Assembly (NCBI GenBank): GCA_964369365.1
Contig: CAYJES010000001.1
Coordinates: 30,967 to 94,966 of the forward strand
DNA length: 64,000 bases
Direction: 5' to 3'
Source of the DNA: an uncultured Lactobacillales bacterium
GTDB lineage: Bacteria; Pseudomonadota; Alphaproteobacteria; CAYJES01
Both the position numbers and the translations under genes were made by a program. Below, piece after piece: positions 1-64,000 of the stretch. Within the stretch, counting starts at the first letter, position 1. Every line of letters begins with the position of its first letter. The notes under the pieces are model-generated. The model was not told the DNA's origin. It saw only the letters and a program-made list of their open reading frames with translations, and did not search any database.

Positions 1-8
1 GTATCCCA

Positions 9-1145
9 TTGACTGATGAAGCAAATGATATGGCTTTAGAGAAATTAATACCTGCCTCATTAACCCTTGATAAAAATAAACATCTCGGAGTTTTGATTTC
101 CCATGCCCACCAAGACCACTTTGGCTTGATAGAGCTTGCCACTGAGCGCGAGATAGATATTTATGCGAATGAAATTACAACCAATATCATAAACGAATCA
201 GGATTTTGGCTAAGAGATCAAGATGAAGATTTGCCTATCTCAAACTTTAAAGTCGATGAATTCTTTGAAATTGGTGAGTTTAAAATAAAAACTTATAGAG
301 TCGACCACACTTATGATGCTGTGGCTTTTTTAATTTATATCGATGGCAAAAAAATCTTTTATACTGGGGATTTCAGAAACCATGGCAATGTAGATTTTTT
401 CAGCAAATTATTACAGCACGAAGAAATAAAAAATGCCGATATAATGTTAATCGAAGGTACGACCATAGGCAATGATGAAGAACACAAGGCTAAATCAGAA
501 AAAGACCTTATCCCAGAATTTGTTCAGTTTTTTAATAATCACGAAGGACTGCCCTTGATTGCCTGTTCCTCGCAAAATTTTGATAGAATTGTGAATATTA
601 TAAAAACTGCGAATTTGTTAAAAAAAGAACTTGTGATTGATATGTACACTTATAACATTTTACACACTTACGAAAATAACGCTTTAAATGGGGCATTAAC
701 AAAGGTTAAAGTTTTTCTGCCAGACAATCAAAAAATTAAAATAGTAAACTCTGAACGTTTCGATAAATTATGCCCAAAGAATCAAAGAGTTTTTGAAGAA
801 GACTTCAAAGAAAATTACAAGAATTACATCGTACTTTACAAAGCAAGTTACAATAAATTATTCTCTGAAGTTCCTGAATGTGCAACTAAGGCGAAACTAG
901 CATATTCTATGTGGCAAGGGTATTTTGAAAAAGATAAAAGACTACAATCTTTTCTTGAAAAATATAATATAGAAACAAAGCATATTCACACTTCTGGCCA
1001 TGCAAGCGACAAAGCGATAATCACTCTTGTCCAAAATATGACACCTAAAAATATCATTCCTATTCACACAATGCACGCAGGTAAGTTTTGTGAATTATTT
1101 CCAAACACAATCATTTCTTCTGACGGACAAGTTATTGATTTTTAA
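9..1145 (+). CDS. Metallo-beta-lactamase / beta-CASP family nuclease-like protein. Possibly 5'-partial: the frame is open back to the window start.
   Basis: HAHQDH (HxHxDH) MBL motif, downstream VDHTY and TGDF motifs, C-terminal HTSGHAS beta-CASP-like motif. The track start is TTG at 9 with no in-frame stop upstream within the window. Confidence 0.6.
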   Translation: MTDEANDMALEKLIPASLTLDKNKHLGVLISHAHQDHFGLIELATEREIDIYANEITTNIINESGFWLRDQDEDLPISNFKVDEFFEIGEFKIKTYRVDHTYDAVAFLIYIDGKKIFYTGDFRNHGNVDFFSKLLQHEEIKNADIMLIEGTTIGNDEEHKAKSEKDLIPEFVQFFNNHEGLPLIACSSQNFDRIVNIIKTANLLKKELVIDMYTYNILHTYENNALNGALTKVKVFLPDNQKIKIVNSERFDKLCPKNQRVFEEDFKENYKNYIVLYKASYNKLFSEVPECATKAKLAYSMWQGYFEKDKRLQSFLEKYNIETKHIHTSGHASDKAIITLVQNMTPKNIIPIHTMHAGKFCELFPNTIISSDGQVIDF

Positions 1146-1221
1146 CCATTTTTCTCCATTATTTTATACGTCGCATTTTGACGTATATTGATGATATATT
1201 TTATATATTAACAACAAAACA

Positions 1222-3273
1222 ATGGAGAAAATTATGACCGAAGAAAAAAGAATTGCCCTATACTATGCATCCATTTTATATAACACCAAAATGTCTAAAT
1301 CTTATCGTGAAAACTTCATAGATTGGGCTACAGAACATGCACCCGAGATATTTGATGAAAAACTGTATACCAACGACGTAAATGATGAATACTTTGTTGA
1401 CGACGATGATGATGAAAAGGCATTAATTAGCAAACATAATAAGTCTCATAAAAACGAAAAAAATCTTGGATTATTATTAAAAGCTGTAAAAGCGCCTAAA
1501 CGCCTTTCATGTACAGGGAAAACTTACAAAAAAGCTAATATGATTTGCGATGCATTGGGGATACATGATATTGATCGCGAAATTATAAGGCTATCTGTTT
1601 TTATAAAAGAATTTGAAACAATAAGAGACCTAATTAAAAGTGTTGAAAAAAAAGATTTTGACATTAATTTAATTTCTTGGCTATTGCAAAAACCTATTAA
1701 CTCTGTAAAACAAGCTCTAGGCGACCAATCTCCTTTAATAAAAAAAGGTTTATTAGAGTTTTCATATCGCAGTAATTACTCAAAAACTAATATATTAAAT
1801 AAAGTTCTTATATCTCCTTGCAGAAACTATAATGAAATACGGCGAGTTGTATTAGATGAAAAAGCTAAAACCAAACTTTCAAAAAAAGACTTCCAACACG
1901 TTGAAAACGAACTTAATTTTTTAATTAAAATACTAACTAAATGTTTTGAAAAAAAAGAATTAGGCGTAAATATAATGCTTTATGGCCCTCCTGGCACAGG
2001 AAAAACAGAATTTTCAAAAGTGTTATGTAAAGAATTAAAAGCAGATCTGTATATGCTTTCCGAAAATGCAGATGATCTTAAAAACAAAAGCAGATTGACC
2101 GAATTACGGCTTGCTCAGTCTTTAACAAAAGATGATAAAAACACAGTATTGCTTCTTGATGAAGCTGAAGATGTTTTCTATGGTTCTGATACCGCTTCTA
2201 AAATGTATGTTAATCGCGCACTTGAAAAAAACCAAACCCCTGTTATTTGGATAAGCAATAACATAAGGTGGATGGATCCCGCGTATTTACGTAGATATAC
2301 TTATGCAATAGAGTTTCCAGAACCACCCGAAAGCGTACGTGAAAGTTTATGGAAAAATATCGCAAAGAAAAATAAATACAAACTATCCATTAAAAAAGCA
2401 AAAGAATATGCAAAAAAATATGAAATTGCGCCTTCTTTTATCAACAGAGCGATACGGTCAGCAGCACTTTTAGATGACGAAAGTGCTATTGATAAAACAA
2501 TCCAAAGCCTTAAGAAAGCTATTACAGGAAAAGATTTTACTAAAAACGAAACTGATAAAAATAAAAAAAAATATAATGGCGAATATAACACAAACTTTAA
2601 TACTGACATACTTAACACCGATATTGATTTAAAAAAACTTGCAATGAGCCTTAAAAATAAAGAAACAAAACGATTTTCTTTGTGTCTTTTTGGGGCTGCA
2701 GGAACTGGCAAATCTGAATATGCAAGGTACCTTGCAAATGAATTGAAATTGCCAATAATCCACAAACGAGCATCAGACTTAATCAGCAAATATGTCGGTG
2801 AAACAGAACAAAATATTGCAGAAGTATTTAAACAAGCAAAAGAAAAGAAATCACTATTAATCTTTGATGAAGCAGATAGTTTTTTACAAGACAGAAGCCT
2901 TGCTCAGAGAACGTGGGAGGTTTCCAGCGTAAACGAGATGCTAACATGGATGGAAAATCATCCATACCCATTTATTTGCACCACAAATTTAATGGAAAGT
3001 TTGGATAAAGCGAGCTTGCGACGTTTTACATTCAAGGTAAAATACGACTATTTGAAATCTGAACAAGTTCAAAAAGCTTTCAAACACTTCTTTAATAAAG
3101 ATGCAAATCTTGGTGAACTTATAAACCTGGGTCATCTTGCTCCTGGAGATTTTATGGTAGTGAAAAATAAAGCAGAGATTTTAGAAATAGAAAATCGGTT
3201 CGACCTTATCGAAATGCTACAAAGCGAACAAGAAGCGAAAGGCATAATCACAAAACCTAAAATCGGCTTTTAA
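1222..3273 (+). CDS. Tandem AAA+ ATPase: ~230-aa N-terminal domain of unknown type followed by two classical AAA modules. The start is more likely ATG at 1234, which has GGAG 8 nt upstream.
   Basis: Walker A GPPGTGKT and GAAGTGKS. Walker B LLLDEAED and LLIFDEAD. Sensor-1 and Arg-finger segments ISNN...LRRYTY and CTTN...LRRFTF. Confidence 0.7.
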   Translation: MEKIMTEEKRIALYYASILYNTKMSKSYRENFIDWATEHAPEIFDEKLYTNDVNDEYFVDDDDDEKALISKHNKSHKNEKNLGLLLKAVKAPKRLSCTGKTYKKANMICDALGIHDIDREIIRLSVFIKEFETIRDLIKSVEKKDFDINLISWLLQKPINSVKQALGDQSPLIKKGLLEFSYRSNYSKTNILNKVLISPCRNYNEIRRVVLDEKAKTKLSKKDFQHVENELNFLIKILTKCFEKKELGVNIMLYGPPGTGKTEFSKVLCKELKADLYMLSENADDLKNKSRLTELRLAQSLTKDDKNTVLLLDEAEDVFYGSDTASKMYVNRALEKNQTPVIWISNNIRWMDPAYLRRYTYAIEFPEPPESVRESLWKNIAKKNKYKLSIKKAKEYAKKYEIAPSFINRAIRSAALLDDESAIDKTIQSLKKAITGKDFTKNETDKNKKKYNGEYNTNFNTDILNTDIDLKKLAMSLKNKETKRFSLCLFGAAGTGKSEYARYLANELKLPIIHKRASDLISKYVGETEQNIAEVFKQAKEKKSLLIFDEADSFLQDRSLAQRTWEVSSVNEMLTWMENHPYPFICTTNLMESLDKASLRRFTFKVKYDYLKSEQVQKAFKHFFNKDANLGELINLGHLAPGDFMVVKNKAEILEIENRFDLIEMLQSEQEAKGIITKPKIGF

Positions 3274-3321
3274 TATTCAAATAAATTTGATATGATACGT
3301 TAAAAAAGAAAAGGATGTAAA

Positions 3322-3930
3322 ATGAAGTACAACCAACTAAAAGACATATTAGAAAAACTCGAAAGCAAATATAGAGATACTAAATTTCATAAAGATAATT
3401 ATATGCGACAATATTTTGTCCTAGATACGAATGCAAAAGAAAATGATAAAGATTTGCCAATTGTCATCGTTGTCGGAGCTAATTATTGGCAATATGGGGG
3501 TGAAGAATACAAGGAGTTCTGTTTAAATGGAGTTGAAGAACCTAAAAAAGATGCTACAAATACACGAATTAAAAACTTTTTAAACAACCATATTAATAAT
3601 TCTTTCAACACTGACCCTATTGGTGATTTCCACCTAATTTTCACCAACCTATCTCCTTATATTGCGAAAGAAGGATGGGATGAAATTGATAAAAAGGAAA
3701 AAGAAATACTTTTAGCAGAAGCTGAAAATTTAGGTCATATTAATGAATTAGCAAAAGAGCTGGCAGATAAAAAGGAAAATTTAATTTGGATTGGCCACAC
3801 AAAATCCATTTTTGAACAATTAGAAAAAAAGCTTACTAGCATTTGCGAGATTAAAGAAAAATTTTATCTCTGTAATAATCTAAGCCGGTGCAACAATCCT
3901 AACTTTCAAGAAGTGAAGAAAAATGACTAA
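3322..3930 (+). CDS. Hypothetical protein (202 aa), translationally coupled to the downstream GGCT-like gene.
   Basis: AAGGA RBS 7 nt upstream of the ATG. 8-nt overlap with the next ORF. No recognisable motif. Confidence 0.5.
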   Translation: MKYNQLKDILEKLESKYRDTKFHKDNYMRQYFVLDTNAKENDKDLPIVIVVGANYWQYGGEEYKEFCLNGVEEPKKDATNTRIKNFLNNHINNSFNTDPIGDFHLIFTNLSPYIAKEGWDEIDKKEKEILLAEAENLGHINELAKELADKKENLIWIGHTKSIFEQLEKKLTSICEIKEKFYLCNNLSRCNNPNFQEVKKND

Positions 3931-4336
3931 CGAGTTTTATTACTTTGGATATGGTAGCAATATGGATTGGGCTCGAATGAAAAAAAGATGTCCTGAATCT
4001 GTTGCTATTGGGGTTGCGAAACTGCCAGAACATAAGGTTGTTGAACGCAAATTTGCGGACATAGAACCTTGCAAAAATTCCACTGTTTTCGGTGTACTTT
4101 ACAAGATATCAGAAGATGATTTAACCGCCTTAGACCATTATGAAGGTTACCCTGATGGCTATGACCGCAAATACATCGATGTTTATTACCAAGATCAAAA
4201 GCATAAAGCTATCGTGTACGAAATGACCGAAAGCTATAGAGAGTTTAATCAAGATATTCCATATTCGGATGAATATAAAAAACTATGTTATGATGCAGCT
4301 GCGCATTGGGATTTACCTATTAACGCATACGAATAA
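3923..4336 (+). CDS. Gamma-glutamyl cyclotransferase (GGCT/AIG2)-like protein.
   Basis: N-terminal YFGYGSNM motif characteristic of the GGCT/AIG2 fold. Size 137 aa. Confidence 0.55.
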   Translation: MTNEFYYFGYGSNMDWARMKKRCPESVAIGVAKLPEHKVVERKFADIEPCKNSTVFGVLYKISEDDLTALDHYEGYPDGYDRKYIDVYYQDQKHKAIVYEMTESYREFNQDIPYSDEYKKLCYDAAAHWDLPINAYE

Positions 4337-4341
4337 AACTA

Positions 4342-5310
4342 TTAATATTCAGGCAAGCTTTCCCAGAAATTTGTTGGCTTTATTACCTTTACCTTATCGC
4401 CCCAAGTGTATAGATGCCAAGACATTTCACGTCTACCTCCTGCCCTAAATTTCACCAAAAGCGATCCGTCTTTTTTGCGTTTTACTTTTTGAGTGGGGTG
4501 GAAGACATAACGTTCTGCCTCATCTGCCGCTTCTTTTGCAAATAACCATTCAACATCAAAAGGTTCTTCTTGATAGGTCCCAAAAGAATTTTCAACATAT
4601 TTTTCAAGTGAAAATTTTGCATCTTCTTCAAAGGTTTCTTTTAAAATCGTTACCTTTTTAATATTTCCAAGAATATAATAGCGCAGCTCACCTTTTGACC
4701 TTCCATCAACATATTTTGCTAACAAATAATGATTCCTATCTCCATAAACAAAACCCATAGGTATAAGTTTAGTATAATTAATTTTCCCGCTAGATTGATT
4801 AAAATAATCAATTTTGATTTGTCGGAAAGAGTGCAATGCGTCTCTTAACACACTAACGATAGTGTTGTCCATTTTTATCTTAGGACCAGGGCGTAACGCA
4901 AGCCCTTCTGATTTCAAAATATCCTCGACATCCATTGCAACGCTAGATTTTGGCTTTATCAATGATAAGAATTTATTTCTTGCTGTTTCTAAATTCTTTG
5001 CTTTTTCATCTAGGTTATTTTTTTGCAAATGTTTAATCGCACTATTAATTGCTGCAAGCTCACTTTTTGTCAGACTTGCCAACCCTGTCAATTTATTGGA
5101 AGTTAATCTGAAATGCTTTTTATTATCATCTCCATATTCTTCTAAAAAATCTGCAGCGAAATAGTTTGCGATTGCATTTCGCATACGCTCTGCAGTTCTT
5201 CTGCCTACACCAAATCTTTCTTGAATGTCATCTAAGGTTATTCCTTCGCTATTGCCTTGCATCATAAACGCAAGGTCAAACATATCCAACATCTTCCCAT
5301 AATTTTCCAT
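4342..5310 (-). CDS. HTH + WYL-domain transcriptional regulator (BrxR/CapW-like). The track's TTG at 5340 is probably an over-extension; ATG at 5310 has GGAGG 10 nt upstream.
   Basis: N-terminal winged-HTH-like segment (ITLDDIQERFGVGRRTAERMRNAI). Central WYL-like segment (KLIPMGFVYGDRNHYLLAKYVDG). Size ~320 aa. Confidence 0.55.
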   Translation of the reverse strand: MENYGKMLDMFDLAFMMQGNSEGITLDDIQERFGVGRRTAERMRNAIANYFAADFLEEYGDDNKKHFRLTSNKLTGLASLTKSELAAINSAIKHLQKNNLDEKAKNLETARNKFLSLIKPKSSVAMDVEDILKSEGLALRPGPKIKMDNTIVSVLRDALHSFRQIKIDYFNQSSGKINYTKLIPMGFVYGDRNHYLLAKYVDGRSKGELRYYILGNIKKVTILKETFEEDAKFSLEKYVENSFGTYQEEPFDVEWLFAKEAADEAERYVFHPTQKVKRKKDGSLLVKFRAGGRREMSWHLYTWGDKVKVIKPTNFWESLPEY

Positions 5311-5314
5311 ATTG

Positions 5315-6454
5315 CTAAACCTCCATAATTTTTTTAGCAATTTGCATTATTACTTCATCAATTTCATTTATCTTTTTTATTAAAGTTTCTTTTGATATCA
5401 AAAAATCATTTTTTTTACTTGTCAATAAAACATCACCTATTTTGGTTGTTTGTGCTGTTTTTGATATTTTCAGCTTTTCTCTTGATTTTTTGAACCCTTC
5501 AACTTTTTCCAATTCACATTTTATTTTATTAATCATGTCCAATCGAACCTTAGATGATCTGAACTTTTCATATTTCACCCTTATATCTATTTTATTCTTT
5601 TTCGAAGTTTCCTCTTTGTCGTATCCAAGAACTGAGTAATATAAAAACATTCTGTTTGATATATCAAACCCTTTTATTTTTAAAGCATTATCTTTTTTCC
5701 ATCCGTCATAGAGAAAATACCATTTATTTTGTTTATCATTTACACATATATCATTAAAAAAACCTTGCCATGTCCATTTAGACCAATTCTTCAAATCATT
5801 ACATTCTTTATACTCATCTGTTTTTTTATTAACATATGTCCAATAATTAAAAAATTCATCAATTATCCACATATCTTTATTAACATTACTTTCTAATGAA
5901 TTTAAAAAATCCACTCTATCAAAAAGGGTGTATTTCTCCTTATCTAACATACCCTTAAAATCTTTATTATTTAAAAAATTTCCTGTTTTTGTAACGATGC
6001 CAAAAATATCATTTTCTTTAAAACCTTTTGCTTCTACAATTTTTCTATACTTAGATAATTGAGATTCCTTGTCGTTGTTATTTTTTTTATTTTTCGCTTT
6101 TACTTCTTTTTCTTTTTTGCTTTTTTTTATATTGCTATCATGAATATCGGAATCTGTTTTATCTTCTATAATAAGGGCTTTTTTTATATTATTATTTTTA
6201 TCAACCTGCTCAAAATAAACTAACACATCGATATTGTCTTTTTGAACTTTCACCTCTGTTATTTTATAATCCCCTTCTATTCCAGCCTTTTCAAATAATG
6301 CATCGGCGAATGATTTTCCTGCTTTATGTAAATTATCATCTTTTTTTTCATTTTCTTCTCGTGACCATTCAAGGAGCCAGGCGATAAAGGCATCTTGCGA
6401 CAACTCTTTCGTTGCAAATTGAAATAAATTTGGTTTTTGAAGTTGATTTGTCAT
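5315..6454 (-). CDS. Hypothetical protein with a putative N-terminal PD-(D/E)XK nuclease core and a Lys/Asn-rich C-terminal half.
   Basis: AAGGAG RBS. Motifs DVLVYFE ... LIIEDKTD resemble the D...(D/E)xK catalytic core. This is inference. Confidence 0.4.
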   Translation of the reverse strand: MTNQLQKPNLFQFATKELSQDAFIAWLLEWSREENEKKDDNLHKAGKSFADALFEKAGIEGDYKITEVKVQKDNIDVLVYFEQVDKNNNIKKALIIEDKTDSDIHDSNIKKSKKEKEVKAKNKKNNNDKESQLSKYRKIVEAKGFKENDIFGIVTKTGNFLNNKDFKGMLDKEKYTLFDRVDFLNSLESNVNKDMWIIDEFFNYWTYVNKKTDEYKECNDLKNWSKWTWQGFFNDICVNDKQNKWYFLYDGWKKDNALKIKGFDISNRMFLYYSVLGYDKEETSKKNKIDIRVKYEKFRSSKVRLDMINKIKCELEKVEGFKKSREKLKISKTAQTTKIGDVLLTSKKNDFLISKETLIKKINEIDEVIMQIAKKIMEV

Positions 6455-6505
6455 TATACATCTCCTTTTTATTATTTTAAATATTAACCTTATGACGCTT
6501 CTATA

Positions 6506-7522
6506 TCAAATATTGTCATTATTATCATTACTCTGTGAAGAGCAAAAACATACATCATTATGTTTTATATTATATTTTAATCCGATTAAGTCTTCTAAGA
6601 ATTCTTTTTTTTCTTGCTTAAACTTATTAAATACATCTTCTATTGATACATGAAAACAATTCTTACCTTCCATTTGCTTGCTACTATCTCGAGAAAATAG
6701 TATATATATTTTATCATCTGATTTTGGTGACCCATTAAAAATATTCGTATAACCTGAATTACCATCAAATTTAACTTGAGCGTACAAATAACAACCGTCA
6801 GAAAATCGGCCTATTATATCATAAATTGCTAAACTTTTGCCTACTCTTACATTACTGTATTCATATTTTTTATCTTTAAACCAATTTAACCGCAAGTACT
6901 CTTCGCACATTTGCTCTACCGCTTTATAATGCATTAAATCTATGGATAAATCTATTTGCTCTCCTTTATAAATAAGAGGAATTATTGTATTATATATAGG
7001 AGATTTTGGTCTACATATTGTATTGTAAGGAGGCCTGGCTGATAATAAAGCAGGATAATCTTCATAAAAAATTTCCTTTACGTTTTTTATAGTTAGATAT
7101 TTCATTGGAAACATATTATCTTCAACGTCTTTTATTTCGTCGCTATCTATCTCCCCTATAAGAATTTTTTTTACTTGAACATCATCTACTAAAAGTTCAT
7201 ATTCGGCTACTATAAGAATATTATTTTTGTTTTTTATTATATTTTCAAAAGTTTTTTGGATATTTAACATATTTTTTAATGATTTTTCATTTGCATTTTC
7301 AAGCAATTTAGGTTCATTATCTTTATAATATTTTTTAGCTAAGTTTATCAAAGAATCATTATCATTATCATACTTTTTATAATCTTTATATGAAACAGGA
7401 AAATGGCCAAAACATATTCTTTTTTTATCAAATGCTCTTTGTGCGAAATTATTTTTTCTTTCATCTTCCGTTTTACAATATTGTAAAAAATTATGCCTTA
7501 TAAAATAAACTTCTTTTTCCAT
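6506..7522 (-). CDS. Hypothetical protein (~338 aa). Start is probably ATG at 7522 (AAGGAG 8 nt upstream) rather than the track start at 7555.
   Basis: ORF lies in an operon with the flanking nuclease-like genes, with 10-nt and 52-nt gaps. No confident domain assignment. Confidence 0.45.
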   Translation of the reverse strand: MEKEVYFIRHNFLQYCKTEDERKNNFAQRAFDKKRICFGHFPVSYKDYKKYDNDNDSLINLAKKYYKDNEPKLLENANEKSLKNMLNIQKTFENIIKNKNNILIVAEYELLVDDVQVKKILIGEIDSDEIKDVEDNMFPMKYLTIKNVKEIFYEDYPALLSARPPYNTICRPKSPIYNTIIPLIYKGEQIDLSIDLMHYKAVEQMCEEYLRLNWFKDKKYEYSNVRVGKSLAIYDIIGRFSDGCYLYAQVKFDGNSGYTNIFNGSPKSDDKIYILFSRDSSKQMEGKNCFHVSIEDVFNKFKQEKKEFLEDLIGLKYNIKHNDVCFCSSQSNDNNDNI

Positions 7523-7532
7523 ATTTTTCTCC

Positions 7533-8984
7533 TTATATTTTACTATACAACACATCTATCAACTTTGCCATAGCAAGGGTGTCTTGGTGGCAGTATTGGG
7601 TTAGACCTGAGAACAGAGTTTGTTCTTCTTCCTCTGATAGTTTGTTTTGCATAAATGATAGGTATCTATCCATTGCTTCGCCGCCGTTTGCTATTTCCAT
7701 ATCGTCATAGCTTAGGTCGGTGAAAGCTGGCAACACATATTTGATAGAGTTTGAATTTTGTTGTTTTGGATTGTATAAAACCCTGTCTCTAAATGGCTTC
7801 AACAAATCAATCATACGGGCGTTAATTGATAAAATATCAGAGTTTAAATCCGGAAATAGATTTGCAAGTTCTTTATTCCTAGTTTCTTCAAATGCTTGAT
7901 TATATACGATAACAGATCCTTTTTTACCGCAACTATCAACCAATTTTTCGGCAAACAATCTGCGAGGGTCTGATTTTTCTTTATGAAGAAACTCGATATG
8001 TTCCAGCGTCCCTCCCTTTTCTTTTTGAATATGGAGCGAAAATTGAAACGGGATTTGGTTGTAAGTTCCGCTGTTATCAAACAAAGGAATTGCTGGTTGG
8101 ATTGTTTCATAATCAAGATAATATAATGGATATTCCAACGTATCCAAAAATTCTTTTATTCTGTCTTTGTCGACGTATTCTTTGTTATCAATGAACGCTT
8201 GCACAGCCACCTTTGCCGCATCAGAACATTCTGGCAAAATATCAGGCGTGATTTCTGCGCTTTTCCTTTGGATGTATAGCTTGTCAGCCTTTGGATTTCG
8301 AATAACATCAAAAAGCGAAAATTCTGGGATATCTTTACCACAATAATGATAAAATTGACAGCCTTTGCACGCCTTATGAAGTTCTATTTTTGGTTCTGAT
8401 TTTCCTTTTTGGATTTTATAAAATTCTAAAGCTTTTTTTTGCACGTCGTGATACTCATATTCCACTTGTTCAGATACATCCGTTAAGGTAAATAACTGTT
8501 TAACATCAATCTTGCCATCTTTCTTATATTCCTTGTTAAAATGCAAAACATAACAGCTTTTTATTGGATAACCAGCTTGCATAAACACATAACGTTGAAA
8601 GGCCAAATCGACATAATGTTCTGATTTTGCTTCGTTAGTAGCCTTTATTTCAATCAAATCCCAGCCGTTAGAGTTCCTTTGCATTACGTCAATTCGGCAG
8701 TATGCGCCCCAAGTGGTTTTTGCAAAAGCCTCAAATAAAATATCGTGCTTTTTGCTTTGTTCTTGAGTTATCAAACAACCGCCTGTGATGTTCCAATAGT
8801 CTGCTTCCACCATATAACCGCCATCAAAGAAATCACGTGCAAGGTCTTGAGTTTCATTACCCTTATCAAAAATGGCTTGCAATTCTTGTGGGGTAGGAGG
8901 AATCAAATCTTTGCGATTTTTCTTTAACCACAAGGCCTTAGCACAATCCAGCGCCATCATATAGTCAGATTTTGATAAAAACAT
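7533..8984 (-). CDS. Fusion protein: N-terminal Cas4/RecB-like PD-(D/E)XK nuclease with Cys cluster, plus C-terminal DnaQ-like DEDD 3'-5' exonuclease. Possibly DUF2779-like.
   Basis: AGGAGG RBS 6 nt upstream. Nuclease motifs WDLIEIK (D..ExK) and QRYV (QxxxY-like). Cys cluster CKGCQFYHYC plus N-terminal Cys. Exonuclease motifs YLDYETI (Exo I, DxE), VYNQAFEE (Exo II, NxxF[DE]) and YCHQDTLAMAKL (Exo III, HxxD). Confidence 0.5.
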   Translation of the reverse strand: MFLSKSDYMMALDCAKALWLKKNRKDLIPPTPQELQAIFDKGNETQDLARDFFDGGYMVEADYWNITGGCLITQEQSKKHDILFEAFAKTTWGAYCRIDVMQRNSNGWDLIEIKATNEAKSEHYVDLAFQRYVFMQAGYPIKSCYVLHFNKEYKKDGKIDVKQLFTLTDVSEQVEYEYHDVQKKALEFYKIQKGKSEPKIELHKACKGCQFYHYCGKDIPEFSLFDVIRNPKADKLYIQRKSAEITPDILPECSDAAKVAVQAFIDNKEYVDKDRIKEFLDTLEYPLYYLDYETIQPAIPLFDNSGTYNQIPFQFSLHIQKEKGGTLEHIEFLHKEKSDPRRLFAEKLVDSCGKKGSVIVYNQAFEETRNKELANLFPDLNSDILSINARMIDLLKPFRDRVLYNPKQQNSNSIKYVLPAFTDLSYDDMEIANGGEAMDRYLSFMQNKLSEEEEQTLFSGLTQYCHQDTLAMAKLIDVLYSKI

Positions 8985-9028
8985 AATCCCTCCTAATTTA
9001 TATTTTAGATTAACAGCCTATCATTTAT

Positions 9029-9868
9029 TTAGCAATTGTTTAATTCCATAACAAAGTAAAAATTGAAATAATTACTTTTCACTACATAAACTTTTAACTT
9101 GTTTTTCCATTCTTCTGTAAAATTCTTATCTTTTTTCTTTTTACCTTTTTTATAAAAATCTCGCCATACTGAAAAATATGGATCTTCAATTTCTATTACA
9201 TTATCAATATAATTAAACGGCTTTAAGTTTTTGGAAAAAACATCTTGTATATTAAAATAGTTTTTCTTTCTTATTGATACATATTTTTTACATATAATGT
9301 GTACTTGATACTTCTCAGCCATTTCTTTTAATTTTTTAACTATATACTCATCAATATTTTTCTTTTTTTTGTTACGCTCTATTAAAAAATATTCTTCTAT
9401 ATAAACCACTTCAGACATTGATGCATTTTTTATAATCTTTTCAATCTGTTTAAAAGAATATTCAAAATTGTGATAAGTTTCTATTGGATAATGTTTATAC
9501 TTTTTGACTTCTTTTTCAAGTTCATTAATATCTAAATTTTTGATTTTTTTGGCATCGCAAAAATCGCTTTTTAAAATATTTTTGTAATGAGAGAAGTTAT
9601 TATCTCCCGCTATCCATAACAAATTTCCATCTTCATTTTGGCTCAACTTATCAGCAATTCCTAACATAATACTTTTATCAAATTTCTGTACGATTGAATT
9701 TCTAAGGGTTGTATTGACAATAAATGTCACTTCGCCCTTACGAAAACCCTGAATAGCATTATCAATTTCTTTTATTCCACAACAGGCGCCTTGCAAACCT
9801 GATTTAATTTTTTTAGCTTCTTCTATGAAATTATAAATACCTTGCTGCAATGTCATATTTTTATACAT
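9029..9868 (-). CDS. Hypothetical protein (279 aa), possibly a degenerate RecA/DnaB-C-terminal-like pseudo-ATPase.
   Basis: AAGGAGG RBS 6 nt upstream. SGLQGACCGIKEIDNAIQGFRKGEVTFIVNTT resembles the DnaB/KaiC strand-P-loop region but lacks GK[ST]. Confidence 0.3.
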   Translation of the reverse strand: MYKNMTLQQGIYNFIEEAKKIKSGLQGACCGIKEIDNAIQGFRKGEVTFIVNTTLRNSIVQKFDKSIMLGIADKLSQNEDGNLLWIAGDNNFSHYKNILKSDFCDAKKIKNLDINELEKEVKKYKHYPIETYHNFEYSFKQIEKIIKNASMSEVVYIEEYFLIERNKKKKNIDEYIVKKLKEMAEKYQVHIICKKYVSIRKKNYFNIQDVFSKNLKPFNYIDNVIEIEDPYFSVWRDFYKKGKKKKDKNFTEEWKNKLKVYVVKSNYFNFYFVMELNNC

Positions 9869-9937
9869 TTTAACCTCCTTATTAAATATCTATAAAAAGG
9901 ATAAAACTTATTTCCGACAAAGTATGTCGTATTACTT

Positions 9938-10447
9938 TTATTGAAAAGTTGTAATGTGCTCCGGATATGGCTTTATATTGTTCAGTTTATCTGCAAAAAA
10001 TGCGGGATATGCCTCATATTCTCTTAACTTTTCAATCGGCAACCATTCCATTCTTTCGGTTATTTCGCCGTTGAAAGTTTTGCTTTCTTTGGTTATTTCA
10101 ACTCTTTTACCTTTTGGCTTCATCAAAAAGAAAAAAGTTATTTCGTGGCATGCAAGCCCACTTAACATCCCGTCTTTTCGTTTGAAAAAGTTTTCTTGAA
10201 CAAATGCAAGCCTGTCTATTTCATAATATATGCCTACCTCCTCAGCCACTTCACGCAGAACGGCACTCTCTGCACTTTCACCTATTTCAACTGCCCCACC
10301 AATGGAATAATAATAATTTTCAGAATCATTCGTTGCAAAAAGAACATGATTTTCTTCGATTATAATTGCCGCTGCCCGCAACCTAAACCGCTTATTATCC
10401 GCTGTCTTATAACATACATCTTTAACTTCACTATTTACTATATTCAT
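9938..10447 (-). CDS. NUDIX hydrolase.
   Basis: Nudix box GGAVEIGESAESAVLREVAEEVGI (Gx5Ex7REUxEExGU). Confidence 0.75.
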   Translation of the reverse strand: MNIVNSEVKDVCYKTADNKRFRLRAAAIIIEENHVLFATNDSENYYYSIGGAVEIGESAESAVLREVAEEVGIYYEIDRLAFVQENFFKRKDGMLSGLACHEITFFFLMKPKGKRVEITKESKTFNGEITERMEWLPIEKLREYEAYPAFFADKLNNIKPYPEHITTFQ

Positions 10448-10466
10448 TTTATTTTTCTTTTATTTC

Positions 10467-10910
10467 CTATTCATAAATGCAGAAATGTTGATTTTTTGCT
10501 ATTAAATCAATTGCCTTTTTAACGTGGGGCAAAGTTTGTTCAGGCAGGTTATTTATATCAAAAAAAACAATTTCTTCGCATTTTTCTGGTTCGTTATTTT
10601 GAATTTGTCCTGAGAATTTTGTAGCTTTGATAAAAATATCAATTATATCGGTTGGATCGCCTTTATATGGCGCATTTGGACGTTGCATTGTTAACACAAC
10701 TTGCAAATCTTCTGGGGTTATGTCTATTCCTGCCTCTTCTTTTGCCTCTCTGATTATTGCATTTATAACTGTTTCGCCTTTTTCAGTGTGCCCTGCAATC
10801 ATGCTGTATTTACCAGCCAAAATTTCAGATTTACTTTTACTTAATAACACCTTTTCATCTTGGATTAATACTAGATACGCACCTATTAATGGTCTTTGAT
10901 TTCCTGTCAT
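10467..10910 (-). CDS. NUDIX hydrolase (second, adjacent paralogue).
   Basis: Nudix box AGHTEKGETVINAIIREAKEEAGI. Confidence 0.75.
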   Translation of the reverse strand: MTGNQRPLIGAYLVLIQDEKVLLSKSKSEILAGKYSMIAGHTEKGETVINAIIREAKEEAGIDITPEDLQVVLTMQRPNAPYKGDPTDIIDIFIKATKFSGQIQNNEPEKCEEIVFFDINNLPEQTLPHVKKAIDLIAKNQHFCIYE

Positions 10911-10912
10911 AA

Positions 10913-11587
10913 CTAATCTTTCCTTATTAAAATGTGATAGTGATAACTTTGACTTAGCTCGCCTTCTACTTCATAATATCTGCAAACGTGTTCAAGGTCA
11001 ACTATCTGAAATTCTTTGAATAACTCGCCTATTAAATCATAATCAGCATAAAAATGCGGAACTTTATATTCTGGACCTTGATCCATTCTAAGTTTAGTAT
11101 TTTCATCAACCATAGGCCAATCTTTTTTAAATCCCCACGTGTCCTTTGACCCTAAAGTTAGGTAACATTCCCCACCAGATTTAAGAATTCTATACAATTC
11201 TTTTATAATCTGCTTTACGCCATTTGTGTCGGTGTGAGAGATTACGTTTCTGCATAAAATACAGTCCATAGAATTATCTTGATATGGCAGATTTAACATA
11301 TCTCCTATGGCAAAATCGACAATAAGATTTTCCGTTTCTGCCCATTCTTTTGTTCTGGCTATGGCATTTTCACTTATGTCAAATGCAAACACATTAAAAC
11401 CATTTTTTGCAAATAAAATAGAATGCCTGCCTAAACCACAACCCAAGTCCAAAATTTCTTTTTTATGTTGAGAAATCCAACGACTAAGCAAATAAAAACT
11501 TTCCGGAGCAGGATTTTTCCAAACATTTTCATTGTCCCCAGAAACTATTTCCCAATTCCAACCAACCGATTTTATTATTTCATTCAT
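10913..11587 (-). CDS. Class I SAM-dependent methyltransferase.
   Basis: Motif I ILDLGCGLGRHS. Acidic motif II FAFDISE. Confidence 0.7.
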   Translation of the reverse strand: MNEIIKSVGWNWEIVSGDNENVWKNPAPESFYLLSRWISQHKKEILDLGCGLGRHSILFAKNGFNVFAFDISENAIARTKEWAETENLIVDFAIGDMLNLPYQDNSMDCILCRNVISHTDTNGVKQIIKELYRILKSGGECYLTLGSKDTWGFKKDWPMVDENTKLRMDQGPEYKVPHFYADYDLIGELFKEFQIVDLEHVCRYYEVEGELSQSYHYHILIRKD

Positions 11588-12084
11588 TTTGCACCTATCA
11601 CTTTATTTATATCTTTATCATTTTTTAAAATTATAACTTTATTAAAGTATTTTTCTTTTAAGGTATTAATATTCTCTTTTCCTTTTTTAAGATTTTCAAA
11701 ATTCCATTTTATTAGATTTATAATACTTTTGAATGTTTCGCCTTTACTTGCTAAAACACCTAACTTTCGTAGCAAAAATCTTTTTAAAATTCTAAAATTC
11801 CTAATATGAATATTTACATCAAGAACATAAATTTTATCAGCATTTTCAAAAGATTCATAAAGCCATGAAAAATATATACCTTCAATAATATAGTTCGAAT
11901 TTTGCATAAAGTCTTTTAATAATTTATGGCGTTCTTCTTTGTCTCTTTTTTGTCCGTAACCTTTTACATTATTATCCCAAAATATATCGTCAAGTTCAAG
12001 TAGAGGAATATTATGCTGTGACACAAGCTGTTTTGCAACGGTTGTTTTTCCACTGCCACTTTCGCCGATTATATGAATTTTCAT
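11584..12084 (-). CDS. P-loop NTPase / small kinase (adenylate-kinase or topology-modulation-like).
   Basis: Walker A IIGESGSGKTT at the N-terminus. Size 166 aa. Confidence 0.6.
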   Translation of the reverse strand: MKIHIIGESGSGKTTVAKQLVSQHNIPLLELDDIFWDNNVKGYGQKRDKEERHKLLKDFMQNSNYIIEGIYFSWLYESFENADKIYVLDVNIHIRNFRILKRFLLRKLGVLASKGETFKSIINLIKWNFENLKKGKENINTLKEKYFNKVIILKNDKDINKVIGAK

Positions 12085-12111
12085 ATATTACTGTCCTTTA
12101 AACTTTGCATT

Positions 12112-12639
12112 TTAATAATTTTCTATATGCGTCAAGTAAGTTGGAGGAATTATTCCATTTTTTAACACAATAAGATAATACGGAAGAAAGTAAAATCTTC
12201 TACCTTTTTCATCATTACAAACCGACCAATCAATAGAAGACAAATCAATATCATTAATATCTTCTAGCTTAATTAAAATTTCATCTCCGTTATAATTTTC
12301 TTCTACTGTATTTATATCAGCGGGAGGAGAATAATAAATATCTTCCAACAATCCATCCTTTTCAAGAGATAAAATATCAATAGATAGTAAATCAGAATTT
12401 TGAATAAACTCTTTAAGAGATAAACTTTCATCATGCCATTGAACGGGCTCAGTTAAAACGCGAACAGATTTAGACCTACCTTTAAAACTTTCCTCCATCC
12501 AATTAACAATTTCTAAATGAGTTTTAGCATTTGCACGTTTTTTATAATATCCTAATTCTGCATTTGGATTTTTAGCAAAAGATAAAATACCTTCTTCTAA
12601 AACTTTACTTCCTTTGGGCACATAATGATAAATTTTCAT
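12112..12639 (-). CDS. Hypothetical protein (175 aa).
   Basis: ORF lies in the co-directional gene array. No motif recognised. Confidence 0.4.
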   Translation of the reverse strand: MKIYHYVPKGSKVLEEGILSFAKNPNAELGYYKKRANAKTHLEIVNWMEESFKGRSKSVRVLTEPVQWHDESLSLKEFIQNSDLLSIDILSLEKDGLLEDIYYSPPADINTVEENYNGDEILIKLEDINDIDLSSIDWSVCNDEKGRRFYFLPYYLIVLKNGIIPPTYLTHIENY

Positions 12640-12706
12640 GATAACCTCTCCTTACTAAAATATTATAGAGGAAATTATGTTAATAAGCTATTTAAACAGC
12701 AAAACT

Positions 12707-13348
12707 CTATTTCTTAGATGGCATAGGATCGTGATAGCCTGCTATTTCGCCATTGCCTATGCGCCATAAATACAAACTTGCCACAGACGCATAAGGAGAA
12801 TATCTGTTTTTATATTTTTCAAATAGCTGCTTAGTGATTTTCTTATGACGATATAACATTCTTAAACCCCTTTGAATTATCAAATCATCATAGGCTATTA
12901 TATTCATTCGGTTCATTGAAAAAATCATTAACATCTGGGCTGTCCATTTGCCTATTCCTTTTAGGTTTGATAGTTTTTCACAAACCGCTTCATCGTCTAA
13001 ATCAAATAGAGATTGCAAATCCAAGTTGCCTGCAACAATTTCATTGGAAACATTTTTAATGTAATCAACTTTGCGATACGTTAACCCGCAAGATTGCAAT
13101 TCGTCATCAGAAAATTTTAATATGTTTAGGGGAGTAATTTCACCCACTTTATCCCTAAACCGTTCATAGATGGTAACGTGAGCTTTCCTGGAAATCTGTT
13201 GACCTATTATTGCATTAATCAGCGAATCAAATAAATCTGGATAGGTTTCTCTTTTTATGAAACCAATTTTATCAATAGCCTCGCCTAAACGCTTATCTTT
13301 TGACTTTAAATGGTTTAGGTGGCTTTCATCATATTCTAAAAAATTCAT
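12707..13348 (-). CDS. HhH-GPD DNA glycosylase (AlkA/3-methyladenine glycosylase II-like).
   Basis: HhH-GPD region LKGIGKWTAQMLMIFSMNRMNIIAYDDLIIQRGL with the catalytic Asp. Confidence 0.65.
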   Translation of the reverse strand: MNFLEYDESHLNHLKSKDKRLGEAIDKIGFIKRETYPDLFDSLINAIIGQQISRKAHVTIYERFRDKVGEITPLNILKFSDDELQSCGLTYRKVDYIKNVSNEIVAGNLDLQSLFDLDDEAVCEKLSNLKGIGKWTAQMLMIFSMNRMNIIAYDDLIIQRGLRMLYRHKKITKQLFEKYKNRYSPYASVASLYLWRIGNGEIAGYHDPMPSKK

Positions 13349-14430
13349 TACTCTACTGCATTTTCCAAAATTGAAAAAGTTTTAGATGTTGGATTTATTT
13401 CAGCCAAAGCACCATAAGGAAGTATAAACATCGGTACAGTATGTCCAAAATCCATATTGGTTATAATCGCTAAATCTTGCCTGTCATATTCTTTACAAAC
13501 CGATAATAAAACTTTATCAAAATCTTCGTATCCTACCAACCACTTTGCTTTTTCTACGGTTTCATTTGGGAAAAATTCGCCGCCAGGACGACCAAATATA
13601 ATACCATTTAATTTTTCCAATATCCCAGAGGCTCCTAAATTTCTAAGGAAATATTTAAACGTATCAGGAGATATTTTTTCTTCTGAATTTTCCAAAAACA
13701 AAATTACATTTTCAAAATCTTTTACATCTGGAAACAAACTTGTGCCTAAGCTAAATTGCAAAAGACATTCGGTACATCCACCAATTAACCTGCCTTGTAC
13801 TGTTTTGTTACCTTGAATATAACGCCAACCAGGTGCTTTTTCCCTTTTCCGTATAAAAGGTTCTTTGCCCCAATCTGATATTTCAACTATAAATTCATCG
13901 CTTTCTGGGATAATTCCTATTTCATTATTATCAAACAAAGTCTTTTTTGTGTTTTCTATCATATAATCTGGGATACCGCCATTTTCTGCATATCCAAACA
14001 TTGTACAAGCGCTGTAAAAAGATGACAATCCTGCCTTGTAACACATTAGGTGATTTATCGTTGTATCGCTCATCCCTAAAAATATTTTTGGATTATTCCT
14101 TATAATTTCGAAATGTTCATCATTCATAAAACGCAATAAACGAATAGTATCATCTCCGCCTATATTGCATAAAACTGCTTTTACTTCTGGATTTTTAAAT
14201 GCCCACATCAAATCGTCTAAACGCATTTGCGGGTTATCGTATAATTCCCCAGCAGATTTGACAGAGTTTGGAGCCTCCACCATTTTTACTTCAAAAGTTT
14301 CTTTGAATTGTTGTATTCCTTGAAGATATCTAGAATGAAAAGTATTTGCCCCGCCCCATGACAATGAAACGGTTGCAACCACATCGCCTTTTACCAGCGC
14401 TTTTGGCTTTATAAATTTTTTATTTTGCAT
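13348..14430 (-). CDS. S66 family LD-carboxypeptidase (MccF/LdcA-like).
   Basis: N-terminal KGDVVATVSLSWG layout and overall S66 architecture. Size 360 aa. Confidence 0.6.
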   Translation of the reverse strand: MQNKKFIKPKALVKGDVVATVSLSWGGANTFHSRYLQGIQQFKETFEVKMVEAPNSVKSAGELYDNPQMRLDDLMWAFKNPEVKAVLCNIGGDDTIRLLRFMNDEHFEIIRNNPKIFLGMSDTTINHLMCYKAGLSSFYSACTMFGYAENGGIPDYMIENTKKTLFDNNEIGIIPESDEFIVEISDWGKEPFIRKREKAPGWRYIQGNKTVQGRLIGGCTECLLQFSLGTSLFPDVKDFENVILFLENSEEKISPDTFKYFLRNLGASGILEKLNGIIFGRPGGEFFPNETVEKAKWLVGYEDFDKVLLSVCKEYDRQDLAIITNMDFGHTVPMFILPYGALAEINPTSKTFSILENAVE

Positions 14431-14683
14431 CTGCTATCCCTCCTTCTATTCCAAAAATTATTTTTAAATTATTGCGTGATTTTGTTAAAATTTTAAAACC
14501 TGTGCCATCTATCACAAATGACTTTTTAAAAATCCAAAAACGGAAATAGTATGACTTTTCTTTTAATTTTATTTTTTCCTTGGTTCTATATTCAGTTCCG
14601 TCTTCATTTTCAACCTCAACGCTTCTGCCCAGACCATATTTATTATTATCAAAATCCAATCCATATTCAATAAATATCTTCAT
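14420..14683 (-). CDS. Small hypothetical protein (87 aa).
   Basis: ORF only, wedged between the MFS and LD-carboxypeptidase genes with an 11-nt overlap. Confidence 0.3.
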   Translation of the reverse strand: MKIFIEYGLDFDNNKYGLGRSVEVENEDGTEYRTKEKIKLKEKSYYFRFWIFKKSFVIDGTGFKILTKSRNNLKIIFGIEGGIADAK

Positions 14684-15874
14684 TTAGATTTTCCTTTTTT
14701 TGTAAAATTTTCTTTTGTTTTTTACACCTGCCACAAAACCCAATTTAACAAGCAATTGGATAATTGCCAATAATAAAACACAAATCATAGGCGAAGTAAA
14801 ATCAGCTATGAGACCAAAAATATACATAAAAATGCCTGTTGCTATTCCTTTTATAAAAGCAATTATAGAACCCATTGTTGCCCTTTGTTCTGAGGTAAAT
14901 TCTTTTTGCATTATTTCTTTATTAGACGTCAGGCTTGGTCCATAAAAAAGATTAGAAATGCTCATCAAAAATGGAGTTACAAAGGTATTCATCAAAACTG
15001 AAATAATTTTTATCACTGATGAGGCTATCAAAGAAGTGAATAAAATTTTGATAGTACTATATTTTTTTAATCTAGGAACAATGAAAAAGCCCAAACCTCC
15101 ACAGATTTGTTTAAACGCTTTTGCTACCGTTACCACCCAAATAGGAACCAATGTAGCGAAATAAGCAAGTTCAAAACGATGCGAAGTCATTCCTAACGAA
15201 TTGCTTATTATATTTATAGAGGAAAAAAACATTAACTTTCTATTTTTTATTATTTCTTTAAAGGCTTTTACAAAATGACTTAGGCTGTTTATTTCGTGAG
15301 TTTTGGTTAATTTAGCTGGCTCTATATAAAAACAAGCAACAATTAATGACCCTAAGATAGGAAGACAAGAAATCCACGCCAAAACAACCATATCAAAATA
15401 ATATGTGATAAAAGCCGCACTTATTGCTGCCGAACCTAGCCCTACTTGATTCCAAAAATTATATCTGGAAAAAAGTACTGAAAAATCTCGTTTATCACCT
15501 AATTCCTCCATAGTTTCATACATAAGAGCTTCATCAGTTCCTGATAAAAAAGCATCACTTATCCCAAATAAGACAGCCCCAATAAAAAGCAATAAAATAT
15601 AATCAAAAGTTCCAGCCAATGCCCATAAAAGTGCTGATAAAACAAAAAGAAATCCTGATAAAATTAGCGTTTTCTTCCTGCCTATTTTATCGGAATAAAT
15701 GCCTGCTGGTATTTCCATTATTGATTGAATAATGAATGAAGTTGAAAACACCAACATCGCCGTTGCATAACTGTTTGTTATGCTTTCGAAATAAACAACA
15801 AACAATGCCGACAGAGGAAATAGCCCATCGAAAAATCCATTAATTTTAAAAAGTGTTATATTGCGTTTAATCAT
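14684..15874 (-). CDS. MFS-type transporter (~12 TM).
   Basis: Hydrophobic TM-rich protein. MFS signature-like DKIGRKKTLILSG loop. Paralogue of 19531..20712. Confidence 0.7.
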   Translation of the reverse strand: MIKRNITLFKINGFFDGLFPLSALFVVYFESITNSYATAMLVFSTSFIIQSIMEIPAGIYSDKIGRKKTLILSGFLFVLSALLWALAGTFDYILLLFIGAVLFGISDAFLSGTDEALMYETMEELGDKRDFSVLFSRYNFWNQVGLGSAAISAAFITYYFDMVVLAWISCLPILGSLIVACFYIEPAKLTKTHEINSLSHFVKAFKEIIKNRKLMFFSSINIISNSLGMTSHRFELAYFATLVPIWVVTVAKAFKQICGGLGFFIVPRLKKYSTIKILFTSLIASSVIKIISVLMNTFVTPFLMSISNLFYGPSLTSNKEIMQKEFTSEQRATMGSIIAFIKGIATGIFMYIFGLIADFTSPMICVLLLAIIQLLVKLGFVAGVKNKRKFYKKRKI

Positions 15875-16470
15875 ATATTTCTTACATCTTCTATTGAATT
15901 AAATAAAACGGCTTGCATTCCTAATTCTTTTGCTGTTGCAAAGTTTTTAGGGCAATCATCTATAAGAACCATTTCGCAATAAGGTATCCCTAATTCTTTT
16001 TTTACATATTCGAAAAAACCTTTTTCTGGTTTTGCTATTCCTATTTTTGCAGATGTAAAAACCTCATCAAATAAAATATGCCATTCTGAAAACTTGTTCC
16101 ATAAATAATTCATACGAATATGAGGCTGGTTCGATGCTATATGAAGATAATGACCCTGTTGTTTTTTATTTTTTATCCATTCAAACACATCTAAATTAAG
16201 CCTTGCATCACGCGACAACCAATATTCTAACAACTCATCCGAAGTCATAAGTATCTTATGTTTTTCAATAAATGGAATTATATAATCGTTTATTTCAGTG
16301 TTTGCAAAAAGCGCCGTTATAAAATTATTATCAAACAGCTCTTCAAAAATATTTCCATTAATTCCAAAATCATTTTCAAAATTTTCTACCCAATAAAAAT
16401 GCTCTTTGCCATTTTCATCAGTGTAAAAAGCATCAAGCAGTGTATTGTCTAAGTCTATTAAATAATGCAT
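15871..16470 (-). CDS. HAD-superfamily hydrolase.
   Basis: N-terminal DxD (IDLDNTL). Distal LIDD motif typical of HAD phosphatases. Confidence 0.6.
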   Translation of the reverse strand: MHYLIDLDNTLLDAFYTDENGKEHFYWVENFENDFGINGNIFEELFDNNFITALFANTEINDYIIPFIEKHKILMTSDELLEYWLSRDARLNLDVFEWIKNKKQQGHYLHIASNQPHIRMNYLWNKFSEWHILFDEVFTSAKIGIAKPEKGFFEYVKKELGIPYCEMVLIDDCPKNFATAKELGMQAVLFNSIEDVRNI

Positions 16471-16480
16471 GCAGTTTCCT

Positions 16481-17026
16481 TTACATTAAATCTTTTTTGA
16501 GTTTGGCTATATATTCTTTTGCGAAAGTGTTTGCTTTTTCATGAACTGGGATTGTTTCTGGCAAATAACATTTATTTTTATCTATCACATATTTTCCCAT
16601 GAATTCGATTGTTTCCATTAACCCTTGTCCTCTTGCGGTGCCAGTAAGCAAACATTTAGTTAGCAAATATGTTTCGCCACCCTCTATCACATGAGCATCG
16701 TGTAAAATTTTACCCTCTAGCGTTTCTGGCTCTTGTGAACGTTGAGATTCATTTGCTATTTTTAAAATAAACTCAGCATCATTTTCAGAAACATTTTGTG
16801 ATGAAAGCCAGTCTCTTATTTTTGGTTCATGAGAATAAACGAATCCATGAAAATATCCAGCTATCATTAGTTTTTCATAATCAATTTCTTTATAATTTCC
16901 CCAACTTATAACCTTATCTACATACTTTAACACAAGCGTTATATGATTCATATTATGCATTAAATCTTTATCTGCGTAATATGGCGTTACAAATTCAATT
17001 AATTTATTTTCATCAATTATCTTCAT
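16481..17026 (-). CDS. HD-domain phosphohydrolase-like protein.
   Basis: His/Asp motifs (HNMNH ... HDAHV). Size 181 aa. Confidence 0.45.
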   Translation of the reverse strand: MKIIDENKLIEFVTPYYADKDLMHNMNHITLVLKYVDKVISWGNYKEIDYEKLMIAGYFHGFVYSHEPKIRDWLSSQNVSENDAEFILKIANESQRSQEPETLEGKILHDAHVIEGGETYLLTKCLLTGTARGQGLMETIEFMGKYVIDKNKCYLPETIPVHEKANTFAKEYIAKLKKDLM

Positions 17027-17547
17027 AAATTGTCCTCAATTACTCTAAATACTTTTTTGTAATCTTTAAAGTTTTTGCATTTTATTACAGGGATTGATGT
17101 CGTTTTTAAATAATCTTTTATTTCTGCATTTATTTCTTGTCCGCCTACATCATAATCACGAATTTTTTTAAGCGTTATCTTGCGGTAATGATAAGCTTGG
17201 ACAGGCAATTCCTTATCTATATCTTTTCCAATTAATTTTTTTGCCTTTATAAATCTTGTAGTAAAACGCCATATCGCAATAAACCTGTTAATTCTCATAT
17301 CTACTATTAAATCTGGGGTAGTTTTTTCGTATAAATATTTTTGACAACCCTCCATAACCCATGAATTGTTTTGCAATAAAAAATTATCTAGTTTTTTATA
17401 TTGTTCTTCTTTTTCATAATAGCTTCCGTCCTTTGGGCGTCTGCATATTTCATCTATTATAAGACGGGGCATTCCATATTTTTTATTAATCGTATAGGCT
17501 AGTGTAGATTTTCCTGCGCCTAATGGCCCTATTACTAATATTTTCAT
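17023..17547 (-). CDS. P-loop NTPase / small kinase (paralogue of 11584..12084).
   Basis: Walker A VIGPLGAGKSTL. Confidence 0.6.
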   Translation of the reverse strand: MKILVIGPLGAGKSTLAYTINKKYGMPRLIIDEICRRPKDGSYYEKEEQYKKLDNFLLQNNSWVMEGCQKYLYEKTTPDLIVDMRINRFIAIWRFTTRFIKAKKLIGKDIDKELPVQAYHYRKITLKKIRDYDVGGQEINAEIKDYLKTTSIPVIKCKNFKDYKKVFRVIEDNL

Positions 17548-17555
17548 TGATGCTA

Positions 17556-18395
17556 TTATTCTTCCAGTGATTTTAGGGCGGAATCAGCTGCTAGTTTATC
17601 AATTATTGCTTTTACATAAATATCGATTACACTCCCTTCGGAATAATCTGCTGGGGCTGAGATGTTAACTCTATCACCGTCGATTAATCCTTGTACCTTT
17701 TCTTTTGCAAATAGATCATCATGTTTGTAAACTGCTATTGAATGTCCTTTTTCGTTTTTTATAATCTTCATACATGGCACATCGGTATCACCATCACCAA
17801 TATAAACCATGCTAGAAAAAGGAACAGGTCTGTTGTCTGGGTCTGAATAGCTGTTTATTAATTTATTATCTGATATATCTTCGCAACCTTTATTTATTCT
17901 GAATAAATATTGCGTTTTAGATGTGTAATTCAGCACAATCGCAGGCCAATAGGCAACTCCATTAGCATCATACATAAATGAAGAAGCAAAAATTTGAGTG
18001 AATTCTGATGCTATTTTAGTTCCCTCAACAATTTCTTTTAGTCCTGATGAAATTATATAATGCTTTAAATCAATTCCTTTTGTTGCAGCATATTCATTTA
18101 CCCTAGAAAACCATCCTTCTACCCCTGGGAAAAGCGTTATGTTTTTACCGTAATTGTTTAAGGTTTCGCGTTTAAAAGGCAAGTCTTTGTTTCTTGTTTC
18201 TTTTAACATCATATACATATATGCGCTGACTTCATCACCTTGCTGTTCTTTTGCAAGACCATTAGATTTAACCCAAAAATCCTTAGGGCTATCAATACCT
18301 AAAGCGTTCATAAAGTCGTATTCTTGCATATTGCCAGGAGATAGTGTCCCGTCAAAATCATAACATATTACCATAGGTGTTAATTTCTTAGTCAT
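17556..18395 (-). CDS. HAD-like phosphatase.
   Basis: N-terminal DFDGTL motif. C-terminal GDGDTD motif. Confidence 0.6.
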   Translation of the reverse strand: MTKKLTPMVICYDFDGTLSPGNMQEYDFMNALGIDSPKDFWVKSNGLAKEQQGDEVSAYMYMMLKETRNKDLPFKRETLNNYGKNITLFPGVEGWFSRVNEYAATKGIDLKHYIISSGLKEIVEGTKIASEFTQIFASSFMYDANGVAYWPAIVLNYTSKTQYLFRINKGCEDISDNKLINSYSDPDNRPVPFSSMVYIGDGDTDVPCMKIIKNEKGHSIAVYKHDDLFAKEKVQGLIDGDRVNISAPADYSEGSVIDIYVKAIIDKLAADSALKSLEE

Positions 18396-18468
18396 TACAT
18401 AATCTCCTTTAAAGTTGAATTTATTAATTTTTTATAGTATATAATATTTTTAAATAAAAGGAAACATC

Positions 18469-19098
18469 ATGAAAGTATTATTAATAAATGGCAGTCCTAA
18501 ACCAAAAGGATGCACATTCACAGCATTATCAATTATTGCGAAAGAATTAAGCGAACAAGGAATTGAAAGCGAAATTTTTAACATAGGAACAACGCCTATT
18601 ATCGGATGTATTGCATGCAAACAATGTCATAAAAATAATCTAGGCAAATGTATTTTTGATAATGATGTTACAAATAAATGTATCGAGCTAGCAGAACAGG
18701 CTGATGGGATTATTGTTGGATCACCTGTTTACTTTGCTGGTCCAAATTCTGCTTTATGTGCTATGCTGGATCGGATGTTTTTTTCAGCAAATGCAAAATT
18801 TAATTTCAAACCAGCCGCAGCAATAGCAAGTGCCAGAAGGGCTGGAACTACCGCTACTATTGATAGGATTAACAAATATTTTTCATTTGCAAACATGCCT
18901 ATTGTATCATCGATGTATTGGAATGAAATTCATGGAAACACGCCAGAAGAAGCTATGCAAGATGAGGAAGGTGTCCAAATTATGAGAACGCTTGGGCGTA
19001 ATATGGCTTGGATGTTAAAAAATATTGAAGCCGGAAAGGAAAAAGGAATAGAACAACCAACGCCAGAAGCAAGGACTATGACCAATTTCATTCGTTAA
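18469..19098 (+). CDS. Flavodoxin-like NADPH-dependent FMN reductase / iron-sulfur flavoprotein.
   Basis: MKVLLINGSPKPKGCT flavodoxin-like N-terminus. Cys pairs CIACKQC. Confidence 0.6.
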   Translation: MKVLLINGSPKPKGCTFTALSIIAKELSEQGIESEIFNIGTTPIIGCIACKQCHKNNLGKCIFDNDVTNKCIELAEQADGIIVGSPVYFAGPNSALCAMLDRMFFSANAKFNFKPAAAIASARRAGTTATIDRINKYFSFANMPIVSSMYWNEIHGNTPEEAMQDEEGVQIMRTLGRNMAWMLKNIEAGKEKGIEQPTPEARTMTNFIR

Positions 19099-19109
19099 GG
19101 CGGTTTAGG

Positions 19110-19439
19110 TTATGAATTTTCTGGTAATTTAAAAAGTCCACAAACACAGACGCCATTTTCTTTTACTTCTTCTACACACAATGGCGAACCGCAATAACGT
19201 TGATTATTATTTGCATCACAAGGGCATGGGCCCCAATTTTCTAATCCGAAATTTTTTAATTTTGCCATTACTATTGCATCAAGTGAAACCTCATTAACTT
19301 CCCAGTTATTTTCTTTTGCTATTCGAGCTATTTCCTTTTCCATTTCAGAACAAGTCTTCACTGCAGGAACATTAGATTGGTTTATTTCATCATCTGTTAA
19401 AACTGCATCTATTTTTTTATTTTCGTTTTCTTTATCCAT
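19110..19439 (-). CDS. Ferredoxin-thioredoxin reductase catalytic-subunit-like protein.
   Basis: CPC...C...C..C.C motif (WGPCPCDANNNQRYCGSPLC...GVCVCGLF) matching the FTR catalytic chain. Confidence 0.55.
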   Translation of the reverse strand: MDKENENKKIDAVLTDDEINQSNVPAVKTCSEMEKEIARIAKENNWEVNEVSLDAIVMAKLKNFGLENWGPCPCDANNNQRYCGSPLCVEEVKENGVCVCGLFKLPENS

Positions 19440-19530
19440 GATAATATCTCCTTAACATCTAAAGAATAATATAAAATATTTAAATGTCAATATTTGACAA
19501 TTTATGTAATAAGTTTTATTCTTTATTATC

Positions 19531-20712
19531 ATGATAAAACGTAACCTTACCCTTTTTAAAATCGATAATTTTTTCAGTTATCTCTACCCTATCACTGTAA
19601 TTATGGTGGTATATCTTGAAAGCATAACAAATTCCTATGCCATCGCTATGCTTATACTTTCTTTTACTAGTATTACTGTTTCTATTATGGAAATTCCTGC
19701 TGGGATTTTTTCCGATAAAATAGGAAGAAGGAAAACCCTTATCCTGCATAGTATAGCTTTTTTTGTTACCGCTGTATTAATGGCGCTTGCGGGGAGTTTT
19801 AATTCTACTTCATTTCTTTTTATTGGGGCGGTTATTTTTGGAATTTCAAAAGCCTTGCTTTCTGGCACTGATGAAGCTCTTATCTATGAAACAGCAGAAG
19901 AAATGGGTAACAAAAAAGATTTTGATATCATATTTGCTAAGTCTGGATTTTGGATTCAAATGGGGCTTTTAGGGGCTGCTGTTATCGGGGCTGTTATAAC
20001 CTACTATTTTGATATGGTGGTGTTGGCGTGGGTTGCTGTGGTAGCTATCTCTCCTTGCGTTATCGTGAAATTCTTTTACATCGAACCGAAAAGAACCAAA
20101 AAATATAAAAAGAAAAAGAAAAATTCTATTATCCATTTAAAAATAGCTGCAAGAAAACTGTGGCGGAATAAAAGGTTAAGGTTTTTTGCCCTTATAAATA
20201 TTTTTGACAATTCTATTTCTTTATCTGCAAATAGATTTGAAAGCGCTTATTTCGCTTCTCTTGTTCCTCTGTGGATGGTTAATGTTGCAAGAATGTTAAA
20301 ACAAATTTCAGGTGCAGTTGGATTTTATTTATTGCCTAAAATAAAATTTTTAGGCTCAGTTAAAATCTTATTTTTTTCTATCATAAGCAATATATTTATC
20401 AGGATTTGGGGGCTGTTTTTAAATAACATTTACACGTCTTTTATAATTTCATTGGGAAATATATGTTATGGACCTGGACACACAGCCAGTTCGGATATTC
20501 TTCACAACGAATTCACGCCATCGCAACGGGCTACTATGAAATCTATTATATCTTTTGCTGGTAATATAATTAATGCATTTGCCATGTTCGGATTAGGAGT
20601 TTTGGCTGATATATATTCTCCAAAAATTGCTTTAATTATCGGGGTCAGCGCAAAAATTATAGTTGTTATTTTATCTCTTTGCATACTTAAAAATTCAAAA
20701 AGTTTACGCTAG
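19531..20712 (+). CDS. MFS-type transporter, inverted paralogue of 14684..15874.
   Basis: N-termini MIKRNLTLFKIDNFF and MIKRNITLFKINGFF, with the DKIGRRKTLIL loop conserved between the two. Confidence 0.7.
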   Translation: MIKRNLTLFKIDNFFSYLYPITVIMVVYLESITNSYAIAMLILSFTSITVSIMEIPAGIFSDKIGRRKTLILHSIAFFVTAVLMALAGSFNSTSFLFIGAVIFGISKALLSGTDEALIYETAEEMGNKKDFDIIFAKSGFWIQMGLLGAAVIGAVITYYFDMVVLAWVAVVAISPCVIVKFFYIEPKRTKKYKKKKKNSIIHLKIAARKLWRNKRLRFFALINIFDNSISLSANRFESAYFASLVPLWMVNVARMLKQISGAVGFYLLPKIKFLGSVKILFFSIISNIFIRIWGLFLNNIYTSFIISLGNICYGPGHTASSDILHNEFTPSQRATMKSIISFAGNIINAFAMFGLGVLADIYSPKIALIIGVSAKIIVVILSLCILKNSKSLR

Positions 20713-21375
20713 ATAATTATCAAGGTATTCATTCCAGTTATCCAAACCTTGTTCATTAAAAAAATTACGCAAGAATAAAACCATAAAATCATGGCGATCT
20801 TTTGCTATTTTTTTACCTGTTTGGGTTTGCATTGCGCCTTTTAATTTCAATAATTTATCGAAAAAATGATTAATTGAATTATCTTCTTTTCTTACCTGTT
20901 TATATTGCTCAAGAGTTATATTTTTTATTGGAAATATGTTTTCATCAAACAAATCTTTTCCCTTTGAACAACCATACATAATTGTCCTGCAAATTCCTAT
21001 TGCACCTAATGTATCTAGCTTATCAGCATCAGAAAGTATTTTCATTTCTATTGATTTAAAGTTTGGATTACCACCACTTTTTGAAAAGCTGCTATTTTCG
21101 ATAGCTTCCACAATATCAGAAATAAAATCCTCATCAAGATTTAATGAAGATAGGAATTTTAAAACATTTCCACCACCGGTATTCATCTTATAATCATCGA
21201 CATCATGCAATAATGCTGACATTAAAACAATTTGTTCATTAGCGGAAGGTTCAGATTTTAAAATTTCTTTTGCGTTTTTATAAACCCTTTTTATATGTGA
21301 AAAATCGTGTCCAGAATTGTCTTTTGAGTGAAATTCTTCTGCAAATTTATATGCTTTTTCTATTAAACCGTTCAT
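20704..21375 (-). CDS. HD-domain phosphohydrolase.
   Basis: H...HD motif (FSHIKRV ... SALLHDVDD). Confidence 0.65.
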   Translation of the reverse strand: MNGLIEKAYKFAEEFHSKDNSGHDFSHIKRVYKNAKEILKSEPSANEQIVLMSALLHDVDDYKMNTGGGNVLKFLSSLNLDEDFISDIVEAIENSSFSKSGGNPNFKSIEMKILSDADKLDTLGAIGICRTIMYGCSKGKDLFDENIFPIKNITLEQYKQVRKEDNSINHFFDKLLKLKGAMQTQTGKKIAKDRHDFMVLFLRNFFNEQGLDNWNEYLDNYLA

Positions 21376-21383
21376 TTATCCGC

Positions 21384-22541
21384 TTATTTTACTTCTATTA
21401 GTTCATAATTTTGCGTACCTATACCAAGTTTTTCGGCATGGTCAACACATACTTGCCAATCTGTATTAGAATGCATAGTTTTAAAATGATCTTTTGATTC
21501 ATTATGTTCAGAACATCCGCAACCACTTTTGCATTTATTTAATTTATCGCCAATAAAGCTGTTTTCAAATGCTTTTTGATTATTACAAGCGTCGGCGCAA
21601 GCCTTGTCCAAAGCCACAGGATCGAATGAAGCAAACATCCCAATATCAGGAATGACAGGGGCGTCATTTTCAGCATGGCAATCACAATATGGAGATACAT
21701 CAATAACAAGGCTGATGTGGAAATGCGGTCTGTCTTTTACAACAGCTAGTGCATATTCGGCCATTTTCTTATTCAAATCAGATTCAGCAGAATCCCATTC
21801 TGGATATATTGCATCAAACACACAAGAACCTAAACATCTGCCACAACCTACGCATTTATCATGATTAATTTGAGCAATACCAGAAGCTACAAAAGAAATT
21901 GCCCCATGAGCACAATTTTTAAAACAAGCTTTACACTTTCTACACACAGATGAATTTACCTTTGGCTTGCCTGCAGAATGTTGTTCCATTTTGCCAGCCC
22001 TACTGCCACAACCCATACCTATATTTTTTAATGCTCCGCCAAATCCTGTTAATTCATGACCTTTAAAATGATTTAGAGAAATAAAAATATCTGCATCCAT
22101 TATGGCTGTTCCTATTTTTGCCTCTTTCACAAGTTCTCCATCAATCGGCACCAAAGTTTCATCCGTGCCTTTTAAGCCATCTGCTATTATCACATGACAT
22201 CCAGTCGAAAAAGGCGTATAACCATTTTCATAAGCAGCATCGATATGTTCCAATGCATTTTTGCGTCTGCCCACATAAAGTGTATTACAATCGGTTAAGA
22301 ATGGCTTTCCGCCCAAAGATTTTACAACATCTGCTATTACTTTTGAGTAATTAGGGCGAAGAAAAGCAAGATTGCCTGGTTCACCAAAATGAATTTTGAT
22401 TGCACAAAATTTTTCAGCGAAATCTATATTTTCTATTCCAGCTTTTCTTACCAACTTTTCCAATTTTTTTAATAAACTTGTTCCTGGTAATGCACGCATA
22501 TCAGAAAAATAAACTTTACTTTTTTCCATTTCAATCTCCAT
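21384..22541 (-). CDS. DUF362-family protein with a C-terminal 2x[4Fe-4S] ferredoxin domain.
   Basis: CRKCKACFKNC and CVGCGRCLGSC cluster motifs. Confidence 0.6.
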   Translation of the reverse strand: MEIEMEKSKVYFSDMRALPGTSLLKKLEKLVRKAGIENIDFAEKFCAIKIHFGEPGNLAFLRPNYSKVIADVVKSLGGKPFLTDCNTLYVGRRKNALEHIDAAYENGYTPFSTGCHVIIADGLKGTDETLVPIDGELVKEAKIGTAIMDADIFISLNHFKGHELTGFGGALKNIGMGCGSRAGKMEQHSAGKPKVNSSVCRKCKACFKNCAHGAISFVASGIAQINHDKCVGCGRCLGSCVFDAIYPEWDSAESDLNKKMAEYALAVVKDRPHFHISLVIDVSPYCDCHAENDAPVIPDIGMFASFDPVALDKACADACNNQKAFENSFIGDKLNKCKSGCGCSEHNESKDHFKTMHSNTDWQVCVDHAEKLGIGTQNYELIEVK

Positions 22542-22597
22542 AAAAAATTAATTATATCATATAGTTATAGCACCCTATACAACACTGTCAATCTATT

Positions 22598-23764
22598 TTA
22601 AAGCCAACCTGTTTTTACAATATTAGCACCGAATTTATTTTCAAGCGCATCTATTGCTTTACTTAATTCATCATCTTTTGGTTTTTGATTTTCTTCACTA
22701 AACAAACTTTGCTGAACTTCTGCATTAAAAGAAATGTCGTCTAAAGAAATTCCGCAGCTGCGATAAATTTTATTTGTTTTAAATAACTGATTAAACAACT
22801 TTGTTACAACTTCTTTTACTTCTTGTTCTGAATTTGTTTTTTTAGGTAATCTTTCTTTTTTTACAACCATTTCAAAATCTTTATACCTTAGCATTACGCC
22901 AACAACGCTAGTGTACCCATTCCATGCGCGCAATTTACGACATGCTTGTTGAATATGATAATTAAGCGAAGTGCTTATAAAATATTTATCCTGAGTAAAT
23001 TCTGAAAAAGCTTGAGAACTTTGAATAGATTTAGGAGGGATAGGGTCTTTTTCTATTTTATTAATCAAAATTCCTGAAAGTTCATTTTTAATTTGCGCAC
23101 CGCTTATTCCTAATGCTTTTTTGATGTCTATATCGTTCGCACTCATAAAATCTGAAATAGTTAAAATCTTTGCTTGTTGTAATTGTTTATGATGTTGTTT
23201 GCCAATACCGGAAACATGGTTAATAGGCAAATGTCCCAATTTTTCCACTAATTCTTGTGGTTTTATTTCGTAAATTCCGCCAGATGATTTTGCTTGCTCG
23301 CTTGCCAATTTGGCCAGTAGCTTTGTCGAAGAAATGCCTATTGAAACAGAAATTTTCAACTTGTCATAAATTTCTTGCTTAATATCTTTCCCTATTTCTG
23401 CATAGCTTTTTTTATATACTTTATCCAAAGTAGATAAATCTATGTATGCTTCATCTATTGATGCAATCTCTACTACTGGGCTGAAATTTTTAACCAGTTC
23501 CATAACTTGCGCTGAAATTTCTTTATACCTTTGCATTCGTGAAGAAATAAAAACGACGTTATCATATTTATCCTTTATCTTAAAATAAGGGTCGCACATT
23601 TTTATGCCTAAAGCTTTTACTTCCTTAGATCTTGCTAGAACTATACCCCTGTCTGTTATTCTGCTCATCACACAGACAGGTTTGCCCATTAATTCATGAT
23701 TGTCCGCTTGTTCACACGATGCAAAAAAAGAATCGCAATCAATTAACCCTATTACATTTTCCAT
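22598..23764 (-). CDS. dinB: DNA polymerase IV (Y-family).
   Basis: N-terminal IDCDSFFASCE. Later SIDEAYIDL catalytic motifs. Confidence 0.8.
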   Translation of the reverse strand: MENVIGLIDCDSFFASCEQADNHELMGKPVCVMSRITDRGIVLARSKEVKALGIKMCDPYFKIKDKYDNVVFISSRMQRYKEISAQVMELVKNFSPVVEIASIDEAYIDLSTLDKVYKKSYAEIGKDIKQEIYDKLKISVSIGISSTKLLAKLASEQAKSSGGIYEIKPQELVEKLGHLPINHVSGIGKQHHKQLQQAKILTISDFMSANDIDIKKALGISGAQIKNELSGILINKIEKDPIPPKSIQSSQAFSEFTQDKYFISTSLNYHIQQACRKLRAWNGYTSVVGVMLRYKDFEMVVKKERLPKKTNSEQEVKEVVTKLFNQLFKTNKIYRSCGISLDDISFNAEVQQSLFSEENQKPKDDELSKAIDALENKFGANIVKTGWL

Positions 23765-23774
23765 TTAATCTTTG

Positions 23775-24518
23775 TTATTTACTATATTTTTCAAGAATGG
23801 CTTGATATTCACCAGACAATTTAATTTCATCTATCGCATCTTGGATTTTTAAAATAACTTCGTCAGGAATATTTTTATTAAATGAATATGATAAATCATT
23901 AGTACCAAGAGAGCCTATAATTTCATATTTATCCAATAGCCCTTTATTTTTAAGTGTCCAAATTGCTACGTTTCCTTCATAAGTCCAATATTTTGCTTTT
24001 CCCGATTCAAGAGCACTTACAACATCATTCAAATTTGAAAATTCTAAGAAATCTTTATCTGCTACCCCTGCTTCACTTTTTGCAAGAACTTGACCTATAT
24101 CACCTTTTATCACCGCAATTTTAGAACCTTTTAACTGTTTAGGATCTGTGATTTTTTTTGTTCCTTTTTTTGCGATTATAGCTGTTCTAGTAGGTGCTAC
24201 CGGCCCTACCCATTTAAATAATGGGTCACGAGCATCACTTCTAGTTGTGGAAAAAATTACCGTATTAGGATTGTTTAATGCTGCATTATAACCTGCATTC
24301 CAATCAGTTAGAATCACATCTTTAGCTGTCAAAGAAGAGCCAGCTTTCTTAAGAGCTAGCGCCAATAAATCAACAGCTATTCCTGTGTTTTTTCCTTTTA
24401 CCTTGAAATTATACGGAGGATAATCTTCTGTATATAAAATTAAATCGTTTATATTTTGCGCTTTTACATTTGAAATTGTTGTTAAAAAAACTATCAATGT
24501 TAATAAAATTTTTCTCAT
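23775..24518 (-). CDS. Periplasmic solute-binding protein (family 3, amino-acid ABC transporter type).
   Basis: Signal peptide. Size 247 aa. SBP_bac_3-like pattern. Confidence 0.55.
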   Translation of the reverse strand: MRKILLTLIVFLTTISNVKAQNINDLILYTEDYPPYNFKVKGKNTGIAVDLLALALKKAGSSLTAKDVILTDWNAGYNAALNNPNTVIFSTTRSDARDPLFKWVGPVAPTRTAIIAKKGTKKITDPKQLKGSKIAVIKGDIGQVLAKSEAGVADKDFLEFSNLNDVVSALESGKAKYWTYEGNVAIWTLKNKGLLDKYEIIGSLGTNDLSYSFNKNIPDEVILKIQDAIDEIKLSGEYQAILEKYSK

Positions 24519-24544
24519 CTTTTTAATCCCTTCTTCATAGCTTT

Positions 24545-26578
24545 TTATGATTTAATTTCTTTTAAGAAAGAAGTTATTGCTTGTTTTAAATTATTAGTTT
24601 CTTCAGTAAGATTGTCTGAAGAATCTTTCATATTATGTGCTGCTATTTCTGTTTGCTTTATCGAATCGAATACTTGATTAATGTTACCAGAAACTTTTTG
24701 AGTTTCGGTTGATACCAGCGATATATTTTGTGAAATTTCTTCTGCTGCTACATTTTGTTGACTTACCGAATTATCAATACTTTGCGATATTGCGTTAAGC
24801 CTGTCTATGATATCACGTATCAGTGCAATTGATGATGTTGCTTCACCTACCACTGTTTGCATTTCAAGAATTTGAGCAGAAATTTCTTCTGTTGCTTTAC
24901 CTGTTTGTGCTGCCAAAGATTTAACTTCATTTGCCACAACTGCGAACCCTTTACCTGCCTCGCCTGCTCTGGCTGCTTCTATGGTTGCGTTAAGAGCCAA
25001 TAGATTAGTTTGGTCTGCGATATCTTTGATTAAATCAAGAACCTGACCAATTTTTCCTGCCGCAAACGATAAATTTTCCATTGTCGCATTTGTGTTCTCA
25101 GCCTGTTCCACGGACTTTCCAGCTATATCAGTTGATTCCATTACTTGTTGCGATATTTCATTAATAGATGCAGAGAGTTCTTCTATCGACGCAGATACCG
25201 TGTTTATACTTTCCGCCACCCTTGATGCTGCGGCTGAACCATCACTTGCTTGTGAAGATGATTTACCCGCATCATCAAGCAAATGCGACGCTACCTCATT
25301 CATTGTTACTGCTGATTCTGCTAGCCTATCTACAATTACTCCTACTCTTTCTTCGAAATCATTAGCAAGTCTTATTTGTTTGCCTTTTTGAACAGCATCC
25401 GCTTCCTCTTTCAATTTGTCTAAGCCCTTAACTTTAGCCACATTTTCCTTAAACACTTGAACCGCTTTTGCCATCATTCCTATTTCGTCAGCTCTATTTA
25501 AACTTGGAACCTCTACTTCATCATTACCATTTGATAATTCACCCATTACATTTACCATTTTAAGAAGTGGTGGTGTTATGCTTCTGACTATTACAATTGC
25601 AACAAATGCCAACACAACAAACGAGCCCAGTCCCACTACCGCAATGATAATTCGTGAAGTTTCTGCAGATGCAAGAGATGAAACAGCTGTTTCTTTTGAT
25701 GATCCGCTTACTTCCTGCATTAATGAATTTGATTCATTTTGAATATTTGATATTAAATTATTCATTAAATCTTCTATCGTAGAATTATTATTAGCTAGCT
25801 CATAAAGTTTTCCCATACTTGTTTCATATTTAGCAATACTTTCTTCTGTGAATTGCAATCTTTCTTGAACTTGGCTATCCTTATTGGTCTTAGCTATTAA
25901 TTTTGCCCTAGATTTCACACGATTAATATAACGAACAAGTCCTTTATAATTTTCATTTGAAATATTATTAATAAATGCTGTTCCAAAACGACGCAATTCA
26001 GAAATATCACGTTCCAAAGTTGCTATTGTGTTCGTGGTTTTCATCAAGCTTTTAATACTAGAAAATTGATTTTTATTTAGCATATAAACCTGTCTGCCCG
26101 ACATCACAATTACGAAATCTTTAATAAATGAAGTCAATCTTGAACCTTCGCGAACACTTGCTTGCTTATTTTCTTCTATTGATTTGTTATTTTCAACCAA
26201 TGTACTAAACAGTTTTGATGACTCTTCCAATTCTTTTTGTATATTTTTCAAATCTTCAATTATTGTTTCTTCTGATCCATTTGTTTCTAGCAAACTTATA
26301 GATTTTTCAATAGTAGATCTAGTCGTGGCAATAGAAGTTTGCGCAATTGTTTGATTATCCAAAATTGGTGCACGAATATATATTTGAACGTCATTGCTGA
26401 GGTTTGATGCTTGATTTTTAACCTCACCTATTTCAATTACTTCCTGTAACGTCAACGATGTAGATCTCTCCAAAACATTATTCATTTGGGACAAAGAAAA
26501 GTAACCATTTATAGCCACAACAAAAACGATTGCCAAAGCCAAGCAATAACCTAATACAATTTTCATACTTATTTTCAT
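24545..26578 (-). CDS. Methyl-accepting chemotaxis protein.
   Basis: Two TM segments with a periplasmic domain and HAMP region. Highly conserved signalling tip [31 protein letters not shown]. Confidence 0.85.
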
Positions 26579-26656
26579 AATAAATCTCTCTTTATAAAAC
26601 TAGTTCCAAATACAAACTGGTGCTACTATAACTTTTAAAAAGTTAATATATAGTAA

Positions 26657-26839
26657 TTATTGGTTTATATCTTTTGGTGTGGTATTTTCAGAACTATCTT
26701 CTGATTTTCCTTCTTCTAGTCCTTCTTTAAAATCTTTTTTAGCTTTACCTAAAGACTTAGCCAGCTTAGGTATTTGGCGAGAACCAAACAACAATAAAAC
26801 TAACACTAATATTATTAAAATTTCTGATGTTCCTATCAT
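26657..26839 (-). CDS. tatA: Twin-arginine translocase subunit TatA/E.
   Basis: Single TM helix plus amphipathic helix. LLFGSRQIPKLAKSLGKAKKDFK. Confidence 0.75.
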   Translation of the reverse strand: MIGTSEILIILVLVLLLFGSRQIPKLAKSLGKAKKDFKEGLEEGKSEDSSENTTPKDINQ

Positions 26840-26965
26840 AACTATCTCCTATATTATAATGATTTATACTAATAACGAATCTAGCTTAACTACTAAAAAT
26901 CGTCAAGATTTATTAATCATCAAGACGCTATCCGAGTTAGTAAATATATTTTAAATCTTTTTGCC

Positions 26966-27577
26966 CTATTTTTCTTTTATTTTTAATAAATGAAATGTTG
27001 TTTTATTATTATTGTCATCTTCTATATTTTCATACATCAAGTAAAGACCATACATTTCGCCTGCATTTTTCCGACATATTATAGCTGTATCAGAATCTAT
27101 TTCGCCTGTTGACAAATATAAAGCACCTATTGCAGTATCTGCTATTTCTTTTTCCTTTAAATCCGAAACGATCTTTTTTCTGGTTTCTTTTGTTTGTAAT
27201 AATGCTTGGGGATGCGATGCTATATACTTTAAACTGTCATTAGGAATATCAATGGATTTTTTAAAAACACAATGATGAATAGATAAAATTTCAATAGATA
27301 TTATTTCTGTATTAATATTTTCAAAAGCAATCTTTGTTTCCTGAACTATGCCTCCTATCGAATTTTCTATTGCAACCACACCATAATCAATTTCTTTTTT
27401 TAACAACGAATCTGCTACTCTTGCCGATGATATCAAAGGTATAAATTCAACATTTATGAATCCCAACTTTATGGCAAAAGATTTAGCAGCCGCTTCGCTA
27501 TTGCTGCCTATATCACCTTGATAACCTATTTTCACAAAAATTTTCCTTTTATAAAATTGACTTATATCGTAATTCAT
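26966..27577 (-). CDS. Prephenate dehydratase domain protein (PDT only, no ACT).
   Basis: IENSIGGIV and HPQALLQT motifs. Confidence 0.55.
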   Translation of the reverse strand: MNYDISQFYKRKIFVKIGYQGDIGSNSEAAAKSFAIKLGFINVEFIPLISSARVADSLLKKEIDYGVVAIENSIGGIVQETKIAFENINTEIISIEILSIHHCVFKKSIDIPNDSLKYIASHPQALLQTKETRKKIVSDLKEKEIADTAIGALYLSTGEIDSDTAIICRKNAGEMYGLYLMYENIEDDNNNKTTFHLLKIKEK

Positions 27578-27615
27578 TTATTATTGCATAAAACATTTAA
27601 ATAAGGAAAATAAAA

Positions 27616-28083
27616 ATGAGCGAACAAAATACTCTATTACTTAAATTAAAAGACGGCGATGTAAGAATTGAAATGTTGCCTGATATTGCGCCTAATCACG
27701 TTGCGAGAATCAAAGAATTGGTTAGCGAAGGATTTTATGACGGCCTTAAATTTCACCGTGTAATAGATGAATTTATGGCTCAAACAGGTTGCCCAAAAGG
27801 CACAGGCACAGGAGGAAGCGGCCAAAAATTAAAAGCTGAATTCAGTGATATTCCTCATACACGCGGAACAGTTTCTATGGCCAGATCAATGGATATTAAT
27901 TCAGGAGATAGTCAATTTTTCATTTGCTTTGAAGATTGTTCTTGGTTGGACGGTCAATATACCGTTTGGGGCAAGGTTACTGCTGGTATGGAATTTGTAG
28001 ATGCCATCAAAAAAGGCGACGAAAACTCAGGTGAGGTTGACGAACCAGATGAAATTATTTCTATCACCCTTGTTTCTGAATAA
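27616..28083 (+). CDS. Cyclophilin-type peptidyl-prolyl cis-trans isomerase.
   Basis: FHRVIDEFMAQTGCPKGTGTGG and downstream cyclophilin motifs. Confidence 0.85.
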   Translation: MSEQNTLLLKLKDGDVRIEMLPDIAPNHVARIKELVSEGFYDGLKFHRVIDEFMAQTGCPKGTGTGGSGQKLKAEFSDIPHTRGTVSMARSMDINSGDSQFFICFEDCSWLDGQYTVWGKVTAGMEFVDAIKKGDENSGEVDEPDEIISITLVSE

Positions 28084-28188
28084 AACATAATATGAATTTG
28101 TAAAAAGTTAACTTTTTCTTCAGTCATCCTTTTGGCTGATTATAGCCTATTACAAAAATTAATACACTTTATGGTTGCGATGAATTTC

Positions 28189-28217
28189 AACCACAAGTAG
28201 TGTTGGTTGATTTTTTT
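28189..28217 (+). terminator. Putative rho-independent terminator ~105 nt downstream of the PPIase gene.
   Basis: Imperfect stem CAACCACA / TGTTGGTTG followed by a T7 run at 28211-28217. Confidence 0.45.
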
Positions 28218-28289
28218 CTTGCAGTCTTATAAAACTTTAGATATAATTAAAACATAGATAAGCAATTAATACGTGTAAAGGATATAATT

Positions 28290-28916
28290 ATGAAAATCTT
28301 GATTTCTAACAAAATTGCAAAAATAAAAAATCATCTAGTGCAAAATAAAAACGATGTTACAACTTTAACATCAAAACAACTCGATGATATTTTTACCCTT
28401 TTGGAAAATGACAACCAAATATCTATGATTATTATAAACGACGAAGAAAATTGGAAACAGTTTGTGGTTGATATTTCATCTGAATTTCCAAACGTTAAAA
28501 TTGTTGTGTTTGCAAAATCTAAAAATGCAATCGATATAAAATATGCCTATAAACATAATGTAGCAAGTTTCATTCCTGACGACTTTTCCCCGAAAATGTT
28601 AAAAAGCATTTTTGAATTTGTAATAGAAGGAGGATGTTTTTATCCGCCTGAAATTTACGATGTTAAAAGTGAAAATAACACTTCTCGTAATCTTAATGAG
28701 CATGAAATTTATATCAGCCCTAAATATTTAACAAACCGTCAAGGAGAAGTACTTGAAAAATTATACAAAGGTCTTTCAAACAAGCAAATAGCATATGAAA
28801 TGAATGTAACAGAATCAACAGTTAAATTACATATTAAATCGTTGTTGCGGTCTTTGAATGCAAGAAACAGAACACATGCGGTTATGAACGCAATAAGACT
28901 TGGGATAAAAGCTTAA
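28290..28916 (+). CDS. LuxR-family transcriptional regulator (C-terminal HTH) with a non-canonical N-terminal domain.
   Basis: C-terminal LuxR HTH (LTNRQGEVLEKLYKGLSNKQIAYEMNVTESTVKLHIKSLLRSL). The N-terminus lacks the receiver DD pocket. Confidence 0.65.
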   Translation: MKILISNKIAKIKNHLVQNKNDVTTLTSKQLDDIFTLLENDNQISMIIINDEENWKQFVVDISSEFPNVKIVVFAKSKNAIDIKYAYKHNVASFIPDDFSPKMLKSIFEFVIEGGCFYPPEIYDVKSENNTSRNLNEHEIYISPKYLTNRQGEVLEKLYKGLSNKQIAYEMNVTESTVKLHIKSLLRSLNARNRTHAVMNAIRLGIKA

Positions 28917-29005
28917 ATATTTATTTTAGTTTAAATAAAAAAATAATATATAATCAACAAAAATATAAAATTCATTATGAAATATGAAATATTGGGAATA
29001 ATTGA

Positions 29006-29638
29006 TTACTTTTCTATCCAAATATAACTATTTTGCCTTAATGCTTTTTCTTTTTGTCTGCGGTATGAATAAAAACTATCTTTCATTGAAAATGTACACA
29101 TATCAATGCCGAAAATATTTTCTTTAGGTATTCCCGATTGCATTAATTGATGATTTGTTAATTCCCACAAGTTCATAGTTTGATTACATATAGAAAACCA
29201 CCCTATAAAATCTTGTCCCCATTCGCTGTCAAAATTTATAAATTCAGAAACTTGTGGAGACAAACTTGGTCCTCTTACAGCCATTATATCATTTGCCGAC
29301 ACATTATAAGTATTGCAAAATTCATCAATGGCTTTACCTATGAAATTTATCCTATTCCCGCGCCAACCAACATGAAGCGCCATTATATATTTTCCACTTT
29401 TATGTGATATTAAAATAGACTGACAATCTGCTGTTTTAATTTTTAAATATATTCCTTTTTCATTTGTGGCATGTCCATCTGCTTGCGGTTGTTCTGACAA
29501 TATGTCTGGATTAAAAATAACACTGTCTTGATGCACTTGATTAAGCTCTCTTGTCAAATCTCTATCAAGATTCAAATCTTCCTTTATTGTCCCAAAAAAA
29601 CATTTTACATTCTTTATTTTTGGGAAAGAAAATTCCAT
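29006..29638 (-). CDS. YfiH/PgeF (laccase-domain, DUF152) family protein.
   Basis: HVGWRGN motif. Size 210 aa. Confidence 0.6.
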   Translation of the reverse strand: MEFSFPKIKNVKCFFGTIKEDLNLDRDLTRELNQVHQDSVIFNPDILSEQPQADGHATNEKGIYLKIKTADCQSILISHKSGKYIMALHVGWRGNRINFIGKAIDEFCNTYNVSANDIMAVRGPSLSPQVSEFINFDSEWGQDFIGWFSICNQTMNLWELTNHQLMQSGIPKENIFGIDMCTFSMKDSFYSYRRQKEKALRQNSYIWIEK

Positions 29639-32600
29639 TATCTTACTTCTATCCTTTTGCTGTATTTAAACAACACTACTATTTCATTATCGATATAATC
29701 CCTATACAATGCTCCGAAATTGAAAGATGAGCTTTCGTCAATTTCATGATTATATGACATTTGGAAATTAGTTTCATTAGGTGTTTTCATATCTATTTCA
29801 TAGTTATCATAATAAATATTTCCATCAATATCCCTAGAATTAGCCAATGACAAATCGAATTTACCAGAATTTATTTTAACCGGTTGTGATATTAAAAATG
29901 AAATATTACTAGTTTGCCCATGCACTCTGTCAAAATTATAGCTTAGTCCCACTGCATATGAGCTTGAATAAAAGTCGCTGATATTTTTTATCAAAGAATT
30001 GTCAGATTCATTCACAACAGTAAAACCTATATTAACAGCACCTATTAAAGACAGCTTATCATTAAAAAATTTCATGTCTGTTTGAAAGCTTGTCATATAT
30101 GTTGTGTTATTTTCCCCTATTCCAAAAGCACCATTCCAAGAATTTCCGAACAGAGTTTCATTTTCATTAATTATACCAAGTTCTATTTTAGTATTAATAT
30201 TTTCATTAACGTCATAACTTATACCTGCCATAAATGCTGTGGCATTTCCTATATATTCGCCTTCTGAAAAACTGTCGTATTCATCATATTCCATAGTGTA
30301 ATTTTGTTGAATAAATCCAACGTTAAAATACGAATTTTGCGAAATTTTAAATGATGAGTTAAATCCATAATTATCATCACTATCATTTTTGAAATAAGGA
30401 TTTAATGGATTGTAATCATTAGAATTAGCCAATGTGAAATTATTGTAAAAATTCGATTTTTCATTCACAAATGTATTGTATGGGTTATTACCGTAATAAA
30501 AATTAAATCCATATTCTTTTTTGCTGTCTTGATATGACAATTCAATTTCTTCCGAATCTTTTATCTCTTCGCTTGTTGATTTGCTGTAATATAAATTAAA
30601 GCTTTCATCCTTGCCAAACGATATTGTTTTATGGGTTTTTGAAGCAAAATTTTCTAAAACTTTTTTTGCATCTATTCTGTTGGTATCTGTTTGGATCAAA
30701 TTGTTTAATTTTATATCATAAGTACGGTTATATTCATCAAAAACTACCATCTTCAAATCTTTGCTTTTGATATTATAAGCGATTGAAGAATCAAGTTTCA
30801 TAGTACTTACATTGATACTTTGTTTTGCAGCAGTTATTTTACTATCTAACCCTACTGATAAAGCGTCTGATGGTCTTGTTGCTCTTTCCAAATCCAACAT
30901 TCCCCATCCATAAATTTCATCTACACCTTCTTCGCCTAAATCTCTTGCTGTTGAAAATAATAGTTGAGTTATCTCTGCGCCACTAAGGTACGGGAAAGCT
31001 CCTTCTATAACTGCTACTGCGCCACTGACTATTGCTGCTGCACCTGATGTTCCTACAACAGCGCTATAACCATTTACTTCAGATGGTACAATACTGTATC
31101 CTGTCGTTAATGTCCAAGTACCAGGAGCAGAAATACAATATTCCATTGCCACACCACATTTATTGCTTGAGGCATGCAATTCTCCTTCATCAACATCATA
31201 ATTCACAACAGTTACAAAATTTTTGTAATATCCTGTACTGCTATCATAATACACATCTTGATAATGTAATGGAATCGCATTATTCATACTAGGTTGTGAT
31301 AACCCTTCATTTCCTGCTGCGAACACAAATATGACATCATTATTAATAACGGCTTGATTCATTTTATCTATATAATTACTGGTATAATTTGTATTTGGAT
31401 TATAGTTACTAGTAGTATCAGTATAATAAGAATTTGCACCTGAACCAACCAGTACATCTCCGAATGCATACTTTAATACATTTTGTGCTTGTGATCCAAA
31501 TTGCCCAGGAGTTGAAGCATTTAAACCAATTTCTGTTTGAGTGTCTTCTGTTGCAACCAGACCATAGCTGTTATTTATTACTGATGCTCCTTTTAATGCA
31601 GCATCTGCAAATGCTTCACCTATATAATAATTAGGTACAAAACTCTCGTCGCTTAATGATATTTTATATGGGATAATTTCAGCATCAGGAGCAACCCCAA
31701 TTATTCCTGTATTGTTGTCTGCAGCAACCATAAGTCCTGCCATATTAGTTCCGTGGGCAACATTTGTAGTTGTTGCATCTTTGCCATCTCCATATTCTCT
31801 ATTAGGGCTTGGATTACCATCTGAGCCTTGTGATTCTCCACAAATAGCAAGACCAGTTGCTACTTCACAAAAATTAAAAGCTACGTTAGTATTTCTTAAA
31901 TCATCTGATCTGTTATCAATTAGCTCTACATGCGATATTTCAACACCCGTATCCATAATAGCAATTTTTATAGCATCACCTTCACCAAAAGAACCTGAAC
32001 CATCTGTACCTAAATAATTAGGAGAAGTGCTGCCATCTGATTTTTTACCAGTAAAACCCCTTGCATGCGCATATGCCATTCTCATTAAATCAAAATCGTC
32101 TTTGTTTGAAAAAGTTAAACTACCGCTTGTTGCAGATCTTATATATTCACTATCATTTAGTACAGCGTCTAAATCTGTTTGCCTTACAAAACCAACTTCA
32201 TCATAATTTTTATCAATAGATGAAGTTCCACCGGAAGACCCTCCACCGCTTGAACCACCGCTATCGCTGCCGCCTCCACCACCTGCAGCTATTGCAACTC
32301 CACCACCTACTAGTGCAACCGCACCTACTGTTAAGCCTACTTTTCCTATAGAAAACCCTCCAGAAGTAGCAGAGGCTATAGTTGTAGATGAAATTGGCGT
32401 TGATGCTTGAGCTTGGTATGAGTTTATTTGTTTTATCATTGCTGATTGTGAACAATTATTTGGATTAAATCTTGAAAAAAGATGTCGTATTCTTGCATCT
32501 CTACTTAGCATTCCGGCGCAATAAACGAAATCTCTGCTTGCATCTCTTACTAATGGTCTTGCTCCATTTGAAAGCAAAATATTTGTTATTTCATAATTTT

Positions 32601-32796
32601 GATTCATCAAAGAATAACTAAGTGGAGTATTACCAAACCTGTCCACGACATTAACATTATATGGATTTATAGTTTGCATAACAAGATTCATATTATTTGT
32701 TTTTGCACCGTTTATAACTCTGAAATCAACTTGTGAGTATGCGGGATTTTGATTAAAAATTATAACAGCAAGAGAACACAAAAAAATCTTTTTCAT
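29638..32796 (-). CDS. Secreted S8 subtilisin-like serine protease with N-terminal ankyrin repeats, Gly/Ser-rich linker and a large C-terminal beta-rich (autotransporter-like) domain.
   Basis: Signal peptide. Ankyrin segment GNTPLSYSLMNQNYEITNILLSNGA. Catalytic triad contexts AIMDTGV (Asp), HGTNMAG (His) and GTSGAA (Ser). C-terminal ~350 aa with alternating aromatic beta-strand pattern. Confidence 0.7.
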   Translation of the reverse strand: MKKIFLCSLAVIIFNQNPAYSQVDFRVINGAKTNNMNLVMQTINPYNVNVVDRFGNTPLSYSLMNQNYEITNILLSNGARPLVRDASRDFVYCAGMLSRDARIRHLFSRFNPNNCSQSAMIKQINSYQAQASTPISSTTIASATSGGFSIGKVGLTVGAVALVGGGVAIAAGGGGGSDSGGSSGGGSSGGTSSIDKNYDEVGFVRQTDLDAVLNDSEYIRSATSGSLTFSNKDDFDLMRMAYAHARGFTGKKSDGSTSPNYLGTDGSGSFGEGDAIKIAIMDTGVEISHVELIDNRSDDLRNTNVAFNFCEVATGLAICGESQGSDGNPSPNREYGDGKDATTTNVAHGTNMAGLMVAADNNTGIIGVAPDAEIIPYKISLSDESFVPNYYIGEAFADAALKGASVINNSYGLVATEDTQTEIGLNASTPGQFGSQAQNVLKYAFGDVLVGSGANSYYTDTTSNYNPNTNYTSNYIDKMNQAVINNDVIFVFAAGNEGLSQPSMNNAIPLHYQDVYYDSSTGYYKNFVTVVNYDVDEGELHASSNKCGVAMEYCISAPGTWTLTTGYSIVPSEVNGYSAVVGTSGAAAIVSGAVAVIEGAFPYLSGAEITQLLFSTARDLGEEGVDEIYGWGMLDLERATRPSDALSVGLDSKITAAKQSINVSTMKLDSSIAYNIKSKDLKMVVFDEYNRTYDIKLNNLIQTDTNRIDAKKVLENFASKTHKTISFGKDESFNLYYSKSTSEEIKDSEEIELSYQDSKKEYGFNFYYGNNPYNTFVNEKSNFYNNFTLANSNDYNPLNPYFKNDSDDNYGFNSSFKISQNSYFNVGFIQQNYTMEYDEYDSFSEGEYIGNATAFMAGISYDVNENINTKIELGIINENETLFGNSWNGAFGIGENNTTYMTSFQTDMKFFNDKLSLIGAVNIGFTVVNESDNSLIKNISDFYSSSYAVGLSYNFDRVHGQTSNISFLISQPVKINSGKFDLSLANSRDIDGNIYYDNYEIDMKTPNETNFQMSYNHEIDESSSFNFGALYRDYIDNEIVVLFKYSKRIEVR

Positions 32797-32846
32797 AGCA
32801 ATTCCTCCGAAAAAAATGACTCAGATTCAGAATTAAACTATTTTTC

Positions 32847-35800
32847 TTAATTTTTCTTTAATGTATCCTTCATTTTCATGATTAATATATAAAACAATGG
32901 TGTAGCAAGTAATCCAACCACAGTCCCCATAACCATTCCATAGAATACCGGAGAACCAAGAGCTCTTCTTGCTGCTGCTCCTGCTCCTGTTGCTATTATC
33001 ATTGGGAATACCCCTAATATAAAAGTAAAGGCAGTCATCAAAACAGCACGGAAACGTTCTTGCGTACCAATTTTAGCCGCAGCAATAACCCCAGCACCTT
33101 TTTCCCGTTCGGTTTGAGCGAACTCTACAATCAAAATCGCGCTTTTCGAACCAAGTCCTACTATTAATATCAATCCCAACTGAGCATAAATACTGAGTGA
33201 CAACCCCAACACGTAAAGTGCAGCTAATGCTCCAAACATTGCGACAAATACCGACAACAACACAGGAATAGGCGTGGTCCAACTTTCGTATTGAGCAACC
33301 AAGAATAAATATCCAAAAACAATAGCAAGAATTATTAAAAATCCTACCTGCCCTTGACTTTTAGCCTCTTGATAAGTAAGCCCGCTCCATTCGAAAGTGT
33401 ATCCATACATACTTTCATCCATAAATAGATTTTCTATTGATGCCATAACATCGCCAGATGCAGCAGTGGGCATAAGGACGATAGAAATTCCTGCGGCCGG
33501 ATATTGGTTGTATCTTGACACAATACGAGGAGATAACACTTTTTTAAGTTCTATCAACGAAGATAAAGGCACGAATTTTCCCTTTGAAGAAAGTACATGC
33601 AGATTTTTTATTGCCTCAGGACTTTTCCTGTAATCCCAACTGGCCTGCAAAACTACTTTATTTACTTGAGTTCCAAAATTAACATCATTTATATAACTTG
33701 AACCTAAATAATTTTGTAAAACTCCTAATATTTCGCCAGTTTTCACACCCATTGCTTCGGCTTTTTTCCTATCTATTTCTATAAAAATACTTGCCTTTTT
33801 TGCAGTATAGCTTGTATAGGCATATGCAACGCCTGGAATAGCGCTGATTTTTGCAACCACTTCCCCCGTTTTATCGTCTAGCTCTTGCGGATCTGAAGTT
33901 AACAAGGATTGCAATTTCATATCAATACCAGCAGAAAGTCCAAGACCAGGAATCGATGGACGTTGAAAGAAGTTGACTCTTGCTTCTGGGATTTGTTCTG
34001 TTTGTTTTCTAAATTCATTAATAATGGCAGTAGGAGTTTTATCTTCGCCTCTTTCATTCCATGGAGAAAGAGGTAAAATTACAAATGCTGTATTTTCTCC
34101 GTCAGCACCATAAATAGCAAGATCCGAAACGATTTCTTCTTCTTGCTTATATATTTTTTTCATTTTTTCCACAACTTCTTGCGTTCTGCTTAAAGTTGCT
34201 CCTTCTGGCAATTGGATATTAGCAAACATTACGCCTTGATCTTCTTGCGGAATAAAGCTGGTCGAAGATATGTTTAAAATCCCTATTGTAGCAACTATGA
34301 ATGCCAGTAAAAACAATAATACAAAAATAATTTTCTTGCCCAAAACTTGTAACCAATATGCGTAAACATTGCTTAAATTCTTTAACCTTTTATTAAAAGT
34401 TGCAAAAAATCCAGTTTTTCTTTCTTTTAAAGGCTTTAAAATCAACCCACATAGTGCAGGAGATAATGTCAATGCATTAAGTGAAGAAAACACAACCGCC
34501 GTTGAAATAGCAACTGCAAATTGCTGGTAAATTTTACCCGTAATTCCGCCTAAAAAACCTATTGGAACAAAGATCGCAAGCAACACAAGAGTTGTTGCAA
34601 TCACCGCACCCGATACTTCATCCATTGCTTTTAACGCTGCTTCTTTACCACTTAGCTTCTCTTTTTGCATAATAGCAAGAACACGTTCAACCACAACAAT
34701 AGCATCATCAACCACAAGACCAATTGCCAAAACCAATCCAAACAATGTTAAAATATTAATACTGTAACCCAACACCAATAAAACAGCAAAAGTAGCAAGC
34801 AAAGAAGTTGGAATCGTTAAAACAGGTATAATCGTAGCCCTGACATCTTGTAAAAACAAATAACAAACCACAGCAACCAAAACAAAAGTCAAAAGTAATG
34901 TATAAATAACTTCTGTAATCGATGCAGATATATATTCAGTAGTGTCATAAGAAACTTCTATTCCTATTCCTTCTGGTAGCATTTTTTTAAGTTTTTCGAT
35001 TGTCTCTTTGACATTAGACATAGTTTGCACTGCATTTGCGCCTGATAACATACTTATCACTATTGATACAGATGGATTATTTCTAAGCTCTGCTACTATT
35101 CCATAACTTTCATTACCAATTTCAATATCAGCAACATCAGAAAGCCTTACGACACCTCCTGATTCATTTGTCCTGATAATAATATCCTTGAATGTTTCCA
35201 CCGTATTAAGTCTGCCTAGCGTTTCAAGGCTATAGGTAAGAGATGTTGCCTCTTCATTAGGCATTGCACCAACTGAACCAAGAGATGTTTGTGTGTTTTG
35301 ACTTTCGATTGCAATCTTTACATCATTAAGCGAAATGCCAAGCGCTGTTAATTTGTTTGAATTTAACCAAACCCTCATACTTGCTTTTGATGCTCTGACC
35401 ATAACATCACCAACACCAGCAGTACGAATCAATTCGTTTTTTACATTGTTTTCTACATAATCAGCAAGCTCTAGTATCCCTACTTTGCCATCAGTGGAAT
35501 ATAATGAAATATATCCAAGAGAATCAGGAGACTTTGTCCTGACCGAAAGTCCTGTCCTAGAAACCTCAGATGGCAATCTTGCTGTTGCTTGTTGAATACG
35601 GTTTTGAACCTCAGTTTGAGCAATATCTTGATCCACATCAGTGTCAAAAGTTATGCTTAATGAATACGTACCTTTGTTTGATGAGGTTGATTCCATATAA
35701 AGCATACCTGGAACACCATTTACACTGTCTTCTATCGGAATCCCCACAGATTTTGCAATAACATCAGCAGATGCGCCAGGATAGCTTGCAAAAATAGATA

Positions 35801-35930
35801 CAACAGGAGGAGTTACCTGAGGATATAACGAAATTGATAAAGAAAATAATGATATCGCCCCCGCCAATGACAATACTATCGATATTACCATAGCGAATTT
35901 TGGGCGATTTATGAAAAATTTAGAAAACAT
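32847..35930 (-). CDS. RND (HAE1/AcrB-like) efflux transporter.
   Basis: Size 1027 aa. 12-TM RND architecture. AcrB-like N-terminus MFSKFFINRPKFAMVISIVL. Confidence 0.85.
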   Translation of the reverse strand: MFSKFFINRPKFAMVISIVLSLAGAISLFSLSISLYPQVTPPVVSIFASYPGASADVIAKSVGIPIEDSVNGVPGMLYMESTSSNKGTYSLSITFDTDVDQDIAQTEVQNRIQQATARLPSEVSRTGLSVRTKSPDSLGYISLYSTDGKVGILELADYVENNVKNELIRTAGVGDVMVRASKASMRVWLNSNKLTALGISLNDVKIAIESQNTQTSLGSVGAMPNEEATSLTYSLETLGRLNTVETFKDIIIRTNESGGVVRLSDVADIEIGNESYGIVAELRNNPSVSIVISMLSGANAVQTMSNVKETIEKLKKMLPEGIGIEVSYDTTEYISASITEVIYTLLLTFVLVAVVCYLFLQDVRATIIPVLTIPTSLLATFAVLLVLGYSINILTLFGLVLAIGLVVDDAIVVVERVLAIMQKEKLSGKEAALKAMDEVSGAVIATTLVLLAIFVPIGFLGGITGKIYQQFAVAISTAVVFSSLNALTLSPALCGLILKPLKERKTGFFATFNKRLKNLSNVYAYWLQVLGKKIIFVLLFLLAFIVATIGILNISSTSFIPQEDQGVMFANIQLPEGATLSRTQEVVEKMKKIYKQEEEIVSDLAIYGADGENTAFVILPLSPWNERGEDKTPTAIINEFRKQTEQIPEARVNFFQRPSIPGLGLSAGIDMKLQSLLTSDPQELDDKTGEVVAKISAIPGVAYAYTSYTAKKASIFIEIDRKKAEAMGVKTGEILGVLQNYLGSSYINDVNFGTQVNKVVLQASWDYRKSPEAIKNLHVLSSKGKFVPLSSLIELKKVLSPRIVSRYNQYPAAGISIVLMPTAASGDVMASIENLFMDESMYGYTFEWSGLTYQEAKSQGQVGFLIILAIVFGYLFLVAQYESWTTPIPVLLSVFVAMFGALAALYVLGLSLSIYAQLGLILIVGLGSKSAILIVEFAQTEREKGAGVIAAAKIGTQERFRAVLMTAFTFILGVFPMIIATGAGAAARRALGSPVFYGMVMGTVVGLLATPLFYILIMKMKDTLKKN

Positions 35931-37063
35931 TATTCAACCTCTTGCGGTTTTACTTTTGCGCCGTTACTTATTTTTTGCAGACCTTCTATTATTATTTTTT
36001 CCCCGCCATTTAATCCTTCATCAACAACTTGCGTTTTACCGATTAATGATCCTGATTTAATCCTTGTTTGGATAGCTTTATTATCTTTGTCTATTAAATA
36101 AACATAACTGCCATATTTGTCTTCACCTATTGCTGTTGCTGGCACAACGACAACTGGACTGTCCATTTTTTCAAAAACTATTACTTTTACATAATTGCCT
36201 GCAGTTAATAAATTTTCTGTGTTCTTGTACTCCCCATATAATGTTATCGTGGCAGTATCTTTATCTATTTGATTGTCCACAAAAAGTGAAGTCATTTTTT
36301 CAGGTAAAATTTTGCCATTTGCAAGCTCTATTTCTATATCAATGTTTTCAGTCCCCAAAACTTTACCATTCAAATATTCCTTATCAGATACAGAAAAAGC
36401 AACCCTTATCGGATTTTGCTGGACTATTCTTGCCAAGCTTGTTTGACCTGAGGTTACAAAGTTTCCTTCTGTTACCAATGCTGTACCTATCATACCTGCG
36501 ATTGGTGCTTTTATCTTAGAATTTTCTAGGTCAATTTCTGCAAGCTTTACATTTGCTGCTGCTTGTTTTTGCGATGCACGAGCCTGCGCCAATTCTGATT
36601 CAGCCTTTTCCAAACTTGATTCAGAAATATGATTATCTTTATATAGCGTTACAGTTCTTATGAAATCTTTTTCCAACATCACAACATTTGCATTTGCATG
36701 TTCAAGTTCCGCTGTTTTTAAAGACAAATTTGCTGAATATTTATCAGAGTCTATTTTAAATAATACTTGCCCTTTTTTTACTAATGAACCTTCTTCAAAT
36801 AAAACCCTTTCTACGTTTCCAGAAATTTCAGGCTTTAAATCAACAAATTTTATTGGCTCTACTATTCCTATATATTCAATCTTTGGTGAAATGTCTTGTT
36901 TTTTGACTTCCTGAGAAAAAACGGCAACATCGCCTTGCGCGCCACCTTTACGCATCATCATAGCCTTAACATTAGCAGGAGGTCCTGACGTCGCACCACG
37001 TACAAACCAACCCGCAATAAGAGAAGATGTTATAATTATAACCAGAAAAATAACGTTTTTCAT
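35930..37063 (-). CDS. RND efflux periplasmic adaptor (MFP, AcrA/HlyD-like).
   Basis: Signal anchor. Coiled-coil and lipoyl/beta-barrel layout. 1-nt overlap with the RND gene. Confidence 0.8.
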   Translation of the reverse strand: MKNVIFLVIIITSSLIAGWFVRGATSGPPANVKAMMMRKGGAQGDVAVFSQEVKKQDISPKIEYIGIVEPIKFVDLKPEISGNVERVLFEEGSLVKKGQVLFKIDSDKYSANLSLKTAELEHANANVVMLEKDFIRTVTLYKDNHISESSLEKAESELAQARASQKQAAANVKLAEIDLENSKIKAPIAGMIGTALVTEGNFVTSGQTSLARIVQQNPIRVAFSVSDKEYLNGKVLGTENIDIEIELANGKILPEKMTSLFVDNQIDKDTATITLYGEYKNTENLLTAGNYVKVIVFEKMDSPVVVVPATAIGEDKYGSYVYLIDKDNKAIQTRIKSGSLIGKTQVVDEGLNGGEKIIIEGLQKISNGAKVKPQEVE

Positions 37064-37214
37064 TACGATTTCCTTAAAAGTTTATTTTCAAACAGGATAT
37101 ACCTATCTTCAAATATTGCAATAAAATAAAACTTACCCATATTATACGTTTTAAAATTAAAAAAGTTTCGGTTAGAGATATTAATTATTACATTGGTTAA
37201 GTTCTCTAATTTTA

Positions 37215-37242
37215 AAAGGGGCAACTTTTCATTGCCCCTTTT
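37215..37242 (-). terminator. Rho-independent terminator (bidirectional-capable hairpin) downstream of the nrdD fragments.
   Basis: aaaaGGGGCAActtttcaTTGCCCCtttt: 7-bp GC-rich stem flanked by A and T runs. Confidence 0.6.
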
Positions 37243-37265
37243 CATGTCTTGGTTAAAAAATAACC

Positions 37266-37454
37266 TTATGCTGCTTGAACTTTAGCTGCTTTTTCAGCTG
37301 TTGCTTGATTTTCAGTAAAGCATACTCTTTCGTTATACTCACCTTTTTTCCCAATATTGAATTGAGAATATGGACGGTGATATCCCATTACCCTTGTCCA
37401 AACTTCACAAGGTTGTCTTTCTTCATCTTTTAATAGTGTTTCTACGCTTCCCAT
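37266..37454 (-). CDS. Stand-alone glycyl-radical domain of the anaerobic ribonucleotide reductase (C-terminal NrdD fragment). In frame with and 25 nt downstream of the main nrdD ORF.
   Basis: Protein WTRVMGYHRPYSQFNIGKKGEYNERV matches the NrdD C-terminal RVxGY glycyl-radical loop. AAGGAGG lies 5 nt upstream of its ATG. Confidence 0.65.
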   Translation of the reverse strand: MGSVETLLKDEERQPCEVWTRVMGYHRPYSQFNIGKKGEYNERVCFTENQATAEKAAKVQAA

Positions 37455-37478
37455 TTTATCCTCCTTTGTTATTGTTAA

Positions 37479-39581
37479 TTAATTATCTTTTTTATCTTTT
37501 TGCTTTTTTGCAATAATTTCTTGATCGCATAGTGGGCAAAATTTATGTTCGCCAGAAATATAACCATGTTTTGGACATATAGAGAATGTCGGAGTTACAG
37601 TTATATAAGGCAAACGGTAATTCGTAAGCACTTTACGTACTAAATTTTTACATACTTCTGAATCTGAAATTCTTTCATTCATGTAAAGGTGAAGTACTGT
37701 ACCACCTGTGTATTTTGTTTGTAAGTCTTCTTGTAAATCCAATGCAGTGAAAGGATCATCAGTAAATCCTACTGGAAGTTGTGATGAATTCGTATAAAAC
37801 GGATTTTCATCAGTACCAGCATGTAAAATATCAGGATATTTAGCAATATCACTTTTTACCATACGGTATGTTGCGCCTTCGGCTGGGGTTGCTTCTAAAT
37901 TATACATATGTCCCGTTTCATTTTGAAATTCTACCATCTTATTTCTGATGTGATCTAAGAACTTTATTGCAAATTCGTTGCCAAATTTATCAGTGATGTT
38001 ATTTTTATCGTTGGTAAAGTTTCTTATCATCTCATTTATGCCGTTTACGCCAATAGTAGAGAAATGATTCCTTAATGTACCAAGATAACGTTTTGTAAAT
38101 GGGAACAATCCTTCATCCATATGCTTTTGAATTGTTTTTCTTTTCACTTCTAGTGAATTCTTAGCCATTTCAAGCAACACATCTAGTCTTTTATATAAAC
38201 CTTCTTCATCACCTTTATATTCATAACCCATACGAGCACAGTTTAATGTAACCACACCAATAGAGCCAGTTTGTTCCGCAGAACCAAACAAACCATTACC
38301 TTTTGCAAGCAACTCTCTTAAATCCAATTGCAAACGACAGCACATAGAACGTACCATTTTTGGTGACAATGGAGAGTTTATGAAATTTTGGAAGTATGGC
38401 AAACCATATTTGGCAGTCATTTCAAACAATAATGTTGTGTTTTCATCATCCCAAGGAAAATCCTTAGTAATATTATAAGTAGGAATCGGGAAAGTAAATA
38501 AACGACCTTTACTATCTCCCTTTGTCATTACTTCTATGTATGCGCGGTTTATCATTGCCATTTCATCTTTTAATTCGCTATAAGTAAATGACATTTCTTC
38601 GCCAGCTATTACTGGGTGATTATTTTCCAAATCTTCTGGGCATACCCAATCAAAAGTTAGGTTTGTAAATGGAGTTTGAGTACCCCAACGTGATGGCACA
38701 TTCAAATTATAAATAAATTCTTGGATATGCTGTTTTACTTCTGCATAATCTAGATTATCTTTTCTGATGAATGGTGCAAGATAAGTGTCAAATGATGAAA
38801 ATGCTTGTGCACCAGCCCATTCGTTTTGCACAGTACCAAAGAAATTTACAGCTTGACCAAGAGCACTTCCCAAATGTTTAGGAGGAGAAGATTCAACTTT
38901 ATTAGCTACGCCATTAAATCCTTCTAATAATAAAGTTTTCAACGACCAACCTGCGCAATAACCAGCCAACATATCTAAATCATGAATGTAAAAATCGCCA
39001 TTTCTATGAGCATCGCCAATTTCAGGAGAATAAACATGAGACAACCAATAATTAGCAGTTAATTTACCAGATATATTAAGAATAAGCCCGCCTAATGAAT
39101 ATCCTTGGTTTGCATTTGCATTAACACGCCAATCTGCTTGTGATAAATATTCATTGATAGATGATACTGCATCAACAACAGCTTTTTTATCTTGACGCAT
39201 TTTTGCGCGTTGTTCACGATATACTATATACGCACGTGCAGTTTTAATAAAATTGTTAACAATTAATGTTTGCTCTACTACATCTTGTATTTGTTCAATA
39301 GTAGGATAATTTTTTTCATAAGTACGATATTTAAGAACTTTTAAAACTTGTTTTGCAAGCAAACGAGCTTCTTCTTCTTCAAATTCGCCAGTAGCCTCAC
39401 CTGCCATTTTTACAGCAGAAAGGATTTTTTCCTGATCAAAAGGCATTTTTGTATTATCTCTTTTAATTACAAAAGATAAAGTCGCCAAAGAAATTACTTT
39501 TTTATCGTCTTCTTTCATCAAAACATCACTCACTTTTAAATTATTCCCATCTATCTGAACTGTTAAACCATTATTGCACAT
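37479..39581 (-). CDS. nrdD: Anaerobic ribonucleoside-triphosphate reductase (class III) main chain, ending at an in-frame TAA before the glycyl-radical loop. Start uncertain (39581 or 39518); the track start at 39671 is an over-extension.
   Basis: ATP-cone (VIKRDNTKMPFDQEKI). Class III RNR core. C-terminal Zn ribbon CPKHG...CPLCD. NrdR-box-like palindromes lie inside the track's 5' extension. Confidence 0.75.
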   Translation of the reverse strand: MCNNGLTVQIDGNNLKVSDVLMKEDDKKVISLATLSFVIKRDNTKMPFDQEKILSAVKMAGEATGEFEEEEARLLAKQVLKVLKYRTYEKNYPTIEQIQDVVEQTLIVNNFIKTARAYIVYREQRAKMRQDKKAVVDAVSSINEYLSQADWRVNANANQGYSLGGLILNISGKLTANYWLSHVYSPEIGDAHRNGDFYIHDLDMLAGYCAGWSLKTLLLEGFNGVANKVESSPPKHLGSALGQAVNFFGTVQNEWAGAQAFSSFDTYLAPFIRKDNLDYAEVKQHIQEFIYNLNVPSRWGTQTPFTNLTFDWVCPEDLENNHPVIAGEEMSFTYSELKDEMAMINRAYIEVMTKGDSKGRLFTFPIPTYNITKDFPWDDENTTLLFEMTAKYGLPYFQNFINSPLSPKMVRSMCCRLQLDLRELLAKGNGLFGSAEQTGSIGVVTLNCARMGYEYKGDEEGLYKRLDVLLEMAKNSLEVKRKTIQKHMDEGLFPFTKRYLGTLRNHFSTIGVNGINEMIRNFTNDKNNITDKFGNEFAIKFLDHIRNKMVEFQNETGHMYNLEATPAEGATYRMVKSDIAKYPDILHAGTDENPFYTNSSQLPVGFTDDPFTALDLQEDLQTKYTGGTVLHLYMNERISDSEVCKNLVRKVLTNYRLPYITVTPTFSICPKHGYISGEHKFCPLCDQEIIAKKQKDKKDN

Positions 39582-39593
39582 TATTATTAATAT

Positions 39594-39640
39594 TTCGTAT
39601 ATATAGAGTCTATTTGTATATTTGCATACTATATATAGTA
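39594..39640 (-). promoter_or_regulatory. Two NrdR-box-like palindromes upstream of nrdD, centres ~32 bp apart.
   Basis: Box 2 TACTATATATAGTA is a perfect 14-bp palindrome at 39627-39640. Box 1 GTATATATAGAG is at 39597-39608. Compare NrdR consensus acaCwAtATaTwGtgt. Confidence 0.5.
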
Positions 39641-39977
39641 ATCGTAATAAAAAATTTAATATCCAATACATACTAGAATAAGGGTATTGTCAAAGCAAAA
39701 AATAATTATTTTTTTTCGGATTGTTTTATATAAAAAATTCAAAAAAAAGTTAATTTAATTTTGTCTTTTTTTTATACCTTCTTTCTTTATCCACAGGCCT
39801 CGCAAACCCGCAGACCTTATGGTATATTTTTGTTTTTATTACATTTATTTTGATGCTGTTTTTTTTATTATTGGAGTCGTTTAAAAAAAATAAAAAAAAC
39901 TATATATTGTTATTGTAAAAATTGAAAATGACCTATATAGTTAAAAAAAAGTTAATTATTTTTAAAGGATTGGGGCT

Positions 39978-40610
39978 ATGGCTGACGAAGAAAATTTAGA
40001 TGAAGAAAAAAGAGAAGACGACATTCCTGCTGATGATGAAGATGGGGAAGGCGAGGTAAAGTCCGGCGTATCTCCTAAGAAAAAAATAATTCTTATCGCT
40101 ATTCCTTTGCTTATATTATTGCTTGGGCTTGGCGGTATGTACATGCTTGGTCCTATTGGCGGCGATACTGAAGAAAAATCAGAAGAAGTTGTTGAAGGAG
40201 CAGAAGAGCAAGCTAATGCCGATGGCGAAAAACCAGAAGAAACAACTAAAGGCGATGATGTGGCAGAAGGAGAAGAAGGCGCGGCAAAACCAGACATTCC
40301 TCCTAAAGATATATACTATGACTTGCCTGACATTTTGGTTAATATAAATTCTGGCGGAAAAAAGCAAGTTTATTTAAAAGTTCTTGTTACTTTAGCTTTA
40401 CCTGATGCAGACGCAGCTACTAGAGTTGAAAACGAAATGCCTAAAATTCTTGATGGATTTCAAATTTATTTACGTGAACTTACCATTGATGAAATTCAAG
40501 GTTCTGCTGGGATGTTCAGACTTAAAGAAGAGCTTGTTGAAAGAATCAATCGTTTGATTTCTCCATCAAGAATAAGTGATGTATTATTTAAAGAAATGTT
40601 AATTCAATAA
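39978..40610 (+). CDS. fliL: Flagellar basal-body-associated protein FliL.
   Basis: Acidic N-terminus. Single TM (ILIAIPLLILLLGLGG). FliL C-terminal domain (YYDLPDILVNIN...YLKVLVTLAL). Confidence 0.7.
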   Translation: MADEENLDEEKREDDIPADDEDGEGEVKSGVSPKKKIILIAIPLLILLLGLGGMYMLGPIGGDTEEKSEEVVEGAEEQANADGEKPEETTKGDDVAEGEEGAAKPDIPPKDIYYDLPDILVNINSGGKKQVYLKVLVTLALPDADAATRVENEMPKILDGFQIYLRELTIDEIQGSAGMFRLKEELVERINRLISPSRISDVLFKEMLIQ

Positions 40611-40630
40611 ATGAAAGATAATATATAATA

Positions 40631-41728
40631 ATGTCAGATGAAGAAAATGATGGTTTAGTTGATCAAGATGCAATGGCTGCCGAATGGGCTGCCATGCTTG
40701 GCGATGATGATGGCGATGGCGATGCGGATAGCGCCTCCCTTGATTCATTAGTTCCCGGTCAATCCGCAACCCGTATTTTAAACCAAGATGAAATTGACAG
40801 TCTTCTTGGTTTTACAGATGATACTGAGAGCGAAATTGACAAATCAGGAATGAAGGCTATTTTAAATTCCTCTATGGTTTCATATGAACGTCTTCCTATG
40901 TTGGAGATTGTTTTTGACCGTTTGGTTCGTATGATGTCTACTTCGCTTAGGAATTTCACCCAAGATAATGTTGAGGTTTCGCTAGATAGTATTCTGTCTC
41001 TTAGATTTGCTGATTACTTGAACTCTATTCCTCTTCCTGCTATGCTTGCTGTATTTAAAGCAGAAGAATGGGATAACTATGGCTTGATGACCATTGATTC
41101 ATCTTTAATATATTCTACTGTTGACGTATTATTGGGTGGAAGACGCGGAACAGCAGCTATGAGAGTTGAAGGCAGACCTTATACAACCATTGAAAGAACT
41201 TTGGTTGAAAGGCTTATCCATGTAATTCTTTCTGACTTATCTGCTGCTTTTGATCCGTTGTCCCCTGTTACTTTCCGTTATGACAGACTTGAAACAAATC
41301 CAAGATTTGCAACTATTTCTCGTCCTTCTAATGCTGCTATTGTTGCCAAGCTTCGAATCGATATGGAAGATCGGGGTGGCAGACTAGAGCTTCTTATCCC
41401 TTATGCCACTTTGGAGCCTGTGCGTGAACTATTACTACAAATGTTTATGGGTGAAAAATTCGGTCGTGACTCTATTTGGGAAACCCACTTAGCGGAAGAA
41501 TTATGGCTGACTGAGGTCGATATAAGTGCTATTTTAGACAGACAAGAAATGCCTCTTGATAAAGTTTTAAACTGGCAGGTTGGATCGCAACTTATGCTCA
41601 ACACTTCTCCTGATTCAAATATTGAACTTGTATGTGGTGATTTTCCTATGTTTAAAGGTGCTATGGGCAGAAAAGGCAATAATGTTGCAGTACAAATTAA
41701 TGATAAAATTAGAAGACCAAAGGGGTAA
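40631..41728 (+). CDS. fliM: Flagellar motor switch protein FliM.
   Basis: N-terminal CheY-P binding-like acidic segment. Conserved FliM middle domain. C-terminal SpoA-like domain. Confidence 0.8.
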   Translation: MSDEENDGLVDQDAMAAEWAAMLGDDDGDGDADSASLDSLVPGQSATRILNQDEIDSLLGFTDDTESEIDKSGMKAILNSSMVSYERLPMLEIVFDRLVRMMSTSLRNFTQDNVEVSLDSILSLRFADYLNSIPLPAMLAVFKAEEWDNYGLMTIDSSLIYSTVDVLLGGRRGTAAMRVEGRPYTTIERTLVERLIHVILSDLSAAFDPLSPVTFRYDRLETNPRFATISRPSNAAIVAKLRIDMEDRGGRLELLIPYATLEPVRELLLQMFMGEKFGRDSIWETHLAEELWLTEVDISAILDRQEMPLDKVLNWQVGSQLMLNTSPDSNIELVCGDFPMFKGAMGRKGNNVAVQINDKIRRPKG

Positions 41729-41736
41729 TAATTAAA

Positions 41737-42264
41737 ATGAAAATTGATTTAATTTTTGACATTCTAATTATATGTTTATTGTTTCCAACTATTATTTATG
41801 CTGTTATTCTTAACCATAGACTTAAAAGTTTACGCTCTAATCAAGAAGATTTTGCAAAATTAATTCTAGCGTTTAACGACGCTACGACCAGAGCAGAATC
41901 GGGTACTATAAAACTTCGCCAGCTTGCTGAGCATGCTGGAAGTGAACTTAAAGGTCAAGTTGATACAGCAAAAGTATTAAGAGAAGATCTTGCATACTTT
42001 TTAGAAAAAGCTGAGAGTGTCTCTTCAAAACTAGAAACATCTATTCGTCAAGGTCAGGCCGAGATTCAAAATATTGAAACACGAAAAAGAGCACCTATAT
42101 TTATGGATGAAATTGCTGAAATAAGACCTATGCCAAAAAAAGAAATGACAGCTCCTCGCAAAAAAATTAAAACATATGCTGATGAGGATGACTTTCTTGA
42201 TCTTGATGAAAATAGATCAGAGGCTGAAAGAGAACTTTTAAAAGCGTTGCAAGCTATCGGATAA
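41737..42264 (+). CDS. Flagellar-locus membrane protein of unknown function.
   Basis: N-terminal TM. Position between fliM and the motE-like gene. Confidence 0.45.
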   Translation: MKIDLIFDILIICLLFPTIIYAVILNHRLKSLRSNQEDFAKLILAFNDATTRAESGTIKLRQLAEHAGSELKGQVDTAKVLREDLAYFLEKAESVSSKLETSIRQGQAEIQNIETRKRAPIFMDEIAEIRPMPKKEMTAPRKKIKTYADEDDFLDLDENRSEAERELLKALQAIG

Positions 42265-42279
42265 TAAAGGTTTATAAAT

Positions 42280-42990
42280 ATGAAACAAACAAATAAATCT
42301 CATTTTCGCCTTTTGCCTATTATAATATTCTTATGCGCAATTATTTTTTCACTTAAAATAGAAAGTTTATTCGAAAAAAGCTCTTCAGAAACTACTAAGA
42401 AGGAATTATCTTTTCTTGCGTTGCCTAGTGCGCAAGCACAAGATCCAAGCCCTATAAGTGATGAAAAGCCAGAAGAACGCGCGCCAAATATTTCAACAAC
42501 CCCTCCTGAAATATCTATGGATGCAGGAAACCTAGTATCTGCTGTAACAAGTAGCACTGAAGATGAAAAATATACTGAAAGCGAACTTGCTATTTTACAA
42601 GATTTAGCCGCAAGAAGAAATGAAATCGAAGAAAAATCAAAAGAATTAGAATTAAAAATAGCTATGCTTAATGCTGCTGAAATGCAAATTGATAAAAAAG
42701 TTCTTAAACTAAAAGAACTTGAAACATCTATTCAAACGCTTGTTGATGAATATGATGAAAATGAAAAATCGCAACTGACTAGTTTGGTTACTATATATTC
42801 AAATATGAAACCAAAAGATGCAGCTAGAATTTTTAATGATTTAGACATGGAAATTCTTATAAAACTATTCTCGCAGATGAAAGAATCAAAAGCTGCTACT
42901 ATTTTATCTGCTATGGATGTTACAAAGGCAAACGCCTTAACCATTGAATTAGCTAATAAAACCAGACCAGATTTTATAAAAAAGGACTAA
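42280..42990 (+). CDS. MotE-like flagellar protein (MgtE-N-type domain).
   Basis: Signal/TM N-terminus. C-terminal KPKDAARIFNDLDMEILIKLFSQMKESKAATILSAMD resembles the MgtE_N/MotE fold. Confidence 0.5.
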   Translation: MKQTNKSHFRLLPIIIFLCAIIFSLKIESLFEKSSSETTKKELSFLALPSAQAQDPSPISDEKPEERAPNISTTPPEISMDAGNLVSAVTSSTEDEKYTESELAILQDLAARRNEIEEKSKELELKIAMLNAAEMQIDKKVLKLKELETSIQTLVDEYDENEKSQLTSLVTIYSNMKPKDAARIFNDLDMEILIKLFSQMKESKAATILSAMDVTKANALTIELANKTRPDFIKKD

Positions 42991-43083
42991 AATGAAAATA
43001 TTTTTGTTTCGAGTGTTGTTTTTTTAAAATAAATCTTGTAGAATGTTTAAAATTTATAAAAAAATATAGTAAGGAGATTTTTT

Positions 43084-43476
43084 ATGGCTGTTGATAAAAC
43101 TATGAGAGTGTTAGTAGTTGATGACTATAATACTATGAGAAGAATCATAGGGAACCTGTTGAAACAGTTGGGTTTTGAAAACATTGATGAGGCTGCTGAT
43201 GGTACAGAAGCACTTAAAGTTCTTGAAGAAAGTGGGCCTCATGGTTTGATTATTTCAGATTGGAATATGGAACCTATGACTGGGCTTGAACTTCTTAAAG
43301 AAGTTAGAGCTCATGCACAATTCAAAAAAACTCCTTTCATCATGGTTACAGCAGAAAGTAAGTCTGAAAACGTAATCGCAGCAAAAGAGGCTGGGGTTTC
43401 AAACTATATCGTTAAACCTTTTAACGCTGGAACTTTGAAATCTAAAATGATGAGTGTATTAGGCGAATTTGAATAA
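43084..43476 (+). CDS. cheY: Single-domain response regulator (CheY-like).
   Basis: VVDD acidic pocket. Phospho-acceptor Asp in ISDWNM. Conserved Thr and Lys (IVKPF). AAGGAG RBS. Confidence 0.8.
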   Translation: MAVDKTMRVLVVDDYNTMRRIIGNLLKQLGFENIDEAADGTEALKVLEESGPHGLIISDWNMEPMTGLELLKEVRAHAQFKKTPFIMVTAESKSENVIAAKEAGVSNYIVKPFNAGTLKSKMMSVLGEFE

Positions 43477-43541
43477 GATATTTGCTTGTAAAAAATCACA
43501 AAAGTGTTTATTATAATCCAAGAAACAATAAGGAGTTTATC

Positions 43542-46500
43542 TTGAATCGTTCTTGGATTATTTTTTTGTGCTTTATATTTAGTGTTTTTGTTCCCACAAA
43601 ATCAAGCTTTTCTGCGCAAATGAACATAAATGCAAGTTTACTTGGCGACATGGCACGGGTTGAATTTTCTATGCAAGGTATTAATAATAATGTTACTTTG
43701 CAGCAAACAGATAAAACTATTATAATAAACTTCAACCAACAAATTAATGCTGACCCTTCTATTTTACTGAACCTTGCTCCTGGTTATATAACTGATGCAG
43801 TATTAAGTAAAGACCTATCTTCTATTATAATTTCTACGGCCAAACCTTATCCGCTCAATAATTTATTATTACGTAATAACTTTTTCCTTGAATTGGTCGG
43901 CACTCCTAGTACAAATCTAAAAAATATAAAACCTGATGCTGATATAAATCCTGAAATGGATTTCTTTCAATTGCAAAAAAATAATCAAAATTTAGAAAAT
44001 CTTCCTACTGTTAATGAAAGAGTATATATAAGAAAAGAATTTTTAGAACCTCAACCTGTACTTGATCTTGGTATTAATAGCGAAAAGAATAAAACCGTAT
44101 TCAATTTTAACTGGGATAAAAAAGTTGATTTTAAACTATCTGATAACAAAAATGGGCTTAACTTATCATTTGATGCAAACGTAGATATTGATAATAATGA
44201 TGTAAAAAGCCTGCTTGTGAGCGAATTAAAACAATTCAACGCGAAAAATAATGAAAATAAATTATCCATTTTTATTCCTATCCCTAAAAATTATATGTCA
44301 TCTATTATTGAACAAGGTAATAATGTTTCGGTTATTTTAGATAAGAAACAAATCCCTGTAAAAGCTGCTGTAAAAAAAGCAGTTGTTGCCACGAAAAAGT
44401 CTACTGCTAAAAAATCTGATGTTACTGTAAAAGCACAAGTTGAGAAAGTAGCTACCACTAAAACAACAAAAACTTCTAATAAAACGGCCATTGAAACATC
44501 TTCTGGTTCCGATACAAAAACTGAAAATACTAAAAAAATAGAAAAAGTAGTTACGGAATCTAAAACAAATGAAGTAGCAAAAACAACTGAAATTGCTGAT
44601 ATTCCTCCTGTCACTCATGAAAAAATTCATATATCAGATAACCTACCAATCACTGCTGATGATGCCGAAGTTATGACTATTGGCTCTCGTACTGAAACTA
44701 TTGACGAAGACGATGATTCAAGATCGTTTAGCCTCAGCTTCCCATGGAGTAGGGATACTGCTGCTGCGCTATTTGAAAAACAAGGATATTGGTGGATTGT
44801 TTTTGATAGAAAAGCTGAGATTGATTTCTCTTTACTTAAAAGACTTGGCGGTGACGTAGTTCATGAAATAGTTCAACTGCCTAATAACTCTGCGACAGTT
44901 ATAAGAATGATTATTGACGCAGGATACAATCCAACAGTTCGTAAAGAAGGATTGTTGTGGATTATGGATATCGTTGGAAGAGAGACTGGACCTACTATCA
45001 ACCTCGACGTTCAACCTATAAAAGATAGAGTAAATAACAGATTATTTATTGCAAGTAATAAAGTAGGTGTTATTCAAAGAATTTCCGATCCTTTGTTTGG
45101 TGATTCTTTTACTGTTGTTCCTGTTTACGGTCTTGGTTGGGGTATTGCTAAGGAACATAGTTATCCAAATCTTGTTTTGCCGAAAACTATTCAAGGGGTT
45201 GTTATTGAACCTATTTCATCAGACATTATAGTAAAAACAAATAACAGTGGAATTGAAATTTCAAAAGTTTCTGGTGGCTTGTCGCTGTCATCTGATGCAA
45301 TGGTTATGGCAGAAGAAGATATTAATTATACTATGGAAGCATTAGACAGGCTTTTTGATTTAAAAGCGTTTGAAAAAGAAACTTATGACGAATTCCATGA
45401 ATTATTACCTAACTTCTTAGCCAGAAGCACTGTTGGATCAAATAAACAACGTAATTTACAAAGGCTTAATCTTGCGAAATTCTATCTTGCAAACGGTTTC
45501 ACAGCAGAAGCTTTATCAATCTTGAAACTAGTGGAAAGTGATGATTATGATTTATCGCAAACCCCTACTTTCCTTGCTATTCGTGGTATGGCAAATGTAT
45601 TATTTAACCGCCCAGATAAAGCTATTGAAAACCTTAATCGTGAAGATTTTGATGATAGTGATATGGCGAAAGTGTGGCTTGCAGCTGCTTATGCTCAAAA
45701 AGATAATTTCAGCCCAGCCCAATTTAACGTGTTTAAAAAATATCAAAAAGCTATTTCTCTGCTGCCTTATGATACTCGTGCCGAAATAGCGCTCCTTGCA
45801 GCAGAAACTGCGTATTCTCAACAAGATGATGCAACTATGGATTCATTTTTAGAGATGCTTACTCCTGAAAAAAATAATCCATATCAACAAGCCGCTTACG
45901 ATTACTATAAAGGTATAAATTTAGAAGCTCTTGCAGCGTTCAAAGAGGCTGGCGAACACCTTACAAAAGCAAAAGATAGCCCTTCTCAATTATATCATGC
46001 ATTGGGTTCTGTTGCTTTGGCTAAACTTGCATTTAAATTGGATATGATTGACATTAATGAACTCGCTAGAAGGCTGGAAAGACATCGTTATGCGTGGCGT
46101 GGTGATGATATTGAATATAACACTATGCTTGACTTAGTTAATATCTACATGGAAAATGAAAAGTATCCAGAAGCGTTAAGGAAAATGCGAGAAATTATAA
46201 AAGCATTCCCTAAACATAAGAAAACAGCTGAAATTAAAAATTTAGCAATAAAAACTTTTGAAGATTTATATTTTAATGATAAGTCTTCTAAAATAGATCC
46301 AGTTACTGCAATTGCACTGTTTAACGAATTTACAGATTTAATTCCAAATAATAATACTGGCAATGAAATGATTAAAAAGCTGGCAGATAGAATGGTCAGC
46401 GTGGATTTATTAAACAATGCTGCTAAATTATTGCAAAACCAAATGGACAATCCACTATTGATGGGTAAACAGCGCAGCGAAATTGGAACTAGACTTGCAT

Positions 46501-47060
46501 TAATTTATTTACTTGAAAATCAATCGGAAAATGCGATTAGCGCTCTTGATGAAAGTATATTCTTCCCTATTTCTGGAACGCTTGATGATCACAGAACTAT
46601 TATAAGGGCAAAGGCTCTTGCTAATATGGGGCAAGTTGATGAAGCAATTAAGCTGCTTGAAATTGACAACTCCCCTAACTCTCAAAAACTTAAAATAGAT
46701 ATTTATTGGGCGAAAAAAGACTGGGAGAAAGTTTCAGACGCTATTAAACCTTTAATTAAAAAACCTATGATTGGAAAACCTATTTCAAACGAACAAGCTC
46801 AACTATTAATAGCTTGGGCAACGGCTATGAGATTGGGTGGTAATGAAACAGGTCTTAATAGACTTAGAGAAAATTTCATAACCTATATGAAAGATACTTC
46901 TTTCTATGAACCGTTTAATATAATTACGTCTTCTAGTTTTGAAGCTATCGATGTCAATAATCTTACAAAAGAAATTAAATCTGCTGAAAACTTTGCATCT
47001 TTTTTGAATGGATATACAAAAGATCTCAAAGATAACAACCTCAGCGATATTGTGAAATAA
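43542..47060 (+). CDS. Large secreted protein with Lys/Thr/Ala-rich low-complexity region and C-terminal TPR-like repeats. Start is probably TTG at 43542 (AGGAG 6 nt upstream); the track start is 43482.
   Basis: Signal peptide WIIFLCFIFSVFVPTKSSFSA. K/T-rich region ~aa 290-370. Helical repeat C-terminal half. Confidence 0.5.
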   Translation: MNRSWIIFLCFIFSVFVPTKSSFSAQMNINASLLGDMARVEFSMQGINNNVTLQQTDKTIIINFNQQINADPSILLNLAPGYITDAVLSKDLSSIIISTAKPYPLNNLLLRNNFFLELVGTPSTNLKNIKPDADINPEMDFFQLQKNNQNLENLPTVNERVYIRKEFLEPQPVLDLGINSEKNKTVFNFNWDKKVDFKLSDNKNGLNLSFDANVDIDNNDVKSLLVSELKQFNAKNNENKLSIFIPIPKNYMSSIIEQGNNVSVILDKKQIPVKAAVKKAVVATKKSTAKKSDVTVKAQVEKVATTKTTKTSNKTAIETSSGSDTKTENTKKIEKVVTESKTNEVAKTTEIADIPPVTHEKIHISDNLPITADDAEVMTIGSRTETIDEDDDSRSFSLSFPWSRDTAAALFEKQGYWWIVFDRKAEIDFSLLKRLGGDVVHEIVQLPNNSATVIRMIIDAGYNPTVRKEGLLWIMDIVGRETGPTINLDVQPIKDRVNNRLFIASNKVGVIQRISDPLFGDSFTVVPVYGLGWGIAKEHSYPNLVLPKTIQGVVIEPISSDIIVKTNNSGIEISKVSGGLSLSSDAMVMAEEDINYTMEALDRLFDLKAFEKETYDEFHELLPNFLARSTVGSNKQRNLQRLNLAKFYLANGFTAEALSILKLVESDDYDLSQTPTFLAIRGMANVLFNRPDKAIENLNREDFDDSDMAKVWLAAAYAQKDNFSPAQFNVFKKYQKAISLLPYDTRAEIALLAAETAYSQQDDATMDSFLEMLTPEKNNPYQQAAYDYYKGINLEALAAFKEAGEHLTKAKDSPSQLYHALGSVALAKLAFKLDMIDINELARRLERHRYAWRGDDIEYNTMLDLVNIYMENEKYPEALRKMREIIKAFPKHKKTAEIKNLAIKTFEDLYFNDKSSKIDPVTAIALFNEFTDLIPNNNTGNEMIKKLADRMVSVDLLNNAAKLLQNQMDNPLLMGKQRSEIGTRLALIYLLENQSENAISALDESIFFPISGTLDDHRTIIRAKALANMGQVDEAIKLLEIDNSPNSQKLKIDIYWAKKDWEKVSDAIKPLIKKPMIGKPISNEQAQLLIAWATAMRLGGNETGLNRLRENFITYMKDTSFYEPFNIITSSSFEAIDVNNLTKEIKSAENFASFLNGYTKDLKDNNLSDIVK

Positions 47061-47061
47061 T

Positions 47062-47334
47062 ATGAATAACGATCAAATAACAAAACTTGAAAAAGTAGCA
47101 AATCATTTAGAAGCAGCAAAAATAGCCGAGTATGTAGAGCTTTCGCAAAAGCCATGGCGTTTATTTTATATGGGTTTTTTATATGGAATGGCTAGGGGAT
47201 TAGGCTTTACCGTTGGAACAGCAATTGTTCTTGCATTAGCGTATAAAATCCTTAGCGAAATAATCGCACTGAACATACCGTACTTAACAGAAACTCTTAC
47301 TAATCTAGTTTCTTTCATAAAAGATGTTAATTAA
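47062..47334 (+). CDS. Small membrane protein (90 aa).
   Basis: Two predicted TM helices. Immediately follows the large protein's stop. Confidence 0.4.
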   Translation: MNNDQITKLEKVANHLEAAKIAEYVELSQKPWRLFYMGFLYGMARGLGFTVGTAIVLALAYKILSEIIALNIPYLTETLTNLVSFIKDVN

Positions 47335-47352
47335 TTATTTTACCTAAAACGG

Positions 47353-48093
47353 TCAGGGCACGCCTTTGTTGAATGAGTTGACTAAGCTGCCGGTTAATAG
47401 ATACCAGCCATCAATCATTACAAAAAATATCAACTTAAATGGCATCGCAAGCATTGTAGGCGGTAACATCATCATACCCATGCTCATCAGTACAGATGCA
47501 ACAATCATATCAATAATAATGAATGGTAAATATATCAAAAAGCCTATTTCGAATGCACGTCTAAGTTCGCTGATCATAAACGCAGGTAATAAAGCGCTAA
47601 GAGGAACTTCTTCTGGTTTTTCTATTTTTAAATCTTCATGCATATCCACAAATAATTGCAAATCTTTTTGACGCACATTTTCAAGCATAAACTTTTTAAA
47701 AGGCTGAACAGCACGTTCTATACCTTCCATTGTTTCAATTTTTTCTTGGGTTATTGGGACAATACCGTCATTCCACGATTTTTCAAACGTAGGAGCCATA
47801 ATAAATGCGGTCATAAATAACGCCAGCGACAACATAACCATATTCGGCGGTGTTTGACCTGTTGCCAATGCTTGACGAACTATTGAAAAAACAATAATTA
47901 TCCTTGTAAAGGATGTAGCCATAACCAAAATACTAGGAGCAACAGATAAAACGGTTACAACAAGAATTATTTCAATCATATTTCCGGTTACAGAACCAGA
48001 CGCGTCATTTCCTAAATCAATAGAGATGTTTTGGGCAAATGCAGGAAATGCCATTAAAACAAACATCAAAGCAAGAGTTAATTTTTTAATCAT
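47353..48093 (-). CDS. fliP: Flagellar type III export protein FliP.
   Basis: Signal peptide. Conserved FliP core (IILVVTVLSVAPSILVMATSFTRIIIV ... GQTPPNMVML). Confidence 0.85.
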   Translation of the reverse strand: MIKKLTLALMFVLMAFPAFAQNISIDLGNDASGSVTGNMIEIILVVTVLSVAPSILVMATSFTRIIIVFSIVRQALATGQTPPNMVMLSLALFMTAFIMAPTFEKSWNDGIVPITQEKIETMEGIERAVQPFKKFMLENVRQKDLQLFVDMHEDLKIEKPEEVPLSALLPAFMISELRRAFEIGFLIYLPFIIIDMIVASVLMSMGMMMLPPTMLAMPFKLIFFVMIDGWYLLTGSLVNSFNKGVP

Positions 48094-48403
48094 TTTTTTC
48101 TCGCTTTCTATTATTATAATGTCTTTTTGATGGAGTTTGCGAATCGCTTTTATAACCAGATCTATCGATTACTTGGGCCGATTGCCCAGATATTAAAATC
48201 AAATATTCACGATCGTCTTTTTGCATTAAAACCACCTTTGTTTTAACATCAAGAGTTTTTGAAGCCAAAACTTTTAAACGGCTGTTTATACCAGATACAC
48301 TGCCATTTAGTCCGTATCTTTTAGCAAGATAAGCGCATAGGAATATCAAACCAATGACAAAGCAAAGTCCAAGCATACTATGAAGATAAAGTTCCATACC
48401 CAT
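48086..48403 (-). CDS. fliO: Flagellar export protein FliO-like.
   Basis: Single TM + short periplasmic domain. 8-nt overlap with fliP. Confidence 0.55.
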   Translation of the reverse strand: MGMELYLHSMLGLCFVIGLIFLCAYLAKRYGLNGSVSGINSRLKVLASKTLDVKTKVVLMQKDDREYLILISGQSAQVIDRSGYKSDSQTPSKRHYNNRKREKND

Positions 48404-48537
48404 TTTATAAAATCTCTTGTTGTTTAATTATTGAAGCTGATTTTATCATGTTAATCAAATAAGGCAATTTTTTTATTAAAAAAACACTGATGAATAATCA
48501 AAAGTGTTTTTTAAATTAGGCTTATGTTTAATTTTTT

Positions 48538-48723
48538 TTATTTTTCGTGTGATTTTTCTTTTTTAATAAAAGATAATATATCAACTTTATCTTTTGATAA
48601 AATTGTTTCATCTATGTGGTTTTCTTTCACATAATTTAAAACTTCCCTAACTTCCCTAGGGTGCATTGCTTTGATTTCGCCTGCAACCATTTGTTGCCAT
48701 TTATTATATAATTCCTTATCCAT
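48538..48723 (-). CDS. Small hypothetical protein (61 aa).
   Basis: 8-nt overlap with the upstream gene. No motif recognised. Confidence 0.3.
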   Translation of the reverse strand: MDKELYNKWQQMVAGEIKAMHPREVREVLNYVKENHIDETILSKDKVDILSFIKKEKSHEK

Positions 48724-49738
48724 TTACCGCTCCTTTTAGATGGTTTATGATATTTAATGTATTATCCTTTTTATCGACATCTGATTTATTAGAAAACTCT
48801 ATTTTGTTTTTTGTTTTTGCCTCTGCTTTTTCGGCTTTTTTTCTTGCAGCTTCTTTGGTTTCAACTTCAACCTTTTTTTGTAACCAAAAGGCAGCATCTT
48901 CATCGCCTTTTATTCTGCCTTCATAAAGCATATCAAGAGTGTACTTTAGCTCTTCAAGTTTTTTTTCTGATGGCTCTTTTTGCATTTCTTTTCTGGCTGT
49001 ACTGAACTCAGTTGATACTGCCCATAATTCACTAGATGTAAATGTGCTGCATAATTCGCACGCACGATTTTCATCCATATCATAATCTTTAAATAATTTA
49101 ACAGCCTTTGCTATTTCTTGTTGATTCGGATATATGTTATTGCTGCCTTTTACAGCTATAACAGAATCGGTTTCAATTCCATTTTTCTTCAAAAAATTTT
49201 TGAATGCATTTAATGAAGCACCAGTTGTTAAAATATCTTCCACAAGGACTATTTTACAATCTTTACTTGCTATTTTTAACGCTGAAAAAGTGTCATTATC
49301 CCCTATTTCATATAATCTTGATGCATATGGTCTTAACGCCTTTGTTACATCTTTCATCGCAATAGAGTGCAAAGTATCTATGAAATTATCAGATTCCAAA
49401 GTATTTGTGTTACAGCCTTTTGCGTTAAGCTTTTCTTTTAAAACATTACCTAGTTGTACTGGTATTGTGTTGGTTTTGCTTGTGCTTGGAACGCTTAATA
49501 ATATTACGTTATCATCTTTATATTTATCGGCAAGCGGCGCTATAAAATCGTCAGTTATATACTTTCTTATTAACCTTTCTCCTGCTGCGTCGTCTTTCTT
49601 TTTGCCTTTTACAAAGTCGACATCTACAAGCAGGTCGTCAGTATTTTTTTTATCTACAACTGTGAAAATATTATCCGATGATATCGGAGAAAAATATTTA
49701 TCAATCGCTTCTTTTATTTCTTTTGCTATTGGTTTCAT
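48716..49738 (-). CDS. Phosphoribosyltransferase-fold (ComF-like?) protein with coiled-coil C-terminus.
   Basis: Type I PRT motif IVLVEDILTTGASL. Confidence 0.45.
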   Translation of the reverse strand: MKPIAKEIKEAIDKYFSPISSDNIFTVVDKKNTDDLLVDVDFVKGKKKDDAAGERLIRKYITDDFIAPLADKYKDDNVILLSVPSTSKTNTIPVQLGNVLKEKLNAKGCNTNTLESDNFIDTLHSIAMKDVTKALRPYASRLYEIGDNDTFSALKIASKDCKIVLVEDILTTGASLNAFKNFLKKNGIETDSVIAVKGSNNIYPNQQEIAKAVKLFKDYDMDENRACELCSTFTSSELWAVSTEFSTARKEMQKEPSEKKLEELKYTLDMLYEGRIKGDEDAAFWLQKKVEVETKEAARKKAEKAEAKTKNKIEFSNKSDVDKKDNTLNIINHLKGAVNG

Positions 49739-49801
49739 AATTATTAATATACTCGCTTTTCATTAAAAAGTCAATGCTTTTTTGCCTTGTTTTTTGACAA
49801 A

Positions 49802-50965
49802 TTAAATGGTTAGTGTTTTATGGATTTTTTGGGCGAATGCATTTTCCGGTTGCTCTTTTAACCATAAATCAGCCAATTTTTTTGCATTTACTTTATCGAT
49901 TTCAATGTAGTCTGAAATTGCTTCAAAAAGACCTTTGTCTAGATTTGGAATATCCTTTTTCATCGATAAAACATTAAAATACATTCCCAAGGCTTCATCT
50001 AAATCACCTTGTTCATGCAAGATGAAAGCAAAATTTAATAATACTTCTGGGATATTTGGGTTTATTTCAATAACTTTGCGATAATTTTCAATTGCTTCTA
50101 ATAAAAGTCCTTGTTTGTGAGCAATAATACCTAAATTTATTAAAACATCTATATTATTTTTATCCCATTCCAATGCATTTTTAAGGACTTCTTTAGCCTT
50201 TTTTAAATCGCCCCGACGAACATATATTTCTGAGATTAGAATTGTGGCTGGAATATAATTATTATGCTCATTTAAAATCTGATTATATGTTTCAAAAGCT
50301 TTTTCCTCTTCGCCTTTTAAATCATATAAAACACCCAGCAACTCTTTCATTTTTGGGTGAGGATATTCTGACACAGCAGCTTCAATCGCTATAAATGCAC
50401 TTTCATAATCTTTTTCTTGTTTGTGAATTTGCGCAGTTTGATACAGAACGAAAGGGTTTTTAGGAGACACTTCTAATGCCTTTTTCAATATATTTAAAGC
50501 TTTTTTAACATCTTCTGTTTCAAGCGAGGCAAGACCTAACAATGCTTGATAGCAATTTTCATCGATTGAAAGTGCTTTTTCATATGCTTTTTTTGCCTGA
50601 GACAGTTCATTCAGCGATTGCAAACATACCCCTTTGCCATAATAACATGCTATTTCACTAGGGTTTATTTCAATAATTTTTTCATAATAATCAAGCGCCT
50701 CACTATGTTTTCCCCAGGCTTCTAAAGTTTGGGCTAAGTTCAGCAATATTTCAGGATTATTTTTATCTGTTGAAAGTATATCATAAAAAATTTCAGCAGA
50801 TTGCTCATAAAATTCTTTTTCATAAGCAATTAATCCTAGCATCTTTTTTATCTGAGGCTCTTCTGGCATTGATTGCAACAGCTCTCTTGCTAAGCTTTCT
50901 GCTTTGTCTAGCTCTCCTTCTCTATAAAAATTTATCGCATTTTCAAAGATTATTTGATATGACAT
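49802..50965 (-). CDS. Tetratricopeptide-repeat protein.
   Basis: Multiple 34-aa TPR units (e.g. AEIFYDILSTDKNNPEILLNLAQTLEAWGKHSEA). Confidence 0.7.
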   Translation of the reverse strand: MSYQIIFENAINFYREGELDKAESLARELLQSMPEEPQIKKMLGLIAYEKEFYEQSAEIFYDILSTDKNNPEILLNLAQTLEAWGKHSEALDYYEKIIEINPSEIACYYGKGVCLQSLNELSQAKKAYEKALSIDENCYQALLGLASLETEDVKKALNILKKALEVSPKNPFVLYQTAQIHKQEKDYESAFIAIEAAVSEYPHPKMKELLGVLYDLKGEEEKAFETYNQILNEHNNYIPATILISEIYVRRGDLKKAKEVLKNALEWDKNNIDVLINLGIIAHKQGLLLEAIENYRKVIEINPNIPEVLLNFAFILHEQGDLDEALGMYFNVLSMKKDIPNLDKGLFEAISDYIEIDKVNAKKLADLWLKEQPENAFAQKIHKTLTI

Positions 50966-51030
50966 TTTTCCTCATAATATATACTTATTGATAGATTTAC
51001 AACTTATTGTATTGGTGATAAAGTATTTTT

Positions 51031-51093
51031 ATGAGTAGCTAGAATTTTTAAAGATAACAACCCCACATTTAAACTCGATTTCTAGCTACTCAT
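51031..51093 (-). promoter_or_regulatory. 14-bp perfect inverted repeat (ATGAGTAGCTAGAA ... TTCTAGCTACTCAT) separated by 35 bp, immediately downstream of rpoD.
   Basis: Read directly from sequence. Candidate terminator or attenuator hairpin, or protein-binding palindrome. Confidence 0.4.
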
Positions 51094-51105
51094 CCCTCAA
51101 ACAAT

Positions 51106-53421
51106 CTAGTAATTATCCAAAAAACTTCTCAATTTTCTAGAACGACTAGGATGTTTTAATTTTCTTAGAGCTTTTGCCTCGATTTGACGGATACGTTCTC
51201 TGGTTACTGAAAACTGCTGACCAACCTCTTCTAATGTATGGTCGGTATTCATACCAATACCAAAACGCATCCTTAAAACGCGTTCTTCTCTTGGTGTTAA
51301 ACTAGACAATACCATTGTACAAGTAGCACGCAAGTTTGCTTGGATTGCTGCATCAAGCGGTTGAACAGAGTTTTTATCCTCGATAAAATCGCCTAGATGT
51401 GAATCTTCTTCATCACCTACTGGTGTTTCCAAACTTATCGGCTCTTTTGCTATTTTCATAACTTTTTTAATTTTATCAACTGACATATTTAAACGCACTG
51501 CCAATTCTTCTGGAATAGGTTCTTTACCTGTTTCATGCATCATTTGACGTGAAGTACGCACCAATTTGTTAATCGTTTCAATCATATGAACCGGAATACG
51601 AATCGTTCTTGCTTGGTCTGCTATCGACCTTGTAATTGCCTGTCTTATCCACCAAGTTGCATAGGTTGAAAACTTGTAACCACGACGATATTCAAACTTA
51701 TCCACTGCTTTCATCAAACCTATATTACCTTCTTGAATTAAATCCAAAAATTGCAAACCACGGTTCATATATTTTTTGGCAATAGAAATAACCAACCTAA
51801 GGTTTGCTTCTATCATCTCACGTTTTGCTTTTGTTACTTCTTGTTCACCCTTTTTAACCATCATAACAATACGACGATATTCTGACAATGGCATACCTAC
51901 TTCTTGGACTGTATCTGAAATTTCGCCATGAATTTCATCAATTTCGTTTTTATGTAAATCTAAAAACTTTTTCCATTTTTTATCAGATGATTTTTCAATT
52001 AATTGAATCCATCTTATGCCTTTTTCGCCTTGGCCATATTTTGATAAAAATTCATCCCTTGAAATTCTTACATCAAGAGCAAGACGCAACAACCTACCTT
52101 CTAACATCAATATTTTTTTGTTATAAACGTTAAGTTGATCAACGAGCTCTTCTATCCTTCTAGGGTTTAGTTGGATTTTTTCCAACAACAATACAAGTTC
52201 TCTTTTAATTTCGTTGTATTTTTTCCTAACCGAATCAGAAGGAATTTCACCTTCTATTATCAAATTAAGTCTGTTATCACGAGCTTTTTTAAATTTTTTG
52301 TATACTTGACTTATCGCATCAAACATTTCCAAAACTTGAGGCATCAAAGATGTTTCCATTTGAAGCAATGAAACAGCAGGAGAATCATCATCTTCCTCTT
52401 CTTCATCTTCTTCTGGCTCTTTATCTAGGGCTGGATCGTCGTAATCACCAAAATCATCGCCTGAAATTAAATCGTCATCATCTTCGTCATCTGAATTTTG
52501 ACCATCGACTACTTCTTTTTTCTTTTTCTTTGCTAGTTTTGTTTTGCCTTCTGACTTTACACTTTTTGCAAAATCTGCTTCATCATATGTAGCATCAAGA
52601 TCGATAATATCACGTAACAACATTTCGCCGGCAAGTAATGCTGTATGCCAACGATTTATTGCACGCATGGTCAATGAACTTTCACAAAGACCACTGATAA
52701 GTAAATCTTTGCCGGCTTCCATCCTTTTTGCAATTGCGATTTCGCCTTCACGAGAAAGTAATTCTACTGCGCCCATTTCACGTAAATACAAACGAACAGG
52801 GTCATCCGTTTTACCAGATATACCAACGTCTTCTACGGTTAGTTCGCCATCCATTACTTCACCGTCTTCGCCTTCTGTTCCTTCTTTGCGGTTTTTTCCC
52901 TTGCGAGGAGTGCTTTGAGAAATTTGAATTCCCAAATCAGAAATAACTTTCATAGCCTCTTCAATTAATTCAGGAGCGCGTTTTTGAGCAGGAATAGATT
53001 TATTTATTTCATCAATTGTTATTTTACCTTCTGATTTTGCTCTGTCAATTGCACGCCTTAAACCAAGTGGTAATTTTATTTCTAGAACTTCTGGCTCAGC
53101 TATAACAACTTTTACTTCGGATTTTTTACTTTTTTCTGCTTTTACTTTTTCTACTTTTGCTTTTTTATCTTCTGTTTTTTTTGTAATTTTATTAGAAGTT
53201 TCTTTTTTCATAACCTTCTTAATTTCTTCTGTTTTTTTTATTGCCTTTTTAGCCGGAACAGGCTTTTTTGCCGCCGCTTTTTTGGGAGCGTCTTTTTTAG
53301 CCACCACAGCTTTTTTTGATGGTAGTTTTTTAGAAGTCGGTTTTGATTTTGATGCTGGTGCTGATTTTTTCGTAGTATTTTGCGATTTTTTTGCAATTTT
53401 CGCAGAAGAAGTTTTAGCCAT
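51106..53421 (-). CDS. rpoD: RNA polymerase sigma-70 (RpoD) with ~110-aa Lys/Ala/Pro-rich N-terminal extension.
   Basis: Regions 1.1, 2 ([50 protein letters not shown]), 3 and 4 ([27 protein letters not shown]). Acidic linker. Confidence 0.9.
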
Positions 53422-53577
53422 ATTTTTTCCCTGATTAATGTTGAAATAAAAGACTCGGTAAACTTTGCTTTAATACTATAAAAAAGCGAATTTGTCAAGA
53501 AAAAGCATTGAAAAAAGTGTTTTTAAATCAAATTTATTATGCTATAAAGGCTTATTATATTTTCGAAGAGGCTTTTA

Positions 53578-54111
53578 ATGACAAAAGTAATCAACTTTTT
53601 TGGTGGTCCAGGCATAGGAAAATCAACGATAGCAGCAAAAATTTATGCTGAATTAAGTTCTATGGGATATTTATGCGAAATAGTTAACGAATTTGCAAAA
53701 GAACTTGCATGGGCAGGCCGAATCGATGATTTAAAGGACCAACTTTACGTTTTTGGAGAGCAAAACCACAGACAAAATATATTAATTGGCAAGGCTGATT
53801 TTGTTATAGTAGATGGATCTATCTTGCTTAGTGGATATTATAACAAACACTATAAAAGCGATAAATATTTAGATACATATTTTGATGAATTTATCATACA
53901 AATCTTTAATAAATACGATAACATCAATTACCTTATAACGCGTGATGATTCAGATGAATACAAAGAACACGGCAGAGTTCAAACAGAAGAAGCAGCCAAA
54001 AAAGTTGATGTCGAGATGAAAAATTATCTTGATGAATCTCGCATTAATTATAAAGAAATTTCTAGAAATGACACGTCGTCAATCATTAACGACATCATTA
54101 AAAATAAATAG
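53578..54111 (+). CDS. P-loop NTPase (NadR-kinase/AAA_28-like).
   Basis: Walker A GGPGIGKST. Walker B-like VIVDGS. Confidence 0.5.
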   Translation: MTKVINFFGGPGIGKSTIAAKIYAELSSMGYLCEIVNEFAKELAWAGRIDDLKDQLYVFGEQNHRQNILIGKADFVIVDGSILLSGYYNKHYKSDKYLDTYFDEFIIQIFNKYDNINYLITRDDSDEYKEHGRVQTEEAAKKVDVEMKNYLDESRINYKEISRNDTSSIINDIIKNK

Positions 54112-54119
54112 TTCATATT

Positions 54120-55796
54120 TTAAATTCTAACTAAATGCACTTCCGTTAAAGGTTTATTACCTTGAACTTGCGCCACATATTTGCGAATCGCCATTTTTAC
54201 TTGTTCTTTGATTGTAAAATCGTTATTTCTCTCTAACCCTTGCAATCCACCGATTACTTCTTTTACCTTTTCTTTGATTACAGTTATCTCTTCGCTTTCT
54301 TCATCATAAAGTCCAATGCTGGAAATTTGTGGCTCACCCAACAATTCAGCATCTTTATTAATTACTATTGTTGCAACGATACTACCGCTATAGATAATTT
54401 TTTTACGACTTTTAAGGACGCTCGAATCCATACGGATTATGCGTTTTCCGTCTATTGCCAATATTCCAGTTTCAATCGAAGATAGGGTTTTGACATCTTC
54501 ATTGCTGATTAAAACCATATCACCGTCTTTTATTTCTAATGATTTTTCACAACCACATTCAAGAGCGAATTTTGCATGCTCTTCCAAATGAACAGGCTCT
54601 CCGTGAACTGGGATAACATATTTAGGCTTCACAAGTTCATACATTTTTGCCATATCGCCTCTTGCTGGGTGGCCTGATACGTGAATTTCTGGAATATCCG
54701 TATTGCTTATAACTTCTGCACCCAATATTGATAAACGATTTTGAACCAATGACACTTCGGTTTCATTACCTGGAATTACTCTTGCTGAAAAAATAACTAC
54801 ATCTCCTTTTCCAACACGTACGAATCGATTATCATTTTTTGCGATGCTATGCATTGCCGACCTACGTTCCCCTTGCGAACCTGTACAAACATATACCAAT
54901 TCACTTTTATCATATTCTGCTGCTTCTTGTTCCGATAAGAAGTCATCAATATCTATTAAGTATCCACTTGCCCTTGCTGCTCCGTCTGCACGCCATAGCG
55001 ATCTGCCCACCAAACAAACTTTACGATTGTTTTTGGCCGCCGCAATTGCAATACTTTCCAATCTTGCAATGTTAGAAGCAAAACATCCAACTAATATACC
55101 TTTATTATACTTTGCAAATAAATCTATTAAAGTTTCTCTTACCGTCATTTCAGATTTTGAAAAACCTTCAGTGAACACACTTGTTGAATCGCCTATTACA
55201 GCTGTTATTCCTGATTTACCAAAATTTTCAAAAGTTTCATAATTAGGTTTTAATTCAATATCTTTGTTGTTATCAAATTTCCAATCTCCTGTGTGGATTA
55301 CTTTTGTTTCGCCTGCTTTTATCATCAAGGTATGAGCTTCTGGAATCGAATGATTCATCGCAACAAAAGAAATCTCAAAAGGCGATATAGAAATAGTTGT
55401 GTCAGGCGAAATTGTGTTTATTTCCACCCTGCCCAACAATCCCGCTTCATCAAGACGAGATGAAAGCATTTCTTTTGCAAATTCGCTCATGTATAAAGGG
55501 CAACGAAGCTTAGACCATAAATGAGAAATTGCACCAACGTGATCTTCATGCGCGTGAGTGATTACAATGCCCAACAAATCTTTTGCAAATGGCTCTATAA
55601 AATCAATAGAAGGCAACAAAATATCAATACCAGGGATGCTATCATCAGCAAAACCAATGCCCAAGTCTACCATCAACCATTTACCTTTATGATGATAAAG
55701 ATAACAGTTAAGACCTATTTCACCAACACCTCCTAATGGAAGAAAAATCAGTTTATTATTATATTGTTCCAATAATTTTGCTATATCATTATTCAT
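54120..55796 (-). CDS. rnj: Ribonuclease J (MBL/beta-CASP RNase).
   Basis: THAHEDHVGA motif. Beta-CASP and C-terminal domain. Size 558 aa. Confidence 0.8.
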   Translation of the reverse strand: MNNDIAKLLEQYNNKLIFLPLGGVGEIGLNCYLYHHKGKWLMVDLGIGFADDSIPGIDILLPSIDFIEPFAKDLLGIVITHAHEDHVGAISHLWSKLRCPLYMSEFAKEMLSSRLDEAGLLGRVEINTISPDTTISISPFEISFVAMNHSIPEAHTLMIKAGETKVIHTGDWKFDNNKDIELKPNYETFENFGKSGITAVIGDSTSVFTEGFSKSEMTVRETLIDLFAKYNKGILVGCFASNIARLESIAIAAAKNNRKVCLVGRSLWRADGAARASGYLIDIDDFLSEQEAAEYDKSELVYVCTGSQGERRSAMHSIAKNDNRFVRVGKGDVVIFSARVIPGNETEVSLVQNRLSILGAEVISNTDIPEIHVSGHPARGDMAKMYELVKPKYVIPVHGEPVHLEEHAKFALECGCEKSLEIKDGDMVLISNEDVKTLSSIETGILAIDGKRIIRMDSSVLKSRKKIIYSGSIVATIVINKDAELLGEPQISSIGLYDEESEEITVIKEKVKEVIGGLQGLERNNDFTIKEQVKMAIRKYVAQVQGNKPLTEVHLVRI

Positions 55797-56491
55797 AAGT
55801 AAAATACATCCCCTGCCATTATTTGTTTTGTTTCTTTGCCTGTATCCAGCAATAAAGCACCTTGTTCCGATATGCCTTTAAAAATTCCAACCATTTTTTC
55901 ATTGATTGTTGTTACTTCTATTTGCGAATCCAAATTGTGAGCGTAATTTAACCATTTTTCGCGAATTAAAGCAAATCCTTTATCATTTAATATTTTAATA
56001 TTGGATGATAAATTATTGGATAAAACTTCTAAAAGTTGCTGAGGAGATATCTCTATCCCATAATCGCTAAGCGAACATGTTTCATATTTTGAATTTAAAA
56101 ATGACGATATTATATTTATTCCTATACCTATTATCAACGCACTTTCGCAAACTTCCAGCAATATTCCTGAAGATTTTTTTCCATCAATCAAAACATCATT
56201 TGGCCATTTGCAACTAGTCCCTTTTTTTAATCCTAATTCAAAAAAAGAATCGAGAACCGACAATGCCGAGACAAAAGAATAGCAACTAGGGTTTTTATTT
56301 TCAACCACAAAAGAACAATAAAGATTTCCTTTTGGACTGTGCCATTTTCTGTCATATCTTCCTTTACCAGATGACTGACTATCCGCATAAATGACAGAAT
56401 TATAAGATATTTCAGATTTCAACACAAGTTCTTTTGCCAATTCATTTGTGCTAGGAATATCGTCAAAATGCAACAGTTTCCAGTCACCCAT
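55793..56491 (-). CDS. birA: Biotin--[acetyl-CoA-carboxylase] ligase.
   Basis: GRGRxxRxW-type motif (SGKGRYDRKWHSPKG). Size 232 aa, no N-terminal HTH. Confidence 0.7.
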   Translation of the reverse strand: MGDWKLLHFDDIPSTNELAKELVLKSEISYNSVIYADSQSSGKGRYDRKWHSPKGNLYCSFVVENKNPSCYSFVSALSVLDSFFELGLKKGTSCKWPNDVLIDGKKSSGILLEVCESALIIGIGINIISSFLNSKYETCSLSDYGIEISPQQLLEVLSNNLSSNIKILNDKGFALIREKWLNYAHNLDSQIEVTTINEKMVGIFKGISEQGALLLDTGKETKQIMAGDVFYL

Positions 56492-57855
56492 TAAATTACG
56501 GCCTCTTTAACAAAAAACAAAATATGTGATAACAGAAACCCAAAAAAGCAAACAAATAAAAGACAGATAAGAATAACTAGCTTTAACGATGAGTTTACGT
56601 CTGACAACAACACTTCACCTTTTTCAAAAAACAAAATTTTCGCCATTTTAGCTATTAAAATAAAGCCTATCATGCTTGTAAAAATTGCAAAAATTGCTTG
56701 AAAATAATATCCATTTAAAAATGCATCTGATAATATAGAAAACCGCGCAAAAAAGCCGCCAAACGGAGGAAACCCGAGCAAAGAAAGCATAAATATCAAC
56801 AAAACCACCATTCTTAAAGGATACACCTTTCCTAAGCCTGATAAACTTTTTATATCGGTTAATAAGTTATTTCCATTTCTAAATGAACAAATAACAGCTA
56901 TAAAACCAAACATAGCAAAAGAATATGCCATTAAATAAACAACCAAATGGCGATAAGATTCTTCAAACCCAGCGGTTGTAATAGGAATTAATGCATAACC
57001 TGTATTCATTATAACCAAATATGCTATCAACTTTTTTAAATTAGTTTGTGATAATGAGCCAAAAGCTCCTATTATCATACTTATTATTGAGATAAACAAG
57101 AATATATCATCAAAAAATTCCAGAGTTCTTAATTTAAATATTAACAACAATAAAACTATTTGAACTGTTATTGCGTAAACAGAAATTAAAGGCAAAAGTA
57201 TTCCATCGTATAGCCTTATTAGCCAAAAATGGAAAGGAACAACAGCAAGCTTTATCAAAAATCCACATATTATTAATCCTATCCCAAGAGCAACCCCCAT
57301 ATTAGAAAGACTTCTTATTTCAGAAAATTCTAATGAAGCGCTGTACCCATAAACCAACGAAATTCCAAAAACAATAATGGCCGAAGAGCAAAGTCCCATT
57401 AAGATAGAATGGGTTACAGATTTAATAGACGAGGGATTATATTTATCATATCCTATTAAACAGTATAAACTAAGCGAAAATAATTCCAATCCAAGATAAC
57501 ACTCTATTAAATTTTGTGATTTTATTGCGATGCCTGCACCTATTATTGTAAATATTAAAAATACAGGCCTTTGATAACTTTGCTGAACTTGATAAGATGC
57601 ATACGCTTTTAACAATATCATCGAAAACATCGAAGTTAATATTAACATTAAATTTATTATGTTTAACACATCACTGTACCCTACACGAAGATAGCTACCG
57701 TAGAGGATTGCAATTAAAACACCCAATGTTGCTAGCAAAACATTTATTATGTATTCTGTATTTTTTTTAGCGATTGCCCCCATTCCCAACAAAGATATGG
57801 ATACAACTCCTAATATAACTTCAACCGCATATGGAACAAGAAAATTTAATAACAT
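56491..57855 (-). CDS. nuoN: NADH-quinone oxidoreductase subunit N-like antiporter-type membrane protein.
   Basis: 14-TM Mrp/Nuo antiporter-like. Position after nuoM-like and before birA. Confidence 0.55.
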   Translation of the reverse strand: MLLNFLVPYAVEVILGVVSISLLGMGAIAKKNTEYIINVLLATLGVLIAILYGSYLRVGYSDVLNIINLMLILTSMFSMILLKAYASYQVQQSYQRPVFLIFTIIGAGIAIKSQNLIECYLGLELFSLSLYCLIGYDKYNPSSIKSVTHSILMGLCSSAIIVFGISLVYGYSASLEFSEIRSLSNMGVALGIGLIICGFLIKLAVVPFHFWLIRLYDGILLPLISVYAITVQIVLLLLIFKLRTLEFFDDIFLFISIISMIIGAFGSLSQTNLKKLIAYLVIMNTGYALIPITTAGFEESYRHLVVYLMAYSFAMFGFIAVICSFRNGNNLLTDIKSLSGLGKVYPLRMVVLLIFMLSLLGFPPFGGFFARFSILSDAFLNGYYFQAIFAIFTSMIGFILIAKMAKILFFEKGEVLLSDVNSSLKLVILICLLFVCFFGFLLSHILFFVKEAVI

Positions 57856-59318
57856 TACATTTTTTCCGACAATAAAATTGTTTTATTTAAAATATCGCCA
57901 ACCATCCAAGGACAAAAACCAAGCACTAATATCATAATGCTTACAACCGTTAAAAAAGAGTTTTCATACATTGTAAGAGGCAAAAATTCTTTACCTTCTT
58001 CAATGTTTTTTGGCTCCATAAAAAATATTTTTTTATAGATGTTTAACATTGAAACCAATAATATAAAAGTCGCAATGATTAATAAAAATAATATTATTTT
58101 TGATTGAAAAAACAATCCAACCATTATCGACCATTTTCCTATAAATCCGACTGTTCCTGGTGACCCTATTACATTTAAAATTAACACAAAAAACATAACC
58201 GCCAACATCGGAGCAAAAGAATAAATCCCACCTATTGATTTTATTTTATAACTATAACCTCTTTTATGCAAAACTTCAGCAAAAAAACAAAATCCAGCCA
58301 TTCCTAAAACTTGTGCAATTATCATTGATACAACCCCTATTATTCCAAAATCTGATAAGGACAATAACCCCAATAACGACACACTTGCAAAAATTATTGC
58401 AATGTATGAAATTATTTTTTTGAAATCATTTTCTATCGACAATAAAAAACTTATATAAATTAGATTAAAAAGGACAAAATATATTGCTATAGGAGCTAAC
58501 TCTGCTGACATTTCAGGCATAGGAGATATTATCATTCTTGATATTGCGTAAACCGGCAACACTATCACAATTCCAGATATCACCATAGACACAGAGTTTA
58601 AACAATAATAATTTACAATAGATAACCATCTGTGAAACGGGAAAAAAGACATTTTTAATAAAAAACCCATGAACAGAAAAATCCATATTGTTTTTTGTTC
58701 AAGGTTTGTATATTCATCAAAATTAATATCAATTAATGTTTTGTTTTCTGGATATATATAAATAATAACCGGCAATATAAAAACAGAACCTACGATATAA
58801 TAAATTAAAAATTTTGATGCTGAATATATTTTGTTCTTATCATTTCCAAAAACCCCAATTAAATAGAACAAAGATAATAAAATAATTTCAAAAAAGACGT
58901 AAAACATCAAAATATCAATACTAAGTAGAACCCCGTTTACAGCTGCTTGTAAAAATAATATAGCCGCCATATATTCTTGGGGCATTGTTTTTATATTCCA
59001 ATTCAAAGTAAGGGCAATTAAGAATAAAAATGAACTTAACAACATCAATATCAATGAAAAAGCATCAACCCCTACAAGATAAAAACTTGCTTTAAAATAA
59101 CTGACATCAACGCTTTCCTTCAACTGAAAGCCATTAATATCATCATCAAAAACAATTAATAAAAGAAGACTTGCAATCATAACTAACGCAGAAGAAAAGA
59201 ACGCAACATTGCGTGAATTCTGAATTTTTATTTCATCACTACCTCTTATAAAAGTGATAAAAAATGCGCAAATAATCGGGAAAAATATTAAAAATGATAC
59301 TATTGGAAAATTTATCAT
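57855..59318 (-). CDS. nuoM: NADH-quinone oxidoreductase subunit M-like.
   Basis: Antiporter-like polytopic membrane protein, 487 aa, in J-K-L-M-N order. Confidence 0.55.
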   Translation of the reverse strand: MINFPIVSFLIFFPIICAFFITFIRGSDEIKIQNSRNVAFFSSALVMIASLLLLIVFDDDINGFQLKESVDVSYFKASFYLVGVDAFSLILMLLSSFLFLIALTLNWNIKTMPQEYMAAILFLQAAVNGVLLSIDILMFYVFFEIILLSLFYLIGVFGNDKNKIYSASKFLIYYIVGSVFILPVIIYIYPENKTLIDINFDEYTNLEQKTIWIFLFMGFLLKMSFFPFHRWLSIVNYYCLNSVSMVISGIVIVLPVYAISRMIISPMPEMSAELAPIAIYFVLFNLIYISFLLSIENDFKKIISYIAIIFASVSLLGLLSLSDFGIIGVVSMIIAQVLGMAGFCFFAEVLHKRGYSYKIKSIGGIYSFAPMLAVMFFVLILNVIGSPGTVGFIGKWSIMVGLFFQSKIILFLLIIATFILLVSMLNIYKKIFFMEPKNIEEGKEFLPLTMYENSFLTVVSIMILVLGFCPWMVGDILNKTILLSEKM

Positions 59319-61073
59319 TTACATTCCTCCTCTTTTTATAAAGACATAGAAAACTATTCCAACTATTCCTAAAACCATTAGCAAAGACGATATTACAGTT
59401 ACGCTTTTACCACATATATTTGAAATATTTTTAGTTTGGGAAATAAATAACTTTTCTATTCCTCCTATTATATTTTTATCAAATACAATAAATAAAATTT
59501 TTCCTATTACATTAAATGGTTTTATAAATAACAAACGGTACAATTCTTCAAAATCCTTTCTGTCGTTTATTACACGTTTTAATTTTTGTAGGCCAGATAA
59601 TTTTTGTGAATAAAATGCACAAATAAAACCAGCAAATATAGAAAAAAGCCCTAGCCAAACTAAATATCCTCTATAAATAAAATCTATTACAAAAAATTGA
59701 TTAACATAAAATAATGATACAAAAACAAATACCAACAACATTATAATTGCCGCTATAATAAATGGATTTTTCTCGTTTACTCTTGCTATTACAGCATCTT
59801 CTTCTTTTTGTTTTCCATGAAAAACTCTTAATAAAATTCTTGACAGGTACCCTGATGTAAAAAATTGAGCTACTAAGATCCCAAATATCACTACTATTGA
59901 TATTTTAGCAGTTGTTGCAATATACAATAAAACGAAAAAAGGAATGAAAGCAATGAATGTAATAGTTAAAATCATAAAAATATAAGCAATGGGCATTTTA
60001 TTGATTACTCCGCCCATTTTATTTATATCCTCTTCTGATGATAAACCTTTCACAATTGCCCCCACATCAAGATAAAGCATCGTTATATATAACCCATAAA
60101 ACATCAACAATAATAATGTCATCATCGGATATCCAAGACCCAAAGTAAACATCATCATACCGATTTGTGATACAGAAGCATAAGAAACAACCCTTTTTAT
60201 ATTAGATTGAACACAAGCTAAGACACCCGCATAAATGTACGTTGCCAAACCTATGCATAATAAAATTTGCATCGATGGATTTATTATTTCAAATAGTAGA
60301 TACATTTTAATAGCAACACAAATTCCAGAGACAATAAAAGTACAAGAATGCAAAATTGCATTAGCCGAATTAGGGGCAACAACGGCATCGGGCACCCAAA
60401 CGTGAAACCCAAACCCAGCAGACCTTACCACCACTCCTATCAACATAAAGATTGTTATCATTTTTAAATCATTTGTATCTAATGATCCTATTTTATCAAA
60501 AATCAATGAAAATTCTGATGAGCCTGTCAATACGAATAACATAATAAAAGAAAACAAGAAAAACATATCGCCTATGCTATTAATAACCAACATTTTTAGC
60601 GATGCAGAACTTGATGATAGTTTTTCATTTCTTGATGAAATCATAAAATATGCAATAAAACAAAGCCCTGTCCAACCAAAATAAAGTGATACCAAATCGC
60701 TTGAAAAAATTATTATCAACATCATTGCGCTTGCCAAACATATAAATCCTATAACAGCGTTACGATTAGTATCTGATAAGAATTCCAAACTATATATTAA
60801 TATTACAAAAGTAATAAACATGACTGTTGCGCCCATTATCATAGAGATAAAATCTAATTTAAAAATTATATTTAAAGGCGTATCTGAAACAAAATAAAAA
60901 GGAATTTTAAAATATAATTCTCTTGTTTCTAATAAATACAACAAATAACATTCCCAAGAAAATGCAAACGCAATGAAAACAAAAGACAAAGGAACAATCC
61001 ATAAAAGTTTTGGTTTTAACTTGAAAGATAAAGCACCAAAAATAAATGGAATTAAAATTATAGCTAGTAACAT
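59319..61073 (-). CDS. nuoL: NADH-quinone oxidoreductase subunit L-like.
   Basis: FGWTGL...YFM segment matches the NuoL/MrpA-type FGWEGVGL region. Size 584 aa. Confidence 0.6.
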   Translation of the reverse strand: MLLAIILIPFIFGALSFKLKPKLLWIVPLSFVFIAFAFSWECYLLYLLETRELYFKIPFYFVSDTPLNIIFKLDFISMIMGATVMFITFVILIYSLEFLSDTNRNAVIGFICLASAMMLIIIFSSDLVSLYFGWTGLCFIAYFMISSRNEKLSSSSASLKMLVINSIGDMFFLFSFIMLFVLTGSSEFSLIFDKIGSLDTNDLKMITIFMLIGVVVRSAGFGFHVWVPDAVVAPNSANAILHSCTFIVSGICVAIKMYLLFEIINPSMQILLCIGLATYIYAGVLACVQSNIKRVVSYASVSQIGMMMFTLGLGYPMMTLLLLMFYGLYITMLYLDVGAIVKGLSSEEDINKMGGVINKMPIAYIFMILTITFIAFIPFFVLLYIATTAKISIVVIFGILVAQFFTSGYLSRILLRVFHGKQKEEDAVIARVNEKNPFIIAAIIMLLVFVFVSLFYVNQFFVIDFIYRGYLVWLGLFSIFAGFICAFYSQKLSGLQKLKRVINDRKDFEELYRLLFIKPFNVIGKILFIVFDKNIIGGIEKLFISQTKNISNICGKSVTVISSLLMVLGIVGIVFYVFIKRGGM

Positions 61074-61346
61074 TTATTCTTCCTTTTTTTCTAACTTTAT
61101 ATCAGCATGACTATTAAAAATAAAAGAGCTCAACAATATTTGGATAAATGCAAGAATCAAAACCAACACTGCTATTATTTGGCCTGTTTCTTGGCTTTGC
61201 TGTTTGAATGCAGAAAAATATATAAAATTTATAGCTGCACCTAATATCATTAGGTATACATAAATATTTTTCTTTATCACTTTCTGATTGCTTGTGAAAA
61301 TCCCTATTAAACCTATGGAAAAAAGAAACACTGCCAATATTATCAT
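61074..61346 (-). CDS. nuoK: NuoK (4L)-like small membrane subunit, divergent.
   Basis: Size 90 aa, 3 TM. Position between J-like and L-like genes. Conserved membrane glutamates not evident. Confidence 0.45.
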   Translation of the reverse strand: MIILAVFLFSIGLIGIFTSNQKVIKKNIYVYLMILGAAINFIYFSAFKQQSQETGQIIAVLVLILAFIQILLSSFIFNSHADIKLEKKEE

Positions 61347-61852
61347 TTTATATCCTCTTTGCTTTCTACTGTTGCTTTTTTCTCAACAGCTAATATATAT
61401 ATACATACAGAAGAAATTAATAATATAAAAAATAATGATAAAAAAGAAGATGGAAATTCGCTAAATAATACATTTAAATTAGAAAACTTAAAATCAACTC
61501 CTTTTTTTAAAACTGGGGTAAAATCAACAATTATACCCATAATTATGAATACGGATAAAATTAAAAATAATGATATCGTATTGTATATTTGTCGCAAACT
61601 TGCTCGCTTGTTGTTTGAATTTTTATATAACTTCGCATTGTTCGATTTATATAAAATAAAAACAGTCAAAGAGCCTAATAACAAAATAAGCGCCCCGTAA
61701 AAAGGCGCATTATTAAGCATCATTATTAATCCAACAAATATATTAATCCCTATAAATCCATAAAAGTAATAAGATATTTTTTTAGAAATTATCATGAATC
61801 CAGCCGAAAATATTATTAATCCAAAAATAAATAAAAATACAGCTGCGCTCAT
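61343..61852 (-). CDS. nuoJ: NuoJ-like membrane subunit.
   Basis: Size 169 aa, 5 TM. VMMLN-type segment (LIMMLNNAPF). Confidence 0.45.
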   Translation of the reverse strand: MSAAVFLFIFGLIIFSAGFMIISKKISYYFYGFIGINIFVGLIMMLNNAPFYGALILLLGSLTVFILYKSNNAKLYKNSNNKRASLRQIYNTISLFLILSVFIIMGIIVDFTPVLKKGVDFKFSNLNVLFSEFPSSFLSLFFILLISSVCIYILAVEKKATVESKEDIK

Positions 61853-61918
61853 TTAATTCAACTTTTCCATAACTTTTACACAACTATTGCAACAAAAGAA
61901 TGTTACAATAGTTATAAA

Positions 61919-62251
61919 TTATAATGTTTCTTTTACAGACCCAGGAGCAAGTGGAATTTGTTTAACGTGTTGAACCGGAACATCGTATTCACGGATTATG
62001 TCATCGTTTTCAAATTCTACTATGATAATTTTTGCTGCTTTTGATAAATGTTCTTGAGCGTCTGGATGCACATAATCCAAAATGATTGTTTCATTGTTAT
62101 TTCTATAAAATAAAGCGTGCTCTTTACCGTCATAAAGAATTCTTGAATTTTCAGGCTCGCCCTCTTTCTTTTGTAGAGCGATTAAAAGTTCACCATTATT
62201 ATTTACAAGCACATCATAACGGCCTTCTTGAACTGGTTTATTTTCTGACAT
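61919..62251 (-). CDS. Hypothetical protein (110 aa).
   Basis: ORF only. Confidence 0.35.
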   Translation of the reverse strand: MSENKPVQEGRYDVLVNNNGELLIALQKKEGEPENSRILYDGKEHALFYRNNNETIILDYVHPDAQEHLSKAAKIIIVEFENDDIIREYDVPVQHVKQIPLAPGSVKETL

Positions 62252-62266
62252 TATTTATTCTCCTTT

Positions 62267-63316
62267 TTATTTTTTAACACTTTCAACAAGTCCCTCTATA
62301 CCATTTTTTATAAAAGAATTGTCTATATAAATCCTTATTTTATACTTATGACGAGAAAAAGCAACTAAAAGCTCACTTATTTCAATAGTTTTTTGAGAAA
62401 ACACGAAAAATGCGCTACTTACTGCCATTCCTTGCGCTTCTTTTGGGGTTAATACAGGTATTAATATCCCACGTTCTTCAAATTCTGATTTTATATGTTT
62501 TTGCAATCTGTAATTTGATGCAATTATTAGACTGTCTTTGCTGTTTTTATCAATATCTTTTAACAATTGTTCAATAATTATTTTTTTATTGTCGAAAAAT
62601 GCCAAACTTTTATAATCTCTACGTCTATAATAATAATTGAATGCCTGCTTGATTTGCCCTTTTCTTATATTGTGAATGGCCTTTACATCACTTCGGTTTC
62701 TTTGGCGGAAAATTTCTTTTAACTCTCTTGTCTCGTTTCCATTATTATGCAAAACGTCTATTACTTGTAAAAAACCATTATTTTCGGGCTTTAGTCCTAT
62801 TTGGAATAAATCGCCCACCAATATCAATAAAGACTTTGACCGAATCGAGTTATCAATAATATCGTTCATCACATCAAGCGGCAAAAAACCTGCCTCGTCA
62901 ATTAATATAACAGTGTTTTCAGGTGGAACAAATTCGCGTAATTCTTTAAATTTTAGATATTTTATTTTATTTCTATAGCCCAGATCAAAATGCTTTGCTA
63001 ATTTTCGCACAAAAACAGCCATTTTTTTTGAAGATTGATAGTTATTGCAAGATATTATGATATTTTTTTGTTCCATCAATCCTAGCAAAGAATATATATG
63101 TATAACCTTGCTTTTTCCGGCGCCAGGAGCCCCCTCAAACACCTTTAAATCTCCATCTTTTAAAGAAGCTAAGGTCACATTTCTTAACTCTACAAGATGG
63201 CTTTTTCTTCTAAACAAAGAATACTCATCTACTAATTTTTCCGCTATATCAGACCGGAAGTCAAAGCTAGAGCTATTCCTTAATTGTATAATTTTATTTT
63301 TTAGGTCGTCATTCAT
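62267..63316 (-). CDS. Compact SF1 (RecD/TraA/Dda-like) DNA helicase / P-loop ATPase.
   Basis: Walker A GAPGAGKS. Walker B ILIDEAGF. Motif III LILVGD. Motif V/VI-like TPKEAQGMAVS and VAFSRHK. Confidence 0.6.
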   Translation of the reverse strand: MNDDLKNKIIQLRNSSSFDFRSDIAEKLVDEYSLFRRKSHLVELRNVTLASLKDGDLKVFEGAPGAGKSKVIHIYSLLGLMEQKNIIISCNNYQSSKKMAVFVRKLAKHFDLGYRNKIKYLKFKELREFVPPENTVILIDEAGFLPLDVMNDIIDNSIRSKSLLILVGDLFQIGLKPENNGFLQVIDVLHNNGNETRELKEIFRQRNRSDVKAIHNIRKGQIKQAFNYYYRRRDYKSLAFFDNKKIIIEQLLKDIDKNSKDSLIIASNYRLQKHIKSEFEERGILIPVLTPKEAQGMAVSSAFFVFSQKTIEISELLVAFSRHKYKIRIYIDNSFIKNGIEGLVESVKK

Positions 63317-63392
63317 GAATGTTTATTGCAAATTTCAAAAAAATCGTTATTCTTAATTTCAATTATAGCAACTTTTATTCAGGAGAACAATA

Positions 63393-64000
63393 GTGGAAAA
63401 AAATCGTCAACAACTTGCAGACAAATTAAAGCATGAAATTGTCCATCATCTTAAATTTTCTTTAGGAAAAAGAGTTGTGGAAGCTGAACCTGAACATTTC
63501 TTTACAGCTCTTGCTATGGCTGTAAAAGATTGGTCAAACGAAAAAATGTATGACACAGCGGCTCGTCATTCATCTAAAGACCCTAAGAGAATCTACTATC
63601 TTTCTGTTGAATATCTAATCGGCAGATCCCTTGAAAACAATCTTGTAAACTTACAAATTCTTGATTTATTGGATTTAATTAAATTTGAAGATAATGACAT
63701 AGCATTAAAAGATGTTATCAACTATGAATATGATCCTGCACTTGGTAATGGCGGATTGGGTAGACTTGCAGCATGTTACATTGACTCTATGGCTACTTTA
63801 GGAATGCCTGGATATGGTTATGGAATTAACTATCAATACGGCTTGTTCAGACAATATATTGAAAATGGTTGGCAAAGAGAAAAAGCAGATTCTTGGATGC
63901 AACGTAGCTCTCCTTGGCAATTAGAAAGAGCAGATAAAGCTATTACAGTTAGAACATACGGACGAATCGAACATGAAGATTTAGGGGATGGAAAGACATA
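63393..64000 (+). CDS. glgP: Glycogen/alpha-glucan phosphorylase, 5' portion (continues beyond the window). GTG start with AGGAGA RBS.
   Basis: Hallmark EPALGNGGLGRLAACYIDSMATLG motif. Not in the ORF track because it starts with GTG and is 3'-truncated. Confidence 0.85.
   Translation, partial: MEKNRQQLADKLKHEIVHHLKFSLGKRVVEAEPEHFFTALAMAVKDWSNEKMYDTAARHSSKDPKRIYYLSVEYLIGRSLENNLVNLQILDLLDLIKFEDNDIALKDVINYEYDPALGNGGLGRLAACYIDSMATLGMPGYGYGINYQYGLFRQYIENGWQREKADSWMQRSSPWQLERADKAITVRTYGRIEHEDLGDGKT

Follow-up and report, generated by a model that had tools for sequence, protein, structure and literature searches.

A probable naturally split class III ribonucleotide reductase with its glycyl-radical loop on a separate small protein

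The nrdD locus described here, on the minus strand of a 64-kb stretch of DNA (hereafter the window), raises the question of whether a class III (anaerobic) ribonucleotide reductase (RNR) whose reading frame closes ahead of its radical site is a damaged gene or an enzyme made of two polypeptides. The mechanically called large ORF (37479..39671, minus strand, 730 aa) ends in ...FSICPKHGYISGEHKFCPLCDQEIIAKKQKDKKDN followed by a TAA stop codon (37479-37481, minus strand; the next base is T), and the small ORF downstream of it (37266..37454, minus strand, 62 aa plus stop) carries the RVMGY glycyl-radical loop that the large ORF is missing (WTRVMGYHRP; Gly24 is encoded by codon 37383-37385). An earlier sequence-only reading had placed the in-frame TAA after the Zn ribbon and the Gly loop on the small ORF, and its coordinates were reconfirmed on the sequence; its 730-aa NrdD ORF has the right stop but an over-extended 5′ end, homologues starting at GTG 39533 or ATG 39518. 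By comparison with these homologues, the large-subunit CDS is placed at 37479..39518 (minus strand, 679 aa from ATG 39518), with GTG 39533 as an alternative start on the same strand (684 aa). The locus most probably encodes a naturally split class III RNR of the PRK08270 or double-cysteine (SMCCR) type, that is, a two-polypeptide NrdD. The large subunit (~680 aa) ends exactly where the glycyl-radical loop should begin, and the small subunit consists of that loop and its flanks, with its own strong Shine-Dalgarno (SD) sequence and ATG.

The large ORF scores 1117 bits against the NCBIfam model PRK08270 (cut-off 548) and 479 against TIGR02487 (cut-off 326), and matches the Pfam NRDD family (PF13597) with an E value of 2.6e-175. 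It combines an NRDD barrel scoring above these cut-offs with a finger-loop motif of the MGCR/MCCR type, classes that have been described previously (PMC9669993), and a predicted Zn ribbon; it matches B12-dependent RNR models in the ATP-cone only. This ATP-cone, the allosteric activity site, lies at 39204..39473 (minus strand; PF03477, E = 9e-22, aa 67-156 of the 730-aa ORF), the double-cysteine finger-loop motif SMCCR at 38334..38348 (minus strand; aa 442-446), and the Zn ribbon CPKHGYISGEHKFCPLC, with its Cys/His/Cys/Cys ligand set, at 37527..37577 (minus strand; aa 699-715), complete within the large subunit and aligning to the ribbon of Thermotoga maritima NrdD. In the latter enzyme the Zn ion is bound by CxxxHx6CxxC and the ribbon follows the last barrel strand and precedes the Gly loop, which provides a precedent for the putative site in the window. 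The RVxGY loop that would be expected at the C terminus of the same polypeptide is absent from the large ORF and present in trans on the 62-aa ORF. Indeed, the two ORFs share out the family profiles between them: the large ORF covers positions 2-529 and the small ORF positions 531-562 of Pfam NRDD (562 positions), and in PRK08270 (684 positions) they cover 4-659 and 649-682, respectively. This complementary coverage identifies them as complementary parts of one NrdD.

Canonical single-chain NrdD enzymes (phage T4, Escherichia coli and T. maritima; PDB 1H7A, 4COI and 4U3E) show the same domains in a common order, with an optional ATP-cone, a 10-stranded barrel with its finger loop, a Zn ribbon and an RVxGY loop. 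When aligned to T. maritima NrdD, the large ORF reaches roughly residue 610, and residues 617-645, including Gly621, are matched by the small ORF, which places the split after the Zn ribbon and before the radical glycine. Unlike in the canonical enzymes, the Zn ribbon is the last domain of the chain, and a second polypeptide with its own start supplies the radical loop; the large subunit has moreover gained a tail of 15-27 aa, and the small one an N-terminal LxDEERQPCE segment, which is conserved among small subunits.

The 24-nt intercistronic spacer (37455..37478, minus strand), in frame and free of further stop codons, contains the consensus SD AAGGAGG (37460-37466), 5 nt upstream of the ATG (37452-37454), as had been noted from the sequence. 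AAGGAGG occurs only five times on both strands of the 64-kb window, with at least three occurrences just upstream of an ORF start, which makes a chance placement at the small ORF unlikely. A terminator-like hairpin (AAAAGGGGCAAU...GUUGCCCCUUUU; 37214..37242, minus strand) begins 23 nt after the stop codon of the small ORF; its 12-bp stem has a folding energy of -18.3 kcal/mol (z = -4.35) and none of 200 shuffled sequences folds as well. A consensus terminator scan of the window gave no match, and missed this hairpin because its T run comprises only four T. The locus thus appears to be one transcription unit for two polypeptides, with this hairpin as its boundary. A palindrome resembling an NrdR box (ACTATATATAGT, 39628..39639), located within the over-extended ORF but ahead of the likely true start, matches the NrdR consensus exactly; the window holds four such matches at one mismatch or fewer where 1.4 are expected, so that they point only weakly to an NrdR box. 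Scans of the window for Rfam families and tRNAs gave no match.

The same architecture is found far beyond this genome. All 120 nearest homologues of the large subunit have the Zn ribbon and the SMCCR motif, lack the Gly motif and end 15-27 residues after the CxxC; a fragment of Pseudomonas aeruginosa NrdD likewise ends after the Zn ribbon. At 90% identity, the small ORF has relatives in 1431 clusters, the 120 listed having lengths of 51-97 aa throughout, and a profile search of 1.84 billion representatives gave 1180 matches at E <= 1e-10, the best 150 of which are all 54-109 aa long. They occur in at least 592 species genomes, from Alpha-, Beta- and Gammaproteobacteria, Actinobacteria, Acidobacteria, Chlamydiae, Elusimicrobiota and others. 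Among 81 genomic loci, 65 are split with the large subunit directly upstream, 15 are orphan small ORFs and one is fused; fused forms do exist, as a homologue search with a fused C-terminal segment of 107 aa showed, most of the sequences that it retrieved being fragments at contig ends. The small ORF starts with ATG in 65/65 split loci and is preceded by an SD of at least 4 nt in 60 of them. Spacers range from -4 to +221 nt, seven loci show ATGA overlaps, and the frame offsets 0, 1 and 2 are represented by 14, 22 and 29 loci, which indicates that the shared frame in the window is coincidental and that its own initiation, independent or coupled, rather than read-through, yields the small protein. 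The sequence-only reading had noted this shared frame, a feature that relatives of the locus do not conserve; it had also named an intact gene lacking the SD in relatives as a refuting outcome, and comparison with homologues gives the reverse, with both the split and the SD conserved.

Sequence divergence from the nearest relative (L004; 86% identical, in another frame and, according to its gene call, with a spacer of 17 nt) amounts to pN 0.10 and pS 0.78 for the large ORF, and to pN 0.15 and pS 0.69 for the small one (omega ~0.08); 20 residues are invariant across 42 aligned small proteins, that of the window included. Judged from these comparisons, both ORFs are under strong purifying selection, and the split layout is a conserved, selected state of a very large bacterial clade, not one private to this genome. 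Within this clade the intact nrdD gene of the window is an ordinary member, and two CDSs are the appropriate annotation for it.

These data bear directly on two other explanations. A recent nonsense mutation, a pseudogene or a sequencing or assembly error in an ordinary single-chain nrdD is suggested by the lesion-like appearance of the junction, where a single in-frame TAA is followed by eight sense codons and then by the rest of the protein. However, 120/120 nearest homologues and 65/81 loci, from independent assemblies, share this break point, and their spacers and frames differ. The large subunits have acquired tails of their own and each small one an N-terminal extension equipped with an SD and an ATG, and purifying selection acts strongly on both ORFs, making such damage vanishingly unlikely. 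Programmed read-through of the TAA to yield a fused product, for which the start of the small ORF would be irrelevant, could draw on the common frame of the two ORFs and the lack of any other stop between them; yet only 14 of the 65 split loci are in frame (the others being offset by +1 in 22 and +2 in 29), the nearest relative is out of frame, seven loci have ATGA overlaps, and a consensus SD stands at ideal spacing before the ATG. The stop codon in the window is moreover TAA followed by T, an efficient terminator context in bacteria, and read-through is scarcely more credible than a lesion. Taken together, the conserved split with its SD and ATG, the variable frame and the purifying selection rule out that a chance nonsense mutation, a sequencing error or a conserved read-through mechanism accounts for the junction, in agreement with the earlier argument against a chance mutation or error. 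An alternative genetic code was considered briefly and rejected: TAA is also the small ORF's own stop, and the junction stop codons of relatives include TAA, TGA and TAG.

Naturally split RNRs have precedents in other classes. The class II enzyme NrdJa/NrdJb of P. aeruginosa and other gammaproteobacteria and the class I alpha subunit of phage Aeh1 are likewise encoded by two adjacent genes, the products of which reassemble into an active enzyme; here, we infer from conservation and synteny that the two proteins do the same, and the earlier proposal of a genuine two-polypeptide enzyme gains support from conservation, synteny and selection. As in those systems, adjacent co-oriented genes jointly cover one catalytic subunit and are conserved across a clade. 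However, NrdJa/NrdJb and Aeh1 belong to other classes and are broken at other points, and their radical-bearing element is not isolated; neither homology to the class II NrdJ nor its break point was found here, the enzyme being class III. A review listing split RNR variants (NrdJa/NrdJb, Aeh1) makes no mention of a split class III enzyme, and a full-text literature search found no description of one, although an earlier description may exist.

The closest match in architecture and family is the two-CDS nrdD of the megaplasmid pHG1 of Cupriavidus necator H16 in RefSeq, where H16_RS32680 (a reductase of 676 aa) is followed by H16_RS32675 (66 aa, 'nrdD') and the activase H16_RS32670; Bradyrhizobium has the same three-gene RefSeq annotation. 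The two-CDS layout is already annotated in RefSeq and is a trait of a large clade rather than a peculiarity of one organism. The small CDS is called by PGAP and named anaerobic ribonucleoside-triphosphate reductase, an annotation that makes no statement of function. The genome paper of C. metallidurans CH34 lists NrdDG as Rmet_5137 and Rmet_5139 and leaves Rmet_5138 unmentioned.

In these RefSeq loci nrdG lies immediately downstream and overlaps the small CDS, whereas the operon in the window ends at the hairpin, which would terminate a two-gene nrdD operon lacking nrdG. A tblastn search of the 64-kb window with two NrdG queries did not find the gene (best E = 1.8), no ORF of more than 100 aa in the window contains a CxxxCxxC motif, and nrdG is also absent beside the gene in the two nearest relatives. 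The earlier remark that no nrdG lies nearby therefore holds for the window but describes an atypical situation, as nrdG directly follows the small ORF in 69 of the 86 sequences examined (85 loci and the window).

A free-standing glycyl-radical loop is known from the formate-lyases. Like GrcA/YfiD of E. coli and Y06I of phage T4, the small ORF encodes a small free-standing glycyl-radical-loop protein of which phage-encoded versions also occur, and it would share with them activation by a radical-SAM enzyme and docking into a large one. The designation GrcA/YfiD-like in the sequence-only reading is apt as a functional analogy but not by family: no match to the pyruvate formate-lyase (PFL)-type glycyl-radical family was found for the small ORF, a Pfam scan at E <= 0.01 returning only PF13597 and NCBIfam only NrdD models. 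Furthermore, the PFL for which GrcA serves as a backup carries a loop itself, whereas the large NrdD here has none, so that the small protein would be obligatory and not a backup. According to a 2026 review, formate-lyases alone among the classes of glycyl-radical enzymes (GREs) have identified spare-part proteins.

Copies of the small protein also occur away from the operon. Orphan small ORFs are present in bacterial genomes, among them one metagenome-assembled genome that also has an operon copy (loci L057 and L084), and in a Holosporaceae locus (L076) nrdG and the small ORF lie apart from the large gene. In addition, 308 viral contigs in IMG/VR carry a relative of the small ORF; neither the large subunit nor nrdG is found nearby in 71 of the 79 best classifiable viral loci. 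A search of cultured-phage records (INPHARED) with the small protein found no match, and the phage evidence consists of the IMG/VR contigs only. The small proteins keep the complete activase-substrate motif.

By analogy with the single-chain enzymes, the small subunit would dock non-covalently on the large one and insert its Gly loop into the barrel, in the way of the covalently attached C terminus of the T4 and T. maritima enzymes. For the joined large and small chains, an AlphaFold2 model built from an unpaired block alignment was unusable (mean pLDDT 50.5, pTM 0.45), and docking is argued only by homology. The radical-SAM activase NrdG, which here must be encoded outside the 64-kb window, would then install the radical on Gly24, from which it would pass to the finger-loop cysteine for NTP reduction. 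Oxygen destroys GREs through chain cleavage at the radical glycine; if the small protein is exchangeable, such damage would cost this permanently split enzyme only a 7-kDa piece that can be made anew, and the split would amount to a built-in version of the GrcA/YfiD spare-part principle. The orphan paralogues of bacteria and phages fit an exchangeable subunit. Tentatively, the ~60-aa protein may thus be a consumable, exchangeable radical-carrying subunit, the first spare-part system outside the formate-lyases, of which bacteria keep extra orphan copies and the phage copies of which would sustain the host's anaerobic dNTP supply during infection.

Two other readings grant that the split is real but dispute its use. 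The locus could be a decaying or non-functional remnant, because without an activase gene the enzyme cannot be activated and nrdG, adjacent in most other loci, is missing from the window and from beside the gene in the two closest relatives; with this gap, function in this genome is argued by purifying selection only. Yet both ORFs are intact, all 20 invariant residues of the small protein are present in the window's copy, pN/pS is ~0.13-0.2 against a relative with saturated synonymous sites, the strong SD and the terminator-like hairpin have been kept, and activase genes can lie elsewhere, as in Holosporaceae L076, so that decay is improbable. The replaceable-subunit advantage is for its part a hypothesis, and the split may just as well be a gene fission that is neutral and tolerated, conserved without being selected, the pieces of which just reassemble while orphan and phage copies inhibit or hijack the host enzyme or serve another purpose. 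NrdJa/NrdJb of P. aeruginosa and the split class I alpha subunit of phage Aeh1 have been described as variants without a repair role, and exchange is itself a proposal. Against this, the break isolates precisely the one element that is destroyed by oxygen, extra free copies occur in a genome already having an operon copy (L057/L084) and in the 308 viral contigs, and the small proteins retain the complete activase-substrate motif; neutral fission is thus rather unlikely, though a far more serious contender than decay.

Whether GREs other than pyruvate formate-lyase have a small replacement protein has been asked explicitly by authors in the field, and a class III RNR whose radical loop is always on a separate 7-kDa protein bears directly on that question. 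The arrangement is present in the tractable organisms C. necator H16, Paracoccus denitrificans, Ralstonia solanacearum and, apparently, P. aeruginosa. Surveys of NrdD filtered by length or by domain may treat the large proteins as truncated or overlook the small gene, and the orphan copies carried by phages suggest that an auxiliary metabolic gene has so far gone unrecognised. PHROGs lists the small gene as "unknown function", and some records call it "hypothetical". A further possibility is that the fission frees the C terminus of the large subunit for a redox-shuttle tail bearing a cysteine pair, as in class I and II RNRs; a cysteine-pair tail is absent in the window and present in 101 of the 120 nearest large-subunit homologues.

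The nrdD gene of the window lies on the minus strand as two ORFs, a large one (37479..39671, 730 aa as a mechanical ORF in the ORF listing) and a small one (37266..37454, 62 aa in the same listing). The large ORF ends at a TAA stop codon (37479-37481, minus strand) and is separated from the small one, in frame, by a 24-nt spacer that carries a Shine–Dalgarno (SD) sequence, AAGGAGG (37460-37466, minus strand), 5 nt upstream of the small-ORF ATG. The junction runs TTT TGC CCA CTA TGC GAT CAA GAA ATT ATT GCA AAA AAG CAA AAA GAT AAA AAA GAT AAT TAA, followed by TTAACAATAACAAAGGAGGATAAA and ATG GGA AGC. AAGGAGG occurs five times in the window (both strands), at least three times directly 5′ of an ORF start. 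The large ORF bears an ATP-cone (aa 67-156 of the 730-aa ORF), the finger-loop motif SMCCR and the Zn ribbon CPKHGYISGEHKFCPLC, and the small ORF bears the motif WTRVMGYHRP. Pfam NRDD (length 562) is matched over positions 2-529 by the large and 531-562 by the small ORF, and NCBIfam PRK08270 (length 684) over 4-659 and 649-682, respectively; these matches show the predicted products to be complementary parts of a single NrdD. The ORF coordinates, junction sequence and profile coverage thus confirm the sequence-only reading of a split nrdD whose radical domain occupies a separate ORF with an SD. Its length of 730 aa has to be corrected, since the 5′ end is over-extended and homologue starts match GTG 39533 (684 aa) or ATG 39518 (679 aa).

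On T. maritima NrdD (4COI), the alignment of the large ORF extends to residue ~610, and the profile of the small protein covers residues 617-645, Gly621 included. Taken with the Zn ion of T. maritima NrdD, which is bound by CxxxHx6CxxC, these alignments put the break precisely after a complete Cys/His/Cys/Cys ribbon, which the large subunit retains, and before the radical loop.

A break of this kind might be a nonsense lesion, a sequencing error or a site of conserved read-through. Among the 120 best large-subunit homologues (73-86% identity, 673-713 aa), the Zn ribbon and SMCCR are found in 120/120 and the Gly motif in 0/120, and the C-terminus lies 15-27 residues past the CxxC in all 120. 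A scripted census of 81 loci, the window's own and the 80 best matches, places the large subunit directly upstream of the small ORF in 65 loci, leaves the small ORF an orphan, with the large subunit not nearby, in 15, and has the two fused in one (L067). The gap between the ORFs of split loci ranges from -4 to +221 nt (median 31), with ATGA overlaps in seven; frame offsets of 0, 1 and 2 occur in 14, 22 and 29 loci, and the large ORF stops at TGA in 36, TAA in 22 and TAG in 7. The small ORF starts with ATG in 65/65, and in 60/65 an SD 4 nt or longer stands in front of it at a distance of 3-12 nt. Given these offsets, the common frame of the window's two ORFs, which the sequence-only reading had pointed out, has no significance, and read-through as a conserved mechanism is ruled out because spacers and frames vary across split loci.

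In L004, the nearest relative of the window's locus (86% identical), the spacer is 17 nt by its gene call and out of frame. Synonymous sites are saturated between the window and L004 and non-synonymous change is low, for the large ORF (pS 0.78, pN 0.10) as for the small one (pS 0.69, pN 0.15, omega ~0.08). The conservation of the split across loci and the low pN against saturated pS rule out a nonsense lesion, and the same results rule out a sequencing error. Homologue comparison, locus census and pN/pS together thus exclude all three alternatives and support the proposal of a genuine two-polypeptide gene; we are highly confident that the gene is truly split and the split conserved. As far as sequence comparison reaches, two cistrons are shown, the small one with strong initiation signals of its own, in a layout that is conserved and selected.

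A search with the small ORF yields 1431 clusters at 90% identity, and the 120 listed are 51-97 aa long, all with the motif. An alignment of 42 of these small proteins has 20 invariant positions (consensus L.DEERQPCEVWTRVMGYHRPvssFNiGKKGEf.ERvCF.E), and its profile gives 1180 matches at E <= 1e-10 against 1.84 billion cluster representatives, the best 150 of which are 54-109 aa throughout. Relatives occur in at least 592 genomes in a scan of one genome per GTDB species. Taxa among the matches listed are Alpha-, Beta- and Gammaproteobacteria, Actinobacteria, Coriobacteriia, Acidobacteria, Chlamydiae, Omnitrophota, Elusimicrobiota and Deinococcaceae.

Fused relatives with WTRVMGY and a very short linker are found in Actinobacteria, for example Streptomyces (CPTCGAECEVWTRVMGY), Corynebacterium durum and Propionibacteriaceae, and the actinobacterial fused NrdDs P0422, P0436 and P0394 have linkers of 3-11 residues after the CxxC. 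The fused proteins L067, from an uncultured Alphaproteobacteria MAG, and P0417, from Halorhodospira abdelmalekii, have longer linkers. These have the appearance of the tail of a large subunit running into the N-terminus of a small one, and both proteins may have been re-fused secondarily. The small subunit would bind the large one non-covalently, with the invariant LxDEERQPCE, a segment missing from the short-linker fused forms, as candidate docking element. The AlphaFold2 prediction for the two chains joined is too poor to use (pLDDT 50.5), and we infer the docking from homology only. NrdG would abstract the hydrogen of Gly24 in the small subunit, and the loop would occupy the barrel, next to the SMCCR finger loop, and give rise to the thiyl radical. 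Oxygen cuts glycyl-radical enzymes (GREs) at the radical glycine; a split enzyme would, on this hypothesis, lose only a 7-kDa piece that could be re-synthesised and exchanged. Confidence that the split serves as such a replaceable-subunit system is moderate to low.

A 2021 paper speculates that spare-part proteins may exist for further GREs. The resemblance of the small ORF to GrcA, the spare part of pyruvate formate-lyase, is functional only: it matches Pfam NRDD only and is therefore, by profile assignment, not of the GrcA family. The earlier description of a ‘GrcA/YfiD-like' subunit accordingly stands for function and falls for family membership.

C-termini of the homologues P0002-P0120 were compared. 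In 101/120 nearest homologues and in 7/65 diverse loci, the new tail of the large subunit has a cysteine pair or cluster at its end (ACAC, ACSC, CCS, NCGNCN or SCCGGCG); examples are found in L009, L014, L024, L029, L031, L039 and P0462 of P. aeruginosa. The tail of the window's large subunit (DQEIIAKKQKDKKDN) has no such cysteines. These tails of split-type large subunits are reminiscent of the cysteine pair that acts as redox shuttle at the C-terminus of class I and II RNRs. Cys-rich C-terminal tails are also present on many small subunits.

Searches by tblastn with two NrdG queries place nrdG directly 3′ of the small ORF in 69/86 sequences examined, and the split layout is shown, at this level, to be usually coupled to nrdG. 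In Afifella pfennigii, the 674-aa large ORF is followed by the 62-aa small ORF and this by a radical-SAM activase gene, with 8 nt shared between the last two; a second lineage has a large subunit of 577 aa that lacks the ATP-cone and shares 4 nt with the small ORF. The same two queries found no nrdG in the window or beside its two nearest relatives, and gave no credible match in the window at E <= 10, so that the earlier remark that no nrdG is nearby holds within these 64 kb. A 12-bp hairpin (-18.3 kcal/mol, z = -4.35) followed by UUUU lies 23 nt 3′ of the window's small ORF; RND efflux genes lie downstream, and fliL and fliM are divergent upstream. With this hairpin and nrdG not found, the unit is therefore a two-gene operon, and nrdG must be encoded elsewhere if the window's enzyme works. 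In L076 (3944-4864, Holosporaceae MAG), the small ORF adjoins nrdG, with fatty-acid synthesis genes upstream and no nrdD large subunit there; the three genes can thus be dispersed, which is relevant to the nrdG missing from the window.

A 60-aa ORF (37063-37245, minus strand), which is unlikely to be a gene, overlaps the terminator-like hairpin (37214-37242) and borders directly on the start of the RND adaptor gene (35930-37063). Just 3′ of the RND pump genes sits a 1052-aa ORF with a subtilisin-like protease domain (29638-32796, minus strand), matched weakly, below cut-off, by mycosin and autotransporter serine peptidase models. The exact palindrome ACTATATATAGT (39628-39639), 5′ of the likely nrdD start and within the over-extended 730-aa ORF, resembles an NrdR box. 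The degenerate pattern matches at four places in the window where 1.4 would be expected, a second exact match being ACTATATATTGT (39899-39910), 271 nt further 5′ in the nrdD–fliL intergenic region; the NrdR-box reading of ACTATATATAGT is thus weakly supported.

Within its clade the split is nothing unusual, and existing annotation already shows it. RefSeq gives for C. necator H16 pHG1 a 676-aa ‘ribonucleoside triphosphate reductase', a 66-aa ‘nrdD' and an activase, and annotates Bradyrhizobium in the same way; a plasmid and chromid collection holds 161 matching records (Ralstonia 132, the rest including Bradyrhizobium, Cupriavidus and Paracoccus), and a P. aeruginosa NrdD fragment ending in FCPKCDEELLQRSTPKSCCGGCG is of the split type. 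A review of RNR variants covers split class I alpha (phage Aeh1) and split class II (NrdJa/b), class III not being among them; two large RNR sequence analyses use ‘split' only for an NrdJ reference or tree methods; and the paper on the CH34 genome assigns Rmet_5137 and Rmet_5139 to NrdDG and does not mention Rmet_5138. A class III RNR with an obligatory separate radical-loop polypeptide appears undescribed in the literature searched, and an earlier mention may exist. The apparent novelty lies in this kind of enzyme together with its orphan and phage-borne copies.

Most of the 15 orphan genomic loci are also without nrdG. In the orphan loci L010, L012, L017, L037, L038, L045, L047, L049, L050, L051, L073, L075 and L084 (small ORF at ~4000 in most), no nrdD large subunit or nrdG was found within 4 kb. 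Among the carriers of orphan copies are five species of Sutterella, in which the chromosomal neighbours are conserved, and several Alphaproteobacteria of the gut; the MAG CALXXX01 carries the small ORF in an operon (L057) and again as an orphan (L084).

A scan of IMG/VR found small-subunit relatives in 308 viral contigs, of which the best 80 were surveyed (L086-L165; small ORF at ~5000 in most). The core motif is missing in one, and the large subunit and nrdG are absent within 5 kb in 71 of the other 79. The genes around the viral copies clearly belong to phages and have lysis, tail, integrase or replication functions: lysozyme, tail fibre and integrase in L087 and L090, and DNA polymerase, primase-helicase and lysozyme in L103. 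Some viral copies are identical or near-identical to Alphaproteobacteria MAG orphans (L075 to L102, L049 to L096), which indicates that those MAG orphans are prophage-borne. The small protein has no cultured phage match in INPHARED, and PHROGs files the motif as phrog_4132, ‘unknown function'. A conserved ORF of ~105-118 aa, with no match in Pfam or PHROGs and no radical-SAM motif, adjoins and often overlaps the phage small ORF in 14/80 viral loci (L087 5321-5635, L090 4679-5011, L103 4559-4915 and 10 further viral loci, listed with L073 3640-3993); its ends are conserved as F(P/E)DYxAxEQE at the N-terminus and KP(K/R)F(H/R)CIxNQG at the C-terminus.
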